Shown: positions 1-64,000 of the stretch, piece by piece
Layout of the letters: each line of letters opens with the position of its first letter
Position numbering within the stretch: the stretch's first letter is position 1
Sequence record: SRR31156797_3690
Direction: 5' to 3' (one strand)
Length of the DNA: 64,000 nucleotides
The notes under the pieces: generated by a model
The model's input: only the letters and a program-made list of their open reading frames with translations
Told to the model about the DNA's origin: nothing
Database searches by the model: none
Made by a program: the position numbers and the translations under genes

Positions 1-204
1 TCTTCATTTTTTTATGATGTTCTATGTTTTACTGCGGTGTGTATTGGCATTTGATTATTATCAAGCATTCTATTATGAAGATAAAAAATGCAGGATGTAC
101 TATGTCTTGCTTTGTTTTTCGTGGGCATAGGTATCACTCGTGTTCTTCTAGGGGTTCTTTCTTTAGTTGTCTCGTTCATCTATCACTTCTAAAAAATCCA
201 TAGC

Positions 205-240
205 AAAAGACAAACCATAGATAGCTAAGGTTTGTCTTTT
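205..240. terminator. Intrinsic terminator downstream of pepO (likely bidirectional)
   Basis: AAAAGACAAACC...GGTTTGTCTTTT inverted repeat with A/T tracts on both sides. Confidence 0.75.
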
Positions 241-253
241 CTTACGTTATTGT

Positions 254-2146
254 TTACCAAATCTGCACACGATCTTCTGGTGCACGATACATAGGGTCAC
301 CAGGTTTGATATCAAAGGTTGTATAAAATTCATCGATATTTTGGACTTGGATATTGGCCCGTAGTTTCGCTGGTCCGTGGACATCGATCGCCAGTAAGAG
401 CTGTTGGTATTGTTCTTTGGCTTTTGTACGCCAAATCTTCGCCCAATTGGTGAAGAAGTCTGTTAAAGAAACATCGCTTTCTTTTTGCGCTGCTTCTAGC
501 GCACAGCTTAGTCCGCCTGCATCGGCGATGTTTTCAGAAACAGTCAATGTTCCGTTGACGGTACCGCCGGCAAAGGGCAGGCCATCAAACTCGTCGATCA
601 TCGCTTGAGCTAAGCGTTCAAAGTGTGCCAAATCTTCTTCTGTCCACCAATTGTTTAAATTACCATATTCATCAAATTTTGCCCCGTTGTTGTCAAAGGC
701 GTGGGAGATCTCATGAGCAATGACCGCGCCGACCCCCCCATAATTTGCGCTGGTGGATTGCTCCAAACTATAAAAGGGCGCTTGTAAGATTGCTGCTGGG
801 AAAACGATCACGTTCTTAAATGGGTGATAGTAGGCATTCACGGTAGCGGCGGACATTTCCCATTCCTTGCGATCCACGGGCTGCTGCCATTTTTTGAAGG
901 TATCTTCTCGGAACAAACGATTGAAATGAAGGGCATTTGCCAACAGACTTTTCTCTTCATCGGTATGCAATTGATCATAAATAGCAGGAACTTGATCAGG
1001 GTACCCGACATGGATGCCTAAACGATTCAATTTGATAATCGCTTTTTGGCGGGTTTCTTCACTTAACCACGTGTTGTTGCGCAAACGATCTTGGTAGACA
1101 GCAATCATTGTTTCCACCATGTGTTTGACGTCTTTTTTCGCCATTTCCCCAAAGTACTTGCGTCCATAATAATCACCGATCACTTGACTAAAATGACCCA
1201 TCGTTAAGTAATAAGCCGCTTTTTGTTGGGGAGCCGCTTCATCGATCCCTGATAAGTAGCGACTGTAGGTTCCGCCTAACTGACGCAATTCTTCACTCAG
1301 ATAGCTAGTATAGCGCAAGCTTTGGTTGACGATCATCCAGCCTTTCAAGAGTTCAAAATGGCTATCAGAAACAATAATGTCAAAGGCTTCAAAGTAAGCG
1401 GGTTCCGTTACGATCAGCTCTTCTGGTGTACCTGGTAAAAGGGCTGTCAAGAGTTGTGTAAAATCGATCTTGCTAGCTTGCTTTGCAAATTCCTCCAAGG
1501 AGCGAGGATTGTAGTTTTTACTATAATCCGCACTTTCTTCCGCACTGCGGACGTGAGGGGCGATCAATTTATCAAATGCGATCGCTTGCTCTACCAACGA
1601 TTCCGCTTCTGCTTGGTCTTTTCCGTAAGCAACTAAAACGTTGACGGCCATCTCAAAGTAGACTTGCAGCATTTCGCCTGCTTGGGGATTTTCTGTGTAA
1701 TAGGTTTTATCCGGCAAAATAGTAGCAGGCGGATAGACCGACAAAGTATTCATTTGCGCATTTTTCATGTCTGCATCGACATCCAGTTGGAAAGGCAAGG
1801 CAATGCCATCTAAAACGAAACTTGCCAGTTGCTGATTCAATTCCTCATAAGAACGCAACGCTTCGATTTTTGCTAATAGTGCATTTACTTCAGTAGCGCC
1901 AGCTGCCTCTCGTTGGGCAAAATCGCTGGCTAAGCGGTAAAAAGCCACAGCATCCTTCATGCGGCCTTTTGGCGTAGCATGGGGATCGTGTGCCATATTT
2001 TCAAATTCTGCGATCATTAAGGAATCGATTCCGTCAACGAGATCTTGGAATCCACCCGTAGCGGGTTTATCTGCTGGAATAACAGCGGTCTCCAGCCACT
2101 CGCCATTTACATAGTCATAAAAATCATCTTTTAACAAGGTTGTCAT
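254..2146 (-). CDS. pepO: M13 family neutral endopeptidase PepO
   Basis: 630 aa; VNAYY, HEISH zinc motif, ENIAD; N-terminal DDFYDYVNGEW. Confidence 0.93.
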   Translation of the reverse strand: MTTLLKDDFYDYVNGEWLETAVIPADKPATGGFQDLVDGIDSLMIAEFENMAHDPHATPKGRMKDAVAFYRLASDFAQREAAGATEVNALLAKIEALRSYEELNQQLASFVLDGIALPFQLDVDADMKNAQMNTLSVYPPATILPDKTYYTENPQAGEMLQVYFEMAVNVLVAYGKDQAEAESLVEQAIAFDKLIAPHVRSAEESADYSKNYNPRSLEEFAKQASKIDFTQLLTALLPGTPEELIVTEPAYFEAFDIIVSDSHFELLKGWMIVNQSLRYTSYLSEELRQLGGTYSRYLSGIDEAAPQQKAAYYLTMGHFSQVIGDYYGRKYFGEMAKKDVKHMVETMIAVYQDRLRNNTWLSEETRQKAIIKLNRLGIHVGYPDQVPAIYDQLHTDEEKSLLANALHFNRLFREDTFKKWQQPVDRKEWEMSAATVNAYYHPFKNVIVFPAAILQAPFYSLEQSTSANYGGVGAVIAHEISHAFDNNGAKFDEYGNLNNWWTEEDLAHFERLAQAMIDEFDGLPFAGGTVNGTLTVSENIADAGGLSCALEAAQKESDVSLTDFFTNWAKIWRTKAKEQYQQLLLAIDVHGPAKLRANIQVQNIDEFYTTFDIKPGDPMYRAPEDRVQIW

Positions 2147-2277
2147 GTCTTTCGCTCCTCTCGCTTTCTACTATTATGAAACAAAATCTGTAAGGACGCA
2201 AAGAAAAGTTTTCTAGACGAAAAAGGGTTTTGATCCAAGTAGGAGGAGAATCTAAGGTATAATAAGAAAAAAGGCAG

Positions 2278-2826
2278 GTGAACGAGATGGAACAAGTAGA
2301 GTGGAAAGGGATCGCCGAAGAGCGGTTTCGTCCGTATAAGCAGTGGGTCACTCCTTCAGGGTATTTATGCGGCACCTATGCGGCAGCCGTCTTTTTGGCC
2401 TACTATCAAGATTACATCGATGAAACGATCATCCCGAAAGCGTTTCGCCGAAAAAAACAGCGGGATCTGACAGTAGTGACGGAAATGCTGCGTGTGCTGA
2501 TTCAGCCTCATGGGTTGCCGACGATCGCTTGGCAAGTCAGTCATGGTTTGACTCGGTTTTTCGATCAATTCCAATTGCCTTACCGCGGACGTGCGACCGT
2601 TGTTGGCGGTTGGCATCGAGCGTGCAAACGAATCGACGAAGGCAAACCGGTGATCATCGGTATTTTGAAGCCTTTAGGCAGCACATATGGCAATCATTGG
2701 GTCGTGGCTTACGCCTACGCTGAAACCGCCAGCGGAGAACGCTATTTTAAAGTTCATGACAACTGGGGCAACTACAAAAAAGTAATTCCCGCCAGTTGGG
2801 TAAACGGTACCGTCACACTTCCTTGA
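2278..2826 (+). CDS. Hypothetical protein with papain-like (C39-like) peptidase motifs
   Basis: 182 aa; CGTYAAA, NHWVVAY and HDNWG in the order of a Cys-His-Asp/Asn triad. Confidence 0.55.
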   Translation: MNEMEQVEWKGIAEERFRPYKQWVTPSGYLCGTYAAAVFLAYYQDYIDETIIPKAFRRKKQRDLTVVTEMLRVLIQPHGLPTIAWQVSHGLTRFFDQFQLPYRGRATVVGGWHRACKRIDEGKPVIIGILKPLGSTYGNHWVVAYAYAETASGERYFKVHDNWGNYKKVIPASWVNGTVTLP

Positions 2827-2897
2827 ACGAGACGGTTAAAAAAACAGTCACTTTGTGCTAGAATAGAAGAAAACAACCACATTCATTGGAGGCAATC

Positions 2898-3863
2898 ATG
2901 GGCGAAAGTTATAAAGATAGTTCGTTGAAAATTTTTAGTTTAAATGGAAATTTACCATTAGCAGAAAACATTGCGAAAGTTTTCGGTACAGAACTAGGGA
3001 AGTCAAAAGTGACACAGTTTAGTGATGGAGAGATTGCCATCAATATTGAAGAAAGTGTGCGGGGCGACCATATTTATATCATTCAATCGACGAATGAACC
3101 CGTCAATGATCATTATTTAGAGTTGCTGATCATGATCGATGCGATGAAACGGGCTAGTGCGAAGACCATCAATGTCGTTTTGCCTTATTACGCATATGCG
3201 CGGCAAGACCGAACCGCCAACCCGCATGAGCCGATTACTGCAAAATTGATTGCCAATATGCTGGTGGAAGCAGGGGCTTCTCGGATCTTGACGCTTGATC
3301 TGCATGCCGTCCAAGTTCAAGGATTTTTCGACATCCCAGTGGATAATCTCTTTACGATCCCATTGTTTGCCCATTATTATCGCGAACAAAAAATGACTGG
3401 TGACGACTATGTCGTTGTTTCACCAAAAAACAGCGGTGTCCAACGGACCCGTAGTTTGGCAGAATACTTAGATACAGCGATCGCGATCGTCGATCAAGAT
3501 GAAGCCGATGGCGGCTATGTGATTGGTGATGTCGTTGGGAAAAAATGTATTTTAGTTGATGACATTTTAAATACCGGCCATACATTGGCAAAAGCGGCAG
3601 ACTTGTTGAAGGAAGCTGGTGCCAGCGAAGTGTATGCTTGTGTGTCTCACGCCTTACTTTCGCCGCCAGCTAAAGAAATTTTGGATCAATCAGCGATTGA
3701 AAGGATTTGTGTCACCGATTCTTGTTGGACCAGCGAAGAACGCCATCCAGAAAAACTGCACTACATTTCTTGTGCTGAATTGATGGGGGAAGCCGTTCGC
3801 CGCATTCACGAAAATACACCAATGAGTCCATTGTTCCGCCTGGAAAGCAAAGAGTATAAATAA
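2898..3863 (+). CDS. prs: Ribose-phosphate pyrophosphokinase paralog (PrsB-like, degenerate active site)
   Basis: FSDGE, ESVRG, YARQDR, DLHA motifs; ATG 2898 follows GGAGG. Confidence 0.88.
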
Positions 3864-3870
3864 AAATATG

Positions 3871-3908
3871 AAAAGCACCCGCTATCCCTAGGGACAGCGG
3901 GTGCTTTT
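3871..3908. terminator. Bidirectional intrinsic terminator between prs and malR
   Basis: AAAAGCACCCGCT...AGCGGGTGCTTTT between convergent genes. Confidence 0.85.
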
Positions 3909-3940
3909 GCGTGTGGGGGAAGTGGACCAGACACAGCGGA

Positions 3941-4960
3941 TCAGTTCAACTGGTTGCGGTTCAAGACTGTTTCTCGTTTGATCAGCTTATGTGGTACGAC
4001 CAGCTGTACGCCGTTTGAATCTTCATGATTCAATTGCGCCATCAGCCGTTCGGTAGCGATTTTTCCTAAGGACAACACGTTGATATCGATACTAGTCAAA
4101 TACGGATGTGTCAAAGTAGCAAAGATCGAATTGTTGAAACTGATGATGGATAAATCGTCGGGGACTTTGTAGCCATACATCGTCGCTAATTGAATGATCC
4201 GCACAGCGAACAGATCATCGATCACGACGATGGCCGTTGCTTGGGATTCTTTGATCGTTTCTTCAAACGTGACGTAATCTTCCGCTTTTTCAAAGGTCAA
4301 TGCTGGATAAAAGGGGAGATTTGCCAGCATCATGGCTTTTTGGTAGCCGAAGAAACGCTCGAAATACAGATTTTCATGGGTCGTATTAGTAGCAAATAAA
4401 ATCTTCGTATGCCCTTGGGCGATCAGATGCTCGGTTGCTTGCTTGCCTAACAACTGGTTGTCATTATCGACAAAAACGATTTTGTCTTCATTGCTGTATG
4501 GTTGACCAATCAAGGTAAAGGGGACTTCTTTTTCGACCAGATAATCGATGATGGGGTCTTTTTCATCGGAATAGACCAAGATAAAGCCATCTACTTGTTT
4601 TTGCAGGTGCATTCGTTCCACGTTTTTTAGTAATGTAGCAAAGTCACGGGCGGAGGCAACGGCAACCGTCATTTGATGATGGCGGGCCTCTTCATTGATG
4701 GCTTCGATCGTTTCTAAATAAAAGGGGTTTCCTAGTCGTTCTTTCGAATCAAGGGGCGGCAAGATCACGCCGATGGCACTAGATATCTGTTTGCCGAGAT
4801 TTCGAGCCGCAAGATTGGGGACGTAGCCCATTTCTGCCATTACTTTGCGCACTTTCTTCTTAGTATCTTCAGAGATACTGGGATGATCGTTTACGACACG
4901 AGAAACCGTGGATGTAGCGACGCCAGCCTTTTTGGCGACATCTTTGACCGTAATGCTCAC
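3941..4960 (-). CDS. malR: LacI-family maltose regulator MalR
   Basis: N-terminal TVKDVAKKAGVATSTVSRV HTH plus sugar-binding domain; next to the maltose genes. Confidence 0.85.
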   Translation of the reverse strand: MSITVKDVAKKAGVATSTVSRVVNDHPSISEDTKKKVRKVMAEMGYVPNLAARNLGKQISSAIGVILPPLDSKERLGNPFYLETIEAINEEARHHQMTVAVASARDFATLLKNVERMHLQKQVDGFILVYSDEKDPIIDYLVEKEVPFTLIGQPYSNEDKIVFVDNDNQLLGKQATEHLIAQGHTKILFATNTTHENLYFERFFGYQKAMMLANLPFYPALTFEKAEDYVTFEETIKESQATAIVVIDDLFAVRIIQLATMYGYKVPDDLSIISFNNSIFATLTHPYLTSIDINVLSLGKIATERLMAQLNHEDSNGVQLVVPHKLIKRETVLNRNQLN

Positions 4961-5067
4961 TGATTTCCCTCCTTTTTTAGCTTATAGTATCACAAAGTGT
5001 CGGCACAAGGGTAGAGCCAATCAAAAGAAAGAAGAAATGCAGACATTTCTTCTTTCAGAAGGCTTGT

Positions 5068-7332
5068 TTAGCTAATCGCTGTACTGATTTCGTCTTCTAA
5101 AACATAGTCTTTGCCATACACCTTGATTGGCAATGCCTCACCGCTGATTTTTTTCAAAGTCACCGTCGACTCATTGACGGAAACAAAGAGCAGACGTCCA
5201 CGATAGTTGATGTGGAAGGCATAGCGGCTCCACGTTTTAGGTAAGAATGGCGCAAACCCTAAGTGGTCGTGATCGGTTTTCATTTGAGCAAAGCCTTGAA
5301 CGATCGCTAACCAGCTGCCGGTCATAGAAGTGATGTGCAAGCCATCATCGGTATCATTGTTGTAATTGTCCAAATCAAGACGAGCAGTCCGCTCATACAT
5401 TTCCAACGCTTTTTCTTCCATGCCTAATTCCGCTGCTAAAATCGCATGGATACTTGGAGAAAGGGAAGATTCATGCACTGTCATCGGCTCATAGAAATCA
5501 AAGTTCCGTTGTTTTTCTTCTTTGCTGAATTGATCGCCGAAGAAGTAGATCCCTTGCAAAACATCGGCTTGCTTGATAAAGCAAGAGCGCAAGATATGAT
5601 CCCACGACCAATTTTGGTTCAACGGCAAATGTTTTGGATCAAGATCGGAAACGGGCATCAAGTCTTTGTCTAAGAAGGTATCATGCTGGACGAAGACTCC
5701 AAGCTCTTGGTCTTCTGGGAAGTACATATTGTCGATGATGTCTTGCCATTTGGCTTGCTCTTCGTCAGAGATCGTGACAGTCGCTTCGTCTTTGAAGGCT
5801 TCATAGCTGGCTAAGGTATAAGCTAAGACCCAAGTAGCCATTTTATTGGTGTACCAGTTGTTATTGATATTGTTTTCGTATTCGTTTGGTCCAGTGACGC
5901 CATGGATCATGTATTTTTGCTGACGTTTTGAATAGTGGACACGATCTGCCCAGAAACGTGAAATCGCGCTTAACACTTCTAATCCTTCTTTTTTCAGGTA
6001 ACTTGTATCGCCAGTATAATTCGTATAGTTGTAGATGGCATAAGCGATGGCACCGTTTCGGTGGATTTCTTCGAAAGTGATCTCCCACTCATTGTGGCAT
6101 TCGATCCCAGTGAAGGTCACCATTGGGTAAAGGGCACCTGCTAATCCTTGTTTTTGCGCATTGATATGGGCTTGCGGCAATTGGTTGTGACGGTATTTCA
6201 ACAAGTTGCGGGTCACTTCTGGTTTTGCTAATGCCAAATACAATGGGACTGCATAGGCTTCGGTATCCCAGTAAGTCGCACCGCCATATTTTTCACCAGT
6301 AAAGCCTTTCGGTCCGATGTTCAAGCGCTCGTCTTCGCCATAATAGGTTGAAAACAATTGGAACAGGTTGAAACGAATCCCTTGTTGCGCCGCAGCATCG
6401 CCTTCAATGATCACATCGGCTAAATCCCAGCGGGCTTTCCAAGCAGCGACTTGTTCTGCACGCAACGCATCATAATCTGCTTTGTATAAAGTGCCTAATT
6501 CGGTGACTTTTGCTGGATGATCATGAGCGGGAACATCACGACTCGTAACGATCAAGACTTCTTTGATCAATGAGAAGGTGTCACCGGCTGCCCCAGAAAA
6601 GGCAAAGGTATCAGCGACGCAAAGTTCGCTTTTCACGGAATCAATCGGTGTTTGGCTATGACGCATAGCAGAAGTGACAGTAAAGCGTTCAATGTCAAAA
6701 TTATTTTCTACGGTCCGAGTCGTCAAGTAATGGAAGGTTTCGGTTTGGCCATGAGCCAATTCTTCCCAGAAACGTTCGTCGTAGTTGCTGTCTTCGTTAT
6801 GGACGTTATTATCTAGTTTAGAAACGACTTTGATCTCAGCGTCGCCTTCAATGATCTCAGCGTCCATCTTAATGAGGGCAAGTTCACGTTTTACGATGCT
6901 CAAGAAGCGTTCAAAAGAGAATTTTACGGTGGCGCCTGCCAAAGTGACGGTAAAGTTGCGGCGTAAAATTCCGGTTTCCATGTCTAGTTCTAAACGGAAA
7001 TCACTTGGGCTGATTTTTGCTAAGTCGACTAACTGGTCGTTGACAAATAGGTCCATCGCAATAAAGTTGACCGCGTTGATCACTTTGCCAAAATACTCAG
7101 GATAGCCGTTTTTCCACCAGCCAACACGGGTTTTGTCTGGGTACCAGACACCTGCGATATAAGTACCTAAGTGATGGTCGCCGCTGTATTGTTCTTCGAA
7201 GTTGCCGCGCATTCCCATGTAGCCATTCCCGATGCTTGTTAGCGACTCTTGCAGTCGACGATTTTCTTTATCTAAGGTAGATGTCGCGATTTTCCATGGA
7301 TCGATCTCGAACAATCGTTGGATTTTTTTCAT
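5068..7332 (-). CDS. malP: Maltose phosphorylase (GH65)
   Basis: 754 aa; [34 protein letters not shown] motifs. Confidence 0.92.
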
Positions 7333-7364
7333 GAAAGTCCCTCCAGAATCTTTTTGATATCTCT

Positions 7365-7393
7365 ATCATAAGCGCAAACGATTGCATCGTCAA
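7365..7393 (-). promoter_or_regulatory. malP promoter with LacI-type (MalR/cre-like) operator in the spacer
   Basis: Minus strand TTGACG-17 bp-TATGAT; pseudo-palindrome GCAAACGATTGC at 7374-7385. Confidence 0.65.
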
Positions 7394-7501
7394 GTGAAAG
7401 TTGTTGCGTTTAAAGAATTTCCTATTAGGAAACATCGAGAAAGAGAGATTCAGTTATATAAAGGTGAAAAAGCGAATAGAATCCCTTTTGATATTTCTGG
7501 G

Positions 7502-7566
7502 TTTACAAAATCTTTTTTCTCCGTTAGAATGAAATTATTAAGAAACCGATTGCGTAAATCGATTCA
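7502..7566 (+). promoter_or_regulatory. malT promoter followed by tandem LacI/cre-like operators
   Basis: TTTACA(7502)-17 bp-TAGAAT(7525), then AGAAACCGATTGCG and CGTAAATCGATTCA. Confidence 0.6.
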
Positions 7567-7583
7567 GGGAAGGAAGAAGGAAG

Positions 7584-9758
7584 ATGAAAAAATTATTGAG
7601 CTTCGAATTTTGGCAAAAATTCGGAAAAGCGCTAATGGTGGTTGTCGCTGTTATGCCAGCCGCTGGTTTGATGATCAGTATTGGGAAAACGATCCCAATG
7701 ATTAATGCCGACTGGGCATTCTTGATCACCACAGGAGGCGTCATTGAAAACATTGGTTGGGCAATTATTGGTAACCTGCATTTATTATTTGCATTAGCTA
7801 TTGGTGGTAGTTGGGCTAAAGAGCGAGCTGGTGGGGCATTTGCTGCCGGGATCGCCTTTATTTTGATCAACCGGATCACTGGTTCGATCTTTGGCGTGAC
7901 GAGCGCGATGTTAACCGAAGAAGGCGCCTTTACCCATACGTTGTTTGGGACAAAGATCATGATCGACGGTTTCTTTACTAGTGTATTAGAAGCACCTGCT
8001 TTGAACATGGGTGTCTTTGTCGGAATCATCGCCGGTTTTGTGGGGGCAACAGCTTACAACAAATACTATAATTTCCGCAAATTACCGGATGCGCTTTCCT
8101 TCTTTAACGGCAAACGCTTCGTCCCTTTCGTGGTGATTGCCCGTTCAGTAGTCGTCGCATTAGTATTATCGATCGTTTGGCCTTACATTCAAGCCGGCAT
8201 CAACAACTTCGGTTTATGGATCGCGCAATCACAAGAAAGTGCGCCCGTTTTAGCACCGTTCTTGTTTGGAACCTTGGAGCGGCTGCTCTTACCATTCGGG
8301 CTGCATCATATGTTGACAATCCCGATCAATTACACCGAATTAGGTGGAACCTACACAATTCTTTCTGGGGCACAAGCCGGCACCCAAGTCTTTGGACAAG
8401 ACCCATTATGGCTTGCCTGGGCAACAGATCTAGTGAATATGCGCAATGCTGGCGATACGTCACAATATCAATTTTTATTGGAAAACTTTGTTCCTGCCCG
8501 CTTTAAAGTTGGACAAATGATTGGTTCATCTGGGATCTTGATGGGCTTGTCTTATGCCATGTACCGCAATGTCGATGCGGACAAACGGCACAAATATACC
8601 TCTATGTATTTATCAGCTGCCATCGCTGTCTTCTTGACAGGGGTAACAGAACCGTTGGAGTTCATGTTTATGTTTGCTGCCGTACCGCTTTACATCGTTT
8701 ATGCAGTCGTACAAGGGGCGGCATTTGCGATGGCGGATATCGTCAACTTACGGGTCCATTCTTTTGGGAATATCGAGTTGTTGACCCGTACCCCAATGGC
8801 GATCAATGCCGGCTTAGGACAAGATTTGATCAACTTTGTGTTAGTGACCATCGTCTTTGGTGTCGGGATGTATTTCTTGGCAAACTTCTTGATCAAAAAA
8901 TTCAACTTTGCAACACCAGGTAGAAACGGCAACTATGAAACAGAAGGGGCCAGCGATGCGCCAGCAACTGCTTCGGCGGATGGCAACTTGAACCCAGATT
9001 CGCAAGTCGTGAAAATCATTCATTTATTAGGGGGACGTGAAAATATCTCCGACGTTGATGCATGTATGACCCGTTTACGAGTTTCTGTGAAAAATCGGGA
9101 AGCGGTCGGCGATGAAAAAGCGTGGAAAGCCGCAGGGGCTTTAGGCTTGATCGTAAAAGACAACGGTGTGCAAGCAGTCTATGGACCGAAAGCAGATGTC
9201 TTAAAATCAGACATTCAAGATATCTTAGATTCTGGTGTCACGATTCCCGAACCGACTGCTAGTCAAGCACCAGCTGAAACCACTACCCATCAAAGCCAAG
9301 GCGTGACAGCTGAACTAGCTGCCGTTGCCACTGGAGAAGTGATGCCGATCACCTCTGTCAAAGACCAAGTGTTTGCGGAAAAAATGATGGGTGACGGTTA
9401 TGGCGTGCGTCCAGAGCAGACGACAGTTGTCGCACCAATCAGCGGGAAAGTCACCAACATCTTCCCAACGAAACATGCGATCGGCTTGCTTTCTGATGAA
9501 GGCATCGAAGTATTGGTTCACATGGGCTTAGATACCGTTGACTTAAACGGTGCACCCTTTACGGTAGCTGTCACTGAAGGACAACCAGTGGCGGTCGGTG
9601 ACAAGTTAGCGGAGATGGATCTCGCTGCAGTAAGTGCTGCTGGCAAAGACACCACCATCGTTGTAGTGTTGACCAACAGCGATCAAATCGATTCCTTTGA
9701 ATTGACCCAAATCGGCAAGCAACAAGCAGCCGCAGTTGTTGGAATCGTAAAACTATAA
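7584..9758 (+). CDS. malT: PTS maltose transporter EIICBA
   Basis: 724 aa; EIIC GKRFVP/GLHH/GVTEP, EIIB DACMTRLR, EIIA TKHAIG/VLVHMG. Confidence 0.9.
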   Translation: MKKLLSFEFWQKFGKALMVVVAVMPAAGLMISIGKTIPMINADWAFLITTGGVIENIGWAIIGNLHLLFALAIGGSWAKERAGGAFAAGIAFILINRITGSIFGVTSAMLTEEGAFTHTLFGTKIMIDGFFTSVLEAPALNMGVFVGIIAGFVGATAYNKYYNFRKLPDALSFFNGKRFVPFVVIARSVVVALVLSIVWPYIQAGINNFGLWIAQSQESAPVLAPFLFGTLERLLLPFGLHHMLTIPINYTELGGTYTILSGAQAGTQVFGQDPLWLAWATDLVNMRNAGDTSQYQFLLENFVPARFKVGQMIGSSGILMGLSYAMYRNVDADKRHKYTSMYLSAAIAVFLTGVTEPLEFMFMFAAVPLYIVYAVVQGAAFAMADIVNLRVHSFGNIELLTRTPMAINAGLGQDLINFVLVTIVFGVGMYFLANFLIKKFNFATPGRNGNYETEGASDAPATASADGNLNPDSQVVKIIHLLGGRENISDVDACMTRLRVSVKNREAVGDEKAWKAAGALGLIVKDNGVQAVYGPKADVLKSDIQDILDSGVTIPEPTASQAPAETTTHQSQGVTAELAAVATGEVMPITSVKDQVFAEKMMGDGYGVRPEQTTVVAPISGKVTNIFPTKHAIGLLSDEGIEVLVHMGLDTVDLNGAPFTVAVTEGQPVAVGDKLAEMDLAAVSAAGKDTTIVVVLTNSDQIDSFELTQIGKQQAAAVVGIVKL

Positions 9759-9851
9759 TAAAATGACAAGCGGGTCGACTCTTTTGTTGACCCGCTCTCT
9801 TTTATTTTTAAAAGGAATCGTACAAGCAAACCGAGAGAAGGAGCCTTATTC

Positions 9852-10682
9852 ATGAAGGTATTAACATTGAACACCCATAGCTGGTTAGAAGAAAATCAGC
9901 TAGAAAAATGCAAAATGATCGCACAAGAGATTGCAACAGGCAACTATGACATCATCGCCTTGCAAGAAGTCAACCAAACGATCGCTGCTCAAACCATCGT
10001 TCCTGATGGGCTTTATTGCCCGACAGATACGCTGGTGGAAATCAAGGAGGACAATTTTGCTTTACGCCTAGTGGAAGAACTGCAACTGTTAGACTGTGAC
10101 TACTATTGGTCATGGACCTACAGTCACGTAGGCTATGACATTTACCACGAAGGCAATGCCTTATTGTCCAAACAGCCCATCATTGCCAAAGAATATCTTG
10201 CTTCACAAGCCACGGATGTCTGGGATCATACCACGCGCAAAAACCTGAGCGGCGTGACTGAAGCCGATGGGCAGATCGTACAAGTCGTTAGCTGTCACTT
10301 TTCTTGGTGGCAAGACGGTAAATTTGCCTACGAGTGGCAACAGACAGAAGCATTTTTAGCAGAACGGGCAGATACCTTATTGATTCTAGGAGATTTCAAC
10401 AACGATGCCGCCAGTTCTGGTCATCAACTGGTCCTTGACAGCTCCTTACAGCTGCAAGACAGCTTTTTAACGGCTACCGAAACGATTGGTGAAGCCTCTG
10501 TCGTTAAAGCCATTGATGGTTGGCAAGACAATCGAGAAGCATTGCGGATCGATTATGTTTTTGCATCTAATGACCTGCAAGCAACGGAATATGAAGTCGT
10601 TTTTGACGGAACGCGTACTCCAATCGTCAGCGATCACTTTGGAATCAAAGTGGTTTTTGCTTCAAAAACAGATCCAAACTAA
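9852..10682 (+). CDS. mapP: Maltose-6'-phosphate phosphatase (endonuclease/exonuclease/phosphatase fold)
   Basis: LTLNTH, LQEV, GDFN, IDY, SDH motifs; directly after malT as in E. faecalis. Confidence 0.85.
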   Translation: MKVLTLNTHSWLEENQLEKCKMIAQEIATGNYDIIALQEVNQTIAAQTIVPDGLYCPTDTLVEIKEDNFALRLVEELQLLDCDYYWSWTYSHVGYDIYHEGNALLSKQPIIAKEYLASQATDVWDHTTRKNLSGVTEADGQIVQVVSCHFSWWQDGKFAYEWQQTEAFLAERADTLLILGDFNNDAASSGHQLVLDSSLQLQDSFLTATETIGEASVVKAIDGWQDNREALRIDYVFASNDLQATEYEVVFDGTRTPIVSDHFGIKVVFASKTDPN

Positions 10683-10738
10683 CATGAGCTACAGCAAAAA
10701 AGCAGCGCCAACCGGCACTGCTTTTCTTTTTGGGGAAG

Positions 10739-11179
10739 TTAAATCGCTGATCGAACAAGGAGGAAAAAGAATAAACTCAATAAAAGAATGAATGCTAATG
10801 CCCCATAGGTAAAACTCTTTTCGCCCCAGGTTGCGTTTTCCTCCTGACTCGAAAGACTTCTTCTTGTAAAAAAGACGAGTCCTGCGCCGATGACATTCGC
10901 TGTCAGTAACTGTTGAAAGAAGATCAGGAATAAATACTGACCCAAAAGGCCTTTTTTACTCATGGAAAACCGTTGAATAAAGTACAGGCAAGCCCCTTGC
11001 AGCAAAAGGAGACTACTTAACAAGACCCCTAAAGCGGCTAACGGTTGCGAGTTGAGGTACTGGGCAAAGGTCATCCCATGGTTGAAGGCAGTCAAGGAAA
11101 GATAAAGATAGTAAGCACCGGCGATCAAAAGCCAATAACTCAGTAAAATCAATGGAAACGCCCATTTTCGTTTAGTCAT
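10739..11179 (-). CDS. Hypothetical integral membrane protein
   Basis: 146 aa with about 4 hydrophobic segments; overlaps the RpiR gene stop. Confidence 0.7.
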   Translation of the reverse strand: MTKRKWAFPLILLSYWLLIAGAYYLYLSLTAFNHGMTFAQYLNSQPLAALGVLLSSLLLLQGACLYFIQRFSMSKKGLLGQYLFLIFFQQLLTANVIGAGLVFFTRRSLSSQEENATWGEKSFTYGALAFILLLSLFFFLLVRSAI

Positions 11180-11945
11180 GGTTGCCCTCCTGTAAAGTGA
11201 ATAGTCCGTAGGAACGGATCAAATAATCAATCAAGCAGCTCAGTCCGATCAAAGACTGGCTAGGGATTTTCTTGCGACCGATTTGAAAAAAATCGCAATA
11301 ATAGGTCAGGTGAAACGTTGAATGGCGAGCAAAATAATTATCTCCTGGCGCACTCAATGTCAAAACGGGAATCTGACGAATCGCAAAAGTCGTCAGATTC
11401 TCTTTGACGTTTTCTGTTTCGCCGCTGAGTGAGGCGATGATCACACAATCTTCGGCAGTGATCATCGGCATGACCATATCAAATTCCGTTTTGTTCGGCA
11501 ATACGATCACTCGTTTTTCCATAGAAAGCATCATTTTGGAAAACTCCTCCAGTGCTTTCTTTTGGGAAAACCCAGTTGGGTAGCAGTAGATGGTTTTGCT
11601 GCGGTCAAACAAGCGGTTGAGGGCAGCTAAGTCTACCGTTTTTACATAGTTGAGGGTGGCGAAAATATCCTCTTGTTGCTTTTCAAAAATCGTTTTTTGC
11701 TGCGAAATCGTTGTTGCCTGTTCTTGCTGATGCCGTAGAAAATATTTGAACTCGGAATAGCCAGAAAAACCAAGTTTTTTCGTCAACCGTAAAATAGAAG
11801 ACTTTGAGACGTGAACCTGCTCGGATAGCTCGACGATCCCCATAGATAGAACGGTGGCGCCGTTGGAAAGAATATAGTTCAGAATGCCACGATCAAGTTC
11901 ACTTAACTCTGCTTGGTGCTGTTGAATCAAATACTGTAATTTCAC
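11172..11945 (-). CDS. MurR/RpiR-family regulator (GlvR-like)
   Basis: SKSSILRLTKKLGFSGYSEFK HTH plus SIS domain SLSGET. Confidence 0.88.
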   Translation of the reverse strand: MKLQYLIQQHQAELSELDRGILNYILSNGATVLSMGIVELSEQVHVSKSSILRLTKKLGFSGYSEFKYFLRHQQEQATTISQQKTIFEKQQEDIFATLNYVKTVDLAALNRLFDRSKTIYCYPTGFSQKKALEEFSKMMLSMEKRVIVLPNKTEFDMVMPMITAEDCVIIASLSGETENVKENLTTFAIRQIPVLTLSAPGDNYFARHSTFHLTYYCDFFQIGRKKIPSQSLIGLSCLIDYLIRSYGLFTLQEGNHD

Positions 11946-12008
11946 AAAAACCCCTCCTTATTGATTAAGTATAGCTGAAAAGCCAGGAGGGGAGGCGAAG
12001 AACGCTGG

Positions 12009-14946
<2,938 letters not shown>

Positions 14947-14985
14947 AATTTCTTAACATCTCCTTTCAATTTTTACTACAACCTC

Positions 14986-15014
14986 AGTATAGAAAAGAAA
15001 GATAGCGGTTACAA
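14986..15014 (-). promoter_or_regulatory. glvC promoter with cre overlapping the -35
   Basis: Minus strand TTGTAA-17 bp-TATACT; TGTAACCGCTATCT (15013-15000) fits the cre consensus. Confidence 0.7.
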
Positions 15015-15133
15015 TAAAGTGAGGCGGCATAGGAACGTAGAAGCAAACAAAGAGAAAAGGCAGCAACTGCGGGGAAATTTCCCATAAAAAAACAAACCTG
15101 CGAAAAACAGGTTTGTTTGCTAAGTACGTGTAT

Positions 15134-15805
15134 TTAAATTTCGACGTTGCCATAACGATTGGCAAGGGCGGTGCGGATCAAGCGCTCTGCCAAATGCTCA
15201 TTTCTTGCGAGAAGCGGTCCGTGGAAGTAAGAGCCGAACACATTGCGGTAAACCACGCCTTCGGTTTGGTCTTCGCCATTGTTTCCTTGTCCTTGGATGA
15301 CTTTCCCCAATGGTTTTTCCCCTTTACCTAAGAAAGTACGGCCATTATGGTTTTCAAAGCCATAATAGGTCTCATCGAATTCTTCATTGTGGATCACGAT
15401 GTCACCGATGAACCGGTTGTTTTCCTGGCTTAAGGTGTAATGATCCAAGGCACCGATCCCCTTGATTTTCTCGCCGTTGGCACCGATGTAGTAATGACCC
15501 AGCAATTGATAGCCGCCGCAAATTGCCAGCATCACGCCATCATTTTCGATATAGCTGGTCAGGGCTTCTTTTTTTGATTGGATATCTTGTGAAACGATCA
15601 CTTGTTCAAAATCTTGCCCGCCACCGAAGAAGACGAGATCATATTTTTCAGGATCGAAGGGCTCGTGAATGCTGACGACTTCTGCGTTGAAGGTCACGCC
15701 TAGTTTTTCGGCCACGTAGCGCAGCATCAAGAGATTGCCATTGTCGCCATAAGTATTCAAAAGATTTCCATACAAGTGGGCAACATTCAGTTGATACTTA
15801 GTCAC
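15134..15805 (-). CDS. gatD: Lipid II isoglutaminyl synthase glutaminase subunit GatD
   Basis: YGDNGN, GGGQD, AICGGYQ, FENH, YFHGP; coupled to murT. Confidence 0.9.
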
Positions 15806-17147
15806 GACTCATTCCTCCTTTGATATAGCCTTTTTCCGCAAGCTTTTTGCGTAGCTGCAGGACTGCAGTGTAAGTCGCTAAAATATAGACTTTTTCTGTT
15901 GGTAAGTCTGCAATTTGCTTGATGACGTCATCAAGTTCAGGGGTTTCAATGATTTTCTCTTCAGGGATCCCCGCAACTTTTAACCGCAACGCCATATCTT
16001 TGTGACGATCACCACCAGCGATCACTTGAGGAATCCCCATATCGGCAAACGCTTCATGGTCGCCATCCCAAATCCAGCTGACGTCGATCCCATCTGCGTA
16101 GTTGGCATTCAACAAGCTGACTAGTGAGAAAGGATAGGGCGACAGGCCGATCATATCGATGACTTGGTTCAAACCAACAGGGTTTTTAACTAAGACTAAC
16201 GTACATTCTTTGTCCCCGATGCGGATCACTTCTTGGCGGCCAAAGACTTTTTCGTCATAGGCCAAACCAGATTTGATTTTTGCAGGTGCTACGCCATAAT
16301 ATTCCGCAACCGCAGTTGCCGCCAGCGCATTGTAGACATTGTACATCCCACCAACTTCGATGCGATAGTCATTGCCATCGATCACAAAATCAGCAGAGGT
16401 GTTGTCCATTGCGGTCATTTCCGTCAGTTTATAATCCAATTCTGGTCGATGGAAGCCGCAATTTGGGCAGTAGTATTTCCCAAGATTGGCATAGGTGATC
16501 ATTTTATAATGCAAAATGTGATGACACTCAGGACACAACACGCCATCCGTATTGTAATGGGCCATCTGCTCTTCATCTGGCAAATGATCAAATCCATAGT
16601 ATTTCCGCGGATTGACAGTTGCCACCGAATTGAACAGTGGCGAATCCCCATTGCAGAGGATCGTTGCTTCCGGTGAGTTTGCCGCACCTTCAACGATCAT
16701 TTTATAGGTCGTATAGATCTCGCCATAACGGTCCATTTGATCGCGGAAAATATTGGTGAAAACGAACAATTCCGGTTTGATGTACTTCGTTACTTTGCTG
16801 AGACTGGCTTCATCGATTTCTAAAACCGCAAATTTTTTGCCTTTTTTAGGGCGTGCCGATAGAAAGGTTGAAACGATCCCTTGGACCATATTGGCGCCGG
16901 TGGGGTTCGTTAATACTTCATCAAATTCTTGGCGCAAAATATTGACAGTCAAGGCAGTCGTCAATGTTTTGCCGTTGGTGCCTGTGATCACGACGACTTG
17001 GTAATCTTTCGCCAAATGATCTAATATATGTGGATCAACTTTTAATGCTAATTTACCAGGCAGGCTTGAGCCACCTTTGAAAAAGTTCTTTAATACCCAT
17101 TGAGAGGTCTTACCGACTGAAACAGCCAGATGACTTCGTATTCCCAT
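15798..17147 (-). CDS. murT: Lipid II isoglutaminyl synthase subunit MurT
   Basis: Mur ligase GTNGKT, CPEC/CPNC zinc finger, KNPVG, DVSWIWD. Confidence 0.9.
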
Positions 17148-17345
17148 AATGTAACCCTCCATTAGAGCGAATGCTTTCGTTGTGCAAATTCAATTTATCA
17201 TACCATATACCAAGAAAAAGGTTAAATTGCTTTTGCGATTCTTTAAATTTCTACAAAGACCATGTTGATAAACGGCTCTTTCACTTGCGATGATCAACAA
17301 ATTGAAAAGCAAAACAGCAAACCTTCTGCCAGGTTTGCTGCTGCT

Positions 17346-18752
17346 TTAACCGATAATGATTTTTTCCGTTGGGTACTCGTAGCCTAAGTCACGTGTTTCT
17401 TTTGGTACGAATAACATCAAGGTGTACAGCATACCGACACGGCCGATAAACATCAAAAGAGCAATCACGAGTTTGCCGATGGTTGATAAATCGCCCGTGA
17501 TTCCTAAAGAAAGCCCTGTGGTTCCAAAGGCCGAGGAAACTTCAACAATGATGGCGATCAAAGGGATATCCTCGATGGCGGTCAAGAATAAGACACAAAA
17601 GAAGCACATGCCCATCGAAAGCATGAAGACCACCACTGATTTACGGACGTCATCTTGATCGATCCGGCGACCGAAGATATTGATATTGTCCTCACTTTTC
17701 AAGAAGGCATAGAGGTACAGCCCAATGATGGCAATGGTCGTCGTCCGAATCCCCCCACCAACAGAGCTGGGACTACAACCAATAAACATCAGCAAGGAGA
17801 AAACGATCAACGTCGTGGTTTGGAAGTTGCCTAAGTCATGGATCTGCAGGCCAGCATTCCGCGTTGTCATGGAATAAAACATGCTGTTCATCCACATACC
17901 ACTAAAGCTGTAATCTTTGAATAAATAATCTTTCTCAAGGAAAAAGATCGCTAATGTACCGCCGACAAAGAGGATCACGAAAGCCAAAACAGCAATTTTT
18001 GTGAATAAAGAAAAGCGAAACGGCAAGCGGCGGCGTTGTTTTTTCATTTTAAAAAGGACCCATTCCCGAAAGTCCATGATCACTGGAAATCCGATCCCCC
18101 CGATAAAAATCAAAATCATGATACACGTCAGGAAGAAATAATCATGGGAAAACGGCAAGATGGAATTGCCCGTCACATCAAACCCTGAGTTGGTCACAGC
18201 AGAGATCGCTTGATAAAACCCATAAAAGATCGCGTCACGCCAATTGTCATAATACCCGTAAAGATGAAAATAAACAGCGAAGATCGTACCTGCTACCAAC
18301 TGACAAACTAAAATGATGGTAAACGTCGTTCGAATCATCCGAACGATCCCGCTAAGCTTTGGCTGGTTCATATCTGTCATGATCAATTGGCGCTGCTTTA
18401 AACTGATTTTGCGCCGTGAAACGATCGCAAAAAAGGTCGAGATCATCATGATCCCTAAACCACCAACTTGAAAGAGGACTTCCAATAAAATGACCCCGCG
18501 GTCGTTAAATACGTCATTGATCGGGAAGGTAGTCAACCCTGTGACACTGACCGTGCTGACCGCCATAAAGAACAGATCGATAAACGCGACATGAGAGCCC
18601 GGTTCCCGAAAGAAGGGAAGTGAAAAAAGCCCCAAAGAGACCACCGTCATCACGATATAATAAAAAACAATCACTTGGATTGAAGATACATTCTGGGAAA
18701 TAAACGTCTTGCTCCTGCGCTGCGTCAAGCGAGCAAAGCGGGTAAAGTTCAT
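17346..18752 (-). CDS. TrkH/KtrB-family potassium uptake membrane subunit
   Basis: Four pore-loop motifs (VTGL, NSGF, NAGL, TTGL); C-terminal IIIG. Confidence 0.88.
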   Translation of the reverse strand: MNFTRFARLTQRRSKTFISQNVSSIQVIVFYYIVMTVVSLGLFSLPFFREPGSHVAFIDLFFMAVSTVSVTGLTTFPINDVFNDRGVILLEVLFQVGGLGIMMISTFFAIVSRRKISLKQRQLIMTDMNQPKLSGIVRMIRTTFTIILVCQLVAGTIFAVYFHLYGYYDNWRDAIFYGFYQAISAVTNSGFDVTGNSILPFSHDYFFLTCIMILIFIGGIGFPVIMDFREWVLFKMKKQRRRLPFRFSLFTKIAVLAFVILFVGGTLAIFFLEKDYLFKDYSFSGMWMNSMFYSMTTRNAGLQIHDLGNFQTTTLIVFSLLMFIGCSPSSVGGGIRTTTIAIIGLYLYAFLKSEDNINIFGRRIDQDDVRKSVVVFMLSMGMCFFCVLFLTAIEDIPLIAIIVEVSSAFGTTGLSLGITGDLSTIGKLVIALLMFIGRVGMLYTLMLFVPKETRDLGYEYPTEKIIIG

Positions 18753-19144
18753 AACAAAAACCCCTCACTAATTAAACTATCCCCAGTATACCAAAGAACC
18801 AAGTAGATTTGAAAGAAAGCAGGATAGAATTTATGTGGGGCAGAAATTGCGCAAGGAAACGTTTCTGGAGTGATTCTTTTCATTCGGGCAAAGGAGCCGC
18901 CGATCAATCCTTGTGTTTGGCAGCGATGGTCTGCCTTTGAATGATCTTCAATCATTGTAAGGATTTTTGAAAAGGTAGGCACGATTGAATGGTGTAAAGC
19001 AGTAGTCTCTTTTTTTGAGAGGCACTATCCCTTCAATCGATTTTTTAGCAAGAAAAAGGATGCGGAAGTTGTATATACATGTTAAAATAATAATGTAAGA
19101 AAAACGCTTTCTTTAATAAAGAAAGCCAGAATGGAGAGAAGTAG

Positions 19145-19963
19145 ATGAATGCCAACCCTTATGATATCAAGTTAGTAGCTGTCGATATGGATGGAACCTT
19201 TATGCGCACGGATTATACGTATGATGTTCCCCGCTTCAAGGCCGTGTTGGCCCGCATGAAAGCAGTCGGCTGTCAGTTTGTCGTTGCCAGCGGCAATCAG
19301 TATTACCAGTTGCGGGCTCAATTTCCCGGCTATGATCACGAGCTGAGTTTTGTTGCAGAAAACGGAGCACTTGTCAAAGACAAAGAAACAGTGCTTTTTG
19401 CAGCGGACATTCCCCGAGAAACGGTTTTCGCAACCTTAGATTTATGTAAAAAATACCCCGAAGTTAAAAATGTAATGTGTGGGCTCAATAGTGCTTATTG
19501 TGAACGGGGAACGGTCAGTGATGCTTTTTTTGAATTAACAAATAAGTATTACCACAAATTGCAATGGGTCGATGACTTTGCCCAAGTAGAGGACACGATC
19601 CTGAAATTTGCCCCAACCGTTCCTGTCGAAAAAACGGCCTATTATTCGGAACTATTTCAAAAAGAACTAGCTGGTTTGCTAGTGCCAACAGGCAGTGGGC
19701 ATGGTTCCGTGGATCTGATCGTGCCTAACTGCCACAAAGCATCAGGATTGGCACGCTTGGTAGAGCGATGGGGGATCACTCCTGAGCAATGTGTCGCTTT
19801 TGGCGATGGCGGCAATGATTTGGAAATGTTAGCCTATTGCCAGAGAGGCTATGCGATGGACAATGCGCCAGAAAACGTCAAAGCCGTTGCCACCGCTGTC
19901 TGTCCCTCAAATGATGAGGATGGAGTATTAGTCACATTGGATCAGCTGTTCCCGATAGTCTAG
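19145..19963 (+). CDS. Cof-type HAD-IIB phosphatase
   Basis: DMDGT, ASG, K, FGDGGND motifs. Confidence 0.9.
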   Translation: MNANPYDIKLVAVDMDGTFMRTDYTYDVPRFKAVLARMKAVGCQFVVASGNQYYQLRAQFPGYDHELSFVAENGALVKDKETVLFAADIPRETVFATLDLCKKYPEVKNVMCGLNSAYCERGTVSDAFFELTNKYYHKLQWVDDFAQVEDTILKFAPTVPVEKTAYYSELFQKELAGLLVPTGSGHGSVDLIVPNCHKASGLARLVERWGITPEQCVAFGDGGNDLEMLAYCQRGYAMDNAPENVKAVATAVCPSNDEDGVLVTLDQLFPIV

Positions 19964-20146
19964 GCGTTCTTTAAGATTCTTAAAAATAGGTAAGTATTCC
20001 GATCAATTTTCACGATTTCAGAAGAAAACGCTGGCAATTTATGAGAAGATAAAAGAAATAAAAGATAACAGCGACGATCCGCACGGAACAATAGAGAGAA
20101 AAGCGCATCAATTTTTTTGAAAATCGAGACGGAAATGGGGAAGATC

Positions 20147-20941
20147 ATGAAGAACGTGAAAATTATTTTTTTTGATGTTGATGGCACACTGATCGACATG
20201 AGCAAAAAGCAAATCTCTAAAAGAATGTTAGCCACATTAAAAGCCTTGAAGAAGCAAGGGATCCTGTTGTGCATTGCGACTGGCAGAAGTCCCATCGCGT
20301 TGCCGCAATTTGAAGGCGTGACCTTCGATGCGTTTTTGACCTTTAACGGATCGTATTGTTTTAATCAAGCAGAGGGGATCCACCAAAACCCCATTCCTAA
20401 AAAAGATGTTCACCAAATCATAGAAAATGCGACGGCGCTCAAGCGTCCAGTAGCAATCGCAACGAAGGATCGTACCGTTGCCAATGGCAAAGATGCTGAT
20501 TTAGTTGAGTATTTTTCCTTTGCTCACCAAGAAGTGATCGTGGCAGAAGATTTTGAAGAGTTGATCCAACAGCAAGACATTTTCCAAGTGATGTTAGGTT
20601 CAGGGAAAGAAGACTACGCCAAAGTGATGGCAAATACTACAGAGGCGAAAATCACCGCCTGGTGGGATCGGGCAGTCGATATTATTCCAGCCAGCAGCGG
20701 GAAAGGAAGCGGCATTGCCAAAATGCTGGCTTACTATGGCTTGGATAAATCCGAAGCCATTGCCTTTGGGGATGGCAACAATGATATTGAGATGCTGGAG
20801 GCAGTCGGCTGGGGTCTAGCAATGGCCAATGCTTCGGATGAGTTAAAAGCGATCGCCGACGAAGTGATTGGTCACGTAGCCGAGGAAGGCATTTATCAAT
20901 ACTGCTTAGAAAACGGGTTGCTGGGTGAAGCCGTGCAGTGA
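20147..20941 (+). CDS. Cof-type HAD-IIB phosphatase
   Basis: DVDGT, ATGR, GKG, FGDGNND motifs. Confidence 0.9.
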   Translation: MKNVKIIFFDVDGTLIDMSKKQISKRMLATLKALKKQGILLCIATGRSPIALPQFEGVTFDAFLTFNGSYCFNQAEGIHQNPIPKKDVHQIIENATALKRPVAIATKDRTVANGKDADLVEYFSFAHQEVIVAEDFEELIQQQDIFQVMLGSGKEDYAKVMANTTEAKITAWWDRAVDIIPASSGKGSGIAKMLAYYGLDKSEAIAFGDGNNDIEMLEAVGWGLAMANASDELKAIADEVIGHVAEEGIYQYCLENGLLGEAVQ

Positions 20942-21019
20942 TGGGCAATGCGTCAGTTGCTGTTGCCCGCTAAGAACATGCGCAGCCAGGATCGCTACTG
21001 CGTGTCAGTTTGATCAAAT

Positions 21020-21060
21020 AAAAAAACTGTTTCCGAAATGCATTAGGGAAACAGTTTTTT
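21020..21060. terminator. Bidirectional intrinsic terminator
   Basis: AAAAAAACTGTTTCC...GGAAACAGTTTTTT between convergent genes. Confidence 0.8.
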
Positions 21061-21093
21061 ATTGATATAAAGTTGTTTAGCAATTTGTACGGT

Positions 21094-22161
21094 TTACAGC
21101 GCCTCTACTGCTTCGATCGCCTGATAGACTTTTTCGGGTGTGATCGCAGGATCAATCAAAATAAAGGTTTCTTCTTCCTTGACAGCATAGGTCAGAACCG
21201 AGGCGAAGTAATCCCGATCAAGGCGTGTCACGTGGAGATCCTTCAGCTTCATCGGCAAGTGCAAAGCTTCGTAAAACGGCCGTAATTCTTCAATCACATC
21301 AAAATCATTGGTATAGGCAAGCTGGACCCAAATGCAGTAGGCGACTTTATTGCCGTGCAAGACACTATGGGTCTCATTCAAATAAGACAAGCCGTCATGC
21401 AGCGCATGCGCACCGGACGTGCGGCCAAACTCTACTGCAAAACCGCCAACTTCGCCTGCCAAAGCAATGATCGCGTCGGTGATGCGGGCAAAGGCGGGTG
21501 TCAGCTGCCCAGCTTCTAGGTCTTTGACAGCTTGGATCGCATCGGCAATCAGCAAGTTTTTGATCAAAAGAGCGCTTTGGAAACCTAGCCGTACTAAGGC
21601 AGTCTTGTCGTCTTCTGCCATGTTGCGGACGATGGCTTCCATTTCATAATATTTGGCTAAGGTATCAGCGATCCCTGCGATAAAGTAATCAACAGGTGTG
21701 GCTAGTAAAAAACGGGTGTCGACGATCGTCATGTAGGCACCTTTTTTGGCATAGTCGATTTTACAAATCGTATGATCGGGGTAATAGGCGACGATCACCG
21801 GGGTAAAGGGCGCACAGTTGGAAACCAATGTAGGGATCACGATCAGCTCTGCGCCAAGGGTTTGGGCGGTGATTTTTGCTGTATCAGCGACCTTGCCGCC
21901 GCCGATTGCCACCACGGCATCTGCTTGCTGGATCGCTTCAGCTAAGGTTTGCGCATTTTCATAACTCGATGATCCATCGTAGCGGTAGATCGGGTAGTCA
22001 AATGAATGAGGGTAATAGTTCGAAAACACATCGAATGACTGCTCCCCAGTAATTACTGCTACCTCTTGGAACTCTCGTAAATACTCCGGCAAATCAATTA
22101 AGACCCCATCGCCCGTAATATAACGGTTTGGACCTGGACGGACTTCATTAGCTAACATCAA
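21094..22161 (-). CDS. Iron-containing alcohol dehydrogenase family protein (glycerol dehydrogenase-like)
   Basis: GGGKVADTAK, PT, GIADTLAK, HALH, HGNKVA. Confidence 0.82.
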   Translation of the reverse strand: MMLANEVRPGPNRYITGDGVLIDLPEYLREFQEVAVITGEQSFDVFSNYYPHSFDYPIYRYDGSSSYENAQTLAEAIQQADAVVAIGGGKVADTAKITAQTLGAELIVIPTLVSNCAPFTPVIVAYYPDHTICKIDYAKKGAYMTIVDTRFLLATPVDYFIAGIADTLAKYYEMEAIVRNMAEDDKTALVRLGFQSALLIKNLLIADAIQAVKDLEAGQLTPAFARITDAIIALAGEVGGFAVEFGRTSGAHALHDGLSYLNETHSVLHGNKVAYCIWVQLAYTNDFDVIEELRPFYEALHLPMKLKDLHVTRLDRDYFASVLTYAVKEEETFILIDPAITPEKVYQAIEAVEAL

Positions 22162-22320
22162 ACAAACACTCCTTTATAATCGTCAGAATTTTCTAATCAG
22201 TGTAGCGCGAAAATGCCCTGACTGTCAATTTCCTTTTTGGGAAAAAACAGAAAACAGCCGATCTGCTGACGAGGCAGATCGGCTGTTAGTGATGAATTGT
22301 AAGGAACGTTCCCCAAAATG

Positions 22321-22839
22321 TTAAGCCCAGTTTTGGCGAATAAAGCCGGCTCGACCGGAGCCTTCGCTATAAGCATTGTAATGGGCTGCATTTTTTTTGT
22401 AAAAATCTTGATGATAATCTTCTGCAGGATAAAAAGGTTCTGCTGGTTCGATCTTCGTTACGATCGGACGGTCAAAGCGGCCGCTAGCTTGCAACTGCGC
22501 CTTTGATTTTTCCGCAATCGCTTTTTGTTCTTCACTATTGTAAAAAATCACTGGACGATAGGAATCACCACGGTCGGCAAACTGACCAAACGCATCCGTG
22601 GGGTCTGTCTGCTGCCAATAGATGGCAACTAATTCTTCATAAGAGATGACTTCAGGATCAAAGGTGATTTCAACTGCTTCGGTGTGACCGGTGGTACCTG
22701 TCGTTACTTGTTGGTAGGTTGGGTTAGGGACATGGCCGCCAGTAAAGCCCGAAACCACTTTGAGGATGCCTGGCTGTGAATCAAAAGGCTTCACCATGCA
22801 CCAAAAACAACCACCAGCAAAAATTGCCGTATCATTCAT
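22321..22839 (-). CDS. msrA: Peptide-methionine (S)-S-oxide reductase
   Basis: GGCFWC active site; GHTEAV; AEDYHQ. Confidence 0.95.
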
Positions 22840-22931
22840 AGGTATTCCTCCTTTGCTTCTATGGTATGCTTCTAGTAGAGAAAAACAAGAGATATGCTTA
22901 GATAACTTACTAACGAAGAAAGGAACCGCCC

Positions 22932-23453
22932 ATGGAAAGCATGTTAATTTTACTACGGGGGAATTCTGGCAGCGGAAAAACCACTATTGCCAAAGCTGTT
23001 CAGCACGTTTTTGGGGAAGAGGCAGTGCTGATTTCACAAGATGTTTTTCGGCGAGAAATTTTTTGTGTCAAAGATACCCCTAATAATTTAGCCAGCGGTT
23101 TGATGAAAGAAGCTGTCCTATATGCGAAGGGGAAAGTGCCGATGATACTTGTTGAGGGGATTTATTCTCGTGAAAAATACCAAGACTTTCTCGACTTTCT
23201 AATGAAACTCTTTCCCCAAAAAAAGCTAGTTTATTATTTTGATCTTTCTTTCGAGGAAACGGTCAAAAGACATCAGACCCGAATGCAGCGAGACTATTTT
23301 TCCGAGGAAGCGATGCGTAAATGGTGGCTTGAGCGAGACTTGCTTTTCCCAAAAGGATCTTCAGAGGAAAGACTGATCAAAGAAGGCCTAACGATAGCAG
23401 AAACGGTCGATCAGATCATCGCAGATTATCAAGAAACAAGAAGGAGTGATTGA
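22932..23453 (+). CDS. P-loop (AAA_33-like) small-molecule kinase
   Basis: [10 protein letters not shown] Walker A; QDVFRR. Confidence 0.75.
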
Positions 23454-23455
23454 AT

Positions 23456-23881
23456 ATGGCGCGAATCATTGAACAAGGAACAGACCAAGAATTGGCTGCG
23501 TTAGAAACAGCATTAACAGCATACACAAAGCATCAAAAACCATTTACACAAACAGAGACCTATCAGAACTTTAGCAGTGTAATCAAAAAAGAGGGTGTGG
23601 TGATTGCTGGCGGTATTGCCTACGCCTCAATGTATCATATCGGCTATCTTGACACCCTGTGGGTCAAAGCATCCGAGCGGGGAAAAGGGTATGGCAAGCA
23701 GATTCTTACGGATCTTGAACAGCAGTTGAAAGCATTTGGCTGTGAAAATTGCCAGACGGCGACTTTTGATTTCCAAGCACCAGATTTTTATCAGCGAGTG
23801 GGCTATGAAGAAATCGGGAGAATCGCCCATACGCAAAATCAGCTAACAGAAATTTTTCTAGTAAAGAAATTACGTGATTGA
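23456..23881 (+). CDS. GNAT-family acetyltransferase
   Basis: LWVKASERGKGYG motif A; FQAPDFY. Confidence 0.85.
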   Translation: MARIIEQGTDQELAALETALTAYTKHQKPFTQTETYQNFSSVIKKEGVVIAGGIAYASMYHIGYLDTLWVKASERGKGYGKQILTDLEQQLKAFGCENCQTATFDFQAPDFYQRVGYEEIGRIAHTQNQLTEIFLVKKLRD

Positions 23882-23935
23882 ATCCCAAAGAAACCGTTGA
23901 ACAAGGACGAAACCAAGGAAAGAGAGGCACAACCA

Positions 23936-24517
23936 ATGTTAGATAAATCAATTCCATATGCAGAAATCTGGATGAAGCGAGCACACAAAAGCACACCGAT
24001 CCAGCCCATTCAATCCGATAACTATTCGCTACGCAGCTACCAAGCAGGAGACGAAAGGCACTGGGCACGGATCGAAACATCCGTCGGAGAGTTTGACAAT
24101 GAGGAAGAGGCATTGGCGTATTTTGAAAAAGAATTTATGCCCGAGCAAGCACAGCTAGGACAGCGAATGTTTTTTGCCCTTGATCAAACAGGTACACCGG
24201 TCGGCACGGCTACCGCTTGGAAAAAAGCCAAGCAAGACGGTACACCGGTTCCGCTAGTCCATTGGGTAGCAGTAATGCCGCAAGCTCAACGTCAAGGGAT
24301 CGCTCGCGGCTTGGTCACGCAAGTCGTTTCTGTCTTAGAGGCAGCCAACGAGCCGATGTATCTTCATACGCAAACGTGGAGCCACGCAGCAATCAAGCTC
24401 TACCAGCAGCTCGGTTTTGTGATCATTGCAACGGATATCAATGGGAATGAAAATCCAGAATATCCACTGGCTTGTCAAGTATTGGCAGAAGTGGCCAGAA
24501 AAGCCAGAAATGATTAA
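23936..24517 (+). CDS. GNAT-family acetyltransferase
   Basis: VAVMPQAQRQGIA motif A; AIKLYQQLGF. Confidence 0.82.
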   Translation: MLDKSIPYAEIWMKRAHKSTPIQPIQSDNYSLRSYQAGDERHWARIETSVGEFDNEEEALAYFEKEFMPEQAQLGQRMFFALDQTGTPVGTATAWKKAKQDGTPVPLVHWVAVMPQAQRQGIARGLVTQVVSVLEAANEPMYLHTQTWSHAAIKLYQQLGFVIIATDINGNENPEYPLACQVLAEVARKARND

Positions 24518-24644
24518 GAAGTACCGGCAGCAAAAAATCCGTTAACTTTTCGTAAAACTCTTGCGTAAAAGGCGGCGTGTGTCGAATTTAAGTCTGTAAA
24601 AATTCTCCTTTTTCAAGTATAATACCAAAGGAGTATGAGGAAGG

Positions 24645-25238
24645 ATGGGCGAGATGGCACAGCTTTTTTTTAAATATGGCGCAATGAATAGTGGGAAAAC
24701 GATCGAGATACTGAAAGTTGCTCACAACTATGAAGAACAAGACAAACCAGTCGTGATCATGACAAGTGGATTGGACACGAGAAGCGGCGTGGGAAATGTT
24801 TCGAGTCGCATCGGCTTAGAGCGAGACGCGATCCCGATTTTTGATGAAACGGATCTATTTCATTTGATCAAAGACCTCGGTTATAAACCTTATTGTATTT
24901 TGATCGACGAAGCACAGTTCCTAAAGAAGCATCACGTGCTGGCTTTCACCAAAATCGTGGATGAGTTAGGTATTCCTGTAATGGCCTTTGGCTTGAAAAA
25001 TGATTTCCGCAATGAATTATTTGAAGGCTCAAAATACTTGCTGCTTTACGCAGATAAAATCGAAGAGATGAAAACCATCTGCTGGTTCTGTCATAAAAAA
25101 GCAACCATGAACTTGCACTATATCGACGGAAAACCCGTTTACGAGGGCGATCAAGTACAAATCGGCGGCAATGAAGCGTATTATCCAGTTTGCCGCAAGC
25201 ATTACTTTCACCCGGGAATGAAAAAAGAAGGAGAATAA
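24645..25238 (+). CDS. tdk: Thymidine kinase
   Basis: [22 protein letters not shown]. Confidence 0.95.
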
Positions 25239-25241
25239 TCA

Positions 25242-26315
25242 ATGTACGATCAGTTACAAGCAATCGAAGACCGTTACGAAGAATTAGGCGAATTACTAAG
25301 TGATCCAGCCGTGATCTCTGACACCAAACGCTTCATGCAGCTTTCAAAAGAAGAAGCCAATACACGGGAAACGGTGGAAGTCTACCGCCGTTACAAAGAA
25401 GTCGTTGAAGGAATCAAGGACACTGAAGAAATGCTTGGGGAAAACCTAGATGCAGAAATGGCTGAGATGGCCAAAGAAGAACTCTCTGACTTGAAAAAAG
25501 AAAAAGACGTTTTAGAAGAACGCATCAAGATTTTGTTGTTGCCAAAAGACCCGAATGATGACAAAAACATCATCATGGAGATCCGTGGTGCAGCAGGCGG
25601 CGACGAAGCAGCCTTATTTGCTGGCGATCTTTTCAATATGTATCAAAAATATGCGGAAAACCAAGGCTGGAAAGTCGAAGTCATGGATGCCAACGTCACT
25701 GGGATCGGCGGCTACAAAGAAGTCATCATGATGATCACTGGCGACAACGTCTTTTCAAAATTGAAATATGAGAGCGGCGCCCACCGAGTGCAAAGGGTAC
25801 CGTCTACCGAATCACAAGGCCGAATCCATACGTCTACGGCAACGGTCGTGGTTATGCCTGAAGCAGAAGAAGTCGAAATCGATATCGCAGACAAAGATAT
25901 TCGTACCGATATTTACCATGCCTCTGGTGCCGGTGGTCAGCACGTTAACAAAACAGCTTCTGCTGTTCGTTTGACTCACTTGCCAACTGGGATCGCTGTT
26001 GCGATGCAAGATGAGCGTTCACAGCTGAAAAACCGTGAGAAAGCGATGAAAGTCTTGCGGGCACGGGTCTATGACCAAATGCAGCAAGAAGCACAAAGCG
26101 AATACGATGCAAACCGTAAATCAGCAGTGGGTACCGGCGATCGTTCTGAACGGATCCGGACCTATAACTTCCCGCAAAACCGCGTAACAGATCACCGTAT
26201 CGGGTTGACTATTCAAAAATTGGATCAAATTTTAGCTGGAAAACTCGATGAAATTGTTGATGCACTGATCGTTTACGATCAAACATCAAAATTAGATGAG
26301 ATGCAAAATGGCTAA
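25242..26315 (+). CDS. prfA: Peptide chain release factor 1
   Basis: GGQ motif; PST tripeptide; upstream of prmC. Confidence 0.97.
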
Positions 26316-27165
26316 AACCTATCGAGAAGTCCTTTCACGGGCTTCTTCTTTTTTAGAAACGAAAGGACTGGACGGGTATGCGATCCAATACCTGTTTTTA
26401 CAGCGAAAAAACTGGCAGCAACTCGATTGGCTGCTGCAGATGGACCAACCCATCCTAAGGGAAGATGAGGCACAGATCGCAGCAGATCTTGAACAGTTGC
26501 TACAGCATGAACCCCCGCAATATTTATTGGGGTATGAAGAATTTTATGGTCATCGCTTAAAAGTGACCCCTGCAACCTTGATCCCGCGTCCAGAAACCGA
26601 AGAGCTGGTGGAAAACTGTCTGGCAAAACTACCAGCAGATCAGCCGCTACGAGTCGTTGACATTGGCACGGGTACAGGAGCGATCGCCATTGCCTTAAAA
26701 TTGGCACGTCCCCAGTGGTCGGTAAGTGCCGTGGATCTTTCAGCAGAGGCGTTAGCTGTTGCTAAAGAAAATGCGACAGCCTTAGGTGCGGAGATCCGCT
26801 TTTTCCAAGGAGATACCTTGGAGCCTGTGGCAGATCAGCAATGGGATCTGATCGTTTCCAACCCGCCGTATATCAGCGCTGAAGAGTGGCCGCTGATGGA
26901 TATCAGCGTACGGGAAAAAGAACCTAAAATGGCGCTTTTTGCTCAAGAACAAGGATTGGCGATCTATAAGCAATTAGCACAGCAAGCACCGAAGTGTTTG
27001 GCACCAAGTGGGCAAATGGCGCTGGAAATCGGCTTCCAGCAAGGACAAGCTGTTCAACAGCTTTTTGCAGCCGCTTTTCCCAACAAAGAAGTTACCGTAG
27101 TAAAAGATCTTGCGGGTCAAGATCGGATGGTGTTTGTCAGTCATCCACAAGATGTGGATAAATAA
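26308..27165 (+). CDS. prmC: Release factor glutamine methyltransferase
   Basis: [19 protein letters not shown]. Confidence 0.95.
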
Positions 27166-27680
27166 ATTTTTTTTGCTACAGAAAAAGTGCAAAAACCTTA
27201 TGAAATGAACAATTTGGGAATAAATGGAGTTATAAACAAGGTTATCCACACTTGACAAACGACTTATCCACAAAATGTGGATAAGAAACGAGAAAATGTT
27301 GATAAGTGTGGAAACTTCTCAAAAAAGGATGTGGATAAATTGTGGAAACAAAAATTTTTGATCAATCAAAGTTAAACGAAGCAGCAGCTATCTTAGCTGA
27401 GGGGGGATTAGTGGCGTTCCCGACGGAAACTGTCTATGGACTAGGGGCTAGCGCGCTTTTGCCAAAGGCTGTTGCGCAAGTGTATCAAGTCAAAGGACGA
27501 CCTAGTGACAACCCTTTGATCGTTCATATTGCCGAGCCAGAGCAGTTGGAACCGTTTGTGGATAACAAGCATCCTTTTGCTGATAAATTGATGGAAACTT
27601 TCTGGCCTGGGCCCCTAACCTTGATCTTTTCGATCAAAAAAGACAGCTTACCTAGCATCGTTACTGGCAGCTTATCCACA
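27141..27680. promoter_or_regulatory. DnaA-box cluster
   Basis: Perfect TTATCCACA/TGTGGATAA at 27153, 27242, 27264, 27276, 27330, 27557, 27672; one-mismatch boxes at 27141, 27215, 27230, 27297, 27307, 27341. Confidence 0.88.
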
Positions 27681-28370
27681 GCGGCGTTTCGGATGCCCAA
27701 CAACACCAAGACGTTAGCGTTGATCAAACAAGCCCAACAGCCATTGGTTGGTCCTAGCGCAAATACATCTGGTAAACCAAGCCCAACATCAGCTGCGCAT
27801 GTTCAGCATGATCTGGCAGGCAAAATCGCTGGCATCTTGGACGATGGGGTGACACAGATCGGTGTCGAATCAACGGTCTTAGATTTGAGTGACCCAACGG
27901 CACCGCCGATCATCTTACGCCCTGGTGCAATCTCTAAAGAACAGCTTGAAGCAGTCTTACAAACAAAAGTCCTCGTCGATCAGCATTTAGTAACAGAAAG
28001 TGAAGCACCCAAAGCGCCAGGCATGAAATACAAGCACTATGCACCGAATACCAACGTCATGATGGTCAATGACCAAGATTGGTCGGCAGCCATGGCTTGG
28101 GCGAGAGAACAGCAGCTTAAGGTAGGTGTTTTAGCTGGACCGACGATCGCCGAGCAGGTCCGCTTCGAAGCTGCAGCCATCTATTTATTTTTTGATGACA
28201 GTGTGGAAGCTGCGACAAAAGGGCTGTTTGCGGGGTTACGGGCGTTAGATGAATCGATTGCTGAGCTAGATGTCTTATTCGCACCCACGTTTCCAGAAAG
28301 CGGCTTAGGGGCTGCTTATATGAATCGGTTGAAAAAAGCTGCAAATCAAAGTTTCTTTCAAGAAAATTAG
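27342..28370 (+). CDS. sua5: L-threonylcarbamoyladenylate synthase Sua5/YwlC
   Basis: FPTETVYGLG, KGRPSDNPLIVH, PSAN, PGMKYKHYAP. Confidence 0.95.
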   Translation: METKIFDQSKLNEAAAILAEGGLVAFPTETVYGLGASALLPKAVAQVYQVKGRPSDNPLIVHIAEPEQLEPFVDNKHPFADKLMETFWPGPLTLIFSIKKDSLPSIVTGSLSTAAFRMPNNTKTLALIKQAQQPLVGPSANTSGKPSPTSAAHVQHDLAGKIAGILDDGVTQIGVESTVLDLSDPTAPPIILRPGAISKEQLEAVLQTKVLVDQHLVTESEAPKAPGMKYKHYAPNTNVMMVNDQDWSAAMAWAREQQLKVGVLAGPTIAEQVRFEAAAIYLFFDDSVEAATKGLFAGLRALDESIAELDVLFAPTFPESGLGAAYMNRLKKAANQSFFQEN

Positions 28371-28451
28371 CAAAAAACCAGAATTCATTATAGGTAGCTT
28401 ATGAAGAAATGTGATACAATGCTACCATTAAGGTAAAGGGGTGTTGTAAGC

Positions 28452-29696
28452 ATGGATTATCAAACGTTTGATCCCGAATTGTGGCAAGCGATCGAAAAAG
28501 AAACGAATCGTCAACAAAACAATTTGGAATTGATTGCGTCTGAAAATATCGTTTCAGAAGGTGTAATGGCTGCGCAAGGTAGTATTTTGACAAATAAATA
28601 CGCTGAAGGTTATCCAGGTCGTCGTTACTATGGCGGCTGTGAATTTGTTGATGTGGTAGAAAACTTAGCAATTGAACGGGCGAAAAGTATTTTCGGTGCG
28701 GCATATGCCAATGTTCAACCGCATTCTGGTTCTCAAGCCAACACAGCAGCTTATTTAGCGTTGATCGAAACAGGCGATACAGTATTAGGGATGGATCTTT
28801 CCGCAGGCGGTCATTTGACCCATGGCTCACCAGTGAATTTCAGCGGCAAGACCTATAATTTTGTTAGTTATGGTGTTGATCCTGCAACAGAAGTCATTGA
28901 CTACAATGTCGTTCGTATTTTGGCGCGCAAGCATCAACCGAAACTGATCGTTGCCGGTGCCAGTGCTTACTCACGTACAATCGATTTTGCGAAGTTCCGT
29001 GAAATCGCCGATGAAGTTGGCGCAAAATTGATGGTGGATATGGCGCATATCGCTGGTTTAGTAGCGGCTGGTCTTCATCCAAACCCAGTTCCTTATGCGG
29101 ACATCACGACTTCTACGACCCATAAAACATTACGCGGCCCTCGAGGCGGCTTGATTTTAACAAATGATGAAGATTTAGCGAAAAAAATCAATAGTGCCGT
29201 TTTCCCTGGTATTCAAGGCGGCCCATTAGAGCACGTGATTGCAGCGAAAGCTGTTGCTTTTAAAGAAGCACAAGATGCGTCGTTCAAAGAGTACTCTGAA
29301 CAAGTCATTCGCAATGCGCAAGCAATGGCGAAAGTCTTCAACCAAGCACCACAAGCTCGCTTGGTCTCTGGTGCAACAGACAATCACCTATTATTGATCG
29401 ATGTGCGTGGCTTTGATTTGAACGGAAAAGAAGCAGAAGCATTGCTGGATCAAGTCAATATCACCGTCAATAAAAACTCGATTCCTTTCGAATCATTAAG
29501 TCCTTTCAAAACGAGTGGGATTCGCGTGGGGACACCAGCGATCACTAGTCGTGGCTTTAAAGAAGAAGATTGTGTCGAAGTGGCGAAATTGATCGTCAAA
29601 GTTTTAGAAAAACCAAATGATGAAGCCGTCTTGGCAGAAGTAGCGGCGCAAGTCAAAGAATTGACGGATAACTATCCACTTTACAAAAACAAATAA
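28452..29696 (+). CDS. glyA: Serine hydroxymethyltransferase
   Basis: [26 protein letters not shown]. Confidence 0.97.
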
Positions 29697-29699
29697 AAT

Positions 29700-29855
29700 G
29701 GGACTGTGACAGAAGTTAAGGTCAGACAAGATGTCTCACGCGTTTTTCCTGCGCTCCAGCTCTTTGATCACCAAAAGTGAAAAAGGGGCTAGAATGAACG
29801 CAGAGGCGTGTTACATGCCGTCTTGTCTCCTTCCTTCTAACACAATCCTTTTTTT
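29700..29855. repeat. Long imperfect inverted repeat (MITE/interspersed-repeat-like) between glyA and upp
   Basis: Nested complementary arms GGACTGTG/CACAATCC, AGACAAGATG/CGTCTTGTCT, CACGC/GCGTG, CTGCG/CGCAG, AGCTCTTT/AAGGGGCT, TCAC/GTGA, then a T-tract. Confidence 0.6.
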
Positions 29856-29944
29856 GAGGAAAAGCAGTATTGCCTGTGGCAGATGGTTGTAACAAGAGCC
29901 GATTTGCTTTAAAATAAGAGAAAAACCAAAGGAGATTTTTTTAA

Positions 29945-30574
29945 ATGGGTAAATTTCAAGTAATCGATCACCCGCTGATCCAACACAAATTAACAATGAT
30001 CCGCGACAAGAACTGTGGAACAAAGGTTTTCCGTGAAGTTGTTAATGAAATCGCAATGTTGATGGCGTATGAAGTGTCTCGCGACATGCCGCTTGAAGAT
30101 CTAGTGATTGAAACACCAATTGAAGAATCAACACAAAAAACACTATCTGGTAAAAAGGTAGCGATCATTCCGATCCTGCGCGCAGGTCTAGGCATGGTTG
30201 ATGGTATCCTTGAATTGATCCCAGCCGCAAAAGTTGGTCATATCGGGATGTACCGTGATGAAGAAACGCTAGAACCACACGAATACTTCGTAAAATTACC
30301 TGAAGATATCGATGAACGTCAATTATTTATCGTTGACCCAATGTTAGCTACGGGCGGTTCAGCGATCATGGCGATCGACGCACTGAAAAAACGCGGCGCT
30401 TCAAACATGAAATTCGTCTGCTTAGTTGCTGCACCAGAAGGCGTGAAAGCATTGCAAGATGCCCATCCAGATGTTGATATCTACACTGCAAATCTTGATG
30501 AACGCCTAAATGAACACGGCTATATCGTTCCTGGTTTGGGCGATGCCGGTGACCGTCTATTCGGTACAAAATAA
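29945..30574 (+). CDS. upp: Uracil phosphoribosyltransferase
   Basis: [32 protein letters not shown]. Confidence 0.97.
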
Positions 30575-30752
30575 ATCAATACAAATAAGACAAAGGCAAC
30601 TGCTTCAAGTTTTGCCTCGTCAATGATGCCATGGAAGAAGATCGACTGCCAAAACGGTTCGATCGGTTATCCATGGCTTTTTTTAGCTTTTCATAAAATC
30701 AGACAATGAAAAAAGGAGAAAATCAACTGATTTTCTCCTTGCATTAAACGGG

Positions 30753-30989
30753 TTATAGTTTGGTTAATTGTTTGTAATTGATGATCAATACACCATTACT
30801 TTGCGAAACTAATTTCTGGTTTTCTGGGGTTTCGTTCAGCTCGACCACCGCAGAGTTTTTCAACTGCTTTGTGATGGTACCAGTTTGTTTCTTCCCATGG
30901 AACGTGAACATGACAGGAGTAGCGACCTCAAACGTTGAACCTTCTTGTGACGGGACAATTGTTGTTTCGAATTTACCAAATGTTGCCAT
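30753..30989 (-). CDS. Small hypothetical protein (YkvS/DUF2187-like)
   Basis: 78 aa, strong AGGAGG RBS; G-x-I-x-K-x-x-x-NSAVV...IINYK pattern. Confidence 0.6.
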   Translation of the reverse strand: MATFGKFETTIVPSQEGSTFEVATPVMFTFHGKKQTGTITKQLKNSAVVELNETPENQKLVSQSNGVLIINYKQLTKL

Positions 30990-31067
30990 GTAAAAACCTC
31001 CTTGATACTTCTATTATATCACAATTTTCGGAAAATTTCAGTAAGTAGATTTTTTTCAGCAGACCTC

Positions 31068-31096
31068 TTTACAAAACAACCGTTTTTGCATATAAT
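31068..31096 (+). promoter_or_regulatory. SigA promoter of tRNA-Thr
   Basis: TTTACA-17 bp-TATAAT. Confidence 0.8.
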
Positions 31097-31115
31097 TTTC
31101 TTTGTGCCATACAAC

Positions 31116-31188
31116 GCCAGCTTAGCTCAGTTGGTAGAGCAACGCACTCGTAACGCGTAGGTCACAGGTTCGAATCCTGCAGCTGGCA
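31116..31188 (+). tRNA. tRNA-Thr(CGT), CCA not encoded
   Basis: Acceptor stem GCCAGCT/AGCTGGC, D arm GCTC/GAGC, anticodon loop CTCGTAA, T loop TTCGAAT. Confidence 0.95.
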
Positions 31189-31196
31189 TAAGAAAT

Positions 31197-31241
31197 GAAA
31201 AACCATGAATCTTCTTTTAGAGGATTCATGGTTTTTCTTTT
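31197..31241. terminator. Bidirectional terminator after tRNA-Thr and at the end of the island operon
   Basis: GAAAAACCATGAATCTTC...GAGGATTCATGGTTTTTC. Confidence 0.8.
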
Positions 31242-31290
31242 GCAGGCGATAAGTAATCTCAATTTTTCCTGATTTACCCGATAACTGTTC

Positions 31291-31806
31291 TTATTCGCCC
31301 ATTAGCATTACATGGCATGACCTATTTCGCACACGATTTTGATCGAAATCAACAAAATAGATATAGCCTACAGAGCCGATCTCTAGCTTGCCGTTACTTA
31401 AAATAAAACTTTCGCTTGCACCGAAAAAACTCGAGCGAATATGTGCATCGCCGTTTAAAATCGTTGCTGGATCTGTTGGGTAGTTTGGATCGTCCAGACT
31501 CATCAAAAATTCTAAATGCTTTGGTCCAGGATAACGATAATCGGTATTTTCTGATAGTTCACGAGGAATAATTTTATCGAGAATTCGGTTTAAATCAACT
31601 TGAAGAAATTCATCTCCGTTAAAGTCTGTATCATGCATGTATTCTTCAAAGATAACAGAACAAGTCGTATGGGGAGACTGTACGAGACAGATTCCATTTG
31701 AAATTCCGCTTTTTTCAACCATTGCTTTCACTTCTTCTGTGATGTTGTGGTAAGACACTCGATTCCCGTTAGAAGTTAACGTCAGTTGCTCTTTTAAAAA
31801 TTTCAC
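31291..31806 (-). CDS. YjbQ/UPF0047 family protein
   Basis: PHTTCSV, NGDAHIRSSFFG, YFVDFD pattern. Confidence 0.8.
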   Translation of the reverse strand: MKFLKEQLTLTSNGNRVSYHNITEEVKAMVEKSGISNGICLVQSPHTTCSVIFEEYMHDTDFNGDEFLQVDLNRILDKIIPRELSENTDYRYPGPKHLEFLMSLDDPNYPTDPATILNGDAHIRSSFFGASESFILSNGKLEIGSVGYIYFVDFDQNRVRNRSCHVMLMGE

Positions 31807-31810
31807 AGTG

Positions 31811-32503
31811 TTAATCCTCCTTTTTATGCTTCACCGCTTGTTTGATCATTTCTGTAAGGGTTTGAACTGGATCATCTGCTTGCACAATGCCGCTTGTCCC
31901 GCCAGTCCCATCAGCACCTGACGACAAAGCTTTTTCAACATCGGCAGCGCTAGATATACCAGCAGCCTGCAAAATCAGGATTTCTGGATCAATTTCCCGA
32001 ACAACACGATTTGTTTCCGTCATGTATTGAAGATCACTGGTTTGTCCTGTCCCAATTAGTTCGGTTGGCTCGCAAACCATCACATCGGGTTTTAGGGAAG
32101 CCGCGGCTCTCGCTTCACTCAATGAATTCGCACAGACAATTGTTAAGAGACCCAATTCATTTGAGCGCTGAATCGCTTTAGTCAGTTCTTGCAATGTCAT
32201 GGGGTGTTCAGCATGGTTTAAAAAGGTAGCTTCAGCTCCGGCTTCTGCCACTGCTTCGGGTAAAACATAGCCCATTCCACGACCAATTTCGATTCCGTCT
32301 AAATGTTGGACAGTGACGAATAAATGTGTTGTTGCCTGTTTAATTAAAGAAACGTCTGCATGCTGAACAGTAAATAGAATGTCGATGTCATACAAAGATG
32401 ACAACTCATCAGCAGCTTTTGCCAATGCCAATGCTTGTTTTCCATAAAGATAGGCTTTGGGATTGATGACAAAGAATGGCGTTCTTAAAGTTCTTTTTTT
32501 CAT
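31811..32503 (-). CDS. Triosephosphate isomerase-like protein (short, archaeal-type)
   Basis: 230 aa; INPKAY, NHAEH, CEPTELIG, AAGIS, GTSG. Confidence 0.8.
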   Translation of the reverse strand: MKKRTLRTPFFVINPKAYLYGKQALALAKAADELSSLYDIDILFTVQHADVSLIKQATTHLFVTVQHLDGIEIGRGMGYVLPEAVAEAGAEATFLNHAEHPMTLQELTKAIQRSNELGLLTIVCANSLSEARAAASLKPDVMVCEPTELIGTGQTSDLQYMTETNRVVREIDPEILILQAAGISSAADVEKALSSGADGTGGTSGIVQADDPVQTLTEMIKQAVKHKKED

Positions 32504-33351
32504 TAGCTTTCTCCTTCACGATAAGATTTGGTATGAAAGACTGTAAAATAGTGCTCGAGTGTCTTGGACATTCCATTGCTTGCTGAATGAAGTAAATCGA
32601 AATAGTCATTTGGTTGATTTTTGTGAATTTCATTCATAGCAGCAGTGACAAAGTCAGTAAAAATATTTATTTTCCGGATACCTTCTAAGGCACATTTTTC
32701 AAGGTTTTCATCGCCAGAAGAGGATCCGCCATGCAGAACAAGAGGAACATTGACGGCATGGTGTATTTCCTTTAAAACGTCAAAATTTATTTTGGGTATC
32801 CCTTGATAATGTCCGTGAGAGGTGCCAATAGAAACTGCCAACGAATCAACCCCGGTTAATTTGGCAAATGTAACAGCCTCAGAAGGTTCTGTGTAAATAG
32901 ATTGACTATTTACGGCTGATTCCAGACTGTTTTCCGACCCAACGTGCCCGATTTCGGCTTCAACAACGACACCATTTTTATGAGCGTAATCGGCGATCTC
33001 CTTTGACCGACGGACATTTTCTTCAAATGGCTCCTCAGAAGCATCGATCATTACGGAAGTAAAACCTAAATGAATGGCTCTTTTGATGACCTCTTCATCG
33101 GTACCATGATCTAAGTGCAAAGCGATAGGTACAGTGCTTTTCTTTGCCAAAAATTTTCCAATCATGGCAGCCTCTTCTAAAGTCAACATGTTCATATGGG
33201 ACTGAGCGAAGGCCAATATCAAAGGCTTGTTTAAACGTTCAGCAGTCTCCGCGTATGACCTTGCACTAGTTAAGTCGAAAAAATTTGCTGCAGGTAATGC
33301 ATAATTGTGTTTTTCTGCATGTGCGAATAGTTCTTTTGTTGTGACCAACAT
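32503..33351 (-). CDS. Class II ketose-bisphosphate aldolase
   Basis: HLDHG, SVMIDAS, EAEIG, GTSHG, LVLHGGS, KINI. Confidence 0.88.
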   Translation of the reverse strand: MLVTTKELFAHAEKHNYALPAANFFDLTSARSYAETAERLNKPLILAFAQSHMNMLTLEEAAMIGKFLAKKSTVPIALHLDHGTDEEVIKRAIHLGFTSVMIDASEEPFEENVRRSKEIADYAHKNGVVVEAEIGHVGSENSLESAVNSQSIYTEPSEAVTFAKLTGVDSLAVSIGTSHGHYQGIPKINFDVLKEIHHAVNVPLVLHGGSSSGDENLEKCALEGIRKINIFTDFVTAAMNEIHKNQPNDYFDLLHSASNGMSKTLEHYFTVFHTKSYREGES

Positions 33352-33363
33352 AGGGCATTCTCC

Positions 33364-33654
33364 TTATTCTTTGATTTTCTTTTCGATTTCCGCGTACATT
33401 TCTTCTGTACCAATCCCTGTTAAGAGTGGCAGCCCCATAATTACGCGATCTTTGATTGAGTCTGGAACAACCGTTGTACTCACCACGATGTCATAGTTAT
33501 CAATTTTATTCATCTCATCTGCCACTTTGGATTGATACAGTTTCACTTGATCAGTCATCCCTTTTTCTTTCAGCCATTCTTTTACCTTATTTGTTACAAT
33601 TGTTGAAGTTGCAACACCTGTACCGCACATAATCAATAGTTTTTTCATTATCAT
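33364..33654 (-). CDS. PTS galactitol-family EIIB
   Basis: CGTGVATS phosphorylation loop. Confidence 0.88.
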   Translation of the reverse strand: MIMKKLLIMCGTGVATSTIVTNKVKEWLKEKGMTDQVKLYQSKVADEMNKIDNYDIVVSTTVVPDSIKDRVIMGLPLLTGIGTEEMYAEIEKKIKE

Positions 33655-33660
33655 TTCCTC

Positions 33661-35001
33661 CTATAATTTCGATGTTTGTTTCTTGGGACGAATTTTATTT
33701 ACATAAATCAATCCAAACAAAACAGAGACGCCAATTATGGCTAAACCGCCCCAGCTTAATATTTTGGTTAAGCCGACATAAAGGAATGTGGTCCATAAAC
33801 CACCTTCAGCCATAGCAGTGATCATAGAGTTTCCTTGTAGATCAAAGTTTGCGGATCGAGCAGCAGTAGTGACAAGCGGTGCTGCCCACGAAGTAATATA
33901 GAGAATGCTTACCATATAAATCGTTCCAGCAATTACTGTTCGAATGATGTTTCCTCCAAAAACAGCAGCCATCAAGCAAATCAGAAAGGGAATGGTTGCT
34001 AAATCACCAAAAGGCAAGGTCGTATTGCCAGGTAGAACTACGGCTAACAAAATAGTGATCGGAACTAGCAGCAATGAGGAAGAAAGGACAGCTGGATGAC
34101 CAACCGATAATGCTGCATCCATACCGATGTAAAGCTCTCTTCCAGGAAACCGTTTTTTGACGAATTCATTTGCAGATTCAGAAATAGGCGTTAGACCTTC
34201 CATCAGTAAAGCAACCATTTTAGGCATCAAAACCATCACAGCGCCTGTTTGGACGGCTAATTGGCCGACACCTGCTGTGTCATATCCGGCAAGTATTCCC
34301 ATGATGAGACCAATCAAAAAGCCCATAACAGTAGAGTCACCAAAGACACCAAATTTTTTCTGAATGGTTTCTGGATCTGCTTTCCAATCTTTTAGTCCCG
34401 GAATACGATCAAAGAGCCAATTCATCGGAAGTGCAAAGATGAATCCTGGTGCGGCGGTACCATGAGGAAAAGTGATATTAGGAAATCCGTAGAACTTATT
34501 AATGATCGGACCTAAAATATCTCCCATTAAAAGAATCATCATCAAATAGATGACGGTGGCCGCGATCCCCATTGCAAAGTCTCCAGTGAGGGCATAAATC
34601 AGAGAAGAGATGAAGGCTGCGTGCCAAATATTCCAAATATCTACATTCAATACTTTAGTCAGCCCTAAAATGATGAGTAAAACATTTAGGACCACACCAA
34701 TCGGAATCGCAAGGCTTCCTAAAATCGTCCCGTAAGAAATTGCCGCTGCGGCAGGCCATCCGACATCAATCGTTGTCAAATTTAATCCTAGACGTTCAAC
34801 CATATGCTGGGCGGCAGGACCCAAGCTGCTGCTTAGAAGGTCAATCACCAAATTCAATCCAACAAACCCGACACCAACAGTTAAGGCTGAAGTAAAGGCT
34901 TTGCCAGGCTTGGTTCCCAAAATTATTCCAAAAATAAAAATTAAAATAGGCAAAACAACGATTGAACCTAGATCAACGAACCACTGTAATGCATTTAACA
35001 T
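33661..35001 (-). CDS. PTS galactitol-family EIIC
   Basis: DVGWP, NVDIWN, MPKMV, IGMDAAL, LPFGDL. Confidence 0.88.
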   Translation of the reverse strand: MLNALQWFVDLGSIVVLPILIFIFGIILGTKPGKAFTSALTVGVGFVGLNLVIDLLSSSLGPAAQHMVERLGLNLTTIDVGWPAAAAISYGTILGSLAIPIGVVLNVLLIILGLTKVLNVDIWNIWHAAFISSLIYALTGDFAMGIAATVIYLMMILLMGDILGPIINKFYGFPNITFPHGTAAPGFIFALPMNWLFDRIPGLKDWKADPETIQKKFGVFGDSTVMGFLIGLIMGILAGYDTAGVGQLAVQTGAVMVLMPKMVALLMEGLTPISESANEFVKKRFPGRELYIGMDAALSVGHPAVLSSSLLLVPITILLAVVLPGNTTLPFGDLATIPFLICLMAAVFGGNIIRTVIAGTIYMVSILYITSWAAPLVTTAARSANFDLQGNSMITAMAEGGLWTTFLYVGLTKILSWGGLAIIGVSVLFGLIYVNKIRPKKQTSKL

Positions 35002-35016
35002 AATTGTTCCTCCTTT

Positions 35017-35478
35017 TTATTGCAGTCCATTTTTTTCAATAATCGAAAGATACGCTTCTTTAGTCGTTACTGAGGATAGGGCTTCCAAAACCCCTGGTGT
35101 TTGAAACATAGAGATAAGATTTTGTAGCATACCCAATTGCTCATGTGGTTCCTTCAATGCAAGCATGAACAACAGAGATACATCGATTTTCTTTTCTTGC
35201 GAACCCATTTCAATAAATGAAAGGGGAGAGGCAAGTGACATAAAAGCGACTTGGGATCGTAAAACAAATTTGCTGTCCGTATGTGGGATCGCTACCCCAA
35301 TGCCGTTAATTTTTAAACCTGTAGGAAAGGTTTCTTCTCGCTGTACGATATTTTGATAGAACTGATCATTTACACAATGAGTTTTGATGAGTTCGTCTGC
35401 TAATAGTCGAAAAGCTTCCTCTTTTGTTTTAGAATCTTTTTCAAGTAACACGATTTGGTGATCAAAAAACATGATCAA
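35017..35478 (-). CDS. PTS galactitol-family EIIA
   Basis: REETFPTGL, VAIPHTD. Confidence 0.88.
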   Translation of the reverse strand: MIMFFDHQIVLLEKDSKTKEEAFRLLADELIKTHCVNDQFYQNIVQREETFPTGLKINGIGVAIPHTDSKFVLRSQVAFMSLASPLSFIEMGSQEKKIDVSLLFMLALKEPHEQLGMLQNLISMFQTPGVLEALSSVTTKEAYLSIIEKNGLQ

Positions 35479-37418
35479 TTTCCTCCTCTTAACAATCTTT
35501 GATACAGTTCTTCTTGCGTTTGACTATTAACGATCCATTGAATTTCTTCGGCTGAGTTAAACAATCCGTAGATCGAAGCGATCAACTCTTTTGCCTCGAT
35601 CATGTTTTCTTCAGCAATCGCAAGCAAAACAATTAGTTGGATTTTTGTGTCTCCCCAAGTAATTGGCGCATCGAGGGTGAGAAAAGCAAGTTTTGTTTCT
35701 TTCACTGTATGTGGATCAGCATGTGGAATGGCTACTCCCGTCTTTAAGCCAGTGCTTCCTAGTTCCTCTCGTTCAAATAGAGAATGCTTAAATTTTGTTG
35801 TAACAAGCTTTTTTTTCAGATAATCATCTGCTAAAAAATCCAGTACATCTTTTTTTGTTCGAAACTTTTTTTTGACAAAAAGGAAAGTAGGATCTAAATA
35901 TTTTTGTAATAAAGTCGTTTTCTGGTATTTTTTTGAGTAAAAATTTTTCTCATTCTCATTAAGATTAGATATCTTTGCTGAGATTCTTCCTATTTCTTCG
36001 GTAGTAGGAAGCGGCGAAATATAAATAACTGGCGGTGCTGTAATGTCCAATGGAATAGTTGATATGATCAGATCAACAGCTTCAAGAGATGTACTGGCCA
36101 GTTTACTCAAAGGAATGATCTCCAATACGGTATCAGCAGCGATCGTCTGTTTGATACGGTTAAAAATCAACTCCGATGTAGCAAAACCTGATTGGCAAAC
36201 AATTAGTATATGGTTAGTAATTTTTATCTTTTCAAAGGCTAACTGAAAATGGATCGTCAGAAAAGAAACTTCGTCTTCTGTTAATAAGATTTGAAATCGC
36301 TCCTCTAAATCTCCAATTGCATATTTGGTCAATGTATACATTGTTGAGTATTGTTTTTTGATACTTTTTATCAGTGGGTTTTTCAATAAAATCCCTGTCT
36401 TTGATCGATGGATCATGGGAACGATATGAGCCAACAATGTTTGCAGCAATAATTTATCTTGTGTCAGATCTGCGTTTAACATATGTGACATTTTTTGAAT
36501 GATTTGTTTCGTACAATTTGTGATAGTAGATTCGTGAGGCTCATCCATTTGACCAAAAGGTTCGATGCCGTGTGCTAATAACAAGGAACATACATATTGA
36601 ATATCTGTATCACTAAATTGAACAGGTAGTTGCTGTTGGGTCATTTCAGAAAAATCAACCGCGATCATATAGAATTTCATTCGTCTAAGTTCGTCAAATA
36701 CTAGATGCTCTTGTTTTTCAATGTGTTTATCTATAAGAAGTCTTGAAAGAAAAATTCGCAATGAAAGCTTCAAGGATTCAATAGAATAATTATTGACTGG
36801 ATGGCCGATTGTTTGAGTCATGTCTGAGACAAATTTCTTCGTTAAATCGAGAACCTTAGAGTCAAAGAGATTGTTGACCAAAAGATTTTCACTGGCTTTG
36901 GCGTCGGTATACTTCTCTAAAAAAGATTTGAATACGTTTTGAGCAGCAGATTCAACTGAGGTTAGCTTGAGTCCGCTAGTAGTCATTTTTGTTGATACTT
37001 GATGGAATCGACAGAAAGCAACGATTTCATCAACATCTTTCTTTATTGACTGGTTGCTAATATAAAAATATTCAGAGAATTCCTGATAATGCATTGGTTT
37101 TACTGAAAACAGATAGTTAGCGAAAATAAAGATTTTACGATAATTAGGTGAAAATAGTTCGAGTTTAGTCTCTTTTTTTGCTAACAATCGATAACCATTC
37201 TGTTTTGCTGATTCAGAACCAGATAAAAAGATTCCTTTTCTTGGTACTTTTTTGATAGCTAGTCCCGAATCTTTTAGTTTCTTTTCTAAAGTCGTTAAAT
37301 TGTTATAAACCGTTTTTTGGGATACATTTAACTGCTTTTGAAAAAAAGAGGCAGGGCGAAACTCCGTTTGTTCTAATAGTAGTTGCAACAGTAGTTGTTC
37401 TCGATTATTTAAAATCAT
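35475..37418 (-). CDS. PRD-containing transcriptional activator (MtlR/ManR-like, HTH-PRD-EIIB-EIIA)
   Basis: N-terminal HTH, PRD LTIHF, EIIB CQSGFATS, EIIA REELGSTG/AIPH. Confidence 0.85.
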   Translation of the reverse strand: MILNNREQLLLQLLLEQTEFRPASFFQKQLNVSQKTVYNNLTTLEKKLKDSGLAIKKVPRKGIFLSGSESAKQNGYRLLAKKETKLELFSPNYRKIFIFANYLFSVKPMHYQEFSEYFYISNQSIKKDVDEIVAFCRFHQVSTKMTTSGLKLTSVESAAQNVFKSFLEKYTDAKASENLLVNNLFDSKVLDLTKKFVSDMTQTIGHPVNNYSIESLKLSLRIFLSRLLIDKHIEKQEHLVFDELRRMKFYMIAVDFSEMTQQQLPVQFSDTDIQYVCSLLLAHGIEPFGQMDEPHESTITNCTKQIIQKMSHMLNADLTQDKLLLQTLLAHIVPMIHRSKTGILLKNPLIKSIKKQYSTMYTLTKYAIGDLEERFQILLTEDEVSFLTIHFQLAFEKIKITNHILIVCQSGFATSELIFNRIKQTIAADTVLEIIPLSKLASTSLEAVDLIISTIPLDITAPPVIYISPLPTTEEIGRISAKISNLNENEKNFYSKKYQKTTLLQKYLDPTFLFVKKKFRTKKDVLDFLADDYLKKKLVTTKFKHSLFEREELGSTGLKTGVAIPHADPHTVKETKLAFLTLDAPITWGDTKIQLIVLLAIAEENMIEAKELIASIYGLFNSAEEIQWIVNSQTQEELYQRLLRGGN

Positions 37419-37430
37419 TGGTTCACCTCC

Positions 37431-37509
37431 GGAAGCGCTTCCTTAATTGTATTCTAGTGAAATTATGTGGTGGCGTAAATAACATTTCATTACCACATTA
37501 ATGTGGTAA
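37431..37509 (-). promoter_or_regulatory. Island promoter with cre and upstream palindromic operator
   Basis: Minus strand TTTACG(37479)-17 bp-TAGAAT(37456); GGAAGCGCTTCC at 37431-37442; perfect 20-bp palindrome TTACCACATTAATGTGGTAA at 37490-37509. Confidence 0.7.
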
Positions 37510-37973
37510 ATAGGCTCGTCGTGCATCAATTTATATTCTGAGCAACTTAAGGGAAGTAGTCACAGGTTGCTATTTCTTTGAAACGAAAATAAGGTGGCAA
37601 TTTTTGACTGATTTAAAGTTGCTTTGTTCGGTTACATTGAGTAAAGAATAATTAAAATAAAGAAGAATACTTAGAATAAGATATTTTATTAAGTAAGGAG
37701 AATAGACAAATTCAGCGAGTTTTCATTGAAAAGTATGTCGCTGAACTTCCTATCTAGTACATATACGATCGTTTTACTCTGATTGATCAGATATGAATCA
37801 GAATATAGCCCTTCTTTCATTGTAATTCTAAACAATTTCGGATTGTTTTTAACCCTCTTTTCCCGAAAATCATTAAAGTTTCTAAATTTTTTGTGAATGC
37901 TCGTGGACAATCCTTTCTTTTCTCCTCAAATATCACTATAATGGATAAAGATTCTACAGAAGAGAGTGTGGAC

Positions 37974-39158
37974 ATGGAAAATTCACGAATAAAAACGAAC
38001 GATAATCGAATTGATTACGGTGTGATTCTACCCGTATTTTTATTATGTCTGATTGGTGTGGCGTCCTTGTATGTGGCGTTGACCCACGATCCAAATAACC
38101 CGAATATGTTGCGAACGTTAGGGTTTCAAGCTTTATGGTATGTGCTAGGTATTATTGCGGTGATTATTATCATGCAGATCAAATCAAAATGGCTTTGGAA
38201 ATTGACTCCCTATATTTATGGAGCCGGATTAGCCGTCATGTTGGCGCTTTTGAAATTTTACGACCGGACAATGGCTGCCTCGACAGGGTCAAAAAACTGG
38301 TTCCGTTTTGGGGCCTTTACTCTCCAGCCGTCAGAGTTGATGAAGATCGCCTATATTATGATGTTGGCCTTAGTCGTCACACAGCACAATGTCAAGCATC
38401 GGGAACGAGATCTGAAAACAGATGGGTTGCTGATTGCGAAAATGTTGGCCGTCACGATTCCAGTACTGATCCTGATCACCTTGCAAAACGACTTTGGTAC
38501 GATGTTGGTCTTTCTGGCGATTTTCGGTGGGGTCTTCTTGATGTCGGGGATCTCTTGGCGAATCGTTGTGCCAGTGATTGCGGCATTCGTGATTCTCGGC
38601 GGCGGAACGATTTTCTTAGTGACTACCGATGTTGGTCGTGAGTTGCTGTACAATACAGGGATCTTTAAAGAGTACCAGTTTGCCCGTATCGATTCGTGGC
38701 TAGATCCTTTTCATGATACCCAAGGGCAATCCTTCCAATTGGCGTATGCTCTGATGGCGATCGCTTCTGGCGGGATGTTCGGGAAAGGATTTAATGTCAG
38801 CGATGTGTATGTACCGGTCCGAGAATCCGATATGATCTTTTCGGTGATCGGTGAGAATTTTGGGTTTATTGGCAGCGCGTTTGTCATTTTATTGTATTTT
38901 ATTTTGATCTACCGGATGATCCGGGTATGTTTCGATACCAACAATGAATTTTATGCCTACTTGGCAACTGGGATCATTATGATGATTCTCTTCCATGTGT
39001 TTGAAAACATTGGCGCAAACATCGGTCTCTTACCGTTGACGGGGATTCCACTGCCGTTTATCAGCCAAGGAGGATCTGCCCTATTAAGCAATATGATTGG
39101 GATCGGTTTGATTTTATCGATGCGCTATCAAGCTGAGACCGCACCAAAAACACTTTAA
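37974..39158 (+). CDS. rodA: SEDS family protein RodA/FtsW
   Basis: GSKNWF, QPSELMK, LQNDFGT, ESDMIF, GIPLPFISQGGS. Confidence 0.88.
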   Translation: MENSRIKTNDNRIDYGVILPVFLLCLIGVASLYVALTHDPNNPNMLRTLGFQALWYVLGIIAVIIIMQIKSKWLWKLTPYIYGAGLAVMLALLKFYDRTMAASTGSKNWFRFGAFTLQPSELMKIAYIMMLALVVTQHNVKHRERDLKTDGLLIAKMLAVTIPVLILITLQNDFGTMLVFLAIFGGVFLMSGISWRIVVPVIAAFVILGGGTIFLVTTDVGRELLYNTGIFKEYQFARIDSWLDPFHDTQGQSFQLAYALMAIASGGMFGKGFNVSDVYVPVRESDMIFSVIGENFGFIGSAFVILLYFILIYRMIRVCFDTNNEFYAYLATGIIMMILFHVFENIGANIGLLPLTGIPLPFISQGGSALLSNMIGIGLILSMRYQAETAPKTL

Positions 39159-39167
39159 GGAGTTCAC

Positions 39168-39545
39168 ATGATTACATTTTATTGGTACCCAAAATGCAGT
39201 ACATGCCGAAACGCGAAGCGTTGGTTAGAAGAGCACGAGATTCCCTTTGAAGCGATCGATATGGTGGCCACACCGCCTCAACCGGAACAATTGCTGGCTT
39301 GGATCCAATCAAGCGAAGCACCGTTAACCCGTTTCTTTAACACAAGCGGCATGAAATACCGTGAATTGCAATTAAAAGAAAAAGTGCCGACCATGACTGC
39401 CCAAGACGCAGCCGATGTGCTGGCAACCGATGGTATGTTGATCAAGCGCCCACTGCTGGTTAGCGGCGACCGCTTTTTGATTAATGGATTTAAAGAAAAT
39501 GAATATGAAGGAGTCTTACAAGAATCATGGAAAAGAAATGCTTAA
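39168..39545 (+). CDS. ArsC/Spx-family thioredoxin-fold protein (YusI-like)
   Basis: CSTC, FFNTSG, MLIKRP. Confidence 0.85.
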   Translation: MITFYWYPKCSTCRNAKRWLEEHEIPFEAIDMVATPPQPEQLLAWIQSSEAPLTRFFNTSGMKYRELQLKEKVPTMTAQDAADVLATDGMLIKRPLLVSGDRFLINGFKENEYEGVLQESWKRNA

Positions 39546-39865
39546 GAAAAAAAGATAATTTGTGGGTTTTGTTTAACGGGAAAGAATATTGTGTCGGTTT
39601 AACAAAAGAAGCGCAAGAAGAACTTGGTGCGGTCACGTTTGCTTCGATTCAAAAAGCAGGAACTGCTTTAAAACAAGGAGAGACCCTTGTTGAGCTGGAA
39701 GCGGAAAAAGCAGTCAGTGAATTTCCAAGTCCATTGACGGGCGTGATTTCTTCCGTAAATGAAAAAATCGATCAATCCATTGATACCTTAAATGATGAAG
39801 ACGAAATGAACGCTTGGCTTGTCAGCTTCAAAGAGGTTGACCCAAGTCAATTTGAAGCCTTGTAA
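39527..39865 (+). CDS. gcvH: Glycine cleavage H-like lipoyl carrier protein
   Basis: VGLT-x-x-AQ-x-x-LG, EAEKAVSE lipoyl-Lys motif, SPLTG. Confidence 0.8.
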   Translation: MEKKCLRKKDNLWVLFNGKEYCVGLTKEAQEELGAVTFASIQKAGTALKQGETLVELEAEKAVSEFPSPLTGVISSVNEKIDQSIDTLNDEDEMNAWLVSFKEVDPSQFEAL

Positions 39866-39902
39866 GTCAAATCTGTAAAAACGACTATTTTTTCAAAAAG
39901 AA

Positions 39903-39931
39903 TTGACAGTCGGATAAGACGTTGCTATAAT
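39903..39931 (+). promoter_or_regulatory. SigA promoter of the met T-box leader
   Basis: TTGACA-17 bp-TATAAT with extended TG. Confidence 0.85.
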
Positions 39932-39939
39932 TTGCTCAA

Positions 39940-40230
39940 TAAATGAATGCTTTGAAAAGAAGAGTACATGTTCTTAACGTACACAGAGAGCCCTGTTTGG
40001 TGCAAATGGGCAACGGAGAGAGGATGGAAGATGGTCTTTGAGCATGATAGGTGAGTGGAAACAAGCCTATCACGGGAGGCACCCGTTACAGTGCAGCAGT
40101 ATGCGAAGCAATTCAAGTACTGAGCGAGGCTGTTGATGCGAATCGACAGTAAATCAAGGTGGTAACGCGGAAGTTGTGCTTTCGTCCTTTGTAACAGTAT
40201 AATGTACAGAGGATGAGAGCTTTTTTTGTG
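39940..40230 (+). ncRNA. T-box riboswitch, Met specifier
   Basis: AGTA and AGAGA elements, specifier GAAG-ATG-G at 40031, T-box AAGGTGGTAACGCG near 40156, terminator GCTTTCGTCCT...AGGATGAGAGC plus T-tract; upstream of metN. Confidence 0.92.
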
Positions 40231-40263
40231 TTTAACCAACCAAAGAGGAAAGATGGGAATAAC

Positions 40264-41298
40264 ATGGCATTAATCGAATTGTCGCATGTAAAAAAGTCAT
40301 TCGGCAAAAAGCAAACGGCTGTCCACGCCGTCAATGATGTTTCACTGCAAGTGGAAAAAGGCGATATCTATGGAATCGTCGGCTACTCTGGTGCTGGGAA
40401 AAGTACATTAGTTCGTTTGTTGAACGGCTTAGAATTGCCGACAGCAGGAGATGTAGTCATTAACGGTCAAAATATTTTGGCGTTGAAAAACAAAGAATTG
40501 AGAAACTTCCGCAAAAAAATCGGCATGATTTTTCAGCACTTTAATCTATTATGGTCTCGAACGGTGGCGGAGAACATCGAATTGCCATTGGAGTTGGCTG
40601 GCGTTGAAAAAGCAAAACGACGTCAACGAGCGCAAGAGCTGATTAAATTAGTTGGGTTGGAAGGACGGGAAACTGCCTATCCGGCACAATTGTCTGGCGG
40701 GCAAAAGCAAAGAGTCGGGATTGCTCGTGCATTAGCGAATGAACCAGAAATTTTGCTGTGTGATGAAGCAACGAGTGCGTTAGATCCACAAACAACAGAA
40801 GAAGTGTTGGATCTCTTACTTTCCATCAATAAAAAATTGCATTTGACGATCGTGCTGATTACCCATGAAATGAACGTCATTCGTAAAATCTGCAACAAGG
40901 TCGCGGTGATGGAGCATGGGCAGATTGTTGAAGAAGGATCAGTACAATCGGTTTTCCGTAACCCGCAGCAAGAAGTGACCAAACGTTTTGTTCAGCAAGA
41001 TTTGGAACCAGAAGAAGATGTTGAAGAACTACGGCAAGCCTTCTTACGAGAAAATCCGCAAGGGCATTTAGTGACCTTGACATTCACACAAGACAACGCC
41101 AATGAACCAGTGATTTCACAAGCGATCCGCCGCTTTCAGATCGATGTCAATGTCGTTTACGGAAAGATCCAACAAACCAATGAAGGATCCTTCGGCGGCT
41201 TGACGGTCTTATTGACAGGTGAAGCAAGTGAGGTCGAAAAAGCGATCGCCTTTTTCAAAGAGCAGCAAGTGGGCGTGGAGGTGATTGAACGTGGATAA
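40264..41298 (+). CDS. metN: Methionine ABC transporter ATP-binding protein
   Basis: GYSGAGKS, LSGGQKQR, CDEATSALD, C-terminal NIL domain. Confidence 0.93.
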   Translation: MALIELSHVKKSFGKKQTAVHAVNDVSLQVEKGDIYGIVGYSGAGKSTLVRLLNGLELPTAGDVVINGQNILALKNKELRNFRKKIGMIFQHFNLLWSRTVAENIELPLELAGVEKAKRRQRAQELIKLVGLEGRETAYPAQLSGGQKQRVGIARALANEPEILLCDEATSALDPQTTEEVLDLLLSINKKLHLTIVLITHEMNVIRKICNKVAVMEHGQIVEEGSVQSVFRNPQQEVTKRFVQQDLEPEEDVEELRQAFLRENPQGHLVTLTFTQDNANEPVISQAIRRFQIDVNVVYGKIQQTNEGSFGGLTVLLTGEASEVEKAIAFFKEQQVGVEVIERG

Positions 41299-41977
41299 GT
41301 CATTTGTAGAAACCTATTTTAATTTTGAAAAAGTCGACTGGACCAACATGCAGCAAGCCACTCTGGACACTTTGTTTATGACTTTTTTCTCAATGGTTTT
41401 AGTGGTTGTGATCGGCTTGCTTCTAGGATTGGCGCTTTATTCACTAGGGCGGAAACAAACGGCGGGAGCCAACATTTTCTATAATGTGGTTTCCATCATC
41501 AGTAACGCTTTTCGTTCAACGCCATTCATGATTTTGATGGTCTTGATCATTCCGTTTACAACATTATTAGTCGGTTCGTTCCTAGGGGCAAAAGCGGCGA
41601 TCCCAGCATTAGTTTTATCGGCTGCGCCGTTTTATGCTCGGATGGTGGAAATTGCTTTTCGTGAAGTCAATCCTGGTGTGATTGAAGCCGCCGAAGCGAT
41701 GGGCGCCAGTTACTGGGAGATCATTTATAAGATCGTGATTCCAGAAAGTGTTCCGGCATTGATTTCAGGACTGACGGTCACAACGATCTCAATGATTGGC
41801 TATACCGCCATGGCAGGCGCGATCGGTGCCGGTGGGCTAGGCGCTTTGGCTTGGCAAGAAGGATTTCAACGTGGAAATTACACTGTTACGCTTGTTGCAA
41901 CAGTGATTATTTTAATTATCGTTTTCATTATCCAAGGGGTCGGCGATTTCCTTGCGAAGGCCACCGACAAACGGTAA
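41285..41977 (+). CDS. metI: Methionine ABC transporter permease
   Basis: FRSTPF, EAAEAMGA, GAGGLG. Confidence 0.9.
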   Translation: MNVDKSFVETYFNFEKVDWTNMQQATLDTLFMTFFSMVLVVVIGLLLGLALYSLGRKQTAGANIFYNVVSIISNAFRSTPFMILMVLIIPFTTLLVGSFLGAKAAIPALVLSAAPFYARMVEIAFREVNPGVIEAAEAMGASYWEIIYKIVIPESVPALISGLTVTTISMIGYTAMAGAIGAGGLGALAWQEGFQRGNYTVTLVATVIILIIVFIIQGVGDFLAKATDKR

Positions 41978-42021
41978 ATGAAACGAAGAACAAAAAGTGG
42001 AAAATATGGGAGGAAATGGAT

Positions 42022-42876
42022 ATGAAAAAGATTTTTGGTATTGCAACAACCTTATTGTTAACTGCCGCTTTAGCTGCTTGTGGAACGGGCTCAAATTCAG
42101 GAAGCTCTGATTCATCTGCGGCTGAGGGAGAATCAACAAAATTAGTGATCGGTGCATCGGTTACGCCTCATGCGGAAATTTTAGAACAAGCCAAACCTTT
42201 ACTAGCAGAAGAAGGCATTGATCTTGAAATCAAGACCTTCGATGATTATGTGTTGCCAAACAAAGCATTGGAAAATGGCGATATCGATGCCAATTACTTC
42301 CAACACATTCCTTACTTGAACAAACAAATCGCAGACAATGGCTATGACTTTGTTAATGCCGGTGCGATCCATATCGAGCCAATGGGTCTTTACTCAAAAC
42401 GAATCTCTGATATTTCAGAACTAGAAGATGGTGCAACGGTTCTTACTTCCACTTCTGAATCTGACTGGGGTCGTATCCTAACGATTTTACAAGATGCTGA
42501 CTTGATTACCTTAAAAGACGGCGTTGATACAGAAACGGCAACCTTTGATGATATTGCTGAAAATCCGAAAAACTTAGAATTTAAACATGACGTCGATCCA
42601 TCTCTTTTGGCGACTGCTTATCAAAACGACGAAGCAGACCTAATTGCCATCAATGCGAACTTCGCATTCGGGATCGATTTGAACCCAGCGGATGATTCTG
42701 TTTTATTAGAAGCGGATAATTCTCCTTATGTCAACGTGATCGCTGTCCGCAGTGGTGACGAAGATAGCGACAAAATCAAGAAATTGATTGAAGTGCTTCA
42801 TTCAGACGAAATCAAAGACTTTGTTGAAGAACAATGGCAAGGTTCAGTGAAAATCGTTGATGCTGACGCAAAATAA
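42022..42876 (+). CDS. metQ: Methionine ABC transporter lipoprotein (MetQ/NlpA)
   Basis: Lipobox LAAC; PHAEIL, DANYFQH. Confidence 0.9.
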   Translation: MKKIFGIATTLLLTAALAACGTGSNSGSSDSSAAEGESTKLVIGASVTPHAEILEQAKPLLAEEGIDLEIKTFDDYVLPNKALENGDIDANYFQHIPYLNKQIADNGYDFVNAGAIHIEPMGLYSKRISDISELEDGATVLTSTSESDWGRILTILQDADLITLKDGVDTETATFDDIAENPKNLEFKHDVDPSLLATAYQNDEADLIAINANFAFGIDLNPADDSVLLEADNSPYVNVIAVRSGDEDSDKIKKLIEVLHSDEIKDFVEEQWQGSVKIVDADAK

Positions 42877-42914
42877 TTCACTGATAGTAAAATGATTTTA
42901 ATAAGAGCGTACCG

Positions 42915-43967
42915 CTATTCAAGTGGGCGCTCTTTTTGTTGCGGAAAGGCAATGATGGGTTGGAAGAAAGAGACGTCTTGCCAAATGCATTCATAGAGTA
43001 AGGGCAACTCGGGATGCTTCTTTAAAAGTTTTTCGTAGTGGGGAAGCTGTGTCAAGAAAGCACGGACCAAGCGTTGTGAACGTTCAGATAAGCGAGGATT
43101 TAATGGCGGGTAGACAAATAAATTGCCCTCCAATAATGCCCCCAGCAGATGGGCTTGGAAAATTTTCGGCAAAAGAACCTCTAACGGCTGCTCGATTGGA
43201 TACTGCCTCAAAACTGGGGTGATGATTTGGCATAAGAGGCCAGATTCTTCTGCAGGTACATAGAAAGGCTCCAGTGTTAGAAGCTGTTTCCATAAAAACA
43301 AATAGCTGCGTTCACCGACTAAGTAGAAACTTGGAACAAAGTGTTTGGGAAAAACTTGTTGAGTAAACGTGATTGATGTGTTGGGATAAAAAGCAGTTTT
43401 CCGTAACTGATGGATTTGTGTCAGCTCCTGAAACGCTTGATTGGGGGAGATAAGCGCTGGGTTTGCTAAGAGGGTAAGGCGAAAAAGCACATAGCGCAGT
43501 TGTCGTTCGTTGCCAGTGATTAAAGGATAACTGCGGCGATCGATAGCTAGTTGATAAGGTGCTAAAAAGTTAGAAAAGGATGAAAAGCGCCGATGCAAAC
43601 TGGATGGGCTGAGATAATAGCGTTTGTAGAGATCTGCAAAGGAAATAGTCGGCATTTTTAACAAGAGCAAGAGTAGCTGATAATTTGCACTTTTAGTGAA
43701 TAATGCAGCAATCATTTCCATATGGGGGAGGGAGCAACTGGCTGATTGCTGCAAATGACGGTCTGCACGAATGTGCCCTTGTTGTACATCATAGTGGAAG
43801 AATGGGTCCTCGTTTAAATAGCTTGACAGCAGCCGACGGATCGTTTTGACAGAGATATTTTGGGCGGCAGCAGCTTTATTCAAAGGCAGGGGATTTTCGG
43901 TTAAAAGTGTTGTGGAGAGTCGCAGCATTTGCATAATATCTTTTTCAAGGATATTTTTCAACATCAT
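42915..43967 (-). CDS. Mga-like helix-turn-helix protein
   Basis: YYLSPSSLHRR second HTH and GNERQLRY motif typical of Mga-family proteins. Confidence 0.65.
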   Translation of the reverse strand: MMLKNILEKDIMQMLRLSTTLLTENPLPLNKAAAAQNISVKTIRRLLSSYLNEDPFFHYDVQQGHIRADRHLQQSASCSLPHMEMIAALFTKSANYQLLLLLLKMPTISFADLYKRYYLSPSSLHRRFSSFSNFLAPYQLAIDRRSYPLITGNERQLRYVLFRLTLLANPALISPNQAFQELTQIHQLRKTAFYPNTSITFTQQVFPKHFVPSFYLVGERSYLFLWKQLLTLEPFYVPAEESGLLCQIITPVLRQYPIEQPLEVLLPKIFQAHLLGALLEGNLFVYPPLNPRLSERSQRLVRAFLTQLPHYEKLLKKHPELPLLYECIWQDVSFFQPIIAFPQQKERPLE

Positions 43968-44210
43968 GCACCTCTTTCAGCTAAATTTTGCAACTGTCCT
44001 TATTATAAGGGAACTTCATTCGTTATTTTCACTCGCAAAAAATAGTCAATAAAACGTAATAAAAAACGATGTTTTTGTCGAGTATTTATTTGAAATTGCT
44101 GCTAGACAGAATTAAATGAAAGGAGGTATGCAAAAAAAAACCACCTTCTAAAATAAAAAGGGTGGTTTTTTATATAGGTGTCGTTATAAAAAGAGAATGG
44201 CGAATGGGCG

Positions 44211-44528
44211 TTAACGAGTCTCGCTAGGCAATAAAATCGTTTGCCGCTGCCCATCATCATACACATAGACTTTTTGGGGATACAGGTCGGAATACCGGTA
44301 AGGTAGATCAACACCAAGTTCGATTTGACTTTGTGCTTGAGAAAAAAGCAGGGTGACACGACCATGATTGTTTTGGACTTCAAAGGTGAGCAGATTTGTC
44401 AACGGAATAAACCCTTTTAAATCAAGATCGATGATCAACCAGATACTATCGATCAATTCGCTAGGTAGTGTTTGAACAATACCGCCAGAAGCGTAACGAC
44501 TGCGGTGATCATCAAATGTTTCAAACAT
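44211..44528 (-). CDS. DUF960 family protein
   Basis: RYASGGIVQTLP...IDSIW...YDDG...ILLPSE. Confidence 0.7.
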   Translation of the reverse strand: MFETFDDHRSRYASGGIVQTLPSELIDSIWLIIDLDLKGFIPLTNLLTFEVQNNHGRVTLLFSQAQSQIELGVDLPYRYSDLYPQKVYVYDDGQRQTILLPSETR

Positions 44529-44846
44529 AATAAACCCCTCCTTCAAGTAGGCTTGCCATTAACATCAAATTTGTCTATTTATCATAATGAAGAACCGTCA
44601 AAAATGCAACTACTTCTGCTTTTCTTTTTGGTCAGCGACGCATTTTAACTATTTTCTTAAAAATTTGTTGGGTTGGCTGGACCAAGCTTTCCCAAAGACG
44701 TCTTTCAATGGGAAATAGTCAGTTGCAGCATACCAGCTCTTCGTAAGAATGAAAAGGACTCTTGAAGGGAAATCCCTTCAAGAGTCCTACATTTCTTAGA
44801 AGTGTCTGTTGATTGAAGACGTGATCTTAAGAACGGTGTTCTATGA

Positions 44847-45461
44847 TTACTCTTCGTCTTCACCGATAACTGCTGGTTCAGCAGCTTCGCCGGCTTCTTC
44901 ATCTTCAGAGATTTCTTGTGGTTCAGTAACCGCAACGATTTGTTCTTCTGGATCGGTCACGATCGTGTACTCGTCGTTCTTAGGCAGATCAGCCACTGTT
45001 AATGAATCGCCGATCTCTAATGACGTCACATCGATCTCAACACGTTCAGGCAATTTGTCTGGTGTTGCTGATACAACGACTGTATACAAGTTTTGTGCTA
45101 GAACACCACCAGCTTTGACACCAGCAGATTCGCCAATTAAGGTTACTTCTGCTTCTACTTCTGTTTCTTCATTCATATCGACAGATAGGAATTCAACATG
45201 GGTTAAATTGCGTGTGAAGGTATCTGATTGATACTCTTTGATCAGTGTATTGACTTTTTTGCCTTCTAAACTGATCGTGATTACGGTATTCAATCCATTT
45301 TCACGCAAGATTTTTTCTAATTCTGCTGCATTGACAGCAATCGGTGTGCTTTCTACTTTGTACCCATTGACAATTGCAGGTACTTTTCCTTCGTGACGCA
45401 ACTTGTTCCGTAAAGAACGTGGGCGAACTTCTCTTTTCGTAACTTCTAATGATACTGACAT
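44847..45461 (-). CDS. rplY: 50S ribosomal protein L25 / general stress protein Ctc
   Basis: LRHEGKVPAI, HVEF, GVKAGG, acidic C-terminal tail. Confidence 0.92.
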   Translation of the reverse strand: MSVSLEVTKREVRPRSLRNKLRHEGKVPAIVNGYKVESTPIAVNAAELEKILRENGLNTVITISLEGKKVNTLIKEYQSDTFTRNLTHVEFLSVDMNEETEVEAEVTLIGESAGVKAGGVLAQNLYTVVVSATPDKLPERVEIDVTSLEIGDSLTVADLPKNDEYTIVTDPEEQIVAVTEPQEISEDEEAGEAAEPAVIGEDEE

Positions 45462-45558
45462 AACTCAATTCCTCCTAAAATTTTCTCGTTAGTAACGAGA
45501 TTTTTTAAGCAAATTTTGTTAACTCTGCACATTAAGTGGTACGTGAGTGAAAACACGC

Positions 45559-45655
45559 AAAAGGGCAGTTGTGTACACAACTGCCCCAGAAAGTTTTGGT
45601 TCAACTTTTCTCCACCAGGTCATAACGCTGTGTATGAGAAACTATATTTACTTTA
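45559..45655 (-). ncRNA. Short terminated leader RNA/sRNA upstream of rplY
   Basis: Promoter TTGACT(45691)-17 bp-TAAGGT(45668); perfect hairpin GGGCAGTTGTGTACACAACTGCCC followed by Ts about 97 nt downstream. Confidence 0.6.
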
Positions 45656-45761
45656 CTCTTTAACCTTACGCAAAAAGACAAAGAAAGTCAAATCATTTGA
45701 AATCCTGGCAGTTTCCTTTCGCTAGATCCTAAGCTATAATAGCCACTATGGAGAAAAATTT

Positions 45762-46478
45762 ATGCGTTTAGATAAAGTGATCGAGCAACAATTGAATACA
45801 TCTCGGAAAGAGATGAAACGGTTGTTCCAGCAAGGAAAGGTCTTTGTGGATCATAGGATTGAGCGAAGGCCCGAGCGCAACGTCGATAGCAGCTTGCATC
45901 AAATCATGGTTGCGGGGCGGCAGTTGGAAACACAGGAACGCTATTATATCGTCAACAAGCCCAAGGGTGTCGTTACAGCCAATCTGGATCAACAGCACCA
46001 GACAGTGATCGCTTTGATTGCACCCGAAGATCAACATCCTGATCTTTATGCCGTCGGTCGATTGGATCGGGACACGGAAGGGTTGGTATTAGTTACGACG
46101 AATGGTCAGTTAGGCTATGACTTGCTGCATCCCACCAAAAAGGTGACCAAGCGATATGAAGTGGTGGTCAATGACTTGGTGACTCCTGAGGATGTGGCGG
46201 CATTTGCTGCAGGGATCACCTTTCATGGTGGTGTCACTTGCAAACCAGCTGCCCTAACGATCATCGATGCCCGAGCGGATCATTCCTTTGTTTCGTTAGA
46301 AATTGCTGAAGGCAAGTTCCATCAAGTGAAAAAGATGTTTTTATCCCGAGGGAAAAAAGTCATTCAGCTGAAACGAACAGCGATGGGTTCGCTGGTTCTA
46401 CCAGATGATTTAGCAGTGGGCAGTTATCGCTCGCTGACGCAAGAAGAATTAAAAGGACTGGCGGCGCATTTCCGCTGA
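45762..46478 (+). CDS. rsuA: RsuA-family pseudouridine synthase
   Basis: MRLDK S4 domain, NKPKG, GRLDRDTEG, EGKFHQVK. Confidence 0.88.
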   Translation: MRLDKVIEQQLNTSRKEMKRLFQQGKVFVDHRIERRPERNVDSSLHQIMVAGRQLETQERYYIVNKPKGVVTANLDQQHQTVIALIAPEDQHPDLYAVGRLDRDTEGLVLVTTNGQLGYDLLHPTKKVTKRYEVVVNDLVTPEDVAAFAAGITFHGGVTCKPAALTIIDARADHSFVSLEIAEGKFHQVKKMFLSRGKKVIQLKRTAMGSLVLPDDLAVGSYRSLTQEELKGLAAHFR

Positions 46479-46492
46479 GAAAGAGGGAGAAA

Positions 46493-47176
46493 ATGAAGTA
46501 TAAAACATTATTATTTGATGTCGATGACACGATCCTCGACTTTCAAGATACCGAAGATCAAGCCTTAAAAGCACTGTTTGAAGCTCATGGCTTGGAAATG
46601 ACTCCAGAGCGCAAACAAAGCTATCAAACGATCAATCATGATTTGTGGCAGCAGTTTGAGCAAGGGAAAATCACGAGAGACCAAGTCATCAATGAGCGTT
46701 TCGGCTTGTTTTTTGAAACGCAAGGCATTCAGGTCGATAGTCCAGCAGTTGAATTGGCGTACCGAGAATTTCTAAATGAAGGACATAAACTGTTAGACAA
46801 CAGTGATGAGATCTTAGCGGAGTTGGCGCAGCATTTTGACCTATACGTGGTTACGAACGGGGTTTCTGAAACCCAGTACCGTCGCTTGGAAGATGCCAAA
46901 TTGAAGCCCTATTTCCGTGATATTTTTGTTTCAGAAGACACGGGTTATCAAAAACCAATGAAAGAATATTTTGACTACGTGTTTGCCCGCATACCAAACG
47001 TTAAAAAACAAGAAACAGTCATTATTGGCGATTCACTGACTTCAGATATCTTAGGCGGACAATTGGCAGGGATCGACACGATTTGGTTTAATCCAAAGAA
47101 AAAAAACAGTGGTGAGATTCAGCCTACCTTTGAGATCGAACGCTTGCAGCAATTACTTCCTTTATTGCAGCACTGA
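46493..47176 (+). CDS. YjjG-family HAD nucleotidase
   Basis: FDVDDTILDF, TNG, KP, GDSLTSDI. Confidence 0.85.
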   Translation: MKYKTLLFDVDDTILDFQDTEDQALKALFEAHGLEMTPERKQSYQTINHDLWQQFEQGKITRDQVINERFGLFFETQGIQVDSPAVELAYREFLNEGHKLLDNSDEILAELAQHFDLYVVTNGVSETQYRRLEDAKLKPYFRDIFVSEDTGYQKPMKEYFDYVFARIPNVKKQETVIIGDSLTSDILGGQLAGIDTIWFNPKKKNSGEIQPTFEIERLQQLLPLLQH

Positions 47177-47259
47177 TTCTACAGAAACAGTAGTAATTTG
47201 CCGAATTTTCGCTATAATAGAACCAGTGTGAATTTTTTAAGATGAAAGAGGTTAATTGA

Positions 47260-47883
47260 ATGACGAATGGCAAGCCCATTATTATTGGTGTGACAGGTGG
47301 ATCAGGTAGTGGAAAAACAAGCGTGAGTCGGGCGATCTTTAATCATTTCCCCAACCATTCTATTATGATGCTTGAACAAGACTCCTACTATAAAGACCAA
47401 AGTGATCTGAGCTTTGAAGAACGGTTGAACACCAACTATGACCATCCTTTTGCATTTGATACTGATTTGTTGATCGATCACTTGCAGCAGCTGCTTGCAT
47501 ATCAAACGATCGAAAAACCTGTCTATGATTATGTCGCTCATACTCGCAGCGAAGCAACGATCATTCAAGAACCCAAAGAAGTCATTATCTTGGAAGGGAT
47601 CTTGATTTTAGAAGATGAGCGATTACGTAATTTAATGGATATTAAACTTTATGTTGATACAGACGATGATATTCGGATTATTCGCCGAATCAAACGTGAT
47701 ATGGAAGAACGTGGCCGGACGTTGGATTCTGTGATCGAACAATACTTGACGGTCGTAAAACCGATGTATCATCAATTTATCGAACCGACAAAACGGTATG
47801 CTGATGTCATCGTACCAGAAGGCGGCGAAAACCACGTAGCCATTGATTTGATTACGACCAAAGTGGCAACCTTCTTATCCTAA
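47260..47883 (+). CDS. udk: Uridine kinase
   Basis: [19 protein letters not shown]. Confidence 0.95.
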
Positions 47884-48044
47884 GGTTTCTTGAATCCATC
47901 GATTTGAACGTTTCTTTTGAGAAGAAACAACTGGTTCATGTAAAACTGCTGATAAGTGCTCTTTCTTGAAAGATGTTTATCCGCAGTTTTTGATTTTATA
48001 AAAAAAAACAGTAGTATTCCGACTAATTTTATGGTAAAGTAATC

Positions 48045-48229
48045 CTCATGCGACGAGTCGAGAAGGTCTAGCATTAGCTGACCAGATTGATAGCAGAGGC
48101 ACACCGCGTAAGCAACCTACCGGATTTGTAGGGTGTCGGAATATTCCTTTTGTGGAGATAGGGTATTCTACTAGCAATAGTACTGTGAGTGAAAAAAGCT
48201 GTGAACAATTTTGTTCACAGCTTTTTTTT
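48045..48229 (+). ncRNA. Candidate structured non-coding RNA of unknown family
   Basis: Extended -10 TGGTAAAGT at 48032-48040, several stems with GNRA loops, intrinsic terminator 48192-48229. Confidence 0.55.
48192..48229. terminator. Bidirectional intrinsic terminator
   Basis: AAAAAAGCTGTGAACAA-TT-TTGTTCACAGCTTTTTT. Confidence 0.85.
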
Positions 48230-48235
48230 GTTTAT

Positions 48236-48709
48236 TTACGTGAGAGAACAGCGATAGATGGTGGAAGACTCTCCCCAAGGGTGGTAGCCAGTGCCGATCG
48301 GTTCGAAAGCAAACTGCTCATAAAAAGTAGAAAGATCCGTACATAGATACAGAGAATCAAAACCAGCTCCAGCAGCGCGCTGTTTAGCTGTTTCGATCAA
48401 AAGGCGGGCACCGCCTTGGCCACGCCACAAAGGGTCCACATACAAGGCGCAAAGCCAAGGCGTCAAATCCATCCGACTGATGAAGTCGTTGGGGATCAAG
48501 CCGCCGCAGCCGATGATTTGATAAGGTCCGTCGGATGCCATCTCATCATTGACCAGCAGTAGCCATTGCGGCAAAATGCTTGTTGAAAAACTATGGGTCA
48601 GGCTGTCTTCATAAACCATGAGGGAATCGGGGCCAGCCCACTGTTTTTGGAAGTAACGGATCGCTTCTGCTAAGTATTCAGGGTGTTCTTTAAGGGTGAT
48701 GACCTGCAT
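48236..48709 (-). CDS. GNAT-family acetyltransferase
   Basis: PWLCALYVDPLWRGQG. Confidence 0.85.
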   Translation of the reverse strand: MQVITLKEHPEYLAEAIRYFQKQWAGPDSLMVYEDSLTHSFSTSILPQWLLLVNDEMASDGPYQIIGCGGLIPNDFISRMDLTPWLCALYVDPLWRGQGGARLLIETAKQRAAGAGFDSLYLCTDLSTFYEQFAFEPIGTGYHPWGESSTIYRCSLT

Positions 48710-48720
48710 TTTTTTCTCCT

Positions 48721-50037
48721 TTATCCTTCTTTAGGTAAGCGAATCTGAAAAATAACCCCTCGTGGCTGCAGATCTTTGACCAGAATTTGTCCTTTGTGCT
48801 CTTCGACGATTTGCTTGGCGATCGCTAAGCCTAAACCATAGCCGCCGGTCTCCTTGGAGCGAGAACGATCCTCGCGGTAGAAGCGGTCAAAGATGCGAGC
48901 TTTCTCTTCATCGGAAATAGTTGGTCCCGTGTTTTTGACCTCGATCAGCCATTGCTTGTTAGAAATCTCCGATAAGAGCGTAATTTTATCACCACTGCTG
49001 GTATATTTTAAGGCATTATCTAGGAGAATCACGAGGACTTGATGAATTTTCTTTTGATCAAAGCAAGCGGTCGTTTTGGCAAAATTTTCGACAATAAAAT
49101 GTTTTTGATCCAGTTCGGCAATTTCTTTGAAAGGTTTGACTAAGTCATCGATAAACGGAACTAATTCGACGGTTTCTTTCGTTAACAGCAGTTGATTGGA
49201 ATCACTGCGGGCAATCGTTAGTAGATCAGCCGTTAATCCAGTTAGCCGTCGGGTTTCCGCTAACGCTTGTGCAATGCTTTCAGATTCTTCAATGATCGTA
49301 TGATTGGGCTTGGTAAACAGGCGCTCCAGACTATTTTGAATGATCGTCAATGGTGTGCGCAGCTCGTGAGAAGCATTTTCGACAAATTCTTGTTGTTTCT
49401 TCCACGAGGCTAAAATTGGGCGCATGTTCAAGCTGGAAAGCAAGTAGCTGATCCCGATCGAGAGAATCCAGAAAAAAATCATCGATAAAATCAAGATGGT
49501 TTGGAAATTGTTCATGGCATTTTTGATTTGATTGGTGTTCGCTAAGACTTGGATATAGCCGACCCCGGCGTCATTGGTTGGGGCTTTGGTGGTGATTGAG
49601 CGAAACAAAAGTGTCTCTTCTTCCTCTGACAAGGACTGATCCACCACTGAAAAAGACGTGATACTGTCTAAATGGCTCGTATCTAAAGATAGACTTGCCA
49701 ATTGTGAAAAACGGCCGCCTAAAGTCTGTTTGTTTAAAATCTCGCCGTCCTCAGACCAGAGGATCAACTGGGTGTTGAAGCGATTGGTACCAGGGATCTT
49801 CGGCATTGCACTATCTGGTGGCAATACCTCTAGATTGGATTGCGAAGCGCTGATCTCAGCTTGGATCAAGCGGGTATCTTTGACTGCTTGTTCCAAAGAA
49901 ATATCGGTTTGACGATAAGCCGATTGGTTGAATAATTGGAGCACGATCGTTCCTAAAAGTAAGAAGACCAAAGCAAAGGCACTGACATTTAGGAGAAAGG
50001 AGTGCAGCCGTTGTCTCTTAGAGCGTTCTTTATTCAT
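48721..50037 (-). CDS. Sensor histidine kinase (CiaH-like)
   Basis: Two TM segments, FVENASHELRTPL H-box, DNALKY, FDRFYR, GYGLGL. Confidence 0.88.
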   Translation of the reverse strand: MNKERSKRQRLHSFLLNVSAFALVFLLLGTIVLQLFNQSAYRQTDISLEQAVKDTRLIQAEISASQSNLEVLPPDSAMPKIPGTNRFNTQLILWSEDGEILNKQTLGGRFSQLASLSLDTSHLDSITSFSVVDQSLSEEEETLLFRSITTKAPTNDAGVGYIQVLANTNQIKNAMNNFQTILILSMIFFWILSIGISYLLSSLNMRPILASWKKQQEFVENASHELRTPLTIIQNSLERLFTKPNHTIIEESESIAQALAETRRLTGLTADLLTIARSDSNQLLLTKETVELVPFIDDLVKPFKEIAELDQKHFIVENFAKTTACFDQKKIHQVLVILLDNALKYTSSGDKITLLSEISNKQWLIEVKNTGPTISDEEKARIFDRFYREDRSRSKETGGYGLGLAIAKQIVEEHKGQILVKDLQPRGVIFQIRLPKEG

Positions 50038-50040
50038 AGA

Positions 50041-50715
50041 CTAGGCTCCTTGCATAATATAGCCGACATTTCGCAACGTACGGATCTCTTTGTCGATTCC
50101 TGTCTGGCGCAAGTGTTTTCGCAGATTGCTCATGTAGACTTCTACGACAGTCAGGGTCGTTTCTGAATCGAACCCCCAGATGCGATCAAAAATCTGTTCC
50201 TTGGTCAAAATAATGTTTCTATTTTGTAGAAAATAGAGTAGTAGCTCAAATTCTTTCCCTTGAATCGGTAAAAGCTCCCCTTGATAGCTGACCTCGTTGG
50301 TGCCAAGGTTACAGAGCAACCCGTTATATTCCAGTGTATTTTCATTGAACAAACCTAAGGAGCGTTTTAGCAACGCTTTGATCCGCATCAATAATTCTTC
50401 CCGATAAAAAGGCTTGGTCAAATAATCATCAGCCCCTTTTTGAAAGCCGGTTACTTTGTCTTCTAAGCCGTCTTTGGCTGTTAAAATCAGGACGGGTGTT
50501 TGGAGTCCTTTTTTTCGTAATGCTGAAAGCACCTCATAGCCGTTCATCTCAGGCATCATCAAGTCAAGAATAATCAAGTCATAGATCCCCGTTTCCGCCT
50601 CGTACAAGCCTTCACTGCCATCATATGCTTGCGTGACTTCACCGATTTCGCTGACGATCTCTTTCATATTTTCAGATAATGTTTTGTCATCTTCGATTAC
50701 TAATAATTTAATCAT
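50041..50715 (-). CDS. OmpR-family response regulator (CiaR-like)
   Basis: MIKLLVIEDD, YEAETGIYDLIILDLM, QIFDRIWGFDSETTLTVVEVY, TLRNVGY resemble CiaR. Confidence 0.88.
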   Translation of the reverse strand: MIKLLVIEDDKTLSENMKEIVSEIGEVTQAYDGSEGLYEAETGIYDLIILDLMMPEMNGYEVLSALRKKGLQTPVLILTAKDGLEDKVTGFQKGADDYLTKPFYREELLMRIKALLKRSLGLFNENTLEYNGLLCNLGTNEVSYQGELLPIQGKEFELLLYFLQNRNIILTKEQIFDRIWGFDSETTLTVVEVYMSNLRKHLRQTGIDKEIRTLRNVGYIMQGA

Positions 50716-50736
50716 GTTCCCACCTCTTTAAGGATA

Positions 50737-50769
50737 AGAATAGCACGAATAGCATAAAAAATGCTTAAA
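50737..50769 (-). promoter_or_regulatory. CiaR-box promoter of the TCS operon (autoregulation)
   Basis: Minus strand TTTAAG-CATTT-TTTATG-N10-TATTCT. Confidence 0.7.
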
Positions 50770-50782
50770 AAAACTGTTTTGT

Positions 50783-50815
50783 CTTAAGCTGCATTTAAGA
50801 TAGCTGCCGTAAATT
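50783..50815 (+). promoter_or_regulatory. CiaR-box promoter of the VTC operon
   Basis: CTTAAG-CTGCA-TTTAAG-N10-TAAATT. Confidence 0.75.
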
Positions 50816-50846
50816 CAGTGCATGGATTTCAAGGGAGGAACATTTT

Positions 50847-51569
50847 ATGAAATTAAAAAAAGTCTTTCAAAGAAAAGAGACGAAATATCTATTGACTAAG
50901 GAGCAATTTCCAGCATTTCTTGGCGAGTTGCAGCAAAAAATGGCGATCGATGAATATGGGCAACACACGATTATGTCCTTGTATTATGATACCCAGGATT
51001 ACCGCTTTATTCGTCATTCGATGGACAAACCGAAATACAAAGAAAAATTTCGGGTCCGCAGCTATGGGGTACCGACAGAGCAACAGTTGATTTTTTTAGA
51101 GATCAAGAAGAAAGTCAGTGGCGTGGTCTACAAACGCCGCGTTCCGATGCCCTATGCTGACTATTGCCGCTGGTTGCAAACGGGGGTCTTGCCGGCAATG
51201 GAGGAAGCCCCGCAAATCGCCGCGGAGATCCACTGGTTATTTAAGAAAAACCCGGACCTGCTACCGAAAGTCTTGATTGCCTATGATCGCCTGTCGCTGT
51301 TTGTTGATGATGATAGTGAATTTCGCGTGACGTTCGATCAAAACATTCGCTTTCGCACCTGCGATCTCATGTTAGGTTCCGGTAGTGACGGTGCACTAGT
51401 AGCACCGGAAGTCGGAGTGTTGATGGAAGTCAAAGCCCTCGGCTCTTATCCAATATGGTTTGTGGAACTGCTGAACAAATACAGTGTGCGCAAAGGCAGC
51501 TTTTCAAAATATGCCCAAACCTATCAACGGCATTTATTCAAGAAGGAGGAACGGTTACATGTTATCTAG
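50847..51569 (+). CDS. VTC (polyphosphate polymerase-like, CYTH/TTM fold) domain protein
   Basis: RKETKY, SLYYDT, KEKFRVRSY, FLEIKKK, KRR, YDR, RVTFD, MEVK, FSKY. Confidence 0.82.
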   Translation: MKLKKVFQRKETKYLLTKEQFPAFLGELQQKMAIDEYGQHTIMSLYYDTQDYRFIRHSMDKPKYKEKFRVRSYGVPTEQQLIFLEIKKKVSGVVYKRRVPMPYADYCRWLQTGVLPAMEEAPQIAAEIHWLFKKNPDLLPKVLIAYDRLSLFVDDDSEFRVTFDQNIRFRTCDLMLGSGSDGALVAPEVGVLMEVKALGSYPIWFVELLNKYSVRKGSFSKYAQTYQRHLFKKEERLHVI

Positions 51570-52236
51570 TCTATTTTCTGGCGATACGAGCACCCTTGAA
51601 TGGAGTAGCTTATTGATCTGTATCGCCGCCTCATTGCTTTTAGGATTATTAGTGGCAGCGATCCATATGATCCGCAATGTCTATACGAAAAACTTCGTCA
51701 TTACCTTGGCAGTCTTACCGATTCTCGTTCAATCGGTGATCATGCTAGTCAACGGCAATCTTGGCACAGGGGTGGCGATCTTAGGTGCCTTCAGTTTGAT
51801 TCGTTTCCGCTCGGTTCCCGGGGGTTCTAGAGAGATTACCAGCGTCTTTTGGTCGATGGGGATCGGTCTGGCAACTGGGATGGGGTATGTCGGCTATGTT
51901 GTCATTTTTTCCATTATCGTGGCGCTTTTCTTGACCCTTTTATATACGATGCCCTTTGGCGATCGACAAGCCACGAGTGAACGGGAACTGAAGGTCACGA
52001 TTCCGGAAGATTTGGATTATCCACAATTATTCGATGATCTCTTTGAAAAATATACGCATTCTGCCAAACTGACATCGGTTCGAACGACGACGATGGGAAG
52101 CTTGTATGAATTGCGCTATCAGTTGCTGTTAAAAGACCAAGCGCAAGAAAAGCAAATCATTGATGAAGTTCGGGTTCGTAATGGCAATTTACCTGTTGTT
52201 TTAGGCAAGCTCACCGCTAACCGCGATGAGCTGTAG
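51559..52236 (+). CDS. DUF4956-type membrane protein
   Basis: About 4-5 TM segments, GAFSLIRFRS, GIGLATGMG, soluble C-terminal domain; overlaps the VTC gene stop. Confidence 0.78.
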   Translation: MLSSLFSGDTSTLEWSSLLICIAASLLLGLLVAAIHMIRNVYTKNFVITLAVLPILVQSVIMLVNGNLGTGVAILGAFSLIRFRSVPGGSREITSVFWSMGIGLATGMGYVGYVVIFSIIVALFLTLLYTMPFGDRQATSERELKVTIPEDLDYPQLFDDLFEKYTHSAKLTSVRTTTMGSLYELRYQLLLKDQAQEKQIIDEVRVRNGNLPVVLGKLTANRDEL

Positions 52237-52251
52237 AAGGAGGAACCTTTT

Positions 52252-54108
52252 ATGAAAAAACTCATTTATCCACTCTTGCTCTCATCGCTGCTCTTAGGCG
52301 CTTGCGGGCAAACCGATAGTACTAGCACGAGCAGCAGTTCCAGTTCCGCAGCAGCAGTTTCCGGTTCTGCCGCAGTGACCAACGTTTCAACGACCCTTGA
52401 TGATTCTGTGGACTATTACGGTAGTTACGAAGAAGAAGATGTTGATGCTTCCTACGATGAGGCAACTGCTACGCAACTTGAATTGAATGGCAGCGACACG
52501 ACGGCTGTTGATGGCGTTTCAGTGGAAGACCAAACCGTGACGATCACCCAAGCCGGCACCTATGTCGTCAGCGGGTCGTTAAGTAATGGCCAACTGGTTG
52601 TCAACGTCAACAAAGAAGAAAAAGTCCATCTGATCTTTGCTGGTGTCACGATCACCAATGAAGACGGGGCGGCCGTCGTCATCGAACAAGCAGAAAAAGT
52701 CATCACGACCTTAGCCAGTGATACGACGAATACTCTGACGGATGGCAGCAGCTACACCTTGGCTGAAGGCGAGACAGAACCAGATGCTGCCTTTTATAGT
52801 AAAGAAGATTTGTCCATCAACGGCGATGGGACGTTGGTGATCACAGGAAATTACAGCAACGGATTGCGCAGCAAAGATGATTTGGTTTTAGCAGGTGGTA
52901 CGATTGAAATCACAGCGAAAAACAACGCCATCAAAGGAAAAGATTCCGTATCGATCTTGGCGGGGAACTACACACTGAACACCACTGAAGGAGATGGTAT
53001 CCAAGCGAATAATACGGAAGATGCGGAAAAAGGCTACGTTGCGATCGATGGTGGTACCTTTACGATCCAAAGTGGTCGTGACGGGATCCAAGCAGAAACA
53101 AATTTAAGCATCCAATCAGCTGATATCACGATCAAAACGGCTGACGGAGCCCAAAGTCAGTCGCTAGTGACGGATGAAAGTTACAAAGGATTGAAAGCTG
53201 GCGGTGTGATGACCATCAGCAGCGGCACCTTTACGATCGATAGTGCGGATGATAGCTTGCATGCCAATGATACGATCAACATTGCAGGTGGCACGATCAC
53301 TGCCAGCAGTGGCGATGATGGGATCCACGCCGACAATGAATTGACGATCTCCGACGGAACGATTTCTATCGAAGAATCCTATGAAGGATTAGAAGCAAGT
53401 GTAATCACGATTGCAGGTGGCACGACACACGTCGTGGCTAGCGATGATGGGATCAATGCCGGTGGTGGCAGTGATACGGATGAAACAACGGGACAATTTG
53501 GTCAAGACAGTTTTGGCGGCGGCCCTGGCGGCGGCGATACCGCGGATGACAGTAAACAGATCACGATCACTGGTGGAACGTTGGTCATTGATGCCGAAGG
53601 GGATGGCCTGGATAGTAATGGCAATGTCACCATGAGTGATGGCGTCGTCATCGTAAATGGTCCAACGACCGGTGGCAATGGTGCTTTGGACTATAACGGC
53701 ACATTTGAACTCACCGGCGGCGTCTTGTTAGCGGCAGGCACGACCGATATGGCCATGAACGTTAGCGGTGGTAGTCAACAGTCGATCGGAATCAGTTTCG
53801 ATCAAACCCAATCAGCCGAGACCCTAGTGACCTTAAAGGACAGTCAAGGTCAGACGATCTTGTCCTATGCCCCAAGCAAAAGCTACCAACACGTGGTTCT
53901 TTCCAGCCCAGATTTGACCGATAGCAGCTATACGTTGGTCAGTGGTGGGACGAATGATGCACAAGCAGTCTCCGGTTATTATGCTGGCGGAACCCTCAGT
54001 GATGGGACAGAGTTAGGAACATTGTCCGTCACGGATACTATCGCTAACTTGACCCAATCAGGTGCAACAGCGACAACCAATCAGATGGGCGGTGGTTTTG
54101 GTCGTTAG
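52252..54108 (+). CDS. Acidic beta-helix lipoprotein (DUF4353/Cthe_2159-like carbohydrate-binding domain)
   Basis: Lipobox LGAC; repeated I-x-GGT-x-x-I-x-S/A-x-DDGI units; ITQAGTYVVSG; DGLDSNG. Confidence 0.8.
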   Translation: MKKLIYPLLLSSLLLGACGQTDSTSTSSSSSSAAAVSGSAAVTNVSTTLDDSVDYYGSYEEEDVDASYDEATATQLELNGSDTTAVDGVSVEDQTVTITQAGTYVVSGSLSNGQLVVNVNKEEKVHLIFAGVTITNEDGAAVVIEQAEKVITTLASDTTNTLTDGSSYTLAEGETEPDAAFYSKEDLSINGDGTLVITGNYSNGLRSKDDLVLAGGTIEITAKNNAIKGKDSVSILAGNYTLNTTEGDGIQANNTEDAEKGYVAIDGGTFTIQSGRDGIQAETNLSIQSADITIKTADGAQSQSLVTDESYKGLKAGGVMTISSGTFTIDSADDSLHANDTINIAGGTITASSGDDGIHADNELTISDGTISIEESYEGLEASVITIAGGTTHVVASDDGINAGGGSDTDETTGQFGQDSFGGGPGGGDTADDSKQITITGGTLVIDAEGDGLDSNGNVTMSDGVVIVNGPTTGGNGALDYNGTFELTGGVLLAAGTTDMAMNVSGGSQQSIGISFDQTQSAETLVTLKDSQGQTILSYAPSKSYQHVVLSSPDLTDSSYTLVSGGTNDAQAVSGYYAGGTLSDGTELGTLSVTDTIANLTQSGATATTNQMGGGFGR

Positions 54109-54209
54109 TTGAAGTTTCACCGATCATCACCAAATGGTTATCAATAAATCGAACAGATCGCAGGAAGCCGTTGCGGTCTGTTTCTATGATTCAAAAAATC
54201 AGGAGACGG

Positions 54210-54242
54210 TTTAAGGTCAATTTAAGCTAGGATCCTTATAGT
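54210..54242 (+). promoter_or_regulatory. CiaR-box promoter of the ABC transporter operon
   Basis: TTTAAG-GTCAA-TTTAAG-N10-TATAGT (perfect direct repeat). Confidence 0.8.
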
Positions 54243-54278
54243 CGAAAGACAATAAATAGCTATTCAGGAGGAACAAAG

Positions 54279-55763
54279 ATGAATTTTTTGAAACGAGGTC
54301 TCCAAAGTTTATGGGCGAAAAAAGGCCGGAGCCTGTTGCTGATCGCCGTATTTTCTGCAATCTTGATTTTTGTATTGGCGGGTCTGACGATTCGCAGTGC
54401 GGCACTAGTAGCGACTGAAAATGCCCAGAAAAGTGTTGGCGCAACTGTGACGTTGCAAGCAAACCGCGAGCAGGCTTTTCAGCAAAGGAGCTCTTCTTCT
54501 GACAGCGATGACCAAAGCACCCGACCAGATCCAGGGAGTTTTCAATCGACACCAGTAGCGATTACTGATGCCCAAGCGATCGCCGATTTAGACGGGGTTG
54601 CCTCATATAGTTTTGAAGTCAGCACCTCTGCTGATGCCGTCAGCGGGATCGAACCGATCTCCAGCAGTGACTCATCGACAGAGTCAGAAGCAACCGATAG
54701 CAGCGAGACGGGGCAAATGGACGGTATGCCAGGAGGAATGCCTGGCGGTAATATGAGTACGGGTGATTTCCAAATCACTGGTGTATCAAGCAGTGCGGCG
54801 TATACGACTTTTTCGGAAGGAACAGCGACGATCACGGATGGAGAAGGAATTACTTCTGAGGATGAAGGTACGAACCAAGTCCTGATCGAATCCTCACTAG
54901 CTGAAGCGAATGATTTGGCGGTCGGAGATACGTTTTCGATCACTGATGCAGAGGACAATGAAGTAGACGTGACGATCAAGGGAATCTATGAAACGAGTGA
55001 AGTTGGCAACAGCATGAGCCAAATGTTCAACTTTCTCAATCCAGCCAACACGATCTTTGCTTCTTATACCCTTGCCAATACGTTGAGCGGCAATGAGGAC
55101 ACCATTGACTCGGCAACCTATACCTTGAGTGATCCGTCTGAGATGACAGCATTCGTGGAAGAAGCGGAAGGGTTGATCGATACAGAAACCTACAGCATTC
55201 AAACCAACGATCAAATGTATCAGTCGATGCTGACACCATTGAATAATGTCGCTAGCTTTGCAAAAAATATTATTGTGTTAGTTGCTGCTGCCGGTATCAT
55301 TATTTTGACGTTGATCGTGATGATGTCGATTCGGGAACGTCGCTATGAGATTGGTGTATTGCTCTCTTTAGGCGAGTCACGGGCCAAAGTGATCTTACAG
55401 TTTTTCACAGAGATTTTTGTCTGTATGGTATTTGCTTTAGGGATCGCGGCCGCTAGCGGCAATCTTGTCGGGAATGCCGTCGGAGAGCAATTGTTGGCAC
55501 AACAAACAGAGACAACGACTGATCAAGCAGCCACTGAAAACGCTGGTCCTGGAGGCGGGGAGATGCCGCAAATGGGCGGAAATCGTGGTGGTTCTTTCCC
55601 ATCCTTCACCCAATCAGCAGAAGTGGAGTCCTTGGAGATCACCGTTTCCCCTCAACAAATTGGTTTATTGGCATTACTCGGTCTAGGGATCAGTTTTGGC
55701 TCGATCTTACTCTCTTCCGCGGGCATTTTGCGGTTGAATCCGAAAAAAATCTTGGTTTCTTAG
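54279..55763 (+). CDS. MacB/FtsX-family ABC transporter permease
   Basis: One N-terminal TM, large extracellular loop, IRERRYEIGVLLSLG, three C-terminal TMs. Confidence 0.85.
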   Translation: MNFLKRGLQSLWAKKGRSLLLIAVFSAILIFVLAGLTIRSAALVATENAQKSVGATVTLQANREQAFQQRSSSSDSDDQSTRPDPGSFQSTPVAITDAQAIADLDGVASYSFEVSTSADAVSGIEPISSSDSSTESEATDSSETGQMDGMPGGMPGGNMSTGDFQITGVSSSAAYTTFSEGTATITDGEGITSEDEGTNQVLIESSLAEANDLAVGDTFSITDAEDNEVDVTIKGIYETSEVGNSMSQMFNFLNPANTIFASYTLANTLSGNEDTIDSATYTLSDPSEMTAFVEEAEGLIDTETYSIQTNDQMYQSMLTPLNNVASFAKNIIVLVAAAGIIILTLIVMMSIRERRYEIGVLLSLGESRAKVILQFFTEIFVCMVFALGIAAASGNLVGNAVGEQLLAQQTETTTDQAATENAGPGGGEMPQMGGNRGGSFPSFTQSAEVESLEITVSPQQIGLLALLGLGISFGSILLSSAGILRLNPKKILVS

Positions 55764-55773
55764 GAGGAACGAC

Positions 55774-56439
55774 ATGACATTACGAACAGAACAATTAGGA
55801 TATTGGTATCAAAGCGAAGCAGAAGCGCTGTTTCGTGACGTTGATTTGACCTTTGAACCTGGCAAGATGTATGCGATCTTAGGTTCTAGCGGATCGGGGA
55901 AAACAACCTTCCTGTCGCTGATCACGGGCCTAGATACCCCGAAAGAAGGAAAGATCCTTTACAACGAAGAAACGTTAGCAAAAATCGGATTGCGAGAATA
56001 CCGCCGCAAAGATGTTTCCATCGTGTTCCAAGCGTATAATCTATTGCCTTATATGTCGGCACTGGACAATGTGATCACAGCCATGGCGATCGCGAAGTCG
56101 CAGCAAGCCGATAAAAAGGCCTATGCTTTAGCCAACTTAGCCAAAGTTGGTATCACGGAAGAACTGGCACTGAAAAAAGTGACCCAATTATCGGGTGGGC
56201 AACAGCAACGGGTCGCTATCGTTCGCGCGTTGTGCTGTGAACATGAACTGATCGTGGCTGATGAACCGACTGGAAACTTGGATGAAACGACATCTAAAGA
56301 AATCGTCAAACTATTTCAAGAAATTGCCCATGAGCAAAAAAAATGTATCATCTTAGTGACCCATGAACAAGAAGTAGCAAAGGCTTGCGATGTCGTTTAT
56401 GAGTTGAAGGAACGAGCATTTTCTAAAATTGAAAGGTGA
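55774..56439 (+). CDS. ABC transporter ATP-binding protein (LolD/MacB-like)
   Basis: GSSGSGKT, LSGGQQQR, ADEPTGNLD. Confidence 0.9.
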   Translation: MTLRTEQLGYWYQSEAEALFRDVDLTFEPGKMYAILGSSGSGKTTFLSLITGLDTPKEGKILYNEETLAKIGLREYRRKDVSIVFQAYNLLPYMSALDNVITAMAIAKSQQADKKAYALANLAKVGITEELALKKVTQLSGGQQQRVAIVRALCCEHELIVADEPTGNLDETTSKEIVKLFQEIAHEQKKCIILVTHEQEVAKACDVVYELKERAFSKIER

Positions 56440-56606
56440 GCTTTGCGTATGGTAACTGCTAGTTAGTGAGACAAAGATCGTCATTCTTATTCCCTCATTG
56501 AGCAAGACTGAAATGAAAATACCGCAAAGTCTGCTTGCATCTTCTAGGTGCTCCTCTTACAATAGAAGTAATTGTAAAAGAAGGAACTTTTGAGAGGAGC
56601 AAGCAG

Positions 56607-57059
56607 ATGCGGCTTTTTATTGACGGCGACGGTTCGCCGGTGAAAAATGAAGTGATTGAACTGGCTCAGCAGTATCAGCTGCCGGTAGTGATCGTGACCA
56701 GTGTCGATCATTATACGACCAAAGACTATCCCGCCCATGTCCACTTTGTCTATGTCGACAAAGGCTCGGATCGCGCGGATTATGAAATCGTGAAGGAGAT
56801 AGAACCCGGCGATTTTCTCGTCACCCAAGATTATGGCTTAGCCTCGTTAGTCTTGCCCAAAAAAGCACGAGTTTTTCACCATAACAGTACTGAGTATTTG
56901 CCAGAAACGATCGATTTTTTATTAGGTCAACGCTACTTAGGTGCGCAGATGCGTAAAGCAGGCAAGCGCACAAAAGGACCGAAGCCCTTTACGAAAGAGG
57001 ATCGGGAAGTCTTCAAACGAATCTTTGAAAACGAATTGCGACAGACCCTTGCAAAATAA
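56607..57059 (+). CDS. YaiI/YqxD (UPF0178) family protein
   Basis: FIDGDGSPVK, AD, TQDYGLA, GPKPF. Confidence 0.85.
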   Translation: MRLFIDGDGSPVKNEVIELAQQYQLPVVIVTSVDHYTTKDYPAHVHFVYVDKGSDRADYEIVKEIEPGDFLVTQDYGLASLVLPKKARVFHHNSTEYLPETIDFLLGQRYLGAQMRKAGKRTKGPKPFTKEDREVFKRIFENELRQTLAK

Positions 57060-57111
57060 GCACCCTCAAGACCCAGCTTCTGCATGAAACACGGGAATTG
57101 AAGGTGCTTAT

Positions 57112-58854
57112 TTATTTCTTACGAAAACGATCATAAAAGTATTTGCCGACTAAAGCTACGATCGCGAAAAATGCCAAGGTATATCCGAAGATCCCCATCT
57201 GATGGACGAAGGCTCCTTGTTGCGGGCTGGCGACCACCAATAAGGAAGAGCCAAGGATGACCGCAGCTAGAATAATACCGATCACCAGTCGATTGACCAT
57301 CTGATCAAAGCGATCCAATAGCTGTTTTTGTTCGCGGATCTCTAAATTTAACCGGTGTTTACCAGTGGCAAAAGTGTCTAAGACAGCCAAGGTTCGATCA
57401 GGAAGATGGCTAAGTGCCCGCAAGCTTTTTGCGGTTGCCAAGGCGCTTTTTTTCACCTCGTCTTCAATACTCAGCTGCTGTAAGAAATATTTTTGTGCAA
57501 AAGGCTGAGTGACTTCCATCATTGATAATTCGGGGTCTAAGGCTTTGATCACACCTTCCAAGGTGCCAAAAGCCTTAATCAGCAAGGTGATGTCTCGATG
57601 CATCTGCAGTTGGTTATCATGGCAGATCGTGATGACTTCCCCCATCACTTTTTGCAAGTCGATATCCTTTAGCGGCATATTATAGTAGTTTTCAACAAAT
57701 TTTTGAAGATCCTGATAGAAGGCGACTTCATCAAAGGAACTGCCGCTGCTGTTGCACAAACGCAAGACAGCTTTGCCGACTTCTTGGGTGTCTTGGGTAT
57801 ACAAAGCAATCAATGCATCAGCTAAGCGACTGCGTAATGACTGATCCAAGTGTCCCATCATCCCAAAATCTAAGAAAATCACTTGGTAAGGCGGCATAAT
57901 CGCTTCTTCTTGCCACTTCAATGAATAATCAACACCGCCGAGGACACCGACGCGCTGTTTGACTTGGAATGGTTTTGGTCGATTGGCTTGATCTGTGAAG
58001 ACATGTAAAAAAAGATTGCCAGGATGCGGATCAGCGTGAAAGAAGCCATCTTCAAAGACTTGCTTCATAAAGTTTTCGACTAATAGCGTTCCCACTTGTT
58101 TTTTCACTGCTTTCACGGACTGATTGTCATAAACGATATCTTGATTGCTGCGGGTCAGCAAGCAGTTCAAACTTTCACCGGCCATGTAATCCATGACTAA
58201 TACTTTTTGGGTGCACCATTCGGGATAAACTTTTGGCAATGCCAATTGCGGGTTTTGGTGATTGTTACGGTAGAATTCCTGCGCATTTTTCATCTCTTGC
58301 AAAAAATTTGTTTCATTGGCAAGGGATCGTCTGACTTCGCTTAACACGCTTTTTAAATCCACCACATTGGCTTCTGGAATTGCACGAACCAACGGTAGAG
58401 CCTTTTCAAAAAGATCGAGATCCACTTGAATCGCCGCAATGATTCCCGGATGCTGCACTTTGACGATCACTTCTTTGCCGCTGATCAAGTTTGCTCGGTG
58501 GGCTTGTCCGATGGAAGCTGAGGCGACTGGGATTTCATCAAAAGCGGAAAAAACTTCCGTTAGTGGCTGCTGTAGTTCTGCTTCCAGCAGTGCTTTGACC
58601 TTGGGAAATGGATCACTTTTGACATTGTCTTGTAACTGCTTGAAGGCATCAACGAAAGTGCTGGAAAGCAGGTCATTGCGGACCGAAAGCATCTGCCCGA
58701 TTTTGATAAATGTTGGTCCTAATTCTTCAAACGCTTGACGCACCATTTCGGGATGCTGCTGTTTGCTGATATTTTGAACGACTTTGTATTTCAAAAAGAC
58801 TTGAAGGATTTGTTTTAATCGTCCTTTTCTAGAAGGAGCAGTTTGTTCTGTCAT
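57112..58854 (-). CDS. AarF/UbiB/ABC1 atypical kinase family protein
   Basis: GPTFIKIGQ (KxGQ), ASASIGQ, VKVQHP, HADPHPGN, DFG; two C-terminal TMs. Confidence 0.88.
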   Translation of the reverse strand: MTEQTAPSRKGRLKQILQVFLKYKVVQNISKQQHPEMVRQAFEELGPTFIKIGQMLSVRNDLLSSTFVDAFKQLQDNVKSDPFPKVKALLEAELQQPLTEVFSAFDEIPVASASIGQAHRANLISGKEVIVKVQHPGIIAAIQVDLDLFEKALPLVRAIPEANVVDLKSVLSEVRRSLANETNFLQEMKNAQEFYRNNHQNPQLALPKVYPEWCTQKVLVMDYMAGESLNCLLTRSNQDIVYDNQSVKAVKKQVGTLLVENFMKQVFEDGFFHADPHPGNLFLHVFTDQANRPKPFQVKQRVGVLGGVDYSLKWQEEAIMPPYQVIFLDFGMMGHLDQSLRSRLADALIALYTQDTQEVGKAVLRLCNSSGSSFDEVAFYQDLQKFVENYYNMPLKDIDLQKVMGEVITICHDNQLQMHRDITLLIKAFGTLEGVIKALDPELSMMEVTQPFAQKYFLQQLSIEDEVKKSALATAKSLRALSHLPDRTLAVLDTFATGKHRLNLEIREQKQLLDRFDQMVNRLVIGIILAAVILGSSLLVVASPQQGAFVHQMGIFGYTLAFFAIVALVGKYFYDRFRKK

Positions 58855-59036
58855 AGGTCCCACCTCTTTAAACGTGCCGTGATATATTCATAGTACTGAC
58901 AAAATGAAAAACATTCAACTAACGACTGTGTAAGCTTAAAGAAATTTCTGCAAGATTTAATGCCGGTTGGTCGATTTTGTGCTAAAATGTGGAAGACTTA
59001 GTTTGGTAGAATCAATGAATACAGGAGGAAATTCTT

Positions 59037-60131
59037 TTGAAAATCATTTTATTATACGGGGGACGCAGTGCAGAGCATGAGGTATCACTGTTATCCGCTT
59101 TTTCAGTTGTTAATGCTGTATATTATAATTACTACCAAGTTCAATTAGTAATGATCACTAAAGAAGGACGCTGGTTAAAAGGCCCATTATTGTCTGAGGC
59201 GCCAACGTCACCAGATACTTTGGCATTGACCAACGAAGAGACCAAAGGGGAAGAAATTTCACCTGGGGCCATCTATGAAGAAGACGCGATCGTCTTTCCA
59301 TTGCTCCATGGACCAAACGGCGAAGACGGCACGATCCAAGGGTTTTTAGAAACCATCGGAATGCCTTATGTCGGAGCCGGTGTCTTGACTAGTGCCTGCG
59401 GGATGGACAAAATCATGACCAAGTACATCTTGCAAGCTGCGGGAATTCCGCAAGTTCCCTATGTACCAGTCTTGAAAAATGCGTGGAAAGAAAATCCGAA
59501 AAAGATTTTCGATCAATGTGAAGGCAGTCTGCTTTATCCGATGTTTGTCAAACCTGCCAACATGGGCTCAAGTGTCGGTATCTCGAAAGCCGAGAACCGT
59601 GAAGAACTGCAAAATGCGCTACAAGAAGCGTATCGCTATGATACCCGAGCGATCGTTGAACAAGGAATCGAAGCCCGTGAGATCGAAGTCGCTGTTCTTG
59701 GAAACGAAGACGTGCGGACCACCATGCCGGGAGAAATCGTAAAAGATGTTGCGTTTTATGATTACAATTCCAAATACATTGACAACCGAATCGAGATGCA
59801 GATTCCTGCACAAATTCCCGAAGAAACACAAGCCAAAGCCCAAGAGTTTGCGAAAAAAGCCTATACGATGTTGGGCGGCAGTGGGTTGAGCCGTTGTGAT
59901 TTCTTTTTGACCAATAAAAACGAGCTCTTTTTAAATGAGCTGAACACGATGCCGGGATTCACTGAATTCAGCATGTACCCATTGCTATGGGAAAAGACCG
60001 GATTGCCGTATGGTGATTTGATTGAAGAATTGATCCAATTAGGGATGAATCGTTTCAACCAAAGACGTTCTTTCTTGACGAATGTGGAAGAAGCAGAAGT
60101 TGAAGCAGAGAATGAAAAAGAAGCAGAATAA
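59037..60131 (+). CDS. ddl: D-alanine--D-alanine ligase
   Basis: GGRSAEHEVS, HGPNGEDG, GSSVG, FYDYNSKY omega loop, ELNTMPG; upstream of murF. Confidence 0.93.
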   Translation: MKIILLYGGRSAEHEVSLLSAFSVVNAVYYNYYQVQLVMITKEGRWLKGPLLSEAPTSPDTLALTNEETKGEEISPGAIYEEDAIVFPLLHGPNGEDGTIQGFLETIGMPYVGAGVLTSACGMDKIMTKYILQAAGIPQVPYVPVLKNAWKENPKKIFDQCEGSLLYPMFVKPANMGSSVGISKAENREELQNALQEAYRYDTRAIVEQGIEAREIEVAVLGNEDVRTTMPGEIVKDVAFYDYNSKYIDNRIEMQIPAQIPEETQAKAQEFAKKAYTMLGGSGLSRCDFFLTNKNELFLNELNTMPGFTEFSMYPLLWEKTGLPYGDLIEELIQLGMNRFNQRRSFLTNVEEAEVEAENEKEAE

Positions 60132-60217
60132 ATAGCAGGAAGAAAGCCAGCTCAACTCAAGGAAAATACTTGAAGCGATCTTGGGCTTTCTTTTTTTGTA
60201 AAAAAGGAGCGAAACTG

Positions 60218-61567
60218 ATGAATTTTACTGTAAAAGAAGCCGCTGCCGTATTTGGTCAGCCAATTGAAAATGAGACACCACTTGCCTCTGTGGAGTTTGA
60301 CAGCCGTCTAATCAAAGAAAACAGTCTTTTTGTTCCCTTGGCGGGGACTCGGGATGGACATGAATTTGCCCAACAAGCCAAAGACAATGGTGCGATCGCG
60401 ACATTGTGGAGTCATCCCACCATCCAACCACCGCAAGGCATCCTTGTGATCCCCGTCAAGGATACTGTCAAAGCGTTCCAACAGTTAGCACGAGCCTACA
60501 AAGAAAAACTTGCGCCAAAAATCATCGCTATTACCGGAAGTAATGGGAAAACAACCACAAAAGATATGGTAGACGCGGTTATGGCACAAAAATACCAGAC
60601 CTACAAAACTCAAGGTAACCATAACAATGAACTAGGCGTGCCTTTGACTATCTTGCATGCACCAGAAGATACGCAAGTGTTGATTTTAGAAATGGGAATG
60701 GACCATGCAGGAGAGATCGAAGTCCTTTCGCGCTTAGCAGAACCTGATGCTGCTGCTATCACGTTGATTGGCGAAGCCCACATTGAAAACTTAGGGTCCA
60801 GAGAAGGGATCGCCAAAGCCAAAATGGAGATCACCGCAGGATTGAAAAAAGACGGCTTCTTTATGATGCCGGCGGATGAACCATTGTTAGACCCCTTTGT
60901 TCCTAACTTGACGCAGCCCATTGAAACTTTTGGCTTAACAGAGGGAGATCTGCAAGGAGACATCGTAGAGGAATCGCAAGATCAAACGATTTTTACGGTA
61001 GCAGGTACGACTTTTACCTTACCGGTATTAGGCGGTTATAATGTCAAAAATGCCTTGATCGCGATTGGTTTAGGACGTCATTTTGGTGTATCAAATGAAG
61101 CCATCAAGGAGGGCTTGGCGCATTTTCAATTAACGAAAAATCGGACCCAATGGGTGACTGCCGGTAATGGAGCAGCGATTTTGAGCGATATTTACAATGC
61201 CAATCCGACTGCCATGGGTCTCGTATTGGATAGTTTCCGCAAATTGCCGTTAGAAGGACGACGGATCGCCGTATTGGCAGATATGCTTGAATTAGGACCA
61301 GATTCTGCACAAATGCACGAGCAGATGGCCGCACATTTAGATGACTCGTTCCAACTAGTTTTTCTTTATGGCAAAGAAATGCAAGCATTGCAAAAACGAC
61401 TAGCTCAGTCACCACTTGCTGACAAGGTGCGCTATTTTGCGACAGATGAAAAACCACAACTGATCGCCTCCTTAAAGGAAACTTTAGAACCTTCCGACAG
61501 CTTGGTAATCAAAGGGAGCAATGGCATGGGCTTGAGCGAAGTCGTTGATGCACTAAAAGGAATGTAA
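60218..61567 (+). CDS. murF: UDP-MurNAc-tripeptide--D-Ala-D-Ala ligase
   Basis: DSR, GSNGKTTTK, EMGM, YNANP, DMLELG, KGS. Confidence 0.93.
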   Translation: MNFTVKEAAAVFGQPIENETPLASVEFDSRLIKENSLFVPLAGTRDGHEFAQQAKDNGAIATLWSHPTIQPPQGILVIPVKDTVKAFQQLARAYKEKLAPKIIAITGSNGKTTTKDMVDAVMAQKYQTYKTQGNHNNELGVPLTILHAPEDTQVLILEMGMDHAGEIEVLSRLAEPDAAAITLIGEAHIENLGSREGIAKAKMEITAGLKKDGFFMMPADEPLLDPFVPNLTQPIETFGLTEGDLQGDIVEESQDQTIFTVAGTTFTLPVLGGYNVKNALIAIGLGRHFGVSNEAIKEGLAHFQLTKNRTQWVTAGNGAAILSDIYNANPTAMGLVLDSFRKLPLEGRRIAVLADMLELGPDSAQMHEQMAAHLDDSFQLVFLYGKEMQALQKRLAQSPLADKVRYFATDEKPQLIASLKETLEPSDSLVIKGSNGMGLSEVVDALKGM

Positions 61568-61857
61568 AGCGGAGTTGAAATCTTGCTGAAACTTTCAAAA
61601 CGTGTTATACTTATCTAACGCCGAAAGATGAAGCACAGAATGATTACTGTAAAAAACATTGACGTTTTGAGATAAAATGATGGCTGAGACAAACAACACT
61701 TGTTTTAGCCTTTTATAATGCCTTCGTGAAGCGGTTTTTCGGTACCGAGAGAAAGATAAGAGTAAATGGGACTACTCTTGTGTTTCTGAAGAACTAACCT
61801 ACGCTTCGATGATAGAAAAACAGGCATCGAAAAGATGACCAGCCTAGGAGGATCCAT

Positions 61858-63384
61858 TTGAAATTTAAAGATCTAGAATTATCCAACGAATTATTGACTT
61901 CTGTTGAGCGTGCCGGCTTTGAAGAAGCAACACCCATCCAAGAAGCAACGATTCCATTAGCCTTAGCAGGCAAAGACGTGATCGGTCAAGCACAGACCGG
62001 TACTGGTAAAACCGCCGCATTTGGTTTGCCAATGTTAGAAAAAATCGACCCAGCGAACCATCAACTACAAGGATTAGTGATTGCCCCAACCCGTGAATTA
62101 GCGATCCAAACCCAAGAAGAATTGTATCGTCTTGGTAAAGACAAAAAAATTCGCGTTCAAGCAGTTTACGGTGGAGCCGATATCGGCCGTCAAATCCGTC
62201 AATTAAAAGATCGTCCCCATATCGTAGTTGGTACGCCAGGACGTATGTTAGACCATATCAACCGCCACACCTTAAAATTAGGTACGGTTGAAACGCTTGT
62301 ATTAGATGAAGCAGACGAAATGTTGAACATGGGCTTCTTGGAAGATATTGAAAAAATCATCAGCCAAGTGCCAGATGTTCGTCAAACGTTACTATTTTCA
62401 GCAACAATGCCGCCAGCAATCAAAAATATCGGCGTGAAATTCATGAAAGAGCCTGAACATGTTCAAATCAAAGCCAAAGAAATGACCGCTGATTTGATTG
62501 ATCAATACTATGTTCGCTCAAAAGATTACGAAAAATTCGATGTCATGACTCGTTTGTTGGATGTGCAATCACCAGAATTGACGATCGTTTTCGGTCGTAC
62601 GAAACGTCGTGTTGATGAATTGGCACGTGGTTTAGAAGCCCGTGGCTACAAAGCTGAAGGCATTCATGGGGACCTTTCTCAACAAAAACGGATGAGCGTT
62701 TTACGTTCATTTAAGAGTGGTCAATTAGATATCTTAGTTGCCACAGACGTAGCAGCTCGCGGATTAGATATTTCTGGTGTTACACACGTTTACAACTACG
62801 ATATCCCTCAAGATCCTGAAAGCTATGTTCACCGGATCGGACGTACAGGTCGTGCCGGAAAAGGCGGAATGTCAGTGACTTTCGTTACACCAAACGAAAT
62901 GAGCTACTTGCATGTCATTGAAAACTTAACGAAAAAACGGATGACACCAATGCGCCCACCAACCGAAAAAGAAGCTTTTAAAGGTCAATTAGGTGCCGCA
63001 ATCGAATCTGTTGAAACAAAATTGGATGAAAATGGTTTGGATAAATACTTGCAAGCAGCCGACGATCTTTTGGAACGTTATTCTGCACAAGATTTAGCAG
63101 CACTGCTTCTAAAAACAATGGCGAAAGATCCAGCTGATTTAGAACCAGTCAAAATCACACCAGAACGCCCATTACCTCAAGGAAAAAAATCATTCAATAA
63201 AAACGGACGTCGCAGCAATAACAGCAATGGCGGCAATCGTAACCGCAAAGAAAACGGTGGGAACCGTAGCGGCGGCAACGGCAATAAAGCCCGTGGTAAC
63301 TATTCAAAAGATGGTGCCCGTAAAAACAATCGCCGTAGCAACGACAAAAAACGCGGTTTCGTTATCAGAAATAACCAAGACTAA
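61858..63384 (+). CDS. cshA: DEAD-box RNA helicase CshA
   Basis: Q motif, [26 protein letters not shown]; basic tail; ddl-murF-cshA-acpS synteny. Confidence 0.92.
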
Positions 63385-63395
63385 TTGAGTTTGTG

Positions 63396-63428
63396 GACCT
63401 TGTAAGGAAACTTGCAAGGTCTTTTTTA
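63396..63428 (+). terminator. Intrinsic terminator after cshA
   Basis: GACCTTGTAAG-GAAA-CTTGCAAGGTC plus T-tract. Confidence 0.85.
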
Positions 63429-63586
63429 TATAAAAAACAAATACGAGCAAATGAAAATCTTAATCTCCGTATAAACTCGTCAGATTTGAATGGTAATTCG
63501 CCATTTTTTTGGTAGAATGGTAACTAGCTAAACAAGGGCCAATTCCAATTTGGAAACCCCTATCTTAAGTAAAGGTAGCGAGAAGA

Positions 63587-63952
63587 ATGATTAAAGGAAT
63601 CGGGATCGATGCAGTCGAGCTGCCTCGAATGAAAGAATTAATTGAAAAAAAACCTCAGTTTATAACGCGTATTTTAACAGAGAAGGAAGCAAAATTATTT
63701 GCCCGTTTGCCCCTGAAACGTCAGGTAGAGTTCCTCGGGGGGCGCTATGCCTGCAAAGAAGCGTTCTCCAAAGCTTGGGGGACGGGGATCGGCAAAGTTT
63801 CTTTTCATGATATTGAAGTCTTGACCAATGAATTCGGTGCACCGATCGTTACCAAAGCACCGCACCCTTTAGAAAAAACGTTTGTCAGTATCACCCATAC
63901 AAATGATACTGCCTTTGCACAAATTATCTTAGAAGTATCGGATAGTGAGTAA
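63587..63952 (+). CDS. acpS: Holo-ACP synthase
   Basis: GIGID, GRYACKEAFSKA, SITH. Confidence 0.95.
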   Translation: MIKGIGIDAVELPRMKELIEKKPQFITRILTEKEAKLFARLPLKRQVEFLGGRYACKEAFSKAWGTGIGKVSFHDIEVLTNEFGAPIVTKAPHPLEKTFVSITHTNDTAFAQIILEVSDSE

Positions 63953-64000
63953 CCTGAGTGGAAGTCGTCACTTGGTGAAAAAACTACGATACTTTATGGA

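Follow-up and report, generated by a model that had tools for sequence, protein, structure and literature searches.

The RNA considered here belongs to the Ref series of small RNAs. The new sRNAs found in Enterococcus faecalis V583 by tagRNA-seq were, according to the available part of a 2015 study, named Ref47–Ref120, and a 2025 preprint (10.1101/2025.11.10.687296) credits Ref84 to that study. The preprint counts RF02840 among three RNAs that most enterococcal genomes carry and Listeria monocytogenes does not, and goes on to study RF02846 (sRNA 84) rather than RF02840. On what is described there, Ref68 resembles sRNA 84 in belonging to the Ref series, in being intergenic, trans-encoded and conserved across enterococci, and in having a highly conserved single-stranded 5′ end of the kind proposed to bind targets. 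Ref68 differs in size and architecture (~180 nt with a four-way junction, against 86 nt with two stem-loops) and in range, extending to Lactobacillaceae and other families while sRNA 84 is described in Enterococcaceae only. For sRNA 84, phenotypes at the mRNA and protein level that concern adhesins and colonisation are described in this material, and for Ref68 none.

Here we analyse a Ref68 locus within a 64-kb stretch of DNA (the window). The definition of the Ref68 family goes back to a transcript of E. faecalis V583; its second name, Lacto-3, reportedly comes from a 2017 survey of 224 candidate RNAs, and is missing from the main text of the paper on those candidates. A literature search found no published function for Ref68, and the RNA is unnamed in the available main text of the E. 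faecalis dRNA-seq and Grad-seq papers. What is at stake is a family with no known function whose single-copy gene was found in every sampled Enterococcaceae genome and also occurs in some members of the Lactobacillaceae and of other families.

Membership in the Ref68/Lacto-3 family

Comparison of the whole window with Rfam 15 (cmscan) gave three matches above the gathering score. RF02840, Ref68 (‘Enterococcus sRNA 68 / Lacto-3 RNA’), matches 48049–48159 on the + strand with 51.8 bits (gathering score 44; E = 3.7e-8 for the 64-kb window), spanning model positions 1–124 of 124, and the same match has an E-value of 2.1e-10 when the 361-nt region is searched alone. At E ≤ 1 the region yields Ref68 alone, besides a chance mir-7359 match on the terminator (21.9 bits, gathering score 90). 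At that threshold it gives no Rfam match to the 6S, tmRNA, SRP, RNase P, tRNA or ribozyme families, in keeping with the original prediction, which had recognised no 6S, SRP, RNase P or tmRNA signature. That prediction had also described the RNA as unassigned and possibly undescribed, and had named a clear Rfam hit as grounds for dropping the idea; RF02840, above its gathering score and over the full model, is such a hit, so the claim of novelty fails. The locus is an enterococcal copy of a catalogued, already known family and should carry the label Ref68/Lacto-3, which as annotation is an ordinary result.

The assignment holds on three counts. The score exceeds the 44 bits taken as the threshold for membership; this member has the RF02840 helices, and compensatory changes among homologues maintain them, P1, P3 and P3b being 83.8–100% paired with 20/21 pairs changing on both sides, and the last small stem of RF02840 (our helix 8) being 89.0% paired; and the taxonomic range, Enterococcus plus other Lactobacillales, is that of the family. 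The RNA of the window shares with Ref68/Lacto-3 the conserved 5′ block, P1, P3/P3b and the UGUGGA block. It differs in its short P1 and in an extra GNRA hairpin, P3a, which is an insertion relative to the model, and two pairs of the last RF02840 stem and of P1 are non-canonical in this member. The closest genome among those searched is G001, and each of the eight same-genus genomes (8/8) carries one copy; the sequence from another genome, G002, is that of Candidatus Enterococcus testudinis, with 132.5 bits in both. The window would come from a relative of Candidatus E. testudinis within Enterococcus.

Two other structured RNAs were recognised in the window, a T-box leader (RF00230, 39943–40192, + strand, 105.3 bits, gathering score 93) and a tRNA gene (RF00005, 31116–31188, + strand, 65.2 bits).

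Gene boundaries, neighbours and distribution

The region singled out by the original prediction, 48032–48229, is flanked by udk and a convergent GNAT acetyltransferase gene (Table 1). It had been described as a GC-richer stretch of AT-rich intergenic DNA, preceded by an extended −10 element and closed by an intrinsic terminator, and all three observations are upheld: GC content is 0.51 in 48050–48149 as against 0.28–0.33 in the intergenic DNA at 47900–48049, the extended −10 is where it was placed, and a stem of 17 pairs is followed by a T run.

Table 1. Features of the Ref68 locus and its neighbourhood, in window coordinates.
Feature	Position	Strand	Description
Pseudouridine synthase gene	45762–46478	+	S4 domain, RluB/RsuA-like, 238 aa; two genes upstream of the sRNA
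udk	47260–47883	+	PRK family
Hairpin and T run after udk	47942–47995	+	MFE fold of 47884–48047; not part of the sRNA
Promoter	48012–48040	+	Weak −35 TAGTAT 48012–48017, 17-nt spacer, extended −10 TG-g-TAAAGT 48032–48040
sRNA gene	48048–48228	+	RNA of ~181 nt; own extended −10 promoter and intrinsic terminator
5′ tail AUGCGACGA	48048–48056	+	9 nt, single-stranded in the consensus structure; most conserved part
23S-antisense stretch	48048–48061	+	UCGGCUCGUCGCAU, 14 nt; 23S nt 2521–2534 of 2915 (G002)
P1 hairpin	48057–48091	+	Variable length, branched in some genera; helices 1–2
P2 5′ strand GCAG	48093–48096	+	Closes the four-way junction with 48183–48186
P3	48098–48137	+	Stem 48098–48102 / 48133–48137; itself three-way
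P3a	48106–48113	+	Variable hairpin carried on P3
P3b	48116–48132	+	Loop CCGGAUU with near-invariant GGA
P4	48139–48168	+	Long hairpin, conserved apical UUUUGUGGAGA
P5 (UACUA-GCAA-UAGUA)	48169–48182	+	Outside the Rfam model; helix 9
P2 3′ strand CUGU	48183–48186	+	Helix 3
Intrinsic terminator	48191–48228	+	17-bp stem, 4-nt loop, U run
GNAT acetyltransferase gene	48236–48709	−	Convergent with the sRNA
Histidine kinase and response regulator genes	48721–50715	−	After GNAT; HisKA/HATPase_c kinase, OmpR-type regulator

The signals that bound the gene are conserved. At all 31 homologous loci (30 loci plus the window) a −10 hexamer TANNNT ends 6–7 nt ahead of (A/G)TGCGA, the −10 is extended by TG at 29 of them, and a terminator-like hairpin stands in the same place at every homologous locus inspected. 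The window's own promoter went uncalled in a generic promoter scan because its −35 (TAGTAT) is poor. From the promoter geometry, a promoter of the sigma-A extended −10 type would start transcription at about A48048, and the terminator would end it at about 48228.

Assignment to the + strand, which the original prediction had favoured from its GNRA tetraloops and G–U pairs, comes from other evidence. For the + strand the folding energy is −62.8 kcal/mol, with shuffled sequences at −44.65 ± 4.12 (z −4.41, 0/200 shuffles), and the − strand folds equally strongly relative to its shuffles (z −4.49); folding energy thus gives no choice of strand. It is the Rfam and covariance-model matches, the promoter and the terminator that place the RNA on the + strand.

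A small protein encoded on either strand, or a leaderless mini-ORF read from the 5′-terminal AUG, deserves practically no credence. ORFs of 43–74 aa do overlap the RNA on the − strand, and the RNA starts with AUG in 58 of 67 distinct sequences; however, the overlapping ORFs vary in strand, position and length between relatives, the ORF that opens at nt 1 has 2 aa in 12/30 sequences, 7 aa in 10 and 5–25 aa in the rest, and substitutions in the helices are compensatory, not codon-like.

The locus is contained in 22 public runs. The four RNA-labelled ones examined look like DNA: they consist of contigs, with pieces of ~1–10 kb running across the locus, and one of these runs has contigs of up to 142 kb. 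When 47200–48800 of the window was compared with four runs (X7, X8, X9 and X15), nine substitutions fell in udk (47544–47709) and six in GNAT (48533–48548). The interval 47710–48532, including the whole sRNA, had no substitutions and differed only in that the A run at 48000 and the terminator T run at 48222 changed in length by 1 nt.

Is the RNA tied to its neighbours? One reading has it as a cis-acting element, which would be either the 3′ UTR of udk after processing or a module (convergent transcript or terminator) controlling GNAT. The gene lies directly downstream of udk, on the same strand, at 14 of 30 loci (with udk 1.3 kb away at one more), and the terminator stem could serve the convergent GNAT gene in both directions. 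Against this, the RNA has its own promoter, conserved at 31/31 loci, and the hairpin and T run between udk and the sRNA, which from its fold is likely the udk terminator, would set the transcription units apart. Moreover, neither udk nor GNAT is adjacent at other loci, where the neighbours include a GFO/IDH/MocA oxidoreductase, PRD/Mga regulators, an aldolase, PTS EIIC, DUF960, a GDSL lipase, a phosphodiesterase and peptidase M19; GNAT is missing beside the RNA even at two same-genus loci (L011, L013). We therefore consider a cis-acting role very unlikely. A cis-regulatory leader or riboswitch was likewise rejected, in agreement with the original prediction that the RNA is not a leader: the terminator is followed by a convergent gene, with no same-strand gene directly downstream, and downstream genes vary in strand and family between genera. 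Since the neighbours vary in this way, the sRNA appears to act in trans and not on udk or GNAT. The original description of a stand-alone structured ncRNA fits well with the conserved promoter and terminator, the hairpin on the udk side, the varying flanks and the strong covariation described below.

Two regularities of position were seen. The two-component kinase beyond GNAT is kept beside the sRNA at 10/10 same-genus loci. A second recurrent position of the sRNA is directly after a GFO/IDH/MocA-type oxidoreductase gene (~324–338 aa), at loci L001, L002, L017, L021 and L135, an assignment made by Pfam for L001 and L017 only and by ORF size alone for L002, L021 and L135.

How far does the gene extend? 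RF02840 matches 31 of 41 related genomes at E ≤ 1e-3, 20 of them with a score above the gathering score, and each genome has a single match. The order was sampled evenly with 151 genomes; a model of the full-length RNA (see below) finds the RNA, again as one match each, in 54 of them: all 20 of the window's family, and 17/19, 6/19, 5/18 and 6/18 genomes of four other families. In four further families of the order (0/19, 0/18, 0/18 and 0/2 genomes) and in 140 genomes sampled from families outside the order there was no match to this model, and in a sample of the class the matches came from two genomes of the window's family alone; these surveys being samples, the gene is ‘not found’ in such groups rather than ‘absent’. 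Confirmed carriers include E. avium, E. cecorum, E. italicus, Candidatus E. testudinis, Tetragenococcus, Limosilactobacillus reuteri and species of Lacticaseibacillus, Lentilactobacillus, Ligilactobacillus and Fructobacillus. A genome-wide pattern scan proved too loose for this purpose: the model confirmed 25 of the 80 loci listed, and the remaining 55 were chance matches in unrelated, mostly GC-rich genomes.

The full-length fold

Downstream of the Rfam match, two further hairpins and then the terminator are found at every locus. RF02840 itself stops at 48159, inside the loop of P4, and draws a terminal 5-bp stem where the conserved RNA has the apical part of a longer hairpin. With its 124 positions the Rfam model is without the 3′ strand of P4, P5 and the closing helix P2, and so does not show the four-way junction. 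The catalogued model is thus truncated at its 3′ end: the real RNA continues for ~40 nt before the terminator and closes a four-way junction, which changes how the Ref68 family should be searched for and drawn. The architecture is a 9-nt tail, a variable hairpin P1 and a junction in which P2 closes P3, P4 and P5.

This fold was derived with two covariance models. The first (R1), built from five close sequences and a hand-written structure, matched positions 1–141 in 25 of 31 sources, with ends as marked by eye; the second (R2), built from the R1 alignment, matched 69 of 70 sources, including named contigs of Enterococcus, Tetragenococcus and Lactobacillaceae. Covariance models were adopted because the MAFFT alignment was not structural: MAFFT with RNAalifold on 25 full-length sequences recovered P5 alone, with four pairs. 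In an alignment of 67 distinct sequences the proportion of paired cells is 92.1%; sliding the 3′ partners by 1–3 columns lowers it to 31.9–45.1%, and none of 500 shuffles reaches any of the five measures used; in a smaller sequence set 94.7% of cells are paired and 40/44 pairs changed. The alignments behind these pair counts were fitted to the model, so the counts favour the structure. The original prediction had proposed a search for homologs and their covariation as a check; among the 67 sequences, 42 of 43 pairs show compensatory changes on both sides.

Support extends across all nine helices. In P1, helices 1 and 2 have 83.8% and 92.7% of cells paired, with 10/11 pairs changing on both sides; P2 (helix 3) is 95.5% paired, with compensatory changes in 4/4 pairs; helices 4–6 of the P3 domain are 100%, 96.3% and 98.4% paired; helices 7 and 8 of P4 are 83.3% and 89.0% paired, with compensatory changes in 11/11 pairs; and P5 (helix 9) is 96.3% paired, with compensatory changes in 5/5 pairs. 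P2–P5 make up a compact four-way junction with linkers of 0–1 nt. Most stems that had been picked out by eye in the window fall within this set: GGTC-TAGC/GCT-GACC is P1, GGCAC/GTGTC around GC-GTAA-GC and CCTAC/GTAGG corresponds to P3, P3a and P3b, and GAATATT..CCT/AGG..GTATTC and TACTA-GCAA-TAGTA are P4 and P5, all with covariation behind them. The proposed pairing of the ends, CTCATG with TGTGAG, has to be given up; its CTC lies upstream of the probable start at A48048, and the helix that covaries as the closing one is GCAG/CTGT. The GNRA loops GUAA and GCAA noted in the window are real in this member, but are not conserved across the family.

Conservation of single nucleotides is concentrated elsewhere. 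Among the 67 sequences, the most invariant are U2, G3, C4, G5, A6 and G8 of the tail (99–100%). The GGA of the P3b loop is conserved in 91–100%, with G76 at 99% and A77 at 100%; U80 is conserved in 96%, and G107 in the P4 loop in 100%.

A compact RNA of many helices around a junction, with invariant unpaired nucleotides, might suggest self-cleavage or some other catalysis. We judge this extremely unlikely for the modelled fold, given that the region matches no ribozyme family at E ≤ 1 and that the gene has the single-copy, chromosomal distribution of a housekeeping RNA.

The conserved GGA loops also bring to mind the CsrB/RsmZ sponges: Ref68 carries GGA motifs in the hairpin loops CCGGAU and GUGGAG and in UCGGAA at the junction, although it has two or three such motifs where the sponges have many repeats. 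A search for CsrA (PF02599) in 41 related genomes turned up none, and the controls E. coli, B. subtilis and T. maritima were positive; the idea of a CsrA sponge is therefore rejected.

A broader alternative is that the RNA is a folded particle, a scaffold or sponge for protein or an RNA working through its tertiary structure, whose contacts are the tail and the CCGGAU and UGUGGA loops, the match to 23S rRNA described below being coincidence. Densely covarying four-way junctions with conserved loops are commoner in protein-binding or tertiary-folded RNAs than in simple seed-pairing sRNAs. The 0–1-nt linkers of the junction, the very strong covariation of all nine helices and the clustering of conserved nucleotides in two hairpin loops (GGA 91–100%, G107 100%) as well as in the tail are what such a particle would be expected to show, and the gene is strictly single copy amid varying flanking genes, as housekeeping RNAs are. 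On the other side, the obvious binder of GGA loops, CsrA, is the one not found in the related genomes, and a particle of this kind leaves unexplained why variation in the tail is restricted to wobble-compatible positions (see below). We regard it as possible, if on the unlikely side.

Complementarity of the 5′ tail to 23S rRNA

Beside the peptidyl-transferase centre, 23S rRNA has a strand to which the near-invariant tail, AUGCGAYGAG(YYGA), is complementary (Table 1). The target directly follows the conserved ...CACCUCGAUGUCGG strand of the peptidyl-transferase loop and lies at what we take to be ~2506–2519 in E. coli numbering. The predicted duplex has 13 Watson–Crick pairs and one U·G and an energy of −24.5 kcal/mol. 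With the whole rRNA operon scanned, the null duplex energy is −15.9 ± 1.8 kcal/mol, and 3 of 3000 permutations of the 14-mer do as well.

The match also stood out in a search of five genomes with the reverse complement of the first ten tail nucleotides, CTCGTCGCAT. It occurs 28 times, 22 of them in one identical multi-copy context which is 23S rRNA (Rfam LSU, 2963.9 bits); two of the others are the sRNA gene itself, and four lie in unrelated ORFs, so that these genomes offer no conserved mRNA target with a perfect 10-mer. The loops of P3b and P4 were also considered as rRNA-antisense elements and discarded, 94/200 and 97/200 shuffles doing as well, which sets the tail apart from them and also fits the folded particle set out above.

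Variation within the tail is limited to wobble-compatible positions. The variable positions are 7 (C in 21 sequences, U in 46), 9 (A 59, G 8), 11 (U 49, C 15, 3 others) and 12 (C 54, U 12, 1 other), all of them opposite a G or U of the rRNA, so that a transition leaves the pair intact, while the tail positions opposite an rRNA C or A are invariant. Positions 10–14 also form the base of P1, and variation there is therefore doubly constrained. The extended pairing is broken in some members, by G11 in one genus and by U or C at position 1 in Limosilactobacillus.

Position 7 faces a 23S base that is G or A depending on the family. With A there, U7 is the sRNA base in 24/24 parsed genomes, plus G128 by eye; C7 is seen only together with a 23S G, the 17 genomes with that base having C in 8 and U in 9. 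C7 is confined to one family and the association follows phylogeny, so it may rest on very few independent events. The 23S base concerned, in ...GGCUC[G/A]UCGCAUCC... (e.g. L231, 5207–5220) beside the peptidyl-transferase loop, is in its own right family-specific in the sampled Lactobacillales: it is G in 62 of 108 genomes with the pattern and A in the others among those listed.

Can the target be reached? In a local fold the 23S target strand is base-paired in the mature subunit, which makes access uncertain. To our knowledge the a priori odds that a bacterial sRNA pairs with rRNA are low, and a literature search for small RNAs complementary to 23S rRNA found nothing related. In archaea and eukaryotes, RNAs that pair with pre-rRNA (U3, and the C/D and H/ACA sno/sRNAs) direct a short single-stranded guide of 10–14 nt against a central rRNA strand and carry it on a structured body. 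The tail and body of Ref68 recall this arrangement; the analogy is one of mechanism, drawn from general knowledge, and implies no membership in these classes, Ref68 having been read for an antisense element alone. We know of no bacterial example of such a guide-like RNA.

Taken together, the complementarity is suggestive of real pairing and falls short of proving it. In the explanation that we favour, with confidence somewhat above even, the locus is a Ref68/Lacto-3 gene (RF02840), kept in single copy in several Lactobacillales families at changing positions, whose RNA would act in trans. Antisense pairing through the invariant 5′ end is the mode we hold most likely, and the junction domain would serve as a stable body or as a platform for protein. 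The best candidate partner would be 23S rRNA. The peptidyl-transferase loop is directly followed on its 3′ side by a helix, and the tail would pair with the 5′ strand of that helix, a strand that would be reachable only in an unfolded or immature 50S subunit. That the tail does pair with 23S rRNA is, taken by itself, rather unlikely in our estimate. Equally doubtful is the specific model in which Ref68/Lacto-3 base-pairs with the 23S strand immediately 3′ of the peptidyl-transferase loop and competes with its helix partner in nascent or immature 50S, the body acting as an assembly chaperone, a checkpoint or a silencing factor, which would make the RNA a functional analogue of the eukaryotic RNAs that pair with pre-rRNA. 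If the hypothesis is true, no earlier small RNA of bacteria would have been shown to pair with rRNA at the catalytic centre, and the group concerned counts major hospital pathogens and food bacteria among its members; in any case the complementarity gives a family without known function a concrete hypothesis that is cheap to pursue.

One further feature of the neighbourhood touches on rRNA. The gene for the RluB/RsuA-like pseudouridine synthase (Table 1) heads a same-strand run of rlu-like gene, HAD hydrolase, udk and sRNA; the proximity of an rRNA-modifying enzyme to an RNA complementary to domain V of 23S rRNA may be coincidence.
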